Assembly (NCBI RefSeq): GCF_013122565.1
Contig: NZ_CP053258.1
Direction: 5' to 3' (one strand)
Source of the DNA: Escherichia coli
GTDB lineage: Bacteria; Pseudomonadota; Gammaproteobacteria; Enterobacterales; Enterobacteriaceae
DNA length: 64,000 nt
Part shown: positions 1 through 64,000 of the stretch, piece after piece
Layout: every line of letters begins with the position of its first letter
Position numbering within the stretch: the first letter of the stretch is position 1
Translations under genes and position numbers: made by a program
The notes under the pieces: generated by a model
What the model was told of the DNA's origin: nothing
The model's input: the letters and a program-made list of their open reading frames with translations, nothing else
The model's database searches: none

Positions 1-8875: not shown

Positions 8876-10228
8876 TTACTGATGAGATTGGGTAAGTTCA
8901 GCAATAGTGCTGGAAAATTGAGGTAGATGTTTTTTATGGGCAATGATCAGTTCACGCACTAATTTTTCAGCGTCGTTATCCGAGGTCATTAGCGGGTTAA
9001 GACACAGAGCCAGCAGCGTATCGTTAAAGTTACCACTTATTGCCGCCCGGGCTGCCGCAATCTCAAAACATTTGATTGAATGAATGAGCCCCAGTACATT
9101 TTCGTCAAAATGAGTGAGACGCGGGTGGGGGGTAACACCGTTATTCCCCAGAATGCAGGTCATTTCAACGGTCCAGTCTTCAGGGATATTTTTTACACTG
9201 CCCTTGTGTGGAATATTAACGTAGTGTTCTGTTTGCGTGTCATTATAAATTGCATTAATAACGGCACAGGCTGCATCTGAATAATACGCACCACCACGCA
9301 GATCCAGTTCTTCAGGTTTTGTATTTAGTTCTGGGTCCTTATACAGCTCAAATAATTTCTTCTCTAATGCCTGCACGACTTGTGCACGAACGCCATTTTT
9401 ATAAAATTCCCCCATCTCAATGGCGAGCATTTCTTTATGTTTAAAATAGTAACGTAAGTAAGCACAGGGCAGGAGATTAAGTGCCCGAATTAAATTAGGA
9501 TTGAAGGTTAAACTGTCAATATTTTTGACGGTACTTCCTTCAAGCAGACCTTCAACGACGCCATCGAGCAATTCAGCAAAACGTGATTGTCCATTGACCC
9601 ATACGTCTTTAAGAAAGACCATATGATTTAAGCCAAATATGTCTATTGAAAGATCATCGTCCGCGCCAAGTTTTAGGGCATTGCGAACGAAGCTCTTCAT
9701 CCCAACAGGGACATTACAGACACCGATAAACCGTTTAAATTGGGTATGGCGGTACACGGCTTCAGTGACCATCCCGGCAGGATTGGTGAAATTAATAATC
9801 CAGGCATCGGGGCAAAGTTCTTCTACATCTTTGATAATATGAAAGATCACGGGGATGGTACGCAATCCGTTGAATAAACCGCCTGCGCCATTGGTTTCTT
9901 GCCCCAGATATCCCTGACTTAGTGGCATCAACTCATCCATTTCCCGCGCTTTTAATTGCCCGACCCGAAACTGTGTGGTGACAAAGTGCGCGCCCTGTAA
10001 TGCTGTGCGGCGGTCCAGGGTTTTCACTATTTTTAACGGAATGCCTGCTTTGACTACCATTCGCTGACAAAGGTCGAAAATAATGTCCAGCTTTTCTTTG
10101 CCTTCTTCAATATCAACTAGCCATAATTCACTGACCGGTAATTCATCGTAGCGTTTTATGAATCCTTCAAGGAGTTCTGGCGTATAGCTACTGCCACCGC
10201 CAATAGTAACGATTTTTAAATTTTTCAT
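8876..10228 (-). CDS. Glycoside hydrolase family 4 6-phospho-beta-glucosidase, ChbF paralogue (450 aa)
   Basis: MKNLKIVTIGGGSSYTPELLEGFIKRYDELPVSELWLVD... GH4 NAD-binding N-terminus with high similarity to ChbF along its length. Confidence 0.8.
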   Translation of the reverse strand: MKNLKIVTIGGGSSYTPELLEGFIKRYDELPVSELWLVDIEEGKEKLDIIFDLCQRMVVKAGIPLKIVKTLDRRTALQGAHFVTTQFRVGQLKAREMDELMPLSQGYLGQETNGAGGLFNGLRTIPVIFHIIKDVEELCPDAWIINFTNPAGMVTEAVYRHTQFKRFIGVCNVPVGMKSFVRNALKLGADDDLSIDIFGLNHMVFLKDVWVNGQSRFAELLDGVVEGLLEGSTVKNIDSLTFNPNLIRALNLLPCAYLRYYFKHKEMLAIEMGEFYKNGVRAQVVQALEKKLFELYKDPELNTKPEELDLRGGAYYSDAACAVINAIYNDTQTEHYVNIPHKGSVKNIPEDWTVEMTCILGNNGVTPHPRLTHFDENVLGLIHSIKCFEIAAARAAISGNFNDTLLALCLNPLMTSDNDAEKLVRELIIAHKKHLPQFSSTIAELTQSHQ

Positions 10229-10305
10229 GTTACTTCCATACTCAATATTAAATTGACTTGTGATTCCATGTTTTTATCTAAACCTTGGCATGAAGACGCG
10301 TCCTA

Positions 10306-11667
10306 TTAAAACTTCAACGCATTTGCTATATCTTCTTCGCTTTCTTCTTTATTAATTTCGACTTGTGCTTTGTTTGAGATAATGACAAAGGGAAGATAAA
10401 CCATTGTGGCAACACCTAAGTTAAAGAGTGCCAGGAGTAATCCAGCAATGCTCCCATTTGAACTGAAGAATGCATTAAGTCCAGGGGGCATGGTCCAGGG
10501 GGCGATATTTGTTGATGGCGGAATAATACCCATGTTATAGGCGATTAAGGTAATCCCGGCGAGAATGGGTTGAATCATCACAAACGGAATTAACATAATG
10601 GGATTCATAATGATCGGCAAACCAAATAAAATAGGTTCGTTGATATTAAAGATACCAGAAGGTAACGCTAATTTAGCAACCTGACGATAATCCTCCCGGC
10701 GTGAGGCAATGAAAATAGCGAAAATGAGTCCCAGCGTTGCTCCTGTTCCACCGAGGAATACGTAAGCGTCAAGCATTGGCCCGGTCCAGAAATGGAAGGT
10801 TTTTCCTGCTTCCAGTGCCGCTTGTACCGAACCATATTGTGTATAAGTCGCAATATTTTCCAGACCCCAGGGACCCAGCGTGCTGCTTTGTAACGCAGTT
10901 AATACTAAACCGCCGTGGATACCAAAGAACCATAACAGGGAATTAAAGACAACGAATGTCCAGCCAACAATACTGCTCATTGACGTTAATGGCGTAGCCA
11001 GTGAGGTGATAATGACCTGATGGAAATTGGTGCCATATATCGACAATATGCCAGATAAACTCCCCATAATTAACAGGATAATAAACCCAGGCACCATTGC
11101 CGAGAATGAGCGTGATACTGCTGCCGGGACACTCGCGGGTAAACGAATCACCCAGTTGCGACGGATAATAAAAGCGAAAATTTCCGCTACAACTAATCCA
11201 ATGATCATACCAGACAGGATATTGGCTCCCCCCAGCCAGTTTGCGCCAATGACATTAGCAGTTTCTCCTGCTTTGAAGGGGGTGACGGTCATAAACGCTG
11301 CGACAGAGAGTAAGCCAACGGATAACGAATCAACTTTCCGTTCTTCGGCCAACCCCATCCCAATAAAAAAGGGGGTCATGAGTGACATAATGCCCAGCGT
11401 GCCATGATAAGCACTGTCACCGACGACGGTGAAGGCGCTTAAGGTTTTTATGGTCGATGGTTCCAGTCGGACGCCTAATGAATAAAAAAAGGAGCCTTCG
11501 CCAAAATCTAAAAAAACGCTATTAATGAGAACAAATAACGTACCGGCTAACGTTAATGGCATCATACGGATAAAACCGTTTTTTATTGCATTGACGTGAG
11601 GTTGTTTCCCTAATTTAACTGCAAAAGGAAGAATGAGTTTTTCAAGTAACGCCATCACTCCGGGCAT
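10306..11667 (-). CDS. PTS lactose/cellobiose-family EIIC permease, ChbC paralogue (453 aa)
   Basis: [35 protein letters not shown]... highly similar to ChbC; polytopic membrane protein. Confidence 0.8.
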
Positions 11668-11741
11668 AAAAATATCCTTATATACCGATTAATGTATCAC
11701 TTTGATTATTGTTGTAGATCAATCCTATTGATAGGGTAGGG

Positions 11742-12059
11742 TTACTTCTGTTGTTTTTTTATCATGGCAATGGCAGATTTTAATACGCCTAAACCATCAA
11801 TTTTCCCATATAACATTGAATCTATAACTTCCACTGGCTTTCCAGGTAATAAGCTTTGGATCTCTGATTGCATATAAGCAATTTGCGGTCCTAATAATAT
11901 AACATCAGCTTCCGGACCTTTCTCTGCAGCAACAGATTCGGAGAATGCTTCAATAATTACCGGCACATCATATTTTATTGCCTGCACTTTCATCTTAGAA
12001 ACTAGCAGAGATGTTGACATTCCCGCCGAGCAAAATAAATATATTCTTTTCTTTTCCAT
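11742..12059 (-). CDS. PTS lactose/cellobiose-family EIIB, ChbB paralogue (about 105 aa)
   Basis: ORF 11742-12122; likely start [23 protein letters not shown] with the phosphorylatable Cys in the CSAGMSTS motif. Confidence 0.78.
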
Positions 12060-12449
12060 AGGGACTCCGGATATATTAAGGTATAATATATTTGTCATGC
12101 CATAAATGGCATATAATGCCACTTATAATTAATAAAACACCGATTTTTATATTGATTTCCTGAATGTCGTCTTTAGGTATTAATCTCAGGAGTTTCAGGA
12201 ACCATTGAATAATCTGGTTTATAGAATTGAATGTCAAGTTAGTGAAATGGTGGGAGTGCGGTAATAAAAATAGTGCGGCTTTCGGTTGGTTTCTTTTTTA
12301 TCAGAACGAAAAGTACAGTTAAAATGATTTCTGGATAAATTGAAGTTTTTTCAATGAATTACATTTTTGTCTGCCCGTGGGAATGAAAAAAACAATAATC
12401 AAAAAATACTTTAGATATGTGAGCGTTATCACTTCCTTTTTGTTGGGAA

Positions 12450-12485
12450 AACGGGGAAACACAGTCTCCCCATTTTCCGTTCATG
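12450..12485 (-). terminator. Rho-independent terminator downstream of garD
   Basis: On the minus strand: GGGGAGACTGTGTTTCCCC hairpin followed by GTTTTCC, immediately after the garD stop. Confidence 0.5.
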
Positions 12486-12493
12486 CGAGGTCG

Positions 12494-14065
12494 TCAGGTC
12501 ACCGGTGCCGGGTTAAACACAGCCAGCTGGTTATGCAGTCCCCATTGATCCGAGAAGGTTTTCTTCTTCCCGCTGGCGACGTCGAGAATAAAGTGGAACA
12601 GCTTCCAGCCCACTTGTTCAATGGTCTCTTCGCCGGTAGCGATAGTACCCGCATTAATATCCATTAAATCAAACCAGCGGTTCGCCAGCTCGGTGCGGGT
12701 CGCCATTTTAATGACGGGTACCGCCATCAGGCCGTACGGCGTACCACGGCCGGTCGTAAACACTTGCACTGTGATACCCGAAGCCACCTGTTGCGTGCCA
12801 CAGACAAAATCGCTGGCTGGCGTCGCGGCGTAAATTAATCCGCGTTTAGTCGGACGTTGACCGGGCGACAGCACTTCAACAATTGCGCTTTTACCCGATT
12901 TAGCAATGGAGCCGAGCGCTTTCTCCACCACATTTGCCAGACCGCCTTTCTTGTTGCCCGGCGAAGGGTTGGCGCTGCGGTCGGTTTTTCCCATATTGAG
13001 ATAGTTATCGTACCACTCCATCTCCTCAAGCAGCCGTTTGCCGACCTCTTCGTTCACTGCGCGTGGTGTCAGCAGATGGATCGCGTCACGCACTTCCGTG
13101 ACTTCTGAGAACATCACCGTTGCGCCGCAGCGCACCAGTAGATCAGACGCATACCCAACCGCCGGGTTTGCCGTTACGCCAGAAAAGGCATCGCTGCCAC
13201 CGCACTGCATGCCGACAACCAGTTCTGAAGCCGGACAGGTTTCTCGCTGACGTTGATTCAGTTTTTGTAGATGGCGTTCGGCGACCTGCAAAATATCCTC
13301 GACCATGGACTGAAAACCGACATGCTTTTCATCCTGCAAACTGACAATGCTGGCGCTTTCTACTGGAATAGCTTGCACATCATCCGTTCCAGTCAGCAGG
13401 CGCTCAGGCTGCAACTTTTCACAACCCAGGCCAATCACCATTACTTCGCCGCCAAAGTTAGGGTTCAGCGAAATATTGTGAATGGTACGAATAGGCACAA
13501 CTGCCGCCGGTGCGTTAATCGCCACGCCACAACCGTACAAATGATTCAGCCCCACCACGCCATCGACGTTCGGGTATTTCGGTAGCAGATCGCGTTCAAT
13601 GATTTTTACTACATAGTCCACCACGCCTGCCACACAGTGGACGCTGGTGGTGATGCCGAGCAGGTTTTTGGTGCCCACGCTGCCATCGGCATTGCGATAG
13701 CCCTCAAAGGTGTATCCTTCCAGTGGCGGTAAGGGTTCCGGGACTTTGGTTGCCAGTGGCAGCGTGTGTAACGGCGGCGCTTCCGGTAGTACAACCATTG
13801 ATTCGTCGATCCAGCTTCCGCGTGGGATTGCACGCACGGCGTAACCAATCACTTCGCCATAACGAATAATTTCACCATTAGCCGGAATGTTGAGCAATGC
13901 GACTTTATGCCCCTGGGGAATATGTTCAATTAATTCCAGCCCATCCGGAAAACGCGTTCCTGCTTTCAGGCCATTATCATTAACAATAATTGCCACATTA
14001 TCTGTGTCGTGAACTTTTATATAAAACGCAGTTGGCGTTTCTTGTCTGATTTCGATGTTGGCCAT
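12494..14065 (-). CDS. garD: Galactarate dehydratase (523 aa)
   Basis: 523-aa [39 protein letters not shown]..., SAF domain plus altronate/galactarate dehydratase family; divergent from garP. Confidence 0.9.
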
Positions 14066-14439
14066 TGTGCAATATTCTCCAGCCAGGGGTTATTAAAATG
14101 AGGACCTGGTCTCATTTAAAAATAAATGACTTCATTGGGTGAAATAAGAATGTCAGGAGTTTAAACGCAGAAATGTGATCAATGTCAATCATTTCAGGGA
14201 TTGCAGTGCCGCCCGGCAAGGTAAAGCGCAAATCTGTGCTTTAGCGCGCAACCTTATGTGCATATGCTCAAAATAATATTTAAATAGTATTAATTAAATT
14301 AGCATTTGCACAATGATTATTATTCTCGCGCTGCTTATACTAATTCCCGAGTTCATTGTCGTTACGGCATAAATGAAACTCATAAATAACACCTTCCCCA
14401 TAATAATAAAAATCAGCATAAGTACCCGAGGTAAATAAA

Positions 14440-15774
14440 ATGATTCTGGACACCGTTGACGAAAAAAAGAAAGGCGTGCATACCCGCTATTTAATATTAC
14501 TGATTATTTTTATTGTTACCGCCGTTAACTACGCCGATCGTGCAACGCTGTCTATTGCTGGTACCGAAGTAGCAAAAGAGTTGCAGTTAAGTGCGGTTTC
14601 GATGGGTTACATCTTTTCTGCTTTTGGCTGGGCCTACTTGCTGATGCAAATCCCCGGCGGCTGGCTGCTTGATAAGTTTGGCTCGAAAAAAGTTTACACC
14701 TACAGCCTCTTTTTCTGGTCGCTATTCACCTTCCTGCAAGGCTTTGTTGATATGTTCCCGCTGGCCTGGGCAGGGATCTCCATGTTCTTTATGCGCTTTA
14801 TGCTCGGCTTCTCGGAAGCGCCATCATTCCCGGCGAACGCCCGTATTGTCGCCGCCTGGTTCCCGACGAAAGAACGTGGTACTGCCTCCGCCATCTTTAA
14901 CTCGGCACAATATTTCTCGCTGGCGCTCTTTTCGCCTCTGCTTGGCTGGCTGACTTTCGCCTGGGGCTGGGAGCACGTCTTTACCGTTATGGGGGTGATT
15001 GGTTTTGTGCTGACGGCGCTGTGGATCAAATTGATTCATAACCCGACAGATCACCCACGTATGTCTGCGGAAGAGCTGAAGTTTATCTCTGAAAATGGCG
15101 CGGTGGTCGATATGGACCACAAAAAGCCGGGCAGTGCGGCAGCAAGCGGACCCAAACTGCATTACATCAAGCAATTGCTCTCTAACCGCATGATGCTTGG
15201 CGTATTTTTCGGACAATATTTTATCAACACCATCACCTGGTTCTTCCTCACCTGGTTCCCGATTTATCTGGTGCAGGAAAAAGGTATGTCGATTCTGAAA
15301 GTGGGTCTGGTCGCCTCGATTCCAGCACTGTGTGGTTTTGCGGGCGGCGTTCTGGGAGGTGTCTTCTCGGATTATCTGATCAAACGCGGTTTATCCCTGA
15401 CCCTGGCACGTAAGCTACCGATTGTGCTGGGAATGTTGCTGGCTTCCACCATCATCTTATGTAACTACACCAACAACACCACGCTGGTGGTCATGCTGAT
15501 GGCGCTGGCTTTCTTTGGCAAAGGATTTGGTGCGCTGGGCTGGCCGGTGATTTCTGACACCGCGCCGAAAGAGATTGTTGGCCTCTGCGGCGGCGTCTTT
15601 AACGTCTTTGGCAATGTTGCCTCCATTGTCACTCCACTGGTGATTGGCTACCTGGTAAGTGAACTGCACTCCTTCAATGCAGCACTGGTTTTCGTGGGAT
15701 GTTCAGCGCTGATGGCGATGGTCTGCTACCTCTTCGTAGTTGGCGACATTAAACGTATGGAATTGCAGAAATAA
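14440..15774 (+). CDS. garP: Galactarate/glucarate MFS transporter (444 aa)
   Basis: 444-aa polytopic MFS ORF, first gene of garPLRK. Confidence 0.88.
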   Translation: MILDTVDEKKKGVHTRYLILLIIFIVTAVNYADRATLSIAGTEVAKELQLSAVSMGYIFSAFGWAYLLMQIPGGWLLDKFGSKKVYTYSLFFWSLFTFLQGFVDMFPLAWAGISMFFMRFMLGFSEAPSFPANARIVAAWFPTKERGTASAIFNSAQYFSLALFSPLLGWLTFAWGWEHVFTVMGVIGFVLTALWIKLIHNPTDHPRMSAEELKFISENGAVVDMDHKKPGSAAASGPKLHYIKQLLSNRMMLGVFFGQYFINTITWFFLTWFPIYLVQEKGMSILKVGLVASIPALCGFAGGVLGGVFSDYLIKRGLSLTLARKLPIVLGMLLASTIILCNYTNNTTLVVMLMALAFFGKGFGALGWPVISDTAPKEIVGLCGGVFNVFGNVASIVTPLVIGYLVSELHSFNAALVFVGCSALMAMVCYLFVVGDIKRMELQK

Positions 15775-15789
15775 GCAAAGGTATAAGCG

Positions 15790-16560
15790 ATGAATAACGA
15801 TGTTTTCCCGAATAAATTCAAAGCCGCACTGGCTGCGAAACAGGTACAAATTGGTTGCTGGTCAGCACTCTCTAACCCGATTAGCACTGAAGTTCTTGGT
15901 TTGGCTGGGTTTGACTGGCTGGTGCTGGATGGCGAACATGCGCCAAACGATATCTCCACGTTTATTCCGCAGTTAATGGCCCTGAAAGGCAGCGCCAGCG
16001 CGCCAGTAGTACGAGTGCCGACCAACGAGCCGGTAATTATTAAGCGTCTTCTGGATATCGGTTTCTATAACTTCCTGATTCCTTTTGTAGAAACAAAAGA
16101 GGAAGCAGAGCAGGCGGTGGCATCAACGCGTTACCCACCGGAAGGCATTCGCGGCGTCTCCGTTTCTCACCGCGCCAATATGTTTGGCACCGTGGCGGAT
16201 TATTTCGCTCAGTCGAACAAGAACATCACTATTCTGGTCCAGATAGAAAGTCAGCAGGGCGTAGATAACGTCGATGCCATTGCCGCTACCGAAGGCGTAG
16301 ACGGCATCTTCGTCGGCCCCAGCGATCTGGCTGCGGCATTGGGCCATCTCGGCAATGCCTCGCACCCGGATGTACAAAAAGCAATTCAGCACATTTTTAA
16401 CCGTGCCAGCGCGCACGGCAAACCCAGCGGTATCCTCGCGCCGGTCGAAGCCGATGCGCGTCGTTATCTGGAATGGGGCGCGACGTTTGTGGCTGTCGGC
16501 AGCGATCTCGGCGTCTTCCGCTCTGCCACTCAGAAACTGGCTGATACCTTTAAAAAATAA
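15790..16560 (+). CDS. garL: 5-keto-4-deoxy-D-glucarate aldolase (256 aa)
   Basis: 256-aa HpcH/HpaI-family aldolase, [24 protein letters not shown]... Confidence 0.88.
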
Positions 16561-16595
16561 CCACCACCGCAACAAGAGAGATGATTGATATGACT

Positions 16596-17480
16596 ATGAA
16601 AGTTGGTTTTATTGGCCTGGGGATTATGGGTAAACCAATGAGTAAAAACCTTCTGAAAGCAGGTTACTCGCTGGTGGTTGCTGACCGTAACCCAGAAGCT
16701 ATTGCTGACGTGATTGCTGCAGGTGCAGAAACAGCGTCTACGGCTAAAGCGATCGCTGAACAGTGCGACGTCATCATAACCATGCTGCCAAACTCCCCTC
16801 ATGTGAAAGAGGTGGCGCTGGGTGAGAATGGCATTATTGAAGGCGCGAAGCCAGGTACGGTATTGATCGATATGAGTTCTATCGCACCGCTGGCAAGCCG
16901 TGAAATCAGCGAAGCGCTGAAAGCGAAAGGCATTGATATGCTGGATGCTCCGGTGAGCGGCGGTGAACCGAAAGCCATCGACGGTACGCTGTCAGTGATG
17001 GTGGGCGGCGACAAGGCTATTTTCGACAAATACTATGATTTGATGAAAGCGATGGCGGGTTCCGTGGTGCATACCGGGGAAATCGGTGCAGGTAACGTCA
17101 CCAAACTGGCAAATCAGGTCATTGTGGCGCTGAATATTGCCGCGATGTCAGAAGCGTTAACGCTGGCAACCAAAGCGGGCGTTAACCCGGACCTGGTTTA
17201 TCAGGCAATTCGCGGTGGGCTGGCGGGCAGTACCGTGCTGGATGCCAAAGCGCCGATGGTGATGGACCGCAACTTCAAGCCGGGCTTCCGCATTGATCTG
17301 CATATTAAGGATCTGGCGAATGCGCTGGATACTTCTCACGGCGTCGGCGCACAACTGCCGCTCACAGCTGCGGTTATGGAGATGATGCAGGCACTGCGTG
17401 CAGATGGTTTAGGAACGGCGGATCATAGCGCCCTGGCGTGCTACTACGAAAAACTGGCGAAAGTCGAAGTTACTCGTTAA
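16596..17480 (+). CDS. garR: Tartronate semialdehyde reductase (294 aa; ORF opens at 16581)
   Basis: MKVGFIGLGIMGKPMSKNL NAD-binding motif of a 3-hydroxyisobutyrate-dehydrogenase-type protein. Confidence 0.88.
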   Translation: MKVGFIGLGIMGKPMSKNLLKAGYSLVVADRNPEAIADVIAAGAETASTAKAIAEQCDVIITMLPNSPHVKEVALGENGIIEGAKPGTVLIDMSSIAPLASREISEALKAKGIDMLDAPVSGGEPKAIDGTLSVMVGGDKAIFDKYYDLMKAMAGSVVHTGEIGAGNVTKLANQVIVALNIAAMSEALTLATKAGVNPDLVYQAIRGGLAGSTVLDAKAPMVMDRNFKPGFRIDLHIKDLANALDTSHGVGAQLPLTAAVMEMMQALRADGLGTADHSALACYYEKLAKVEVTR

Positions 17481-17576
17481 TGACGTCGTGCCCGGATGGC
17501 GTATTGCAATCCGGGCCTGGAATCCAGGCCGAATAAGAGAAACGCCCTCCGGCGTCATGTGGTAACAGGCATAGGT

Positions 17577-18722
17577 ATGAAAATCGTAATCGCCCCAGAC
17601 TCTTATAAAGAAAGTTTATCTGCCAGCGAGGTTGCGCAGGCGATAGAAAAAGGATTTCGGGAAATTTTTCCTGATGCACAGTACGTTTCTGTTCCTGTTG
17701 CCGACGGTGGCGAAGGAACGGTGGAAGCGATGATTGCAGCCACCCAGGGTTCCGAACGTCACGCCTGGGTTACAGGGCCGCTGGGCGAGAAAGTGAATGC
17801 CAGTTGGGGGATCTCCGGCGATGGCAAAACCGCGTTTATTGAAATGGCGGCGGCCAGTGGGCTGGAGCTGGTACCTGCGGAAAAACGCGATCCACTCGTG
17901 ACCACTTCACGCGGCACAGGCGAGTTAATCCTGCAGGCGCTGGAGAGCGGCGCGACAAACATTATTATCGGCATTGGCGGCAGCGCTACAAATGATGGCG
18001 GCGCAGGCATGGTACAGGCGCTGGGGGCGAAATTATGCGACGCCAACGGCAATGAAATTGGTTTTGGCGGCGGTAGTCTTAATACTCTGAATGATATTGA
18101 TATTTCCGGCCTCGATCCGCGCTTAAAAGATTGCGTCATTCGCGTCGCTTGTGATGTCACCAATCCGCTGGTGGGCGATAACGGCGCATCGCGCATCTTT
18201 GGCCCACAAAAGGGAGCCAGTGAAGCGATGATTGTTGAGCTGGACAATAACCTCTCTCACTATGCCGATGTCATTAAAAAAGCGCTGCAAGTTGATGTGA
18301 AAGATGTCCCCGGCGCAGGAGCTGCGGGTGGTATGGGCGCGGCGCTAATGGCGTTTCTTGGTGCGGAACTGAAAAGTGGTATTGAAATCGTCACTACGGC
18401 GCTGAATCTGGAGGAACATATTCACGATTGTACGCTGGTGATCACCGGTGAAGGGCGTATTGACAGCCAGAGTATTCACGGCAAGGTACCGATTGGTGTC
18501 GCAAACGTGGCGAAGAAGTACCATAAACCGGTGATTGGCATTGCGGGTAGCCTGACCGATGATGTTGGCGTTGTACATCAGCATGGCATTGATGCGGTCT
18601 TCAGCGTATTGACCAGCATAGGTACGTTGGACGAAGCATTCCGCGGGGCTTATGACAATATCTGCCGTGCTTCACGTAATATCGCCGCGACACTGGCGAT
18701 TGGAATGCGCAACGCGGGGTGA
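17577..18722 (+). CDS. garK: Glycerate 2-kinase (381 aa)
   Basis: ATG at 17577 (MKIVIAPDSYKESLSASEVAQAIEKGF...), glycerate kinase family, last gene of garPLRK. Confidence 0.88.
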   Translation: MKIVIAPDSYKESLSASEVAQAIEKGFREIFPDAQYVSVPVADGGEGTVEAMIAATQGSERHAWVTGPLGEKVNASWGISGDGKTAFIEMAAASGLELVPAEKRDPLVTTSRGTGELILQALESGATNIIIGIGGSATNDGGAGMVQALGAKLCDANGNEIGFGGGSLNTLNDIDISGLDPRLKDCVIRVACDVTNPLVGDNGASRIFGPQKGASEAMIVELDNNLSHYADVIKKALQVDVKDVPGAGAAGGMGAALMAFLGAELKSGIEIVTTALNLEEHIHDCTLVITGEGRIDSQSIHGKVPIGVANVAKKYHKPVIGIAGSLTDDVGVVHQHGIDAVFSVLTSIGTLDEAFRGAYDNICRASRNIAATLAIGMRNAG

Positions 18723-18747
18723 CAAGGGCGCGCAAACCCTCTATACT
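18719..18747 (+). promoter_or_regulatory. rnpB sigma70 promoter (-35 GTGACA, 17-nt spacer, -10 TATACT)
   Basis: GTGACA at 18719-18724 and TATACT at 18742-18747, 7 nt upstream of the M1 RNA 5' end. Overlaps the garK stop codon. Confidence 0.6.
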
Positions 18748-18754
18748 GCGCGCC

Positions 18755-19131
<377 letters not shown>

Positions 19132-19138
19132 GATTTAC

Positions 19139-19171
19139 GTAAAAACCCGCTTCGGCGGGTTTTTACTTTTG
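19139..19171 (+). terminator. rnpB rho-independent terminator
   Basis: AAAAACCCGCTTCGGCGGGTTTTTACTTTT hairpin with a T-tract. Confidence 0.8.
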
Positions 19172-19175
19172 GAAG

Positions 19176-19392
19176 GGGCAGAAAGATGAATGACTGTCCA
19201 CGACGCTATACCCAAAAGAAAGCGGCTTATCGGTCAGTTTCACCTGATGTAAGTAAAAACCCGCTTCGGCGGGTTTTTGCTTTTGGAGGGGCAGAAAGAT
19301 GAATGACTGTCCACGACACTATACCCAAAAGAAAGCGGCTTATCGGTCAGTTTCACCTGATGTACGTAATAAACCGTTCCGGCGGGTTTCAG
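19176..19392 (+). repeat. Two tandem ~113-bp direct repeats duplicating the rnpB 3' end and terminator
   Basis: GGCAGAAAGATGAATGACTGTCCACGAC...GGTCAGTTTCACCTGATGTA.GTAA.AACCCG.TTCGGCGGGTTT occurs twice after the genuine rnpB 3' end. Confidence 0.8.
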
Positions 19393-19413
19393 ATTGTTGA
19401 GTGCGCTTTATTC

Positions 19414-19513
19414 ATGCCGGATGCGGCGTGAACGCCTTATCCTGACTACAAAAGCACGCAAATTCAATATATTGCAGAGATGGCGTAGGCCTGATAAGCG
19501 TAGCGCATCAGGC
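19414..19513. repeat. REP/BIME element
   Basis: GCCGGATGCGGCGTGAACGCCTTATCC and AGGCCTGATAAGCGTAGCGCATCAGGC palindromic units. Confidence 0.75.
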
Positions 19514-19628
19514 ATTTTTGCGGTTGCCATCAGTTTCAAACCCGCATCGATAAGTTTTTGCTTTTGGTGCACAGGGTAAGATGAATATCTACGGTATTAA
19601 TAATAGACTTTGTAAGAAGTTATTAAGT

Positions 19629-32578: not shown

Positions 32579-33889
32579 ATGTTTGATTCGACTTTAAATC
32601 CGTTATGGCAGCGTTACATCCTCGCCGTTCAGGAGGAAGTAAAACCGGCGCTGGGATGTACTGAACCGATTTCACTGGCGCTGGCGGCGGCGGTTGCTGC
32701 GGCAGAACTGGAAGGTCCGGTTGAACGTGTAGAAGCCTGGGTTTCGCCAAATCTGATGAAGAACGGTCTGGGCGTCACCGTTCCCGGCACGGGAATGGTG
32801 GGGCTGCCGATTGCGGCGGCGCTGGGGGCGTTAGGTGGAAATGCTAACGCCGGGCTGGAAGTGCTGAAAGACGCAACAGCGCAGGCAATTGCCGATGCCA
32901 AAGCACTGCTGGCGGCGGGGAAAGTCTCAGTTAAGATCCAGGAACCTTGCGATGAAATCCTCTTCTCACGCGCCAAAGTCTGGAACGGTGAGAAGTGGGC
33001 GTGTGTCACCATCGTCGGTGGGCATACCAACATTGTGCATATTGAGACGCACAATGGTGTGGTGTTTACCCAGCAGGCGTGTGTGGCAGAGGGCGAGCAA
33101 GAGTCTCCGCTGACGGTGCTTTCCAGAACGACGCTGGCTGAGATCCTGAAGTTCGTCAATGAAGTCCCGTTTGCGGCGATCCGCTTTATTCTCGATTCCG
33201 CGAAGCTAAATTGCGCGTTATCGCAGGAAGGTTTGAGTGGTAACTGGGGGCTGCATATTGGTGCGACGCTGGAAAAACAGTGCGAGCGCGGTTTGCTGGC
33301 GAAAGATCTCTCTTCATCCATTGTGATTCGTACCAGCGCGGCATCCGATGCGCGTATGGGCGGCGCCACGCTTCCGGCAATGAGTAACTCCGGCTCGGGT
33401 AACCAGGGGATCACCGCAACAATGCCCGTGGTGGTGGTAGCAGAACACTTCGGAGCGGATGATGAACGGCTGGCGCGTGCGCTGATGCTTTCGCATTTGA
33501 GCGCAATTTACATCCATAACCAGTTACCGCGTTTGTCTGCGCTGTGTGCCGCAACGACCGCAGCAATGGGGGCCGCCGCCGGGATGGCATGGCTGGTGGA
33601 TGGGCGTTATGAAACCATCTCGATGGCGATCAGCAGTATGATCGGCGATGTCAGCGGCATGATTTGCGATGGTGCGTCGAACAGCTGCGCGATGAAGGTT
33701 TCGACCAGTGCTTCGGCTGCGTGGAAAGCGGTATTAATGGCGCTGGATGATACCGCCGTGACCGGCAATGAAGGGATCGTGGCGCATGATGTTGAGCAGT
33801 CGATTGCCAACCTGTGTGCGTTAGCAAGCCATTCGATGCAGCAAACCGATCGGCAGATTATCGAGATTATGGCGAGCAAGGCCAGATAA
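32579..33889 (+). CDS. yhaM: UPF0597-family protein YhaM (putative cysteine desulfidase, 436 aa)
   Basis: 436-aa [41 protein letters not shown]... Confidence 0.85.
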
Positions 33890-33908
33890 ACGCCAGGTTT
33901 TGAGTATT

Positions 33909-34172
<264 letters not shown>

Positions 34173-34177
34173 TGTCT

Positions 34178-34342
34178 TTACGCGGTAGCTTCATCCTCGG
34201 CTAAACGCGTTTCGGCATCCGCGACGATGGCTTCCAGCTCGCTCAACATCTCTTCATAGCCAAAATTTTTGGCGGTGCGAGCAGGTTCTTTCGCCACCAC
34301 GGGCTTCACTGGCTGACGCTTTTTGGCCGATTTTTTACTCAT
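34178..34342 (-). CDS. yhaL: Small protein YhaL (54 aa)
   Basis: Minus-strand ORF MSKKSAKKRQPVKPVVAKEPARTAKNFGYEEMLSELEAIVADAETRLAEDEATA; not in the ORF track (under 60 aa). Confidence 0.6.
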   Translation of the reverse strand: MSKKSAKKRQPVKPVVAKEPARTAKNFGYEEMLSELEAIVADAETRLAEDEATA

Positions 34343-34364
34343 CATCATCTCCCTGTTAAAACAA

Positions 34365-35066
34365 CTAGACAGGCAAATCTATCAGCAAAGCGCGCAGTGG
34401 GGAATCGGCAACCAGCGTAATGTTAGCCTCGTCACGAATAAACGCCCCATCACCGCAGGTTAGCGCCGCTTTCTCTTCATGATGCGTAAGCGCATGAAAT
34501 TTCCCGTGAATCGATTGCAAATACGCGCGTGGCCCATGCAACTGGAAATTCGCACTTTCGCCTTTGTCGAGCACGATATGGTGCAGCCACACTTGTTGGC
34601 GTAATTGCAGGCTTCCCATCGCACCCTCTGGCGAGGCGATCAATTGCTGTTTGTCCATATTAAGCGCCAGCTTTTGAATCAGCGGATTCTCTCGCTGCGG
34701 GCAGGCATCTAGCCAAAGCTGCATTCGCGTTAACGGTTTGTCTTTGCTGAGATTGTGTTCGCTATAGCTGACACCCGGCTGGGTAGAGAGCAGCAACGCC
34801 TCACCGGCGCTCGCCTGAACATGATTGCCTTCGCTGTCGCGATACTCTGCTTCTCCATCCAGAATCACATTTAAAATATCGACTTTGGGATAGGTTCGCG
34901 GCTGAAAGGCAGCACCTGGGGCCAGCACTTCCTGGTTCAGCACGCGCAGGGAGGCATAGCCTAACAATTTCGGGTCGAAGTAGTGTCCAAAGGAAAAAGT
35001 ATACCGGGCCTGCAACCATCCGTAGTCTGCTTGTCCACACTGCCTGGCAGTTCGGGTAGTAATCAT
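34365..35066 (-). CDS. yhaK: Pirin-like cupin protein YhaK (233 aa)
   Basis: 233-aa ORF, pirin/cupin family; divergent from yhaJ. Confidence 0.85.
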   Translation of the reverse strand: MITTRTARQCGQADYGWLQARYTFSFGHYFDPKLLGYASLRVLNQEVLAPGAAFQPRTYPKVDILNVILDGEAEYRDSEGNHVQASAGEALLLSTQPGVSYSEHNLSKDKPLTRMQLWLDACPQRENPLIQKLALNMDKQQLIASPEGAMGSLQLRQQVWLHHIVLDKGESANFQLHGPRAYLQSIHGKFHALTHHEEKAALTCGDGAFIRDEANITLVADSPLRALLIDLPV

Positions 35067-35170
35067 AATTCTTGACCTCTCTTTACTTCCTTTTATGGTA
35101 AGGGGCTGGACGCTACATTGTTAGCCAGATATTCTGCCCGGTATGTTCAAATTTCCTGAATGAGAACGAA

Positions 35171-36067
35171 ATGGCCAAAGAAAGGGCATTAACGCTGGAA
35201 GCACTACGGGTTATGGATGCGATCGATCGCCGGGGCAGTTTTGCGGCGGCGGCGGATGAGCTGGGACGCGTGCCTTCCGCACTTAGCTACACCATGCAAA
35301 AACTGGAAGAAGAGCTGGATGTGGTGCTGTTTGACCGCTCGGGCCATCGCACCAAATTCACCAATGTCGGGAGGATGTTGCTGGAGCGAGGGCGCGTTTT
35401 GCTGGAAGCCGCAGATAAACTGACTACCGATGCGGAAGCTCTCGCGCGCGGTTGGGAAACGCATCTCACCATTGTGACCGAAGCGCTGGTACCGACACCT
35501 GCCTTTTTCCCGTTAATTGACAAACTGGCGGCAAAAGCCAATACCCAACTGGCAGTCATCACCGAAGTGCTGGCGGGGGCATGGGAACGGCTGGAGCAGG
35601 GGCGGGCGGATATTGTTATCGCGCCGGATATGCATTTTCGCTCCTCGTCGGAGATCAACTCGCGCAAGCTCTATACGTTAATGAACGTCTACGTTGCCGC
35701 GCCTGATCACCCGATTCATCAGGAGCCGGAACCGTTATCTGAAGTGACGCGCGTGAAATATCGTGGAATTGCGGTAGCGGATACCGCTCGTGAGCGCCCG
35801 GTGTTGACCGTACAGCTGCTGGACAAACAGCCGCGCTTAACGGTGAGCACGATTGAAGATAAACGTCAGGCATTACTGGCGGGGCTTGGCGTGGCGACGA
35901 TGCCGTATCCGATGGTCGAAAAAGATATTGCGGAAGGGCGGTTGCGTGTCGTCAGCCCGGAATCGACCAGCGAGATCGATATTATTATGGCCTGGCGTCG
36001 TGACAGTATGGGGGAAGCGAAATCCTGGTGTCTGCGGGAAATTCCAAAGTTGTTCGCTGGAAAATAA
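35171..36067 (+). CDS. yhaJ: LysR-type transcriptional regulator YhaJ (298 aa)
   Basis: 298-aa ORF with N-terminal LysR helix-turn-helix. Confidence 0.85.
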   Translation: MAKERALTLEALRVMDAIDRRGSFAAAADELGRVPSALSYTMQKLEEELDVVLFDRSGHRTKFTNVGRMLLERGRVLLEAADKLTTDAEALARGWETHLTIVTEALVPTPAFFPLIDKLAAKANTQLAVITEVLAGAWERLEQGRADIVIAPDMHFRSSSEINSRKLYTLMNVYVAAPDHPIHQEPEPLSEVTRVKYRGIAVADTARERPVLTVQLLDKQPRLTVSTIEDKRQALLAGLGVATMPYPMVEKDIAEGRLRVVSPESTSEIDIIMAWRRDSMGEAKSWCLREIPKLFAGK

Positions 36068-36100
36068 TCGATTAAGCACCTTTCACAAGGTGCTTAATTA

Positions 36101-36469
36101 TTATTCCTGTTCCAGTTTTGGATCAGGTCCAAAGCGGTTTTCGCCTGGCGTACCCGCCTGGCAGTTAAAGACGATGATAATAAGCCAGCCGATAAACGGG
36201 ATTAAGAACAGCAGTGCCCACCACGCCGAGCGGTCGGTGTCGTGCAGGCGGCGGAACTGAACCGCCCACCACGGTAAAAACACCAGAATACCGTAGATTG
36301 TCGTCAGGATGCCTTCGCCACCAGCGCGTTGCCAGCCTAACATTTTATCCAGCAGCCCCAACACGAACGTGAAGATGATGTTGACCAGAATAAACATCCA
36401 GTACTCTTTGCGCCGCGCACGACCCCGGAAACCGACATAATTTTTTAGTACTTTCAGATACCAGTCCAT
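36101..36469 (-). CDS. DUF805 inner-membrane protein (YhaH/YhaI family, about 122 aa)
   Basis: MDWYLKVLKNYVGFRGRARRKEYWMF... DUF805 signature with three predicted transmembrane helices; only one paralogue is present at this locus. Confidence 0.7.
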   Translation of the reverse strand: MDWYLKVLKNYVGFRGRARRKEYWMFILVNIIFTFVLGLLDKMLGWQRAGGEGILTTIYGILVFLPWWAVQFRRLHDTDRSAWWALLFLIPFIGWLIIIVFNCQAGTPGENRFGPDPKLEQE

Positions 36470-36597
36470 TTTTGCCTCAATTTTGCTCAATCACTTGTTT
36501 TTAAAGCAGCAAATTAAGAATAGACGTGAATGAAATGGCAGTAAATATTCGCTCAATGAATTAATAAGGTGCTGTGAAGGATAAGGGCAAGCGCAAA

Positions 36598-36700
36598 ATT
36601 GCCAGAAGCGCTACGTTTATCTGGTCTGCGCGGTCATGGCAACATATTGAATATAAATGTTTTGTAGGTTGGAGAAGGCGTTCACGCCGCATCCGACATT
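36598..36700. repeat. REP/BIME element
   Basis: AGGCGTTCACGCCGCATCCGACA plus a degenerate REP at 36601-36628. Confidence 0.65.
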
Positions 36701-36726
36701 AATAACACGCACTTAGCTAATAATCA

Positions 36727-36753
36727 GAGGCACCTCGTAAGGTGCCTTTTTTT
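36727..36753 (+). terminator. Hairpin with T7 tract at the 3' end of yqjG (convergent/bidirectional terminator)
   Basis: GAGGCACCTCGTAAGGTGCCTTTTTTT; the T-tract overlaps the yqjG stop. Confidence 0.5.
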
Positions 36754-37738
36754 AACCGAAGCGAACATCTCTTCCATGCGGTTCATCGAGATCCTGCCAC
36801 GGACCAATTGAAATAATCCCCGTAGGGTTGATGGTCTTATGGCTGCGGAAGTAATGATTACGGATGTGATCGAAATTGACTGTTTCGGCAATTCCCGGCA
36901 TCTGGTAGATATCACGCAGGAAGCCATACAGATTAAGGTAATCGCTGATGCGGTGCTTATCACACTTGAAGTGGGTCACATACACTGGATCAAAACGGAC
37001 CAGCGTGGTCCACAGGCGAATATCGGCTTCGGTTAGCTGGTTGCCGGTCAGGTAACGATGCTGACCTAAAATCTGCTCCAGTCGCGCCAGCGATTCAAAC
37101 ACTTTCTCCACCGCTTCGTCGTAGGCTTGCTGGCTGGTGGCAAAACCAGCTTTATACACGCCGTTGTTAACGGTGTCATAAATCCAGCCGTTAAGTTCGT
37201 CAATTTTCGTTTGCAGGGCTGGTGGGTAGTAATCACCCGCTTTCGCGCCCAGCGCATCAAACGCGGTATTAAACATGCGGATGATTTCTGCTGATTCGTT
37301 GCTGACGATGGTGTGGTTCTTTTTGTCCCACAGCACGGGCACAGTAACTCGTCCGCTGTAGTGTGGATCGGCGTGGAGATAAAGCTGATACAGAAATTCA
37401 TGTTGATAGAGCGTGTCTCCGGTTGCTCCCGGAAAACTGTCATCAAAGGTCCAGCCGTTTTCAAGCATCAGCGGGTTCACTACAGAAACGGAAATAAAGG
37501 GTTCCAGTCCTTTGAGTTTGCGCATGATCAGCGTGCGGTGCGCCCACGGGCAGGCGAGTGAAACATAGAGATGATAACGATCTTTCTCTGCGATAAAACC
37601 GCCTGTGCCAGTGGGGCCAGGAGCGCCATCGGCAGTGAGCCAGTTACGAAATGCGGAAGCTGAACGTTGAAATTTACCGCCGGTAGATTTGGTATCGTAC
37701 CAGGTGTCATGCCAGACGCCGTCAATCAGTTGACCCAT
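36752..37738 (-). CDS. yqjG: Glutathionyl-hydroquinone reductase (Xi-class GST, 328 aa)
   Basis: MGQLIDGVWHDTWYDTKSTGGKFQRSASAFRNW... with the CPWA active-site motif. Confidence 0.88.
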   Translation of the reverse strand: MGQLIDGVWHDTWYDTKSTGGKFQRSASAFRNWLTADGAPGPTGTGGFIAEKDRYHLYVSLACPWAHRTLIMRKLKGLEPFISVSVVNPLMLENGWTFDDSFPGATGDTLYQHEFLYQLYLHADPHYSGRVTVPVLWDKKNHTIVSNESAEIIRMFNTAFDALGAKAGDYYPPALQTKIDELNGWIYDTVNNGVYKAGFATSQQAYDEAVEKVFESLARLEQILGQHRYLTGNQLTEADIRLWTTLVRFDPVYVTHFKCDKHRISDYLNLYGFLRDIYQMPGIAETVNFDHIRNHYFRSHKTINPTGIISIGPWQDLDEPHGRDVRFG

Positions 37739-37809
37739 TTTTCTCTCCTCCAATAGCAAAAACGAGGAGCGTTTCTCCTCGTTTTAAAATTGCTGGCAAA
37801 CGAAAAACT

Positions 37810-37908
37810 GCCTGATGCGCTATGCTTTTCAGGCCTACGAGGTTTCTGCAATATATTGAATTTGCATGCTTTTGTAGGCCGGATAAGGCGTTCACGCCGC
37901 ATCCGGCA
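37810..37908. repeat. REP/BIME element
   Basis: GCCTGATGCGCTATGCTTTTCAGGC and GGCCGGATAAGGCGTTCACGCCGCATCCGGC. Confidence 0.75.
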
Positions 37909-37985
37909 TGAACAACGCGCACTTTGTCAACAATCTGAAACGAGGAGCTTCCTCCTCGTTTTTTATCGTTAAGTATAGCGCGTGC

Positions 37986-38378
37986 TTACCACTTTTTATT
38001 CAGCAGGCGGTCGATGCTATACGCGCCCGGACCGGTAATTGCCAGCAGCAGGAATCCGCCAGAAATTGTCAGGTTTTTCATGAACATCAGCGAGTTGACG
38101 CCTTCAGCAAAGTTGCTGTGAAATAAAAATGCCGTCAGCAGCGTAAAGCCCGCAGTAAACAGGGCTGTGGTGCGAGTCAGGAAACCGAACAGGACTGCCA
38201 GACCACCACCGAACTCAAGCAGAATCACCAGCGGCAGCATAAAACCCGGGACGCCCATCGCTTCCATATATTGTTGGGTACCCGCGTAGCCAGTAATTTT
38301 TCCCCAGCCTGCGGTAATAAACAGAATCGGCATTAAAATGCGCGCTACCAGTACACCAACATCTTCTAATTTTTTCAT
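37986..38378 (-). CDS. yqjF: DoxX-family inner membrane protein YqjF (130 aa)
   Basis: ORF 37986-38468 with likely start MKKLEDVGVLVARILMPILF. Confidence 0.8.
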   Translation of the reverse strand: MKKLEDVGVLVARILMPILFITAGWGKITGYAGTQQYMEAMGVPGFMLPLVILLEFGGGLAVLFGFLTRTTALFTAGFTLLTAFLFHSNFAEGVNSLMFMKNLTISGGFLLLAITGPGAYSIDRLLNKKW

Positions 38379-38564
38379 CATACTCTCCACTGCGCCACTC
38401 AGGCTGCTGATTGTTTTTTTGTGCAAGGGCGCGGTATTAGCGTCGTTGCTGTCGATGGAGAGAATCATAAACGTGGTGAATGATGATTGTTAGCAAGGAA
38501 AACTGTCAAAAATCTTCAAAAAATTTGAGGTATAAGGCCGGAATGGCTCCGGCCAGAAAGGAAG

Positions 38565-38864
38565 TTAACCGCGAAGCTGTTGCTGCTTGAGGGTCGTTTT
38601 CACCAGACGCCAGGCGCTCCATACGCCAAAACCGCGTCTGGCCCAGCGGACCAGCATATTAGGATGGCGAATCGTCCAGATCGCCATCACACTACTGCCA
38701 ACCAGCGCCCAGGAGCGCAGACTTAGCAGCATATTCCAGCGACGATCGTAAGCGCCTGTTGCCTCCAGCCATTCACGACGACTGGCAGAAAGATCCAGCC
38801 GTTGTTGCTGGATCTGGCTAAGCAGTTGCGCCTTACGTCGTTCACGTTCGACTTTACTGCTCAC
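38565..38864 (-). CDS. yqjK: Small protein YqjK (99 aa, probable GTG start)
   Basis: SSKVERERRKAQLLSQIQQQRLDLSASRREWLEA...; overlaps the yqjE 3' end. Confidence 0.65.
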   Translation of the reverse strand: MSSKVERERRKAQLLSQIQQQRLDLSASRREWLEATGAYDRRWNMLLSLRSWALVGSSVMAIWTIRHPNMLVRWARRGFGVWSAWRLVKTTLKQQQLRG

Positions 38865-39258
38865 GGGACTCCTCCTCGAGCAGCTGCCGATCGTTTGCCA
38901 GCTCATGGCGTGTATGGCGCAGCAAGGTGGATTTACGCGATTTACGTAGCGTCCAGATACCGCCAATCAGTGCCAGTAGCAGCAACACCACGGTGGTGGC
39001 AATCATCGCATTCAGGCGATATTGCGGATCAACCGCCCAAATAATTAGCACCATCAGGCTCATAAGACCAAATGCAGCGAAAAGCATCGTCAGGCCCAGC
39101 ATCAGTAAAAGTTGAAAGAGATTAGCTTTTTCCTCTTCCAGCTCCACCACCGCCAGCCGCAGACGTGTTTCCACCATTTCAACCATGATGGAAACAATTC
39201 GCTGCCCGATGCCCAGAACGCTTTTACCGGGCCCTTGCGCGTGATGAGTGTCCGCCAT
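38854..39258 (-). CDS. yqjE: Inner membrane protein YqjE (134 aa)
   Basis: MADTHHAQGPGKSVLGIGQRIVSIMVEMVETRL..., two transmembrane helices. Confidence 0.8.
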   Translation of the reverse strand: MADTHHAQGPGKSVLGIGQRIVSIMVEMVETRLRLAVVELEEEKANLFQLLLMLGLTMLFAAFGLMSLMVLIIWAVDPQYRLNAMIATTVVLLLLALIGGIWTLRKSRKSTLLRHTRHELANDRQLLEEESREQ

Positions 39259-39260
39259 AA

Positions 39261-39566
39261 TTAACGACGCGACAGCAGAACGCCGAGCACTACACCGATT
39301 GCAGCGCCAATGCCCACGCCCGTCCATGGATTTTCACGCACATACTCATCGGCACGCGCCGCCGCGACACGGGTTTGTTTGGCGATGGCATCACCGGTTT
39401 CACCCAGGCGATAACGGCTCTGTTTCAGTGCCTGCTCCGCTTTGCTACGAATCTTACTCAACTCTTCTTTCGACTTCTCGCCAGATGAGCTAAGCACCTC
39501 TTCCAGCGTATCGGAAAGGGATTTCAACTCAGCACGCAGATGTTCCGTAGTGTGTTCTTTCGACAT
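39261..39566 (-). CDS. yqjD: Ribosome-associated membrane protein YqjD (101 aa)
   Basis: MSKEHTTEHLRAELKSLSDTLEEVL... with a C-terminal transmembrane helix (DUF883). Confidence 0.85.
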   Translation of the reverse strand: MSKEHTTEHLRAELKSLSDTLEEVLSSSGEKSKEELSKIRSKAEQALKQSRYRLGETGDAIAKQTRVAAARADEYVRENPWTGVGIGAAIGVVLGVLLSRR

Positions 39567-39603
39567 AGTTTTCTCCAAGTGAGTAAGTAGTGACTATTGT
39601 GAG

Positions 39604-39972
39604 TTAGTAGTCGCGCGCTTCCAGCTTTTTCAGCTCTTCCTGCGCTTCTGCCAGTTTCCGTTCGCGTTTGGCAATCTTATCGGCATCGCCTTTTTGCTTC
39701 GCCTCGGCTAAATCTTGCTGGCGTTCCGCCACCTCATCTTTCTGCTTTGCGATTTTCTTCTGATGATCGGCACGCAGCTGGCTATCTGAACAGTTGGCCC
39801 GGACTTCACTCAGGGCTTTATTCAGACCGTCAATACGATTCTGGTTTTGGTGTTTTTCGGCATAGCTGATTTCCTTAAGGATATTTTGCTCCTTTTCCTG
39901 ACACAGGGTAGTGGCATAACTACCGGCACTAAGAGCAAAAAGAGAAACAGCTAAAGCGATGCGGTATTTCAT
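39604..39972 (-). CDS. yqjC: Periplasmic protein YqjC (122 aa)
   Basis: MKYRIALAVSLFALSAGSYA signal peptide followed by a charged coiled-coil region. Confidence 0.8.
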   Translation of the reverse strand: MKYRIALAVSLFALSAGSYATTLCQEKEQNILKEISYAEKHQNQNRIDGLNKALSEVRANCSDSQLRADHQKKIAKQKDEVAERQQDLAEAKQKGDADKIAKRERKLAEAQEELKKLEARDY

Positions 39973-40118
39973 TCTTGAACCTTCCATTGTGATTCGGACC
40001 TATTACAAAGGAACGATTGTCCAGACAACGAAGCGGTAGTGTTAACCACCGCCTCATTAATCATAGACAGTTACGGTGAAATCACCAAAGTGAGTGATCT
40101 GTTTCGGATAACAGGAAG

Positions 40119-40502
40119 TTATCCGAAGCGATGAGAGTTATCCCGTAGCCGGGTCAGCCACTGCATAGCCTGACTGTTATTGTCCTGCTGCGCAATGATG
40201 TAGCCTTGGGGCAATGTTCTGTCGAGGACCGCTTTTGCAGCGGCGCTCTGGTCGCTGGAGTCAAAGGTAATTAACAGAGTGTCGTTTTTGGGGGTGATAC
40301 TTTTGAAAGGAATGCCATGAGCGTCAAGGTGATGCCAGATTGAAAAACCGTCTGGCATCGTTGTGCCTTGATGAACGGCACGAATCGCCAGCGTAGACTC
40401 TTGCTGGCGAACCGCGGACCAGGCTAGCAACAGCGTGCCGACCAGAAGTAAAACAGCGCCGGACCAGGCTAGCTGGCGAAGCGACATGCGAGGTATTTGC
40501 AT
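40119..40502 (-). CDS. mzrA: Modulator of EnvZ/OmpR, MzrA (127 aa)
   Basis: [34 protein letters not shown]... single transmembrane helix plus periplasmic domain. Confidence 0.82.
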
Positions 40503-40505
40503 CCC

Positions 40506-41168
40506 TTACCCCCGATTTCCATATTTCTTTTTCCATAACACGACCAGAGAACCTGCCAGGCCAAACACCAGCAGCACCACCGGGAGCAGCATCAGGCATG
40601 ACATCAGCTGGTCCTCGTACTTTAAAAATACCGGCGTTTTGCCGAGCATGTAACCCAGAGTTGTCAGGATCAATACCCACAGCAGACCGCTCATCCAGTT
40701 GAAGAACTGAAAGCGCGCGTTATTCAGCCCTGATAACCCGGCAATCGTCGGCAGCAGTGTTCTGACAAACGCAATAAAGCGACCAATTAACAGCGCCGAT
40801 AAACCGTGTTTATGAAAAAGATGGTGTGCGCGTTGATGATAATGCGCGGGTAAATGAGATAGCCAGTTTTGTACGGTGCGGGTATTGCCCAGCCATCGCC
40901 CCTGAATATAGCTGACCCAGCAACCGAGGCTGGCGGCAACGGTCAGCAGCAGAATCGTTTGCGGGTAACCCATCGCGCCTTTCGCAATCAATACGCCGAC
41001 CAATACCAGTAAACTGTCGCCCGGTAAAAAGGCCGCCGGAAGCAAGCCGTTTTCAAGGAACAAAATTACAAACAAGACAAAATACAACATGCCAATCATC
41101 GATGGATTGGCCAGGGTTTCAAAATCCTGCGCCCACAGGGCTTGCAGCAATTGGGTCAAAAGTTCCAT
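40506..41168 (-). CDS. yqjA: DedA-family inner membrane protein YqjA (220 aa)
   Basis: 220-aa ORF with the DedA/SNARE-associated motif [17 protein letters not shown]. Confidence 0.88.
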
Positions 41169-41512
41169 TCATTATTCCTGGTGAATCGGTTAACGCCACG
41201 CTGGTTTTAAAAGATGCACTACCGCAATGTTATTGCTGTTTTGGTATGTTCTGCGGGTTTGATACATCAACACAGCCTGAACTATTCCCTGTTAAATCGT
41301 GAGATAAGAAAGCATTCAAAAGCATAAATTCAAATTGAATCTAATTGTAACAAAGGTCAACGTTGTTCGTTATCAAAATTACATGTCCGTGGAGTCTGAT
41401 TTTGCTGAATGCAGGGGAGGGTGGCGAGAGGATTTACACAGGCTGACACTTTATACTTTTCGCTTACCGACGAGACAAACAGGCGCATTGCAGCGCCTGT
41501 CGGACAGGAATT

Positions 41513-42289
41513 TCATTTACTGCCGCTGGTGGCTGTATCGAGATGCACCACCGGGTTTTCGGCGAATAGATAGCGGTCGGCATTGAACTCGAAGTCGTCG
41601 CTGGTTTCGTTAAATAACATGATCTTGGTGTTTTCCAGGTGCTGCCACATTGCCAGCTTAGCAGCATGAGGATCTTTGCGAATCAGCGCCTTGAGGATTT
41701 GATCGTGGTCATCACACCAGTTATCGACGGTACGGGAATCAATGTGTTCATGCAGTTTTTTCCAGTACGGGTTATGACTACGCTGGGTCCACATTTTTTC
41801 AACGATGGCCGCCAGGGCGGAGTTCTGCGTTGCCAGAGCTACCTGAATGTGGAACTGCAAATCCCACTCGGAATCACGGAAACATTGTTCGCCGCGCGCC
41901 TGCTCCTGAATGGCCATCAGTTTCATGATGTCCTGTTTCGTCACCTGAGTTGCCGCGAACTCGGCAATATTACTTTCGATAAGCTGGCGAGCCTGGAGCA
42001 ACTCAAACGGACCGTAATTGGCGAATTCCATATTATTGTCCGCCGCCTGCTGATGGCGCGGCTGGTTGGAAACTACATGAATACCTGAACCTTTACGCAC
42101 CTCCACATAGCCTTCAACTTCCAGCATGATGATGGCTTCACGAACTACTGTACGGCTGACATTCTTTTCATCGGCAATAAAGCGTTCGGCAGGTAGTTTA
42201 TCACCCACCAGATAGACGCCCTGTTCGATGCGCTCTTTCAGGTCAGCGGCAAGTTGTTGATACAAACGGCGTGGTTCAGTGATTTCCAT
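41513..42289 (-). CDS. exuR: GntR/FadR-family hexuronate regulon repressor (258 aa)
   Basis: 258-aa ORF with N-terminal GntR helix-turn-helix and FadR-type C-terminal domain. Confidence 0.88.
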
Positions 42290-42583
42290 ATGCGTCTCCC
42301 GGAGTGGAATGCGGTCGAAGTTATCATACCACTTTATTTATGGGTATGCCATGGGGGGGGTTATTACTGGTATTTATATAAAGTTAATACATATATGTAA
42401 TTTGTATCTTTATAAATTCCTAATTTTTAGCACCTTCCATTGATGGATTTCATATTTTTCAGTAGGTTAAGAGCTGTTCTGTTAAATATAATTTATATCA
42501 TCAATAGATTATTGTTTTGACATTTGCCCCCTCAATCAATTTAATGCACGCATTCGGTAACTTTCGTAAAAGAAAATATCATT

Positions 42584-43285
42584 GTGAAATGCATAAAAGT
42601 TCCATTTATCCTGGCGTGTATTCTTTTTTTCTGGTCAATACCAGGACAAGCAAATATGACGGTCTATCCTATGGCGGTTTCAATTAACAGCCAGGGGGAA
42701 GGAAGTGTTCGCGTAATATCTAAAAGCAATGAAGTTCAATATATAAAAGCGACAGTATTTCGTATTGACAATCCTTCAACACCTCAAGAGCAGGAAGTTG
42801 AAATAAAATCCGGAGATGCTACTCATCTGGTAGTGATGCCGCCTAAGTTCGCGCTGCCAGCGGGTAGCAGTAAGACTGTGCGCTTTGTTGCAATGGAACC
42901 GGAGCAAAAAGAAAAAAATTATCGCGTTAAATTTGAAGCGGTTCCCAGTATTGATGATGTTGCCACGGATAAAAAAGATCTCTCTATGCAGTTAACAGTT
43001 AATTTAATTTGGGGCATCGTTGTTAGCGTCCCCCCACAGGATCCTGTTATTGCTTTAAAAACGAATTCCCGCGGTGAGTTACTTAACGATGGGAATCAGC
43101 GAGTAAAAATTCTTACTGTTGATTACTGTAATTCCGCTTCCTGTAAAACACAGACGGTAAACAAAAATCTCTTTCCAGGACAAGTAAGAACGTTAGACGG
43201 CATATCTGGCTACAATAAAATTGTGGTCAAATATAATAACTGGATCACTAAAGACAACGGTGAAGTTGAACTAGTAATTCATTAA
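42584..43285 (+). CDS. Class 5 (CFA/I-CS1 type) fimbrial periplasmic chaperone, CfaA/CooB-like (233 aa, GTG start)
   Basis: Signal peptide MKCIKVPFILACILFFWSIPGQA; mature region (TVYPMAVSIN...SVRVISKSNEVQYIKATVF...LPAGSSKTVRF...YRVKFEAV) aligns with recalled CfaA motifs. Confidence 0.75.
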   Translation: MKCIKVPFILACILFFWSIPGQANMTVYPMAVSINSQGEGSVRVISKSNEVQYIKATVFRIDNPSTPQEQEVEIKSGDATHLVVMPPKFALPAGSSKTVRFVAMEPEQKEKNYRVKFEAVPSIDDVATDKKDLSMQLTVNLIWGIVVSVPPQDPVIALKTNSRGELLNDGNQRVKILTVDYCNSASCKTQTVNKNLFPGQVRTLDGISGYNKIVVKYNNWITKDNGEVELVIH

Positions 43286-43311
43286 TGTGTTTTTTAAATA
43301 AAGGAATAGTA

Positions 43312-64000: not shown

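What the first reader, a model, noticed from the sequence alone, without database searches (positions are those of the whole stretch)
10229..12059. Orphan EIIB-EIIC pair: no EIIA and no ChbR-type regulator in the island
In the canonical operon chbA (EIIA) and chbR (AraC-type regulator) lie between chbC and chbF. Here the chbC-like and chbF-like genes are separated by only ~77 nt, and no ~105-aa EIIA ORF occurs anywhere in the island. The transporter must borrow an EIIA in trans, and regulation appears rewired to a DeoR-type repressor.
Basis: seen in the sequence. Interest (0 to 1): 0.5.

Follow-up and report, generated by a model that had tools for sequence, protein, structure and literature searches.

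The report
Chitobiose-type sugar importer missing its EIIA
A rare E. coli gene island carries a working-looking chitobiose-type sugar importer that lacks one of its three phosphate-relay proteins and its usual regulator, because four chitobiose genes were spliced into another sugar operon in place of that operon's own transporter; this is an ordinary kind of arrangement, though a tidy example of how bacteria swap transport modules.

Summary
On the minus strand, an EIIB gene (11742-12059) and an EIIC gene (10306-11667) are followed after exactly 77 nt by a GH4 6-phospho-beta-glucosidase gene. Six-frame HMM and tblastn searches find no EIIA and no ChbR in the island or anywhere in the 64-kb window.

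The island is a mosaic. Relatives at the same agaR/garD site carry an ABC importer, a Gfo/Idh/MocA oxidoreductase, a ROK kinase and an AgaR-like DeoR repressor. Here a chbB-chbC-chbF-chbG block replaces the four ABC genes. The block's nearest relatives are complete chbBCARFG operons. It sits behind the same conserved promoter, which has a CRP-like site and AgaR-like boxes. The canonical chb promoter region and the conserved chbB-chbC intergenic motif (the ChiX-decoy region) are both absent.

The orphan genes are intact and under strong purifying selection (dN/dS 0.015-0.02), and the EIIB Cys10 loop is identical to ChbB. So an EIIA must act in trans. The likeliest donor is ChbA: chbA-chbR occurs in 99.7% of complete E. 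coli genomes, including an island-bearing strain.

Trans-served incomplete PTS loci are well known. This is a new variant of a known kind and of modest interest. The substrate, and the role of the widespread oxidoreductase with four invariant cysteines, remain open.

The parts
12418..12433 (-). CRP-like site, AGTGA-TAACGC-TCACA (9 of 10 matches to TGTGA-N6-TCACA, a consensus recalled from memory). It lies just downstream of the garD terminator hairpin (12446-12478).
   Evidence: Sequence; hairpin I1. The site is conserved in the ABC-type loci L003 and L006 (alignment A1). Function is inferred.
12279..12313 (-). AgaR-like operator boxes: CTTTTCGTT (12313-12305) and GAAACCAACCGAAAG (12293-12279).
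   Evidence: Conserved in L001, L003 and L006. The same box type, with 2-3 mismatches, clusters in the agaR-kbaZ intergenic region at 2699, 2784 and 2879. There were 15 matches in the window against 6.1 expected. Binding has not been tested.
12209..12237 (-). Predicted sigma-70 promoter of the operon: TTGACA, 17-nt spacer, GATTAT.
   Evidence: Best-scoring promoter-like site in 4600-12600, 10 of 12 matches. Both hexamers are conserved in the ABC-type loci. blastn homology links 12193-12312 to the region just upstream of the L003 SBP gene.
12060..12208 (-). 5' leader of about 140 nt and unknown origin. It contains a TGGCAT/ATGCCA palindrome cluster at 12102-12126.
   Evidence: No homology to the ABC-type loci beyond about 12193 or to chbB upstream regions. 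Palindrome I4. ATGCCATTnATGGCAT is conserved in L001.
11742..12059 (-). EIIB of the lactose/cellobiose PTS family, 105 aa, 79% identical to E. coli ChbB by tblastn (77% in the MAFFT alignment A3).
   Evidence: Cys10 loop conserved. dN/dS 0.019.
11668..11741 (-). EIIB-EIIC spacer, 74 nt. It lacks the conserved ATTTTCCCGTCAAAGAGT motif of canonical chbB-chbC spacers (the ChiX-decoy region).
   Evidence: alignment. The existence of the decoy comes from bioRxiv 10.1101/2021.05.11.443692. Equating the motif with the decoy rests on my own knowledge.
10306..11667 (-). EIIC, 453 aa, 73% identical to E. coli ChbC. It forms a long-branch sister to a second chb clade (Salmonella, Superficieibacter).
   Evidence: dN/dS 0.015.
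10229..10305 (-). 77-nt spacer occupying the position where chbA and chbR lie in complete operons. No remnant is detectable.
8876..10228 (-). GH4 6-phospho-beta-glucosidase, 450 aa, 75% identical to ChbF.
   Evidence: PF02056/PF11975. dN/dS 0.053.
8105..8863 (-). YdjC-family deacetylase, 252 aa, 58% identical to ChbG.
   Evidence: NF002559 at 351.6 bits against a cutoff of 227.
8059..8104 (-). Downstream junction of the swapped block. Homology to the ABC-type locus L003 ends at 8058, a few bases inside the 5' end of the oxidoreductase gene, whose start codon is at 8066-8064.
6810..8066 (-). Gfo/Idh/MocA oxidoreductase, 418 aa from the conserved Met (the ORF could extend to 8093). It has four invariant cysteines.
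5880..6791 (-). ROK-family sugar kinase, NagK-like, 303 aa.
   Evidence: NF009835 at 310 bits, below its cutoff of 380.
5065..5835 (+). DeoR-family repressor, an AgaR paralogue, 256 aa. It converges on the operon's 3' end.
   Evidence: NF040755 at 363 bits against a cutoff of 260. 43% identical to the neighbouring AgaR and 65% to the Serratia cassette regulator.
4820..5064 (+). Region upstream of the regulator gene, rich in TTTC boxes. Probably an autoregulation site.
   Evidence: Sequence. Inferred.

Best explanation
The island (about 4.8-12.45 kb, between prlF and garD) is a mosaic catabolic operon.

Ancestral state (inferred from relatives): an ABC importer, a Gfo/Idh/MocA oxidoreductase and a ROK kinase formed one operon, controlled by an adjacent AgaR-like DeoR repressor next to the aga cluster.

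Event (inferred): a four-gene block, chbB-chbC-chbF-chbG, replaced the four ABC genes. The block came from a complete chbBCARFG operon but arrived without chbA and chbR. It landed behind the resident promoter and operators.

Proposed working (inferred):
- The AgaR-like repressor, and probably CRP, control transcription.
- EIIC imports a chitobiose-like beta-linked N-acetylhexosamine disaccharide.
- EIIB phosphorylates it using phosphate received from a lactose/cellobiose-family EIIA encoded elsewhere. The most likely donor is ChbA of the resident chbBCARFG operon.
- The YdjC deacetylase and the GH4 enzyme split the phospho-disaccharide.
- The ROK kinase, and in some way the oxidoreductase, process the released free sugar.

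Shown here: the anatomy, the absence of EIIA and ChbR, the mosaic junctions, promoter conservation, purifying selection, and availability of chbA in E. coli.

Inferred: the donor EIIA, the repressor-operator link, the substrate, and the direction of the swap.
For: Absence of EIIA and ChbR.

Mosaic origin:
- The window aligns with the ABC-type locus L003 from agaR through the first bases of the Gfo gene (2500-8058, 84.5% identity), and again at the promoter (12193-12312). It does not align in between.
- The ABC-Gfo-ROK-DeoR cassette is seen at the same site in L003, L005 and L006, and elsewhere in the Serratia genome (L004).
- The nearest relatives of the island EIIC outside the island (75-77% identical) belong to complete chbB-C-A-R-F-G operons.
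- No EIIA-containing intermediate appears among 5.8 billion clustered proteins.

Regulation:
- The -35/-10 hexamers, the CRP-like site and the AgaR-like boxes are conserved with ABC-type loci.
- The same box type recurs at the aga promoters.
- The HTH region of the regulator is close to that of AgaR.
- No homology to the canonical chb promoter was found.
- The conserved chbB-chbC intergenic motif is absent.

Functionality:
- All seven genes are intact.
- dN/dS is 0.015 for EIIC and 0.019 for EIIB.
- The EIIB Cys10 loop matches ChbB.

Donor availability: chbA-chbR occurs in 5408 of 5426 genomes, and the operon is intact in island-bearing strain R32_14_1F.

Precedent: in L. lactis, PtcBA serve three different EIICs (PMC6085457). 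Incomplete PTS loci are common in lactobacilli (PMC2848229).
Against: - The window does not contain the chb locus, so the presence of chbA in this particular genome is a 99.7% prior and not an observation.
- chbA lies in an operon that NagC and ChbR repress unless chitobiose is present (PMC3551598). ChbA supply may therefore be limiting unless the island's substrate also induces chb.
- EIIC sits on a long branch: 73.6% identity to E. coli ChbC, whereas Aeromonas ChbC is 80.7% identical. The substrate may therefore differ from chitobiose.
- The CRP-like site lies about 220 nt upstream of the predicted start, too far for classical activation from that promoter.
- No binding, transport or expression data exist.
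- The oxidoreductase has no assigned role in the proposed pathway.
Confidence: 0.65

Rival explanations
1. The EIIA donor is not ChbA. It is the EIIA of another accessory lactose/cellobiose-family PTS elsewhere in this strain's genome.
For: E. coli accessory genomes can carry extra PTS loci (own knowledge). Salmonella carries a second complete chb operon. Only 64 kb of this genome can be seen.
Against: None occurs in the window. ChbA is near-universal in E. coli, and the island EIIB is 79% identical to ChbB by tblastn with an unchanged active-site loop.
Confidence: 0.12
2. The system works without any EIIA. Either EIIC acts as a facilitator and the ROK kinase phosphorylates the sugar, as beta-glucoside kinase BglK does, or HPr phosphorylates EIIB directly.
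For: A ROK kinase is encoded in the operon. In the ABC-type ancestor the sugar entered unphosphorylated.
Against: EIIB would be dispensable under this model, yet it is under strong constraint (dN/dS 0.019) and keeps Cys10. The kinase scores 310 bits on NagK but only 64 bits on BglK, whose cutoff is 550. I know of no precedent for HPr phosphorylating a lactose/cellobiose-family EIIB directly.
Confidence: 0.08
3. The orphan EIIB/EIIC pair is a non-functional relic on its way to becoming pseudogenes.
For: EIIA and the cognate activator are missing. The island is rare, present in 3 of 5426 complete genomes.
Against: There are no frameshifts or stop codons. dN/dS of 0.015-0.02 over dS of 0.2-0.65 between two alleles matches the housekeeping gene garD. 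The same architecture is kept in E. coli and in several named Escherichia sp. lineages.
Confidence: 0.05
4. A resident complete chb-like operon lost chbA-chbR by an internal deletion in situ and later recruited a nearby DeoR gene. This is the scenario the first reader implied, and it involves no module swap.
For: The nearest relatives of the block are complete operons.
Against: The promoter, the Gfo and ROK genes and the regulator are collinear and homologous with ABC-type cassettes at the same chromosomal site. Homology breaks lie exactly at the ends of the chb block. No chb promoter remnant is present.
Confidence: 0.05

Closest known systems
E. coli chbBCARFG (N,N'-diacetylchitobiose) operon
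   Same: The EIIB, EIIC, GH4 hydrolase and YdjC deacetylase are homologous at 79, 73, 75 and 58% identity and lie in the same order. EIIB, EIIC and the deacetylase all score above NCBIfam equivalog cutoffs.
   Different: chbA and chbR are missing. No homology to the chb promoter was found. The conserved chbB-chbC intergenic motif is absent. Gfo, ROK and a DeoR regulator are added. The chromosomal site differs. EIIC is on a long branch.
Lactococcus lactis PtcBA shared among the EIICs PtcC, CelB and Llmg_0963 (PMC6085457)
   Same: A lactose/cellobiose-family PTS in which soluble phosphocarriers encoded at one locus serve permeases encoded at other loci.
   Different: In L. lactis both EIIA and EIIB are shared and the orphan is EIIC alone. 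Here EIIB travels with EIIC and only EIIA is missing. The L. lactis case has genetic proof; this one has none.
E. coli glucose-family EIIBC permeases that use EIIA-Glc (Crr), such as TreB, AscF and MalX (own knowledge)
   Same: The operon lacks an EIIA, and the phosphoryl donor is encoded elsewhere.
   Different: A different PTS family is involved. Crr is constitutively expressed, whereas ChbA sits in a tightly repressed operon.
ABC-Gfo/Idh/MocA-ROK cassette with an AgaR-like regulator (Escherichia-related L003, L005/L006, Serratia L004)
   Same: The oxidoreductase, kinase, regulator and promoter region are shared. In L003, L005 and L006 the cassette is also at the same agaR-side chromosomal position.
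   Different: Uptake is by an ATP-driven ABC system, and no GH4 or deacetylase is present. Serratia adds GH123, AgaS and a tagatose-bisphosphate aldolase.
AgaR-controlled aga (N-acetylgalactosamine) regulon of E. coli
   Same: The regulator is a paralogue (43% identical, similar HTH). The operator boxes look alike. The aga cluster is the immediate neighbour.
   Different: The regulator protein, PTS family and enzymes all differ. Cross-regulation is possible but untested.

Membership tests
PTS lactose/cellobiose family (TC 4.A.3) Enzyme II | EIIC permease of the PF02378 / ChbC type | tested here: met
   NF007634 at 806.7 bits against a cutoff of 760; TIGR00410 at 500 bits; PF02378 on the 99% identical homologue.
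PTS lactose/cellobiose family (TC 4.A.3) Enzyme II | EIIB (PF02302) with an active-site cysteine loop | tested here: met
   NF007796 at 189.7 bits against a cutoff of 157. Residues 1-23, including Cys10, match ChbB apart from variable residue 5.
PTS lactose/cellobiose family (TC 4.A.3) Enzyme II | A cognate EIIA (PF02255) encoded with the permease | tested here: not met
   No hit in six frames of the island or the window. The positive control worked.
PTS lactose/cellobiose family (TC 4.A.3) Enzyme II | PEP-dependent phosphorylation of the sugar during uptake | not testable with these tools
   Requires transport and phosphorylation assays.
Canonical chbBCARFG operon | Gene set and order B-C-A-R-F-G | tested here: not met
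   B-C-F-G only. A and R are absent, and the C-F spacer is 77 nt.
Canonical chbBCARFG operon | Promoter controlled by NagC, ChbR and CAP | tested here: not met
   The upstream region has no homology to the E. coli or Salmonella chbB upstream regions. Those two share the segment CGCGAATTATTTGCCCGAAATGTGAAG. The regulation itself is taken from PMC3551598.
Canonical chbBCARFG operon | ChiX sRNA decoy in the chbB-chbC spacer | tested here: not met
   The conserved motif ATTTTCCCGTCAAAGAGT is absent from both island alleles. Equating the motif with the decoy is my own knowledge.
Canonical chbBCARFG operon | GH4 phospho-beta-glucosidase plus YdjC deacetylase | tested here: met
   75% and 58% identity. 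NF002559 at 351.6 bits against a cutoff of 227.
Incomplete PTS locus served by a trans-encoded EIIA | The locus lacks EIIA, but the permease genes are intact and constrained | tested here: met
Incomplete PTS locus served by a trans-encoded EIIA | A compatible EIIA is encoded elsewhere in the same genome | tested here: inconclusive
   Met for island-bearing strain R32_14_1F and for 99.7% of E. coli genomes. The window's own genome cannot be inspected beyond 64 kb.
Incomplete PTS locus served by a trans-encoded EIIA | Genetic or biochemical dependence on that EIIA | not testable with these tools
   Needs a chbA deletion or an in vitro phosphotransfer assay.
DeoR/AgaR-type repressor-controlled sugar operon | DeoR-family regulator (HTH_DeoR + DeoRC) adjacent to the operon | tested here: met
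   NF040755 at 363 bits against a cutoff of 260; PF08220 and PF00455 on homologues.
DeoR/AgaR-type repressor-controlled sugar operon | Cognate operator repeats at the promoter | tested here: inconclusive
   AgaR-like boxes are conserved across loci and resemble those at the aga promoters. Binding has not been tested.
ABC-Gfo-ROK-AgaR-like cassette | Oxidoreductase, kinase and regulator in conserved order, with a shared promoter | tested here: met
ABC-Gfo-ROK-AgaR-like cassette | SBP-dependent ABC importer as the uptake system | tested here: not met
   Replaced by the chbB-C-F-G block.

The most novel reading that the evidence does not exclude
The island encodes a pathway for a so far unrecognised amino-disaccharide. 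One candidate is a GlcNAc-beta-linked GalNAc unit from mucin or other host or environmental glycans. Uptake would depend on ChbA borrowed from the chitobiose regulon, so two separately regulated regulons (AgaR-like and NagC/ChbR) would form a natural AND-gate. The deacetylase product may feed forward to induce chb. The widespread Gfo/Idh/MocA protein with four invariant cysteines could be a new NAD-dependent, metal-containing sugar-converting or glycoside-cleaving enzyme.
Probability: 0.15. Interest if true: 0.6.

Novelty: new variant of a known kind. Interest (0 to 1): 0.35.

Why it matters
The locus is a clean natural example of an uptake module swap. An ATP-driven ABC importer was exchanged for a PTS permease plus the two enzymes needed to open a phospho-disaccharide. 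The promoter, the repressor and the downstream enzymes were kept.

The locus also creates a testable dependency between two operons, because the island needs an EIIA encoded in a separately repressed operon. That dependency could limit where such an island can spread or function.

Practically, automatic annotation names these genes as the N,N'-diacetylchitobiose transporter and chitin disaccharide deacetylase. The long EIIC branch, the different regulator and the extra enzymes suggest a different substrate.

None of this overturns current understanding of the PTS.

Tried and rejected
- The weak ChbA tblastn hit at 60245-60394 (E 0.016) was followed up. It is an HTH_3 protein, not an EIIA.
- Aligning the 77-nt spacer with the chbC-chbA and chbR-chbF spacers of E. 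coli and Salmonella gave no convincing homology, so the deletion end-points cannot be mapped.
- The origin of the 140-nt leader was sought in chbB upstream regions. Only 7-9-nt chance matches appeared.
- An Rfam scan of the island gave only a sub-threshold fluoride-riboswitch match inside the ROK gene (19 bits against a gathering score of 34). This was rejected as chance.
- Literature searches found no description of this island.
- The ChbA-ChbB complex paper and the Verma & Mahadevan paper were not held in the library.
Full report
**1. What is at the coordinates**

The window is E. coli chromosome. garD (12494-14065, minus strand) is up to 99% identical to E. coli garD. To the left lie agaR, kbaZ, agaV and agaW. 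The exact island proteins are GenBank QJU26862 to QJU26868, from a 4.82-Mb E. coli contig.

Between prlF (4241-4576) and garD sits a block of about 7.6 kb. On the minus strand it encodes:
- EIIB, 11742-12059
- EIIC, 10306-11667
- a GH4 6-phospho-beta-glucosidase, 8876-10228
- a YdjC/ChbG-type deacetylase, 8105-8863
- a Gfo/Idh/MocA oxidoreductase, 6810-8066
- a ROK kinase, 5880-6791

On the plus strand it encodes a 256-aa DeoR-family regulator, 5065-5835.

Against authentic E. coli proteins the first four are 79, 73, 75 and 58% identical to ChbB, ChbC, ChbF and ChbG.

**2. Is EIIA really absent?**

The canonical order chbB-chbC-chbA-chbR-celF-chbG was read from two annotated genomes. Three independent searches then failed to find chbA or chbR.
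- tblastn with real ChbA and ChbR over the whole window gave nothing in the island.
- hmmscan of all six reading frames of 4600-12600 against NCBIfam found only the DeoR regulator and the garD tail. ChbA as a control hit three EIIA models.
- HMMs built from two ChbA and two ChbR sequences, run with filters off against all 1511 six-frame fragments of the 64-kb window, gave a best E of 0.08.

The single weak hit (60038-60454) is an HTH_3 protein. Gene spacing leaves no room for a 100-aa gene inside the operon, and the 77-nt spacer holds no recognisable remnant.

**3. Where the arrangement came from**

The oxidoreductase turned out to be the informative marker.
- Its closest relatives outside this island type are 79-84% identical (L003, L005, L006). 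They lie at the same agaR-side position, and L003 even has prlF-yhaV.
- There the oxidoreductase is preceded by a four-gene ABC importer (binding protein, two permeases, MalK-like ATPase). The ROK kinase and the same 256-aa DeoR regulator follow it.
- Serratia has the same cassette, with GH123 upstream and AgaS plus a tagatose-bisphosphate aldolase downstream.

blastn of the window against L003 shows continuous homology from agaR to position 8058, a few bases inside the 5' end of the oxidoreductase gene. There is no homology across the chb-like genes. A second homologous patch at 12193-12312 matches the DNA immediately upstream of the ABC binding-protein gene.

The nearest relatives of the island EIIC outside the island are only 75-77% identical. 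They belong to complete chbB-C-A-R-F-G operons, for example a second chb operon between frd and blc in Salmonella. In a neighbour-joining tree the island EIIC is a long-branch sister of that clade. It is more distant from E. coli ChbC (73.6%) than Aeromonas ChbC is (80.7%).

The simplest reading is that a chbB-C-F-G block, derived from a complete operon but lacking chbA and chbR, replaced the ABC genes of a resident operon. The ABC form is widespread. The PTS form is confined to a few E. coli and named Escherichia sp. isolates, including 3 of 5426 complete genomes. The PTS form is therefore the derived one.

**4. Regulation**

Several elements are conserved with the ABC-type loci:
- a strong promoter-like site, TTGACA-17-GATTAT (12237-12209), the best in the island
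- boxes CTTTTCGTT and GAAACCAACCGAAAG (12313-12279)
- a CRP-like palindrome, AGTGATAACGCTCACA (12433-12418)

Near-copies of the GAAAC...CGAAAG box cluster in the agaR-kbaZ intergenic region, which I recall as the location of the AgaR operators. The stretch upstream of the island regulator is also full of TTTC boxes.

The regulator scores above the AgaR model cutoff. It is 43% identical to the neighbouring AgaR, with a very similar helix-turn-helix region, and 65% identical to the Serratia cassette regulator.

In contrast, the leader and promoter share nothing with chbB upstream regions, which conserve a long segment between E. coli and Salmonella. The chbB-chbC spacer has lost the conserved ATTTTCCCGTCAAAGAGT motif. 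That spacer is reported to encode the ChiX decoy.

Repressor binding itself is inferred, not shown.

**5. Does the orphan transporter work, and who feeds it?**

All genes are intact. Comparison with the diverged allele in E. coli R32_14_1F (92.4% identity overall) gives these values:

| Gene | dN/dS |
|---|---|
| EIIC | 0.015 |
| EIIB | 0.019 |
| garD | 0.018 |
| GH4 | 0.05 |
| ROK kinase | 0.08 |
| DeoR regulator | 0.09 |
| Gfo/Idh/MocA | 0.10 |
| YdjC/ChbG-type deacetylase | 0.16 |

EIIB residues 1-23, including Cys10 and its loop, match ChbB apart from the variable residue 5. An EIIB under such constraint implies that phosphotransfer still occurs, and that requires an EIIA.

chbA-chbR is present in 5408 of 5426 complete E. 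coli genomes. Island-bearing R32_14_1F has an intact chbBCARFG operon whose ChbA carries the same RefSeq protein accession as the one used as query. ChbA is therefore the most likely donor.

This is an inference. Another accessory EIIA elsewhere in the genome cannot be excluded from 64 kb.

There is precedent. L. lactis PtcBA serve three EIICs (PMC6085457). Incomplete PTS loci are numerous in lactobacilli (PMC2848229).

One complication is that chbA sits in an operon repressed by NagC and ChbR unless chitobiose is present (PMC3551598). The ChbG reaction yields monoacetylchitobiose-6-P, which is both the ChbR inducer and the ChbF substrate (PMC9402603). The island's own deacetylase could therefore co-induce chb, if its product is similar. 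That idea is speculative but testable.

**6. Likely pathway**

By analogy with chb:
- The permease takes up and 6-phosphorylates a beta-linked N-acetylhexosamine disaccharide.
- The deacetylase and the GH4 enzyme cleave it.
- The NagK-like ROK kinase (310 bits, below the 380-bit NagK cutoff) phosphorylates the free sugar that is released.

Three things hint at a GalNAc-related moiety: the AgaR-type regulator, the position next to the aga cluster, and the AgaS, aldolase and GH123 genes in the Serratia version. This remains a hypothesis.

The oxidoreductase remains unexplained. It is about 60% identical across several phyla. It has invariant Cys229, Cys232, Cys238 and Cys282. It models confidently as a Gfo/Idh/MocA fold (pLDDT 88). 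It matches dehydrogenases and NAD-dependent glycosidases equally well. In a Vibrio it sits beside an ABC importer and an APH-type kinase.

**7. Comparison with the known, and verdict**

The locus works like a chb-type PTS catabolic operon. As an operon it fails three defining chb features: chbA/chbR, the NagC/ChbR promoter and the ChiX-decoy motif. It should not be filed as a chb operon.

It is best described as a trans-dependent, incomplete lactose/cellobiose-family PTS embedded in an AgaR-paralogue operon. That makes it a new variant of a known kind. No paper describing it was found.

Interest is modest. A specialist would not be surprised by a borrowed EIIA. The clean transporter swap, the cross-operon dependency and the uncharacterised oxidoreductase with four invariant cysteines are all worth a bench test.

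Noticed in passing
window 4119-4241 (minus strand): The yhaV toxin gene starts at 4241, overlapping the prlF stop codon. It has a premature TAG at codon 41 (4121-4119). The remaining 106 codons are 95% identical to an intact 154-aa YhaV. The prlF antitoxin gene (4241-4576) is intact. The three complete E. coli genomes that carry the island lack prlF-yhaV altogether.
   Followed up: partly
window 4569-12513 versus L001: Identity between the two island alleles is patchy. Blocks at 99% (5018-5467, 6368-6817, 8914-9813, 11314-11613) alternate with blocks at 80-88% (5768-6217, 6818-8463, 11614-12513). dS ranges from 0.1 to 0.65 between genes. This points to recombination among diverged island alleles.
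   Followed up: partly
window 6810-8066 (minus strand): The Gfo/Idh/MocA protein belongs to a family about 60% identical across Proteobacteria, Anaerolineae, Lentisphaerae and others. It has four invariant cysteines (C-x2-C-x5-C plus Cys282), which suggests a metal site. It usually sits beside an ABC importer and a sugar kinase. Neither structure prediction nor fold search assigned a function.
   Followed up: partly
window 11668-11741; L002 4396-4479: The canonical chbB-chbC spacer motif ATTTTCCCGTCAAAGAGT, in the region reported to act as the ChiX sRNA decoy, is conserved between the E. coli operon and the second Salmonella chb operon. It is missing from both island alleles, so island transcripts should not titrate ChiX.
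   Followed up: partly
window 12102-12126: A cluster of TGGCAT/ATGCCA palindromes lies in the 5' leader about 40-65 nt upstream of the EIIB start codon. Part of it, ATGCCATTnATGGCAT, is conserved in the diverged allele. It may be an operator or an RNA hairpin of unknown function.
   Followed up: no
window 19109-19389: A tandem array of 2.5 copies of a 113-nt unit (94% matches), each unit containing a terminator-like hairpin. It lies in the low-GC stretch after garK. It resembles the 113-bp repeats I recall downstream of E. coli rnpB; this was not checked.
   Followed up: no
L009/L010 7600-12770 (Salmonella enterica): Some Salmonella genomes carry a second complete chbB-C-A-R-F-G operon between frdD and blc. 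It is distinct from the canonical chb operon, and it is the closest complete relative of the island's PTS block.
   Followed up: partly
window 60038-60454 (plus strand): A 138-aa ORF with an HTH_3 (XRE-type) domain and no NCBIfam match. It gave the only weak, spurious ChbA-like hit in the window.
   Followed up: yes

Follow-up and report, generated by a model that had tools for sequence, protein, structure and literature searches.

Tandem 113-bp repeats of the rnpB 3' end and terminator in Escherichia coli, most likely a near-neutral minisatellite

The rnpB Gene and Its Surroundings

The window, by which we mean the whole 64-kb stretch of E. coli DNA analyzed here, contains garK, rnpB on the plus strand, yhaC and yhaB on the opposite strand, and then the tdc operon, in this order. 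The rnpB gene is annotated by PGAP with an identical length of 377 nt in both K-12 and strain LA3. The gene, a promoter-like site upstream of it, and its convergent neighbor are located as follows:

18719-18747, plus strand: promoter-like site of rnpB, GTGACA, 17 nt, TATACT (10 of 12 matches), ending 8 nt upstream of the RNA start
18755-19131, plus strand: rnpB, RNase P RNA (M1 RNA), class A, full-length match to Rfam RF00010 (318.6 bits, E 1.7e-103)
19629-20815, minus strand: yhaC, convergent neighbor, split by a frameshift into two frames (88 and 87% identity to the halves of K-12 YhaC)

Since yhaC lies in two overlapping frames (237 and 171 aa), it is a frameshifted pseudogene in the window strain. 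In LA3, the closest relative, yhaC is also a pseudogene, in that case through an internal stop, and an IS1 adjoins. Elsewhere in the window, two above-threshold Rfam matches, naRNA4 (62700-62781, plus strand, 70.4 bits) and ES036 (37831-37873, minus strand, 39 bits), belong to REP-derived small RNA families that are ordinary for E. coli.

Anatomy of the Tandem Array

Tandem Repeats Finder reported a single array in the window, at 19109-19389, with a period of 113, 2.5 copies, 94% matches, no indels, and a score of 499, which confirms the tandem period of about 113 bp proposed in the initial annotation of this DNA. A repeat search of the window returned three 113-nt copies at spacings of 114 and 113 nt. 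Exact matches to the 20-mer GATGAATGACTGTCCACGAC start at 19083, 19185, and 19298 (spacings of 102 and 113 nt), those to the 26-mer CGGCTTATCGGTCAGTTTCACCTGAT start at 19109, 19223, and 19336, and three copies of a 23-nt core from the rnpB 3' end are present in the window vs. none in 100 shuffles. Given the regular period, the recurring exact anchors, and the three cores against none in shuffled sequence, the array is real and far beyond chance. Copy 1 is the true 3' end of the gene, because Rfam places rnpB at 18755-19131; the repeat, previously placed from 19132 onward, starts inside the gene, at 19083.

The alignment of the units and their anchors also bears out the derivation of the copies from the rnpB 3' end and its terminator. 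The module, duplicated head-to-tail, runs from the last 49 nt of rnpB through the 3' trailer and the intrinsic terminator to a spacer of 19-20 nt. The parts of the array, and the elements between it and its old distal end, are as follows:

19083-19184, plus strand: unit 1 (102 nt), the last 49 nt of rnpB, 3' trailer, terminator T1, and spacer, without the 12-nt insert
19109-19131, plus strand: 23-nt rnpB 3' core (P1 3' strand), copy 1
19185-19297, plus strand: unit 2 (113 nt, complete), pseudo-3' end with insert, core, trailer, terminator T2, and spacer
19205-19216, plus strand: 12-nt insert GCTATACCCAAA of unit 2, found in distal copies only
19223-19245, plus strand: 23-nt core, copy 2
19298-19392, plus strand: unit 3, ending in a decayed terminator, without spacer
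19318-19329, plus strand: 12-nt insert ACTATACCCAAA of unit 3
19336-19358, plus strand: 23-nt core, copy 3
19405-19547, no strand assigned: two REP (BIME-type) palindromic elements between unit 3 and the old array end, sub-threshold Rfam matches to the REP-derived families ES036 and naRNA4
19520-19586, plus strand: old distal array end, with a decayed core GCGGTTGCCATCAGTTTCA, a decayed terminator, a spacer, and AGATGAAT

Over shared columns, copies 1 and 2 are 95% identical and copies 2 and 3 are 91.6% identical. The copies, at about 92-95% identity, do differ little, as had been described, but that description passed over a 12-nt insert and two substitutions. In copies 2 and 3, 12 extra bases follow CCACGAC and AGAACC is changed to AGAAAG, and together these changes remove most of the P4 3' strand from the distal copies. 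The distal copies are therefore pseudo-3' ends, and since the P4 strand is missing, they could not yield a functional alternative 3' end. The P2 and P1 3' strands are kept in every unit, and the trailer resembles that beside the mature 3' end of rnpB. According to work cited in PMC11251521, the mature 3' end of M1 RNA is produced by processing with the participation of RNase E. Of the initial interpretations, possible 3'-end heterogeneity of RNase P RNA is the weakest.

The short repeat AGATGAAT bounds the module on both sides. In the single-copy ST131 locus, it is present both within rnpB and past the spacer downstream of T1, and in every array among the loci examined, the sequence past the last unit continues to AGATGAAT and diverges only beyond it. 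Because an identical spacer follows the last unit of O157 and the sole unit of ST131, the region at 19520-19586 is assigned as the former distal end of the array. Within this region, a fourth, decayed terminator-plus-spacer (19538-19567) is 83% identical to the reference, as the fourth member of the family, with a local alignment score of 49 vs. 17.4 +/- 3.2 for shuffles. The two REP elements are absent at the same spot in O157 and ST131 and are therefore younger than the array. The insert with its effect on the P4 strand, the remnant beyond the REP elements, and the AGATGAAT boundaries are all additions to the initial annotation. As to the very first duplication, the microhomology would fit either a slipped or illegitimate event or later deletions.

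Terminators of the Array

Each of the three units carries a terminator hairpin or what is left of one:

19139-19166, plus strand: T1, extended hairpin (GC core CCCGC-UUCG-GCGGG) followed by U5 (-18.3 kcal/mol, z -5.4)
19253-19280, plus strand: T2, intact hairpin followed by U5 (-18.2 kcal/mol, z -5.1)
19374-19385, plus strand: remains of T3, a 4-bp stem without U tract, GGGTTTCAG (-4.4 kcal/mol)

T1 and T2 each have a GC-rich hairpin directly before a U tract, as expected of an intrinsic (Rho-independent) terminator, whereas T3 does not, and its fold is at the level of shuffled sequence (matched or bettered by 174 of 200 shuffles). The idea of several consecutive terminators accordingly holds for T1 and T2 but not for T3, with its lack of a U tract and its shuffle-level fold, and the weakening of the hairpin in the third copy had been noted correctly (-4.4 vs. 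-18.3 kcal/mol). Judging from the predicted folds, T3 does not appear credible as a terminator and probably no longer works in the window strain. A consensus terminator scan detected neither T1 nor T2; under its rule, the U tract was probably consumed by the A-U extension of the stem, and the hairpins were folded instead. Two terminator types, with a short and a long loop, are found in E. coli arrays and can be mixed inside one array. The name rnpB T1 is in use, and this terminator is among those measured in PMC3643576.

Copy Number and Recombination within E. coli

Across 5,426 complete E. coli genomes, a one-unit query found between 1 and 9 matching places in each (median 2), where nine is a number of places from the query match only and the largest count read directly at a locus is seven. 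At least one full insert-bearing unit is present in 3,659 of the 5,426 genomes. Among 60 genomes sampled at even intervals, one, two, three, four, and five copies were found in 19, 14, 9, 15, and 3 genomes, respectively, and the single-copy state is thus that of about a third of E. coli genomes. Units were counted in individually read loci, as a nine-unit synthetic query gave joined places that were hard to interpret. The loci read in this way gave the following counts:

1 copy: ST131
2 copies: O157:H7
3 copies: the window strain and LA3
4 copies: K-12
5 copies: C21
6 copies: Stbl4
7 copies: TL012

The comparison of strains that had been suggested as a check therefore does reveal differing copy numbers, with 19 of the 60 sampled genomes in the single-copy state. 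The K-12 array is orthologous to that of the window, with the same units between garK-rnpB and yhaC; relative to K-12, the array of the window strain is shorter by one full unit and has an additional A in its first spacer. Head-to-tail units whose number varies among strains of one species are what defines a minisatellite (variable-number tandem repeat), and the array has both properties. A literature search found no variable-number typing based on the 113-bp unit.

The order of unit variants within the arrays points to recombination between units. The block pattern is 1-a-b-L in K-12 and 1-a-b-x-a-b-L in TL012, where x combines an insert of b or L with the trailer of copy 1; such a hybrid is the product expected of unequal exchange. 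Stbl4 has the pattern 1-a-a-a-a-L, yet its YhaC and GarK protein accessions are the same as those of K-12. Overall, the block patterns match unequal homologous recombination between misaligned units, and the potential for recombination that was initially ascribed to the repeats is borne out by these traces of unequal crossing-over and by copy numbers of one to at least seven among E. coli strains.

Insertions of IS1 are found in or just past the array in three loci, namely that of E. coli LR-48 (L130) and two others (L002 and L125). In LR-48, the second unit is interrupted by IS1 immediately behind GATGAATGACTGTCCACGAC; this strain has also lost yhaC.

Distribution beyond E. coli

The sample of species came from the matches listed in a scan with a 33-mer, and it is small and without Klebsiella, Yersinia, Serratia, and Proteus; it is also arbitrary, since the chosen 33-mer is conserved across many Proteobacteria, far beyond Enterobacterales. 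Among the matches listed, extra copies follow rnpB in 12 of the 34 assessable Enterobacterales species loci. The array-bearing taxa are Escherichia (E. coli and E. albertii), Citrobacter, Enterobacter, Cedecea, the Enterobacteriaceae isolate RIT691, Pantoea, Erwinia, Pectobacterium, and Brenneria. By comparison, none of about 84 loci from other orders of Proteobacteria among the matches listed has extra copies, two weak short matches aside. A Salmonella contig carries two copies and S. houtenae carries one.

An insert of the same kind is present at the same place in the distal copies of nine genera, Escherichia and eight others, which span three families (Enterobacteriaceae, Erwiniaceae, and Pectobacteriaceae); the Brenneria remnant is too short for its insert to be judged. 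The inserts align across taxa with a mean column identity of 85%, and the terminator and spacer of the copies match each species' own rnpB type.

A 2.5-kb sequence labelled "Salmonella phage S.Kent 1-2-1" (L123, OR851195.1) starts in the rnpB 3' end and continues with a match to the S. houtenae chromosome downstream of rnpB, and it looks like host DNA rather than phage. A phage origin of the array was considered and rejected, as a phage search with the array matched only misfiled bacterial contigs. A phage search with the junction sequence of the elements described below gave no match.

Islets Integrated at rnpB

From loci whose rnpB has no terminator directly after it, we traced a conserved junction, beginning TCTTCTAAAACAATACGTTGG, that is joined to the rnpB 3' end in 34 of the 5,426 E. 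coli genomes. In strain YZ22PE67 (L133, 19647-27790), the junction is followed by genes for a 468-aa tyrosine integrase, a primase-helicase, and other proteins, and the last 20 nt of rnpB (CTTATCGGTCAGTTTCACCT) form an attL/attR direct repeat, the far copy of which lies directly before the remaining repeat units. The islet of CFSAN061761 (L134, 15647-25210) encodes a 486-aa integrase, 56% identical to that of YZ22PE67, together with flagellin and a flagellin repressor. It is apparently the published flk islet of E. coli, which is excised through its direct repeats by the tyrosine recombinase Orf486 (PMC3378880). Both islets show the direct-repeat arrangement of att sites, with target 3' ends flanking an integrase element, and this arrangement is absent from the window.

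The tip of rnpB in CFSAN061761 (L134, 16005-16030) reads GGTCAGCTTCAACT rather than the GGTCAGTTTCACCT of E. coli, and this is the version found in Enterobacter (L107); the islet therefore appears to have swapped in its own 3' tip. The native tip is found at the far end of the islet.

A conserved junction sequence about 65 nt long (TCTTCYAAAACAATACGTTGGTGTGTC...TGGGATACACCAACGG) folds into a long hairpin; in Budvicia, Erwinia, Enterobacter, and Cedecea, the stem is preserved even though bases have changed. This junction lies directly after rnpB in four loci (L107, L061, L053, and L035) and after a distal repeat copy in two (L098, from about 4589, and L010, from about 1539). It contains repeated motifs resembling TGGGATACA, which the E. 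coli islets also carry in their other arm, and this sequence probably represents an integrase-binding arm and the upstream region of the integrase. The junction has been found on a distal copy only in Cedecea and Enterobacter sp. Bisph1; an apparent match of this kind in strain 042 proved to be only an L-type trailer.

In three taxa, toxin genes rather than an integrase lie beside the junction (L010, 1713-3278; L098, 4900-6907; and L107, downstream of rnpB). Pfam identifies PAAR and S-type pyocin domains in L010 and L098 and a colicin-type cytotoxic domain in Cedecea, and the genes of L107 resemble the toxin genes of L010 and L098 as compared by eye only. These loci look like decayed islets with retained toxin cargo.

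Comparison with Known Systems

We take the array to be the 113-bp repeat of Reed and Altman (1983). The likeness comprises the same locus, the 113-bp unit, a content of M1 RNA end plus terminator, and small reading frames, and the repeats in the window do adjoin the 3' end of rnpB, which the first copy overlaps (from 19083). Roughly three and a half copies were reportedly described by Reed and Altman in E. coli, and the four anchors in K-12 fit this number. To their array, the present analysis adds the copy range in the population, the AGATGAAT boundaries, the decayed fourth remnant, and nine other genera.

A close parallel is the tyrT operon, whose repeat units, of about 178 bp, yield the rtT RNA, which is a documented processed RNA, and the Tpr protein. 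We know of no processed RNA from the rnpB repeats. In both cases, tandem repeats follow a stable-RNA gene, and each repeat carries the 3' end of that RNA and small basic frames. The two differ in that the tyrT units are longer, whereas a complete intrinsic terminator closes every rnpB unit. The locus of the tyrT repeats is described in bioRxiv 10.1101/2024.07.17.603846.

The direct repeats made by integrases, as in tRNA and tmRNA islands and the flk islet, are similar in that the duplication takes in the extreme 3' end of a small-RNA gene, the part that these integrases target. By contrast, the copies in the window are separated only by terminator and spacer, the whole unit is periodic, and there is no integrase. 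Finally, the tandem intrinsic terminators T1-T2 of rrnB also place two strong hairpin-plus-U-tract terminators in series after a highly expressed stable-RNA gene. T2 of rnpB differs in being a copy of T1 that arose through the duplication of a larger module, and in varying in number by strain.

Origin and Possible Roles of the Array

Most likely, and in our view with good probability, the array represents the long-known 113-bp repeats 3' of E. coli rnpB, i.e., a module duplicated head-to-tail that is close to neutral. The first duplication would be old, with one event underlying the arrays across genera, and concerted evolution would keep the units like rnpB's own 3' end and terminator. That the array is dispensable is indicated by the single copy in a third of genomes and by the decay of the last terminator in K-12-type arrays. 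The only likely effect would be that transcripts escaping T1 meet T2 before they reach the convergent yhaC, a role that presumes read-through at T1 and use of T2. Against near-neutrality, the survival of the array in three families exceeds what would be expected of a neutral array with a hardly reversible single-copy state, and some weak selection, e.g., for back-up termination, is conceivable.

It is possible, although unlikely, that the array as a whole is selected as a stack of back-up terminators, insulating the convergent yhaC-tdc region from the strongly transcribed rnpB. T1 and T2 match each other in hairpin strength and both have a U tract, the neighbor on the downstream side is convergent, the arrangement is kept in several genera with every unit bearing a good terminator of its own species' type, and rnpB T1 already has a name in the terminator literature. 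However, about a third of E. coli genomes, ST131 included, have a single terminator, the distal terminator has decayed in both the window and K-12, and the pseudo-3' end need not be copied if terminators alone mattered, while recent duplication and homogenization would explain the intact internal hairpins equally well. Very unlikely, in our judgment, is a role at the RNA level, in which unit-length RNAs cut from read-through transcripts would mimic the M1 3' end and act as a decoy for processing enzymes or the C5 protein. The anatomy does parallel the tyrT locus, where repeats after an RNA gene give rise to the rtT RNA and the small Tpr protein, and the units keep the P2 and P1 3' strands and an rnpB-like trailer. 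Yet no promoter-like site was found within the array, so that any unit RNA would depend on leakage through a strong terminator, and one third of strains lack distal units altogether. No support was seen for a structured RNA of the array's own: in Rfam 15, the region 19132-19400 has no match at the gathering score, and a permissive threshold gives only terminator-like tails of unrelated sRNA models. A conserved hairpin in the insert was likewise rejected, with 65% of cells paired, no both-side (compensatory) changes, and shuffles performing as well.

It is extremely improbable that the units are kept for small basic peptides, which would start at the ATG of GATGAATGAC, with GGAGG upstream and the stop overlapping the next start (ATGA). 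Small reading frames were reportedly noted by Reed and Altman in 1983, with the original suggestion of small basic peptides. Frames of 38 aa (MNDCPRRYTQKKAAYRSVSPDVSKNPLRRVFAFGGAER) and 33 aa are open in the window, the frame is open in units of Escherichia, Citrobacter, and RIT691, and K-12-type products of 38 aa are listed in NCBI as "hypothetical protein." However, only nine codons of the frame precede a stop in Enterobacter Ag1, Cedecea, Enterobacter Bisph1, Pectobacterium, and Pantoea IMH, its ATG is missing in Erwinia persicina and Pantoea Mb-10, and it is frameshifted in E. albertii and in the second copy of RIT691. The C-terminal halves are translated terminator hairpin and differ wholly between terminator types, the differences in the insert are mostly amino-acid changing (by inspection), and an open frame of 38 codons would arise in about 16% of cases by chance in random sequence, as an arithmetic estimate. 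Nor does PGAP call any gene inside the array. A conserved peptide was rejected on account of the differing frames or nine-codon stops outside the Escherichia-Citrobacter group, and the array is in all probability not protein-coding. An origin in integrative elements, with the copies as leftover att sites or as decoy attB sites that spare the gene, is also very improbable, even though an intact 23-nt core is present in every unit, 34 E. coli genomes carry a tyrosine-integrase islet joined to this core, the YZ22PE67 islet has the last 20 nt of rnpB as a direct repeat at its far end, and a junction of this kind is attached to an insert-bearing distal copy in the Cedecea and Enterobacter sp. Bisph1 loci. 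No integrase is present in the window, its three cores are all inside the array, within 250 nt, and tandem duplication explains the periodicity of the whole unit more simply. Islet remnants were rejected on the ground that the DNA between the cores, from the trailer through terminator and spacer to the pseudo-3' end, bears no evident resemblance, by inspection, to either islet arm, and decoy sites in E. coli are not supported, as the true rnpB copy is occupied by 34 of 34 islets even though distal copies are present in most of their host genomes. For these two reasons, the array is neither an islet remnant nor a demonstrated decoy.

A broader form of these ideas would make the array an old Enterobacterales module kept by selection, either as a core-and-terminator buffer that absorbs recombination and integrases or as the source of an rtT-like RNA. 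We regard this as quite unlikely, although some room for it is left by the 12-nt insert, common to nine genera in three families, and by the junction of an integrase-type element on distal copies in Cedecea and Enterobacter sp. Bisph1. If the array did shield an essential RNA gene from integrases, or did feed a decoy RNA, it would be a neat case of repeat DNA serving a housekeeping gene.

To return to the near-neutral minisatellite, the array itself was already known, and it is a real feature, correctly described and, in its broad lines, correctly interpreted at first reading, that probably has little functional weight. What may be new is the occurrence of this type of array across three enterobacterial families, always with the P4-disabling insert, and the E. 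coli copy range of one to at least seven. As a fast-changing length marker, the array can confuse assembly and primer design near rnpB, and constructs that reuse "rnpB T1" lift one unit out of its repeated context. In mapping of the M1 RNA 3' end, the identical trailers and terminators that recur every 113 nt need to be heeded.

Follow-up and report, generated by a model that had tools for sequence, protein, structure and literature searches.

The window analysed here, a 64-kb stretch of Escherichia coli DNA, carries only one DUF805 gene in the interval between yhaJ and yqjG, as seen in both the ORF listing and the sequence (Table 1). A first-pass annotation had described a single ~122-aa DUF805 ORF 33 nt from the yhaJ stop, followed by a REP-containing gap before yqjG. 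The ORF listing agrees with the former, and a REP consensus match at 36664-36694 (3 mismatches in 31 positions, 0 expected by chance) agrees with the latter. Against the Pfam profile PF05656 the ORF scores 120.8 bits (cut-off 25.7) and aligns to all 111 profile positions, which places it in DUF805. The program-made ORF list runs the gene further upstream, to a TTG at 36490. A GAGG ribosome-binding site (36475-36478) lies 5 nt upstream of the ATG given in Table 1. The proteins on both sides, YhaJ and YqjG, are each 99% identical to their K-12 counterparts. The last ~17 nt of yhaJ (CCAAAGTTGTTCGCTGG) are unlike those of the K-12 and B2 types and the same as those of Escherichia E69 and E1V33. 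The spacer between yhaH and yqjG measures 282 nt (36470-36751).

Table 1 Features of the yhaK-yqjG region, in window coordinates.
Feature	Position	Strand	Basis and remarks
yhaK	34365-35066	-	ORF listing
yhaJ, LysR-type regulator, 298 aa	35171-36067	+	ORF; Pfam HTH_1 and LysR_substrate; convergent with yhaH
yhaJ/yhaH spacer, 33 nt, one hairpin	36068-36100	.	Sequence, terminator scan
yhaH, DUF805 inner-membrane protein gene, 122 aa	36101-36469	-	Stop 36101-36103, ATG 36467-36469; product ends ...PDPKLEQE
yhaH 5′ UTR and promoter region	36470-36585	-	Alignment to K-12
Degenerate BIME-like REP pair in the yhaH-yqjG spacer	36586-36728	.	REP consensus, BIME identity, K-12 alignment
yqjG terminator hairpin (AGGCACCTTACGAGGTGCCT)	36728-36747	-	Terminator scan; same sequence in K-12
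yqjG, glutathionyl-hydroquinone reductase, 328 aa	36752-37738	-	ORF; GST_N_2 and GST_C_2 domains; yqjF beyond

K-12 carries two adjacent DUF805 genes at this locus, in the order yqjG-yhaH (b3103)-yhaI (b3104)-yhaJ in NC_000913.3, as the first-pass annotation had stated, and alignment to K-12 identifies the paralogue that it had reported as absent as yhaI. Searching the whole 64 kb by tblastn with YhaI and YhaH returned no second DUF805 gene. The sole tblastn match to YhaI is a 56% paralogous match to yhaH, below the identity of at least ~77% that is seen among E. coli alleles and that defined yhaI-type sequence here, and no YhaI orthologue was found within the 64 kb. Likewise, neither tblastn nor blastn (word sizes 7 and 11) detected a remnant of the 654-bp K-12 yhaI segment anywhere in the window.

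The gene that is present corresponds to yhaH. BLASTP aligned the window protein to K-12 YhaH over 120 residues, all 120 of them identical, and to K-12 YhaI at 56% identity. The sole protein difference from K-12 YhaH lies at the C-terminal end, where the window reads LEQE* (122 aa) and K-12 reads LEP* (121 aa). The complete protein is 100% identical to WP_001314179.1 (122 aa; found in XJ5.2 and AH21B066) and clusters with Escherichia YhaH in an NJ tree. Synteny with K-12 is unbroken from yqjG through the REP spacer into yhaH up to codon 120, in keeping with a YhaH orthologue. Judged by these alignments, the gene is an intact yhaH and not a chimera. The first-pass annotation had suggested a paralogue fusion. 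One chimeric gene could be left by unequal crossing-over where yhaH and yhaI resemble each other at their 5′ ends; the first ~100 nt of the two genes, about 79-85% identical, could indeed have served as a recombination substrate. However, the product matches YhaH at 120/120 positions without any YhaI-like stretch, BLASTP against the two paralogues finds no switch from YhaH to YhaI along the ORF, and the hairpin downstream of the window yhaH is unlike the yhaI terminator (GGGGCGAAATATCGCCCC), so that a fusion is almost certainly not what the window contains. A collapse of two paralogues into one during assembly is equally hard to credit: the paralogues are too divergent (56% amino-acid identity, and below 80% nucleotide identity over only ~100 nt), and the same one-gene junction recurs in other species as well as in ~1,012 complete genomes.

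Alignment to K-12 and four other E. coli places the difference between the two arrangements at the yhaJ/yhaH junction, where homology to K-12 stops at yhaH codon 120/121 and restarts at the yhaJ stop codon. Between these points the window has ~40 bp (36068-36107) without a counterpart in the two-gene haplotype, comprising the last two yhaH codons (QE), the stop codon and a hairpin with a 13-bp stem (36070-36099; core AAGCACCTT-tcac-AAGGTGCTT). The hairpin was scored as terminator-like on both strands in a terminator scan, and its RNA folds at -18.8 kcal/mol (z -8.5) on the plus strand and -21.4 kcal/mol (z -6.8) on the minus strand; the T-runs are interrupted on both strands (ATTATTATTCC and CGATTATTTTCC). 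We infer that it is a putative bidirectional intrinsic terminator. The K-12 counterpart of this junction is 654 bp long with a GC content of 37.3%, compared with 51-55% in the flanking genes. Its components are a different end of yhaH (LEP*) and the terminator belonging to it, 241 bp of spacer DNA (27.8% GC), yhaI (44.8% GC) and a yhaI/yhaJ terminator. Because the two haplotypes have mutually exclusive junction sequences, neither arises from the other by simple deletion.

The REP elements lie on the opposite side of the gene. Positions 36586-36728 share 73-83% identity with a canonical BIME at 37795-37938, and this inverted, intergenic arrangement identifies them as a REP/BIME element. A match to the REP-derived Rfam family naRNA4 (36667-36708) falls below the gathering score, and an Rfam scan of 35000-38500 gave REP-derived matches only, mostly sub-threshold, and no other RNA gene. 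The pair is located on the yqjG side of yhaH and has a counterpart in K-12, to which it aligns. As its other suggestion, the first-pass annotation had proposed a REP-associated deletion. Recombination or RAYT-type activity at the REPs would then have removed one paralogue. REP elements do exist in the yhaH-yqjG spacer, and a genuine REP-bounded loss of yhaH in Escherichia sp. MOD1-EC7003 shows that such events occur at this locus. The indel, however, lies across yhaH from the REPs, 480 nt away, and the junction at 36068-36107 is a hairpin without any REP. This junction, moreover, contains 40 bp that are missing from the two-gene haplotype, and it is identical in other Escherichia species. Since the REP pair is common to both haplotypes and stands on the other side of yhaH, it has no part in the difference between them, and a deletion of this kind is highly improbable.

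REP elements and BIMEs drew attention at several other points. In MOD1-EC7003 (locus L008, 4895-5060), yhaH is deleted, and ~35 nt of its 3′ end stay after the conserved hairpin, joined to the REP of the yhaH-yqjG spacer. In E. albertii, E1V33 and SCPM-O-B-8794 (loci L006, L007 and L009, ~4895-5110), the yhaJ/yhaH hairpin occurs twice, around a BIME that is missing in the window and in E69. Within the window, the BIME between yqjG and yqjF (37795-37938) has direct duplicates of a hairpin on its two sides, AAAACGAGGAGCGTTTCTCCTCGTTTT (37760-37786) and GAAACGAGGAGCTTCCTCCTCGTTTTTT (37937-37964). This looks like the insertion of a ~150-bp BIME unit with a 22-27-bp duplication of a local, locus-specific target hairpin. 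Three tandem ~78-bp REP-containing units and an inverted REP lie between cyuA and yhaL (33905-34170); alignments to K-12 and other Escherichia break there, which suggests copy-number variation. At 19257-19585, a ~50-bp direct repeat (AAACCCGC...GTTTTTGCTTTTGG...AGATGAAT) surrounds a short ORF-like stretch and a BIME, and is presumably the equivalent, to judge from its position, of the repeated units that follow rnpB in K-12.

As an outgroup set, one genome per species was scanned for YhaJ. The scan returned 80 loci, which include neither E. fergusonii nor Shigella nor the GTDB E. coli representative, and these were annotated by tblastn. A single yhaH-type gene lies between yhaJ and yqjG at ~65 of the 80 loci, all from the Enterobacteriaceae, and none at a few, belonging to Pseudescherichia, Trabulsiella and Escherichia sp. 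MOD1-EC7003. Besides K-12-type E. coli, two DUF805 genes were found here only in C. sedlakii, Huaxiibacter chinensis and Lelliottia sp. WAP21 among these loci. The window shares 89-92% identity with four non-coli Escherichia lineages (E. albertii and Escherichia sp. E1V33, SCPM-O-B-8794 and E69), each of which encodes a 122-aa YhaH ending in KLEQE. The hairpin of the window is also present in each of them and in MOD1-EC7003, and the 33-nt spacer of E69 is identical to that of the window. A single convergent hairpin also separates yhaJ from the yhaH-type gene in Salmonella, Citrobacter and Klebsiella.

In the NJ tree, YhaH tracks species relationships, and E. coli YhaI forms its own clade with a few sporadic relatives, which in the tree are 58-66% identical to it. 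Relatives at 58-68% identity come from Intestinirhabdus, C. sedlakii, Superficieibacter and a few Citrobacter, and in a database-wide protein search for a yhaI donor the best relatives outside E. coli and Shigella reached 68% identity at most. Less probably, yhaI is an old paralogue that has been lost many times. With the same junction in four non-coli Escherichia and one gene in most Enterobacteriaceae, the polarity of the change reads as a gain of yhaI. By parsimony over the sampled genomes, we infer that the one-gene state is ancestral and that yhaI was gained in K-12-like lineages.

We consider it very probable that the window represents the ancestral Escherichia arrangement, in which nothing has been deleted or fused, and that yhaI is a gain in K-12-like lineages. 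The ancestral locus would have consisted of convergent yhaJ and yhaH genes, 33 nt apart, with one bidirectional terminator-like hairpin between them. In the derived K-12 state, a 654-bp low-GC segment would have displaced the hairpin together with the final two codons of yhaH. This segment probably entered by recombination, flanked by the 3′ ends of the two genes yhaH and yhaJ, and the presence and absence of yhaI now segregate at ~81% and 19% in E. coli.

These frequencies were counted in 5,426 complete E. coli genomes, of which 4,380 (80.7%) have the yhaI segment. The one-gene state accounts for ~1,012 (18.7%): 992-993 genomes have a B2-type junction, as in AH21B066, and 20 have the exact window type (e.g. 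LHM10-1 and XJ5.2). Approximately 33 genomes were assigned to neither state. The B2-type group takes in ATCC 25922 and 83972, both of which we take to belong to phylogroup B2. The first-pass annotation had allowed that its expectation would fail if reference genomes also had a single DUF805 gene here; this is the case for ~19% of complete E. coli genomes but not for K-12, which has two. The presence or absence of yhaI is an ordinary gene-content polymorphism that is already annotated in RefSeq. Our literature search found no paper on this polymorphism, and the YhaJ papers that it returned leave yhaH and yhaI unmentioned.

The ancestral-type junction could also have been regained by the lineage of the window. 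In this scenario, a two-gene ancestor would have lost yhaI secondarily by allelic replacement, the junction being restored through homologous recombination with DNA of a one-gene strain, either B2-type E. coli or another Escherichia lineage. We regard this as less likely. The window-type junction is rare (20/5,426), and the window yhaH body is 98.9% identical to K-12 but 97.0% identical to the B2-type one-gene AH21B066, both the yhaH and yhaJ bodies being nearer to K-12-type than to B2-type alleles. The yhaJ 3′ end, by contrast, is as in E69 and E1V33 and not as in K-12. All four combinations of yhaH body and one- or two-gene state exist (represented by the window, AH21B066, K-12 and CUVET21), which shows that recombination has occurred between the yhaH gene body and the indel. 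Even so, the outcome of such a replacement would still be the ancestral allele, neither a deletion nor a fusion product. All E. coli compared are 97-98% identical to the window, which may simply come from a thinly sampled lineage in which the state was inherited vertically. K-12-like and B2-like yhaH backgrounds share one and the same one-gene junction, and both also occur with the two-gene state, which indicates one origin followed by recombination. The window is 98-99% identical to E. coli in yhaJ and yhaH, but across 26000-46000 no complete RefSeq E. coli exceeds ~95% weighted identity, and the lineage seems to be poorly represented or to be filed under another name, such as Shigella.

The yhaI segment is itself variable within E. 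coli. It falls into classes of at least 99% (2,074 genomes), about 90% (2,024) and 80-90% identity (262), and the allele classes are ~90% identical in nucleotide and 85% in amino-acid sequence. The two major alleles, those of K-12 (locus L001, 5912-6268) and CUVET21-1780 (locus L005, 1119-1475), differ at 57 of 357 nt. Of these differences, 54 are confined to nt 135-308, a 174-nt patch with 31% divergence between nearly identical flanks; overall, 18 codon changes are nonsynonymous and 23 are synonymous. Gene conversion from yhaH was considered as the source of the divergent patch and rejected, the patch not being yhaH-like. In some E. coli, such as M159-1 and PRO_A-1496-6W-A_ESBL, yhaI is split by IS1 insertions. 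Ler, an H-NS antagonist, activates yhaI 36-fold in EHEC (PMC3891560), which fits, circumstantially, an AT-rich, silenced and acquired yhaI. More speculatively, phage pressure could keep the yhaI cassette polymorphic as a small xenogeneic module, with a hypervariable YhaI serving as an alternative receptor or decoy beside YhaH, which phages PhiWec188 and PhiWec190 are reported to need for infection. This proposal would explain the 81/19 split, the two allele classes and the 174-nt mosaic patch, and if it were true, one-gene strains such as that of the window would differ in phage susceptibility; we nevertheless hold it to be quite improbable.

For yhaH itself, the proximal ~100 nt upstream of the ATG are identical to K-12 in the alignment, and the expression signals therefore appear intact in the window. 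A promoter consensus scan of 35900-36900 returned nothing at 9/12 matches or better. A candidate yhaH promoter, TTTACT-17-TATTCT, can be placed ~47 nt upstream of the ATG, and a Salmonella yhaH reporter fusion begins at -43 (PMC5137417). The YhaH sequence reads as three hydrophobic segments, and under the positive-inside rule its basic N-terminus, like the RRLHDTDRS loop, probably faces the cytoplasm. To our knowledge, DUF805 proteins have no established biochemical function. Mutants of yhaH are reported to be resistant to PhiWec188 and PhiWec190 and to become infectable again on complementation (bioRxiv 10.1101/2024.11.29.626071). From its sequence, the window strain is expected to have a normal YhaH and to lack only the accessory YhaI.

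These results correct a K-12-centred expectation of the locus, in that the laboratory reference would represent the derived state, while the window, B2-type E. coli and other Escherichia would retain the ancestral single gene. They also recommend caution in annotation transfer and in pangenome interpretation, with yhaI being accessory and yhaH core, and should be useful for work on YhaH as a phage host factor or on regulation of the YhaJ region across strains.

Among known systems, K-12 yhaH (b3103, NP_417574.1), annotated as a putative inner membrane protein, shares with the window yhaH its position by yqjG, residues 1-120, the promoter-proximal region and the upstream REP pair. The two differ in that K-12 yhaH has its own terminator and yhaI as its neighbour, whereas the window yhaH has a hairpin shared with yhaJ. 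K-12 yhaI (b3104; 118 aa) belongs to the same Pfam family as the window protein and has a similar length and a predicted three-helix layout, yet unlike the window yhaH it lies in a 37% GC segment, falls in a separate, sporadic clade and is highly polymorphic in E. coli. The one-gene haplotype in RefSeq (AH21B066, XJ5.2, LHM10-1, ATCC 25922 and 83972) has the same layout as the window (yhaJ > hairpin < yhaH < yqjG), including the 33-nt spacer and the 122-aa protein WP_001314179.1; its common B2-type version departs from the window by a few SNPs, located in the loop of the hairpin, at the 3′ end of yhaJ and within yhaH. Salmonella yhaH (STM3234) is likewise a single DUF805 orthologue between yhaJ and yqjG, 87-90% identical and convergent across a hairpin, although the hairpin sequence and the C-terminal residues differ from those of the window. 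The SdsR sRNA represses Salmonella yhaH mRNA, a validated target, and the protein is up in stationary phase (PMC5137417).

Follow-up and report, generated by a model that had tools for sequence, protein, structure and literature searches.

The window, that is, the whole 64-kb stretch of DNA analyzed here, contains the genes yqjF and yqjG on the minus strand, which is their sense strand, separated by a spacer of 247 bp. The features of this region are as follows.

36752 to 37738, minus strand: yqjG, glutathionyl-hydroquinone reductase (from the RefSeq annotation of matching E. coli DNA)
37761 to 37785, no strand assigned: hairpin copy H1, AACGAGGAGCGTTTCTCCTCGTTTT, one target copy, the downstream one on the sense (minus) strand
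37786 to 37938, plus strand: complete BIME-1, 152 to 153 bp, a whole unit that recurs at other E. coli loci with ~90% identity
37786 to 37807: left outer arm of the BIME-1, 22 bp
37808 to 37838: inverted Z1 REP, which aligns with the Z1 of other copies
37839 to 37873: L linker, in which the L motif was found
37874 to 37908: Y REP, matching the Y pattern with 0 mismatches
37909 to 37938: right outer arm of the BIME-1, 30 bp
37939 to 37962, no strand assigned: hairpin copy H2, AACGAGGAGCTTCCTCCTCGTTTT, the second target copy, the upstream one on the sense strand
37972 to 37978, minus strand: CTATACT motif between the yqjF stop and the hairpin, near-invariant across genera
37986 to 38378, minus strand: yqjF, DoxX family protein (from the RefSeq annotation of matching E. 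coli DNA)

Read along the sense strand, the yqjF stop codon (37986-37988) is followed by H2, the REP pair, H1, the Shine-Dalgarno sequence GGAGGAG (37745-37751), and the yqjG ATG (37736-37738), with 21 nt between the yqjF stop and the A-tract of H2. The first hairpin in window coordinates, H1 (AAAAACGAGGAGCGTTTCTCCTCGTTTT, 37758-37785), pairs 37763-37769 with 37775-37781 around the loop CGTTT, and H2 (AAACGAGGAGCTTCCTCCTCGTTTTTT, 37938-37964) pairs 37941-37947 with 37952-37958 around the loop CTTC; both share a core stem of 7 bp, CGAGGAG/CTCCTCG. Across the 64 kb there are exactly two matches to CGAGGAG-N3-6-CTCCTCG, and 100 shuffles gave none. Each hairpin has a folding energy of -16 to -20 kcal/mol, with z-scores of -5 to -6.6 against shuffled sequences on either strand. 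The duplicated segments (25 nt at 37761-37785 and 24 nt at 37939-37962) are direct repeats with two differences, spaced 177/178 bp apart in a repeat search of the window, and they adjoin both ends of the complete BIME-1. An initial annotation of this stretch had named the flanking genes yqjG and yqjF, in agreement with RefSeq, and had described two near-identical GAGGAG hairpins bracketing a REP element. Both hairpins are present, 1 to 2 nt away from the coordinates it gave, the two REPs do lie between them, and folding of each hairpin, which it had proposed as a check, gave structures far better than the shuffles.

The insert corresponds in every respect to BIME-1 (also RIB/RIP; REP doublets, “REPINs”), which consists of a Y and an inverted Z1 REP joined by a long L linker with an IHF site (PMC3333891). 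These elements are ca. 140 to 150 bp long and occur as one copy per locus, extragenically, at the 3′ ends of transcription units (PMC3333891; PMC1187871). The window element has one Y and one Z1 REP in inverted orientation and a long linker whose L motif (TGCAATATATTGAATTTGCA, 37847-37866; a predicted IHF site) is conserved in all copies. The Rfam family ES036 matched 37831-37873 on the minus strand above the gathering score, and naRNA4 gave a partial match over the Y REP (37877-37913); a scan of 36500-39000 for leaders or riboswitches returned only these REP/BIME-derived families and weak chance matches. At least 80% of the 152-bp unit was matched in 5,425 of 5,426 E. coli genomes, with ~90% identity and at several loci, and the insert, including its non-REP arms, belongs to a repeated unit of 152 to 158 bp found at srmB/yfiE, entD/fepA, yhaC/rnpB, and other loci, i.e., an interspersed extragenic repetition. 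The outer arms are imperfect inverted repeats (left, TTTGAGACTGATGGCAAACG; reverse complement of the right end, TTTCAGATTGTTGACAAAGTG), and comparison of the copies placed the element ends at ~SAGAYTG...CARTCTS. The descriptions of BIME-1 in the literature covered do not mention two features seen here, a complete local terminator hairpin duplicated at either end and conserved inverted outer arms that serve as termini.

The state of the locus without the element was obtained by megablast of positions 37500-38200 against 5,426 complete E. coli genomes. Only 88 genomes matched the full 701 bp; the other sampled genomes matched 523 bp in two pieces, exactly 178 bp less, and the best identity to the window at the yqjF-yqjG locus was 97.4%. 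Some 98% of the genomes have one hairpin and no BIME, with a spacer of 69 bp, and this empty allele was found in every sampled E. coli identity class. In the alignment, the empty-allele hairpin is composed of the left flank of H1 and the loop and right flank of H2, so that its loop, in the common E. coli form, is identical to that of H2. Adding a 153-bp BIME-1 and a second copy of AACGAGGAGC(G)TT(T/C)CTCCTCGTTTT to the empty allele gives the filled one, and the duplicated 24 to 25 nt run from the first A/T residues at one foot through the entire stem and loop to those at the other. Repeats at both ends of the element and a single copy in the empty allele are the arrangement of a target site duplication.

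We also collected the YqjG loci of 80 species. Of these, 62 have a yqjF-yqjG spacer of 61 to 81 bp in which a single hairpin (AAAGCGAGGAG-loop-CTCCTCGCTTTTGCTAT) precedes the yqjG Shine-Dalgarno sequence; they were aligned and include Citrobacter, Salmonella, Klebsiella, Enterobacter, Kosakonia, Kluyvera, and other genera. With one E. coli empty allele added (n = 63 sequences), RNAalifold predicted 11 pairs, four of them with compensatory changes, the covariation expected of a terminator stem. Because 62 other species carry one hairpin with compensatory stem changes, the single hairpin is, on this comparative evidence, ancestral and selectively maintained across the Enterobacteriaceae, with the BIME and the second hairpin derived. 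Neither the 80 species loci nor the E. coli alleles sampled included tandem hairpins lacking an insert.

Other genera show this spacer to be a hot spot for small repeats of other kinds: Klebsiella oxytoca has an ERIC-like insert, Kluyvera and Citrobacter sedlakii have palindromic inserts of 36 to 50 bp, and Superficieibacter and Enterobacter sp. ENT03 have REP doublets. Most of these inserts lie downstream of the hairpin or in its place, and the hairpin is not duplicated.

In form, the ancestral hairpin, read on the sense strand, would be an intrinsic terminator of yqjF, with a G+C-rich stem of 7 to 11 bp, a 4- to 5-nt loop, a sense-strand U-tract, an upstream A-tract, and covariation; the U-tract reads UUUU(U)GC in the empty allele and the outgroups. 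It departs from the usual intrinsic terminator in lying ca. 10 nt upstream of the Shine-Dalgarno sequence of the next gene and in the unusual conservation of its GAGGAG/CTCCTC (Shine-Dalgarno/anti-Shine-Dalgarno-like) sequence, and we refer to it as a putative terminator. A promoter and terminator scan flagged H2 on the plus strand alone; H1 on the sense strand probably escaped it, as the A/T extension may be treated as part of the stem, so the scan is uninformative on function.

To see the same junctions elsewhere, a metagenome scan for the L motif (120 loci) and an HMM of the element (87 full-length matches) were reduced to 22 distinct sites. Most young-looking sites had a direct repeat of the whole local GC-rich hairpin at both element ends, a pattern noticed by eye and then tested. 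Representative pairs are listed below.

metE/ysgA, flanking hairpin repeats: CGGGTGGTAACACCACCCGT / CGGGTGGCAACGCCACCCGT
rutG/ymdF, flanking hairpin repeats: ACCGCCGGTTACCCGGTGGTT / ACCGCCGGTAACCCCGGCGGTT
L125, flanking hairpin repeats: AGCCGCAACCGCGGCTT / AGCCGCACATGCGGCTT
K-12 srmB/yfiE, flanking hairpin repeats: ATGCCAGGTTTAAGCCTGGTATT / ATGCCGGGTTTAATCCCGACATT

Junction-anchored hairpin repeats of 17 to 25 nt, scoring above the maximum of 200 mismatched-flank controls, were present at nine of the 22 sites, and unanchored alignment scores were also higher than those of the controls (Mann-Whitney p ~1e-3). The repeat is not of fixed length and tracks the size of the local hairpin. A perfect hairpin foot lay within 4 nt of 20 of the 44 element ends, compared to 1.9% of random windows, an enrichment that is overstated because the random windows are mostly coding rather than 3′ intergenic DNA. 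On both strands the junction has the same build, the hairpin, then zero to three mostly T residues, then SAGAYTG; at most junctions, whichever the strand, SAGAYTG is directly preceded by a T, which is inseparable from the terminator U-tract. The remaining 13 sites showed no clear repeat, which fits decay and would also fit a second insertion mode. Among these is the presumably old fepA/entD copy, which is fixed (5,345 genomes) and in which no repeat could be detected, in keeping with erosion of the duplication over time. The window repeat is the best preserved among the sites, which fits a relatively young, polymorphic insertion.

Empty alleles at three of these sites gave the same answer as yqjF-yqjG. 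Exactly one hairpin was left at metE/ysgA (indel of ~172 bp), at rutG/ymdF (indel of ~174 bp; filled in 1,734 E. coli genomes), and at mog/satP (indel of 173 to 176 bp; filled in 467 E. coli genomes). All four clean filled/empty pairs, yqjF-yqjG included, therefore differ by the element plus one hairpin, and at all four loci BIME-1 is present in some genomes and absent from others, a type of variation among isolates known since 1997 (PMC1187871). The short allele at katE/chbG, considered as a further empty site, is a sequence replacement rather than a clean one and was not counted.

At metE/ysgA (L126), katE/chbG (L137), srmB/yfiE (L005), and rutG/ymdF (L105), the differences between the two hairpin copies are often compensatory within a copy, e.g., GGTGGT..ACCACC versus GGTGGC..GCCACC or CCAGG..CCTGG versus CCGGG..CCCG. 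These could reflect either selection on both copies to fold or quasi-palindrome correction.

Taken with the empty alleles, these sites lead us to conclude that the two hairpins very probably derive from one ancestral terminator-like stem-loop between yqjF and yqjG, duplicated when a complete BIME-1 integrated at it; the direction of change at any one polymorphic site within E. coli is what we infer from sequence comparison. The insertion of the BIME into an existing terminator had been one of two suggestions of the initial annotation, and it is supported by the single-hairpin empty allele in ~98% of E. coli and in 62 other species. The comparison with BIME-free strains that it had called for returned exactly one hairpin in the empty alleles. 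It had also counted conservation of only one hairpin in other genomes against its reading; one hairpin is indeed what other genomes have, yet this is evidence for insertion. Its other suggestion, a composite mobile-like unit in which the hairpins travel as the ends of the BIME, would account for the symmetric arrangement in the window and is refuted by the locus-specific hairpins that flank the same BIME-1 elsewhere, which are unrelated to one another and match the empty allele of their own locus. Moreover, the CGAGGAG hairpin is native to the yqjF-yqjG spacer in 63 species, and the junction query matched at most two places per E. coli genome (median, one), so that we give such a unit almost no credence. 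Hardly better placed is a history in two steps, with tandem duplication of the terminator first and a later BIME-1 insertion between the copies. The end state at a single locus, taken alone, is compatible with it, but insert-free tandem hairpins are missing from the 80 species loci and the sampled E. coli alleles, and the same two steps would be needed at nine or more independent loci, which makes it very improbable.

As to how the duplication might arise, we propose that integration would be guided by the structure of the target hairpin. On each strand, the 5′ end of the element (SAGAYTG) would be joined just 3′ of the hairpin foot; because each strand would be joined 3′ of its own foot, the two joints would be staggered by one hairpin length, and gap repair would then copy the hairpin. 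The geometry would be no different if a nuclease cut an extruded hairpin or cruciform at its base. A serious rival is copy-choice replication, in which a strand stalled past the hairpin switches at A/T microhomology to a BIME-1, returns, and copies the hairpin again. Strong hairpins can form in both the target and BIME-1, short runs of A/T overlap the junctions (TTT on one side, AAA on the other), the repeats are longer or shorter according to the hairpin, and no enzyme known to act on REPs makes duplications. However, the element boundaries (SAGAYTG...CARTCTS) are sharp and uniform at all loci, which end recognition fits better, and the junction residues are not always A/T, as at L126 and L105; we regard template switching as unlikely, if worth serious attention. 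Extending joining at hairpin feet to a rule, by which BIME-1 and probably related REP doublets (e.g., the E. albertii element described below) have the feet of intrinsic-terminator hairpins as their specific integration sites, symmetrically on the two strands and with a duplication length set by the target structure, is a step we take tentatively, as a possibility somewhat short of probable.

Within Escherichia, the filled allele was found in 88 to 104 E. coli genomes, including SMS-3-5, against ~5,300 empty ones. The E. coli filled allele is 92.7% identical to the window across the left junction. The copies in the window, in E. coli of the F-type, and in Escherichia sp. E1V33 are mutually the closest BIME-1 relatives (94 to 97% identity, compared to 88.6 to 91.2% for their best match at another locus) and have diagnostic linker characters in common. 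Since they are nearest mutual relatives with common linker characters, these copies descend, as far as sequence comparison can tell, from one insertion. Independent insertions for the window and the F-type, suggested by their different left arms, were ruled out by the same linker characters and relationships. The difference amounts to five substitutions over 12 nt and has the look of a conversion patch.

The window left arm (37786-37800, AAAATTGCTGG) differs at five of 12 positions from the orthologous alleles of E. coli and E1V33 (GAGACTGATGG) and resembles the srmB/yfiE copy (AAAAGTGCTGG), which suggests a short gene conversion between BIME-1 copies.

In E. albertii (L011), two copies of the same hairpin enclose a BIME-1-like element of 152 bp (~74% identical) that runs in the opposite orientation and has REP types of its own and a linker other than L. 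E. coli E69 (L009) retains a remnant of the albertii type with one REP, the right arm, and H1 only. The E. albertii element would have arisen either through a second insertion at this hairpin or through exchange of the insert. In all filled alleles, E. albertii included, the first loop position is A in H1 and G in H2, a common difference that is awkward for fully independent insertions, so one ancient duplication with repeated loss has to be considered. In such a history, the duplication and the BIME would be ancient in Escherichia, and the single-hairpin E. coli alleles would be secondary, produced by precise deletion between the 25-nt repeats through slippage or recombination across the palindromic insert. 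The polarity of change within the genus would then differ from that of the reading we prefer, while the origin of the duplication as an insertion footprint would be the same. This fits the occurrence of filled alleles in E. coli, the window lineage, Escherichia sp. E1V33, and E. albertii, the close mutual relationship of the window, F-type, and E1V33 copies together with the 5 to 6% divergence of the insert between alleles, the H1-A/H2-G difference, and the H2 loop of the empty E. coli hairpin, as a right-arm crossover would give; absences of BIME-1 were, moreover, reportedly termed “excisions” by Bachellier et al. in 1997 (PMC1187871). On the other side, all other genera and Escherichia sp. 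MOD1-EC7003 are empty, the empty allele occurs in every sampled E. coli identity class, and transfer of the filled allele by homologous recombination explains the patchiness equally well. We consider an ancient duplication with later losses possible but rather doubtful.

Several known systems resemble parts of this footprint. Bacterial class C group II introns insert after intrinsic terminators. They likewise have a hairpin target, but the terminator is not duplicated, and the element and the enzyme are different. Relatives of IS1202 make unusually long target duplications. In the IS1202 group, a palindromic target and long duplications are likewise combined, and these insertion sequences encode their own transposase, unlike BIME-1. 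The targets of this group are XerCD sites, as summarized in 10.1101/2022.12.17.520857. Bacterial MITEs such as ERIC/IRU, Correia, and Nezha are similar in being short and non-autonomous, with terminal inverted repeats, flanking repeats, and filled and empty sites (PMC3184786); however, their duplications are short and fixed (e.g., TA or 5 bp), while that of BIME-1 varies with the target hairpin and always covers it. REPs have been described as lacking MITE signatures (Delihas 2011, PMC3184786).

The presumed mobilizer of REPs and BIMEs, and the candidate from the literature, is RAYT (TnpA_REP), a relative of the IS200/IS605 transposases, a family reported to leave no target duplication (PMC3333891, PMC2817692). 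The likeness to IS200/IS605-RAYT lies in the sub-terminal REP-like hairpins, the activity at the hairpin foot, and the strand-specific joining near a short target motif. These elements are reported to lack terminal inverted repeats and target duplications, in contrast to the BIME-1 sites, which have a 17- to 25-nt duplication, found here and at eight other loci, and the same junctions on both strands. Since the RAYT family is reported to leave no duplication, RAYT either acts differently here or another activity is involved. We found no description of a hairpin-length duplication at BIME or REP ends in the literature covered, which leaves out the primary papers of the 1990s, and so we make no claim of priority for the general pattern.

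The yqjF-yqjG locus itself is ordinary, one more BIME-1 presence/absence polymorphism with the filled state as the minority allele. The insertion leaves the ribosome-binding context of yqjG intact, and its local importance is small. It is the general footprint that is of interest and potentially valuable, as a clue to how these elements spread. REP and BIME elements were discovered some 40 years ago and make up roughly 1% of the E. coli genome, and to our knowledge their insertion has never been seen. Their insertion mechanism is not fully established (2026 preprint). Three features make up the footprint: the target is a terminator hairpin, the hairpin is duplicated in full, and the junctions on the two strands are identical. 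Together they constrain the mechanism in a testable way and conflict with a simple IS200-like model, which predicts no duplication. The footprint would explain the location of BIME-1 at the 3′ ends of transcription units and provides built-in direct repeats that permit clean excision. If integration at hairpin feet is true, it would be a mode without description for RAYT/IS200-type elements or bacterial MITEs and the first footprint-level evidence of how REPs and BIMEs colonize gene 3′ ends, and it would account for both terminator proximity and the precise loss of BIME-1.

On the sense strand, the two hairpin copies differ in their tracts. In H1 the U-tract (UUUUUGC) is intact; 9 nt separate this copy from the yqjG Shine-Dalgarno sequence downstream of it, and the insertion left everything between H1 and the yqjG start as it was. 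The U-tract of H2 is interrupted by the end of the BIME (UUUCAGAUU), with only UUU before it, and its A-tract is kept. Transcripts of yqjF would thus reach H2, with its broken U-tract, first, the REP hairpins next, and H1, with the full U-tract, last; the yqjF 3′ region would acquire REP hairpins, and the context of the yqjG Shine-Dalgarno sequence and ATG would stay intact. REP hairpins elsewhere stabilize the upstream mRNA or modulate termination (2026 preprint). The left arm of the hairpin on the sense strand, GAGGAG (window 37763-37781), mimics the yqjG Shine-Dalgarno sequence (37745-37751), the right arm, CUCCUC, is complementary to it, and the primary sequence of the stem is conserved across genera far beyond the needs of a plain terminator. 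An alternative pairing hiding the yqjG Shine-Dalgarno sequence is conceivable and was not favored in a predicted 66-nt fold.

Some other features of the region were also observed. The segment CTATACTGA right after the yqjF stop, upstream of the hairpin, is near-invariant in 63 enterobacterial species, more so than its surroundings. The CTATACT motif resembles a -10 box; were it one, a yqjG transcript would begin with the hairpin at its extreme 5′ end. No -35 to go with CTATACT turned up in the promoter scan, which did not flag the motif itself either. A second REP-type element lies directly downstream of yqjG (36574-36752), with weak Rfam matches to naRNA4 and isrD, and abuts a terminator-like hairpin, GGCACCTCGTAAGGTGCC, followed by T7 (plus strand, 36731 onward). 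Finally, positions 38400-44400 (exuR, yqjA, and a CS1-type fimbrial cluster) had a best match of only 90 to 93% identity among the 5,426 complete E. coli genomes, a collection that does not include the strain of the window, unlike the coding flanks of yqjG and yqjF, which are ~99.5% identical to E. coli genomes.

Follow-up and report, generated by a model that had tools for sequence, protein, structure and literature searches.

An eight-G tract between exuR and a CS1-like fimbrial operon of Escherichia coli is probably an incidental, lineage-specific homopolymer

In Haemophilus influenzae (the TA repeat of hifA/hifB) and in Neisseria (the poly-G/poly-C tracts of porA/opc), a simple repeat forms the spacer between the −35 and −10 elements, and its length sets promoter strength. 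These tracts are conserved across strains and hypervariable, and their host species have weak or no slippage-loop repair. In E. coli with proficient mismatch repair, slippage at an 8-mer should be far slower than at such classical contingency loci. To our knowledge, control by a promoter tract is not established for E. coli regulators. In Bordetella pertussis, homopolymer variation at fimX (C7/C8) has been described as microevolution rather than rapid switching (PMC1891110).

Here we describe a run of eight G in the window (the 64-kb stretch of E. coli chromosome that was analyzed). The run resembles fimX and the poly-C tracts of fim2/fim3 in being a short G/C run in a fimbria-associated promoter region with a one-base strain difference, and it shares with hifA/hifB and porA/opc the occurrence of a simple repeat in a divergent or fimbrial promoter region. 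The spacer position and tract conservation of hifA/hifB and porA/opc are not found for it, and in contrast to their hypervariability, its length differs by a single base among the three lineages compared. The Bordetella tracts lie inside the promoter, with a measured change in transcript, and those of fim2/fim3 are 10 to 18 nt long and widely variable, whereas the run described here is G7 or G8, lies outside the predicted core promoters, and adjoins a repressor gene instead of a fimbrial promoter. The fimbrial locus between exuR and exuT is known as eafABCD in E. coli W (PMC3032704) and has also been named “CS1-like” fimbriae (PMC6033998). The window operon has the site, four-gene order, and Pfam families of eafABCD (PMC3032704; PMC6033998) but is a rare, divergent allele with its closest sisters in Escherichia sp. 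E4742, and the G run is peculiar to it. The reading that we favor is that G8 is probably incidental, a recent homopolymer of one lineage that borders the fimbrial island, shows an ordinary one-base polymorphism, and has no switching role.

The G8 tract and the exuR promoter block

Eight consecutive G occupy window positions 42353 to 42360 on the plus strand (GGGGGGGG, read directly from the sequence), in the context GGGTATGCCAT-G8-TTATTACTGG; on the exuR-sense strand the tract is C8. It is part of the 294-bp divergent region that separates exuR from the fimbrial operon, with its start 64 nt upstream of the exuR ATG and its end 224 nt from the GTG start of the chaperone gene (42584), and the DNA from 42361 to 42583 has a G+C content of 25.6%. 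These values agree with the initial annotation, which had placed a G8 tract at 42353 to 42360, about 65 nt upstream of exuR and about 225 nt upstream of the chaperone gene, at the edge of an AT-rich stretch in the divergent control region. The tract is the sole G or C run of at least 8 nt in the window. In mononucleotide shuffles, runs of this kind average 1.4 per 64 kb (P = 0.78 for at least one) and a first-order Markov estimate gives 0.9; a contingency tract should be longer than composition predicts, and with one run observed against 0.9 to 1.4 expected, this tract is not.

The exuR gene (41513 to 42289, minus strand) encodes the hexuronate repressor of the GntR/FCD family, a protein of 258 amino acids with domains PF00392 and PF07729, and its open reading frame is 97 to 99% identical at the nucleotide level to genes annotated as exuR in E. 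coli. Its leader and promoter block (42290 to 42352, minus strand) was delimited by promoter scans and by conservation: all island-bearing genomes are near-identical from the exuR ATG to ...GGGTATGCCAT and diverge from 42353 onward. The tract sits at this breakpoint (42352/42353), at the exact end of the block common to island-bearing E. coli and the start of the allele-specific, AT-rich fimbrial control region. Two scans predicted the exuR −35 element as either ATGGCA (42347 to 42352, with an 18-nt spacer) or TGGCAT (42346 to 42351, with a 17-nt spacer), together with an extended −10 element, TGn-TATGAT (42323 to 42331); a Shine-Dalgarno sequence, GGGAGA, is found at about 42295 to 42300. No mapped exuR transcription start was found, and all promoter positions given here are predicted ones. 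In K-12, the binding of RNA polymerase to the exuT-exuR spacer has led to the prediction of another promoter for exuR (PMC3946193).

An operator-like box, TCATACCACTTTA, at 42324 to 42336 overlaps the predicted −10 element. By empirical word comparison, two further copies of the box were located in the window (at about 49311 and 49414), both in the exuT-uxaC region, which ExuR controls, and the box is retained in island-free strains too; it is probably the ExuR operator. The sequence AWWTGGTATACCAWWT, which we take to be the ExuR/UxuR operator consensus, was also tried with up to three mismatches and was dropped, as its matches were at chance level and none lay near exuR or exuT-uxaC.

The G run is immediately upstream of the predicted exuR −35 element, as C8 at about −36 to −43 on the exuR-sense strand. 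A contingency tract would be expected in a −35/−10 spacer or in the gap between an activator site and the core promoter, and no good promoter candidate straddles the run; if the real exuR −35 element were upstream of the run, the run would fall in the spacer. A quantitative effect on exuR is plausible, because the run adjoins the predicted −35, where contacts between the RNA polymerase alpha-CTD and UP elements form. In such a slipped-strand “rheostat,” the gain or loss of one base would rotate, by about 34 degrees against the core promoter, the AT-rich DNA upstream, which might be UP-element-like or bind a nucleoid protein or an activator; a heritable, reversible level of exuR, and hence of the hexuronate regulon, would thereby be set. 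Besides the position next to the −35, the real G7/G8 polymorphism between close relatives and a cluster of to-G changes that hints at a non-neutral origin (both described below) speak for this idea, and there is a precedent in the Bordetella fimX promoter, where C7 and C8 are associated with a 3.8-fold difference in transcript (PMC1891110). Although it is the leading alternative to an incidental run, we regard the rheostat as unlikely. No other allele has the run, even though the adjoining exuR promoter block is conserved, and the top promoter scores in the exuR sense, like those in the fimbrial sense, were the same with G7, G8, and G9. Moreover, ExuR is reported to repress its own gene (PMC9369180), and such autorepression should buffer a modest change in promoter strength. 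The variability of the tract, considered further below, also speaks against the rheostat.

The fimbrial island and its control region

Between exuR and exuT lies a four-gene chaperone-usher operon of the CS1/Tcf type (alpha class), which has the gene order of that class (chaperone, major subunit, usher, tip protein) at 42584 to 47689. All four genes are on the plus strand: a periplasmic chaperone equivalent to eafA (42584 to 43285, 233 amino acids from the GTG, PF00345), a CS1-type major fimbrial subunit (43312 to 43812, 166 amino acids, PF04449), a TcfC/CooC-type usher (43914 to 46598, 894 amino acids, PF17271 and PF16967, with PF15976 below the cutoff), and a tip adhesin or pilus initiator of the CfaE/CblD family (46595 to 47689, 364 amino acids, PF07434). 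A hairpin at 47728 to 47754, between the convergent adhesin gene and exuT, is likely a bidirectional terminator, and the hexuronate transporter gene exuT (47776 to 49074, minus strand, PF07690) forms the far boundary of the island. The same layout between exuR and exuT is seen in annotated E. coli genomes and in E. coli W (PMC3032704). For the chaperone, an internal ATG is chosen as the start by gene callers, which yields 209 amino acids and loses the signal peptide; the GTG at 42584, about 30 nt past the predicted promoter, gives the N terminus MKCIKVPFILACILFFWSIPGQA, a plausible signal sequence.

The flanking regions, yqjE-exuR and exuT-uxaC, are 98 to 99% identical to those of E. coli genomes. 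In a sample of 40 genomes, evenly spaced among 5,422 matching complete genomes, the island-type block upstream of exuR was present in 14, and exuT lay directly beside exuR in the other 26. In island-free E. coli (L004/L005, positions 3103 to 3168), 66 nt cannot be aligned with the island version (window 42303 to 47730) except for a shared operator-like ATACCACTTT box, so the island type arose by replacement of sequence rather than by clean insertion or the reverse, and each type has its own exuR 5′ leader.

At the nucleotide level, the window's fimbrial allele is about 87% identical to that of RMDEC465 and, in the genes, about 79% identical to the allele that is common in E. coli. The eaf/CS1-like locus as a whole is hyper-allelic, with 79 to 88% nucleotide identity between alleles inside flanking core genes that are 98 to 99% identical, and chaperone and control-region alleles have been reshuffled (a 96%-identical chaperone is joined to a different upstream allele in L007 to L010). 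The alleles closest to the window island (42290 to 47730) are those of the unclassified Escherichia sp. E4742 (L018), E4702, and E13S3, which suggests that the locus has been exchanged between E. coli and other Escherichia lineages.

The AT-rich, allele-variable fimbrial control region (42361 to 42583) was delimited from an alignment of nine alleles. These alleles are colinear and share short conserved islands, TTTATAAATTCCTAA (42409 to 42423) and TTTCAGTAGGTT (42457 to 42468). The predicted fimbrial promoter, TTGACA-17-TTTAAT (42517 to 42545, plus strand), had the top score in the scan (13.8 bits), and a −35 of TTGAC and a −10 of TNTAAT recur, equally spaced, in alleles with an identity of only about 55% elsewhere. 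In the colinear control regions of L001 to L003, L007, L011, L015, and L018, only short motifs are retained, namely, TTTATAAATTCCTAA, TTTCAGTARGTT, and TTGAC-17-TNTAAT. A short C5 run at 42527 to 42531, unlike G8, does fall within a spacer, the 17 nt between the predicted fimbrial −35 and −10 elements; at this point the sister alleles read CCCTC or CCCGCC.

Other types of fimbrial switch were also considered. No GATC occurs between 41705 and 42976, so a Pap-like Dam/Lrp switch was rejected. A fim-like invertible element was likewise rejected, because the only inverted repeats in the control region are 10 nt long, 90% matched, and AT rich and because the four-gene island has no recombinase gene. 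The window as a whole has 279 GATC sites, compared with 234 ± 14 in dinucleotide-preserving shuffles, yet there are none across the exuR-fimbrial control region.

This lack of any other recognizable switch (no GATC from 41705 to 42976 and no long inverted repeats) leaves room for the idea that the G run controls a phase-variable fimbrial operon at a distance, through the helical phasing of upstream sites for H-NS or another regulator against the promoter. Phase variation is common among fimbrial operons, and the promoter tracts of Bordetella fim2/fim3 are precedents (PMC1891110). The evidence against it is that 157 bp separate the end of the run from the −35 of the conserved TTGACA-17-TTTAAT promoter downstream, that the conserved motifs (42409 to 42423, 42457 to 42468, and the −35/−10 pair) are all downstream of the run, so that their mutual spacing is unaffected by its length, and that no other allele of the operon has the run. 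We judge control of the fimbrial operon by the tract to be highly improbable.

The position of the run, exactly at the junction of the exuR promoter block and DNA of 25.6% G+C, together with the direction of the clustered changes (all toward G), would also fit selection of the G/C block for its composition, as a boundary that keeps the exuR promoter free from the spread of H-NS-type silencing out of the AT-rich island DNA; on this view, G7 versus G8 would be neutral noise. About one-third of the sampled E. coli genomes, however, carry the island with AT-rich sequence at this point and without a G block, so such a boundary is not generally needed. H-NS binding here is putative, and 8 bp is short for an insulator. 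Selection for composition is thus a very unlikely account of the tract.

Distribution and length of the tract among alleles and relatives

The run is confined to one rare allele, found in four assemblies, two of which are probably from the same strain. G8 is present in the window and in the Logan assembly of SRA run SRR11451224 (L023). Within identical flanks, G7 is found at this position in GCA_018578885.1 (99.39% identity over 22.7 kb) and in GCA_052983875.1 (99.55% identity over 22.7 kb). Escherichia sp. E4742 and SRR6148341, also with identical flanks, have GGTAGTT, as does RMDEC465, and the metagenome allele ERZ15610156 has GGTGGTT; the other alleles have TTGCTGA, TTGTTGA, or TTGGTCA within unrelated AT-rich sequence. 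A contingency tract should be kept as a tract across strains and alleles, and this one occurs in the window lineage only. Among 5,426 complete E. coli genomes, a related control-region allele was found in one, RMDEC465 (86.7% identity across the control region). The exact proteins of the window allele are on record for three genomes only, in addition to the Logan contig; exact look-ups of the window adhesin (P0117), the 230-amino-acid chaperone call (P0085), and P0014 returned no record. The right flank peculiar to the allele, TTATTACTGGTATTTATATAAAG, a query that would catch any tract-length variant of it, gave no match in a metagenome scan.

In the nine colinear alleles, the extra G of the window is the sole length change in the first ∼250 alignment columns, so G7 is the ancestral length. 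G7 differs from GGTAGTT and GGTGGTT by three or four substitutions within five adjacent positions, every one of them to G, and the ∼60 nt of flank around the run has three positions that differ from the sister allele. Such clustering is far from random, and selection for a G run could also yield it.

One-base homopolymer miscalls are the commonest assembly error, and both draft relatives have G7, which raises the question of whether G8 is such an error and the true sequence G7. The assembly of SRR11451224, which is based on reads and is 100.000% identical to the window over positions 37898 to 54675 (16,778 bp), also has G8, and G8 is therefore very unlikely to be an assembly artifact. The SRA run very probably comes from the same strain as the window, and it may share reads with the finished genome, so the two are not fully independent. 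In the 22.7 kb that was compared, 11 of the 12 other runs of at least 7 nt match the relatives, and no coding frameshift was seen. None of the complete E. coli genomes was close enough for a wider check of indel errors in the window. On this evidence a sequencing error was largely rejected and has very little chance of being the explanation.

The site of the G run is mutable. Over 22.7 kb, 92 and 135 substitutions separate the window from the two G7 genomes, and there are indels at five intergenic sites: the G run, the A8 run at 55953 (where both relatives have A7), T4/T3 at 47711, CC/C at 47737 in the terminator stem, and a 7-nt duplication. It is GCA_052983875.1 that has the duplication, of ACGTTAA at 47766, and that has T3 where the window has T4; both changes form part of a small cluster of intergenic indels at 47700 to 47790; the adhesin-exuT hairpin of the window lacks one C and has a stem of 10 bp, compared with 11 bp in the relatives. 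Among the three lineages, 2 of the 13 runs of at least 7 nt in the compared stretch are polymorphic, the G run and the A8 run at 55953, which is likewise one base longer in the window than in the same two relatives. The third run of at least 8 nt, A8 at 49163, is A7 in another E. coli strain. The two G7 genomes are 48 substitutions apart in 13 kb and have both retained G7. With A8 runs varying in the same way and both relatives keeping G7, the G run appears, over these three lineages, to behave like other 8-nt runs.

If one change is set against a total tree of ∼0.007 substitutions per site, the tract would change at roughly 100 to 200 times the per-site substitution rate, a rough estimate that comes from a single event and ignores recombination. 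With an E. coli base substitution rate of ∼2 × 10^−10 per site per generation, this would correspond, again roughly, to 10^−8 to 10^−7 changes per generation, which is lower by orders of magnitude than the rates of classical phase variation. In E. coli, the rate of indels climbs exponentially as runs lengthen (PMC8510543), so that a single +1 change at an 8-mer is expected at this divergence. These observations bear on the exuR rheostat as well: G7 has been kept by two lineages that are 48 substitutions apart in 13 kb, the variability of the run is not above that of the neighboring A8 run, and the slippage of an 8-mer, in line with the published trend (PMC8510543), should be far slower than that of contingency loci. 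The initial annotation had called the tract a hotspot for slipped-strand mispairing and had proposed a comparison of its length among isolates, with an invariant length speaking against a switch. The length does vary, the window having G8 and its two nearest relatives G7 within identical flanks, but over three lineages only (G8, G7, and G7), and of the hotspot there remains a one-base difference with a variability no greater than that of ordinary A8 runs.

Two of the A runs lie in control regions of their own. The A8 at 55953 to 55960 is T8 on the alx-sense strand, where it forms the U-tract after a GC-rich hairpin (about 55961 to 55995), a short way ahead of the Shine-Dalgarno sequence and start codon (ATG) of alx; hairpin and U-tract look like a terminator or attenuator in the alx leader, and an Rfam search of 55700 to 56500 gave no family at the gathering score. 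The A8 at 49163 to 49170 lies in the divergent exuT-uxaC control region; E. coli NT1N31 has A7 there, and the close relatives of the window have A8. Elsewhere, positions 1 to 25000 of the window are mosaic: 3 of 5,426 complete E. coli genomes cover at least 80% of this part (∼94% identity, best coverage 96%), and most genomes cover 69% of it at 98.7% identity. The extra DNA includes a chbC-like phosphotransferase system component and a 6-phospho-beta-glucosidase near garD/garP. Dispersed repeats of ∼80 to 160 nt with 77 to 88% cross-identity (19386 to 19541, 34089 to 34170, 36586 to 36728, and 37782 to 37961) are probably intergenic repeats of the REP/BIME type.

Probable origin and significance of the tract

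The phase-variable expression of either transcription unit that was envisaged in the initial annotation is not borne out: the run lies outside the predicted promoter spacers, is absent from the other alleles, and shows an ordinary polymorphism. The incidental, lineage-specific origin that we favor would have two steps. In the lineage of the rare allele, an ancestral GGTAGTT or GGTGGTT would have become G7 through three or four clustered changes, all to G, which may represent stepwise extension of the run by transient misalignment, as in dislocation mutagenesis. In one strain, G7 would then have become G8 through replication slippage. Because the run is upstream of the exuR −35 element and far upstream of the fimbrial promoter, this one-base change would leave both core promoters intact and would at most alter by 1 bp the distance between the exuR core promoter and the AT-rich DNA upstream, and ExuR autorepression (PMC9369180) would tend to damp any such effect.

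The same facts can be read as a contingency locus at its birth, in which a run built by to-G changes beside the exuR −35 is now slipping between G7 and G8. We consider this distinctly unlikely. If it were true, the run would provide a heritable and reversible tuning of ExuR and possibly of the adjacent, H-NS-prone fimbrial island. Were the run a switch, slipped-strand control of a promoter, rare in E. coli, would link sugar-acid regulation with a cryptic adhesin island.

For genome scans, the locus provides a filter for intergenic G/C 8-mers in E. coli, which should be flagged only if the tract is conserved across alleles, lies inside a promoter spacer or coding frame, and varies more than neighboring A/T runs. 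The more interesting biology is that of the operon around the tract, a hyper-allelic CS1-like operon whose control region is conserved in short motifs only.
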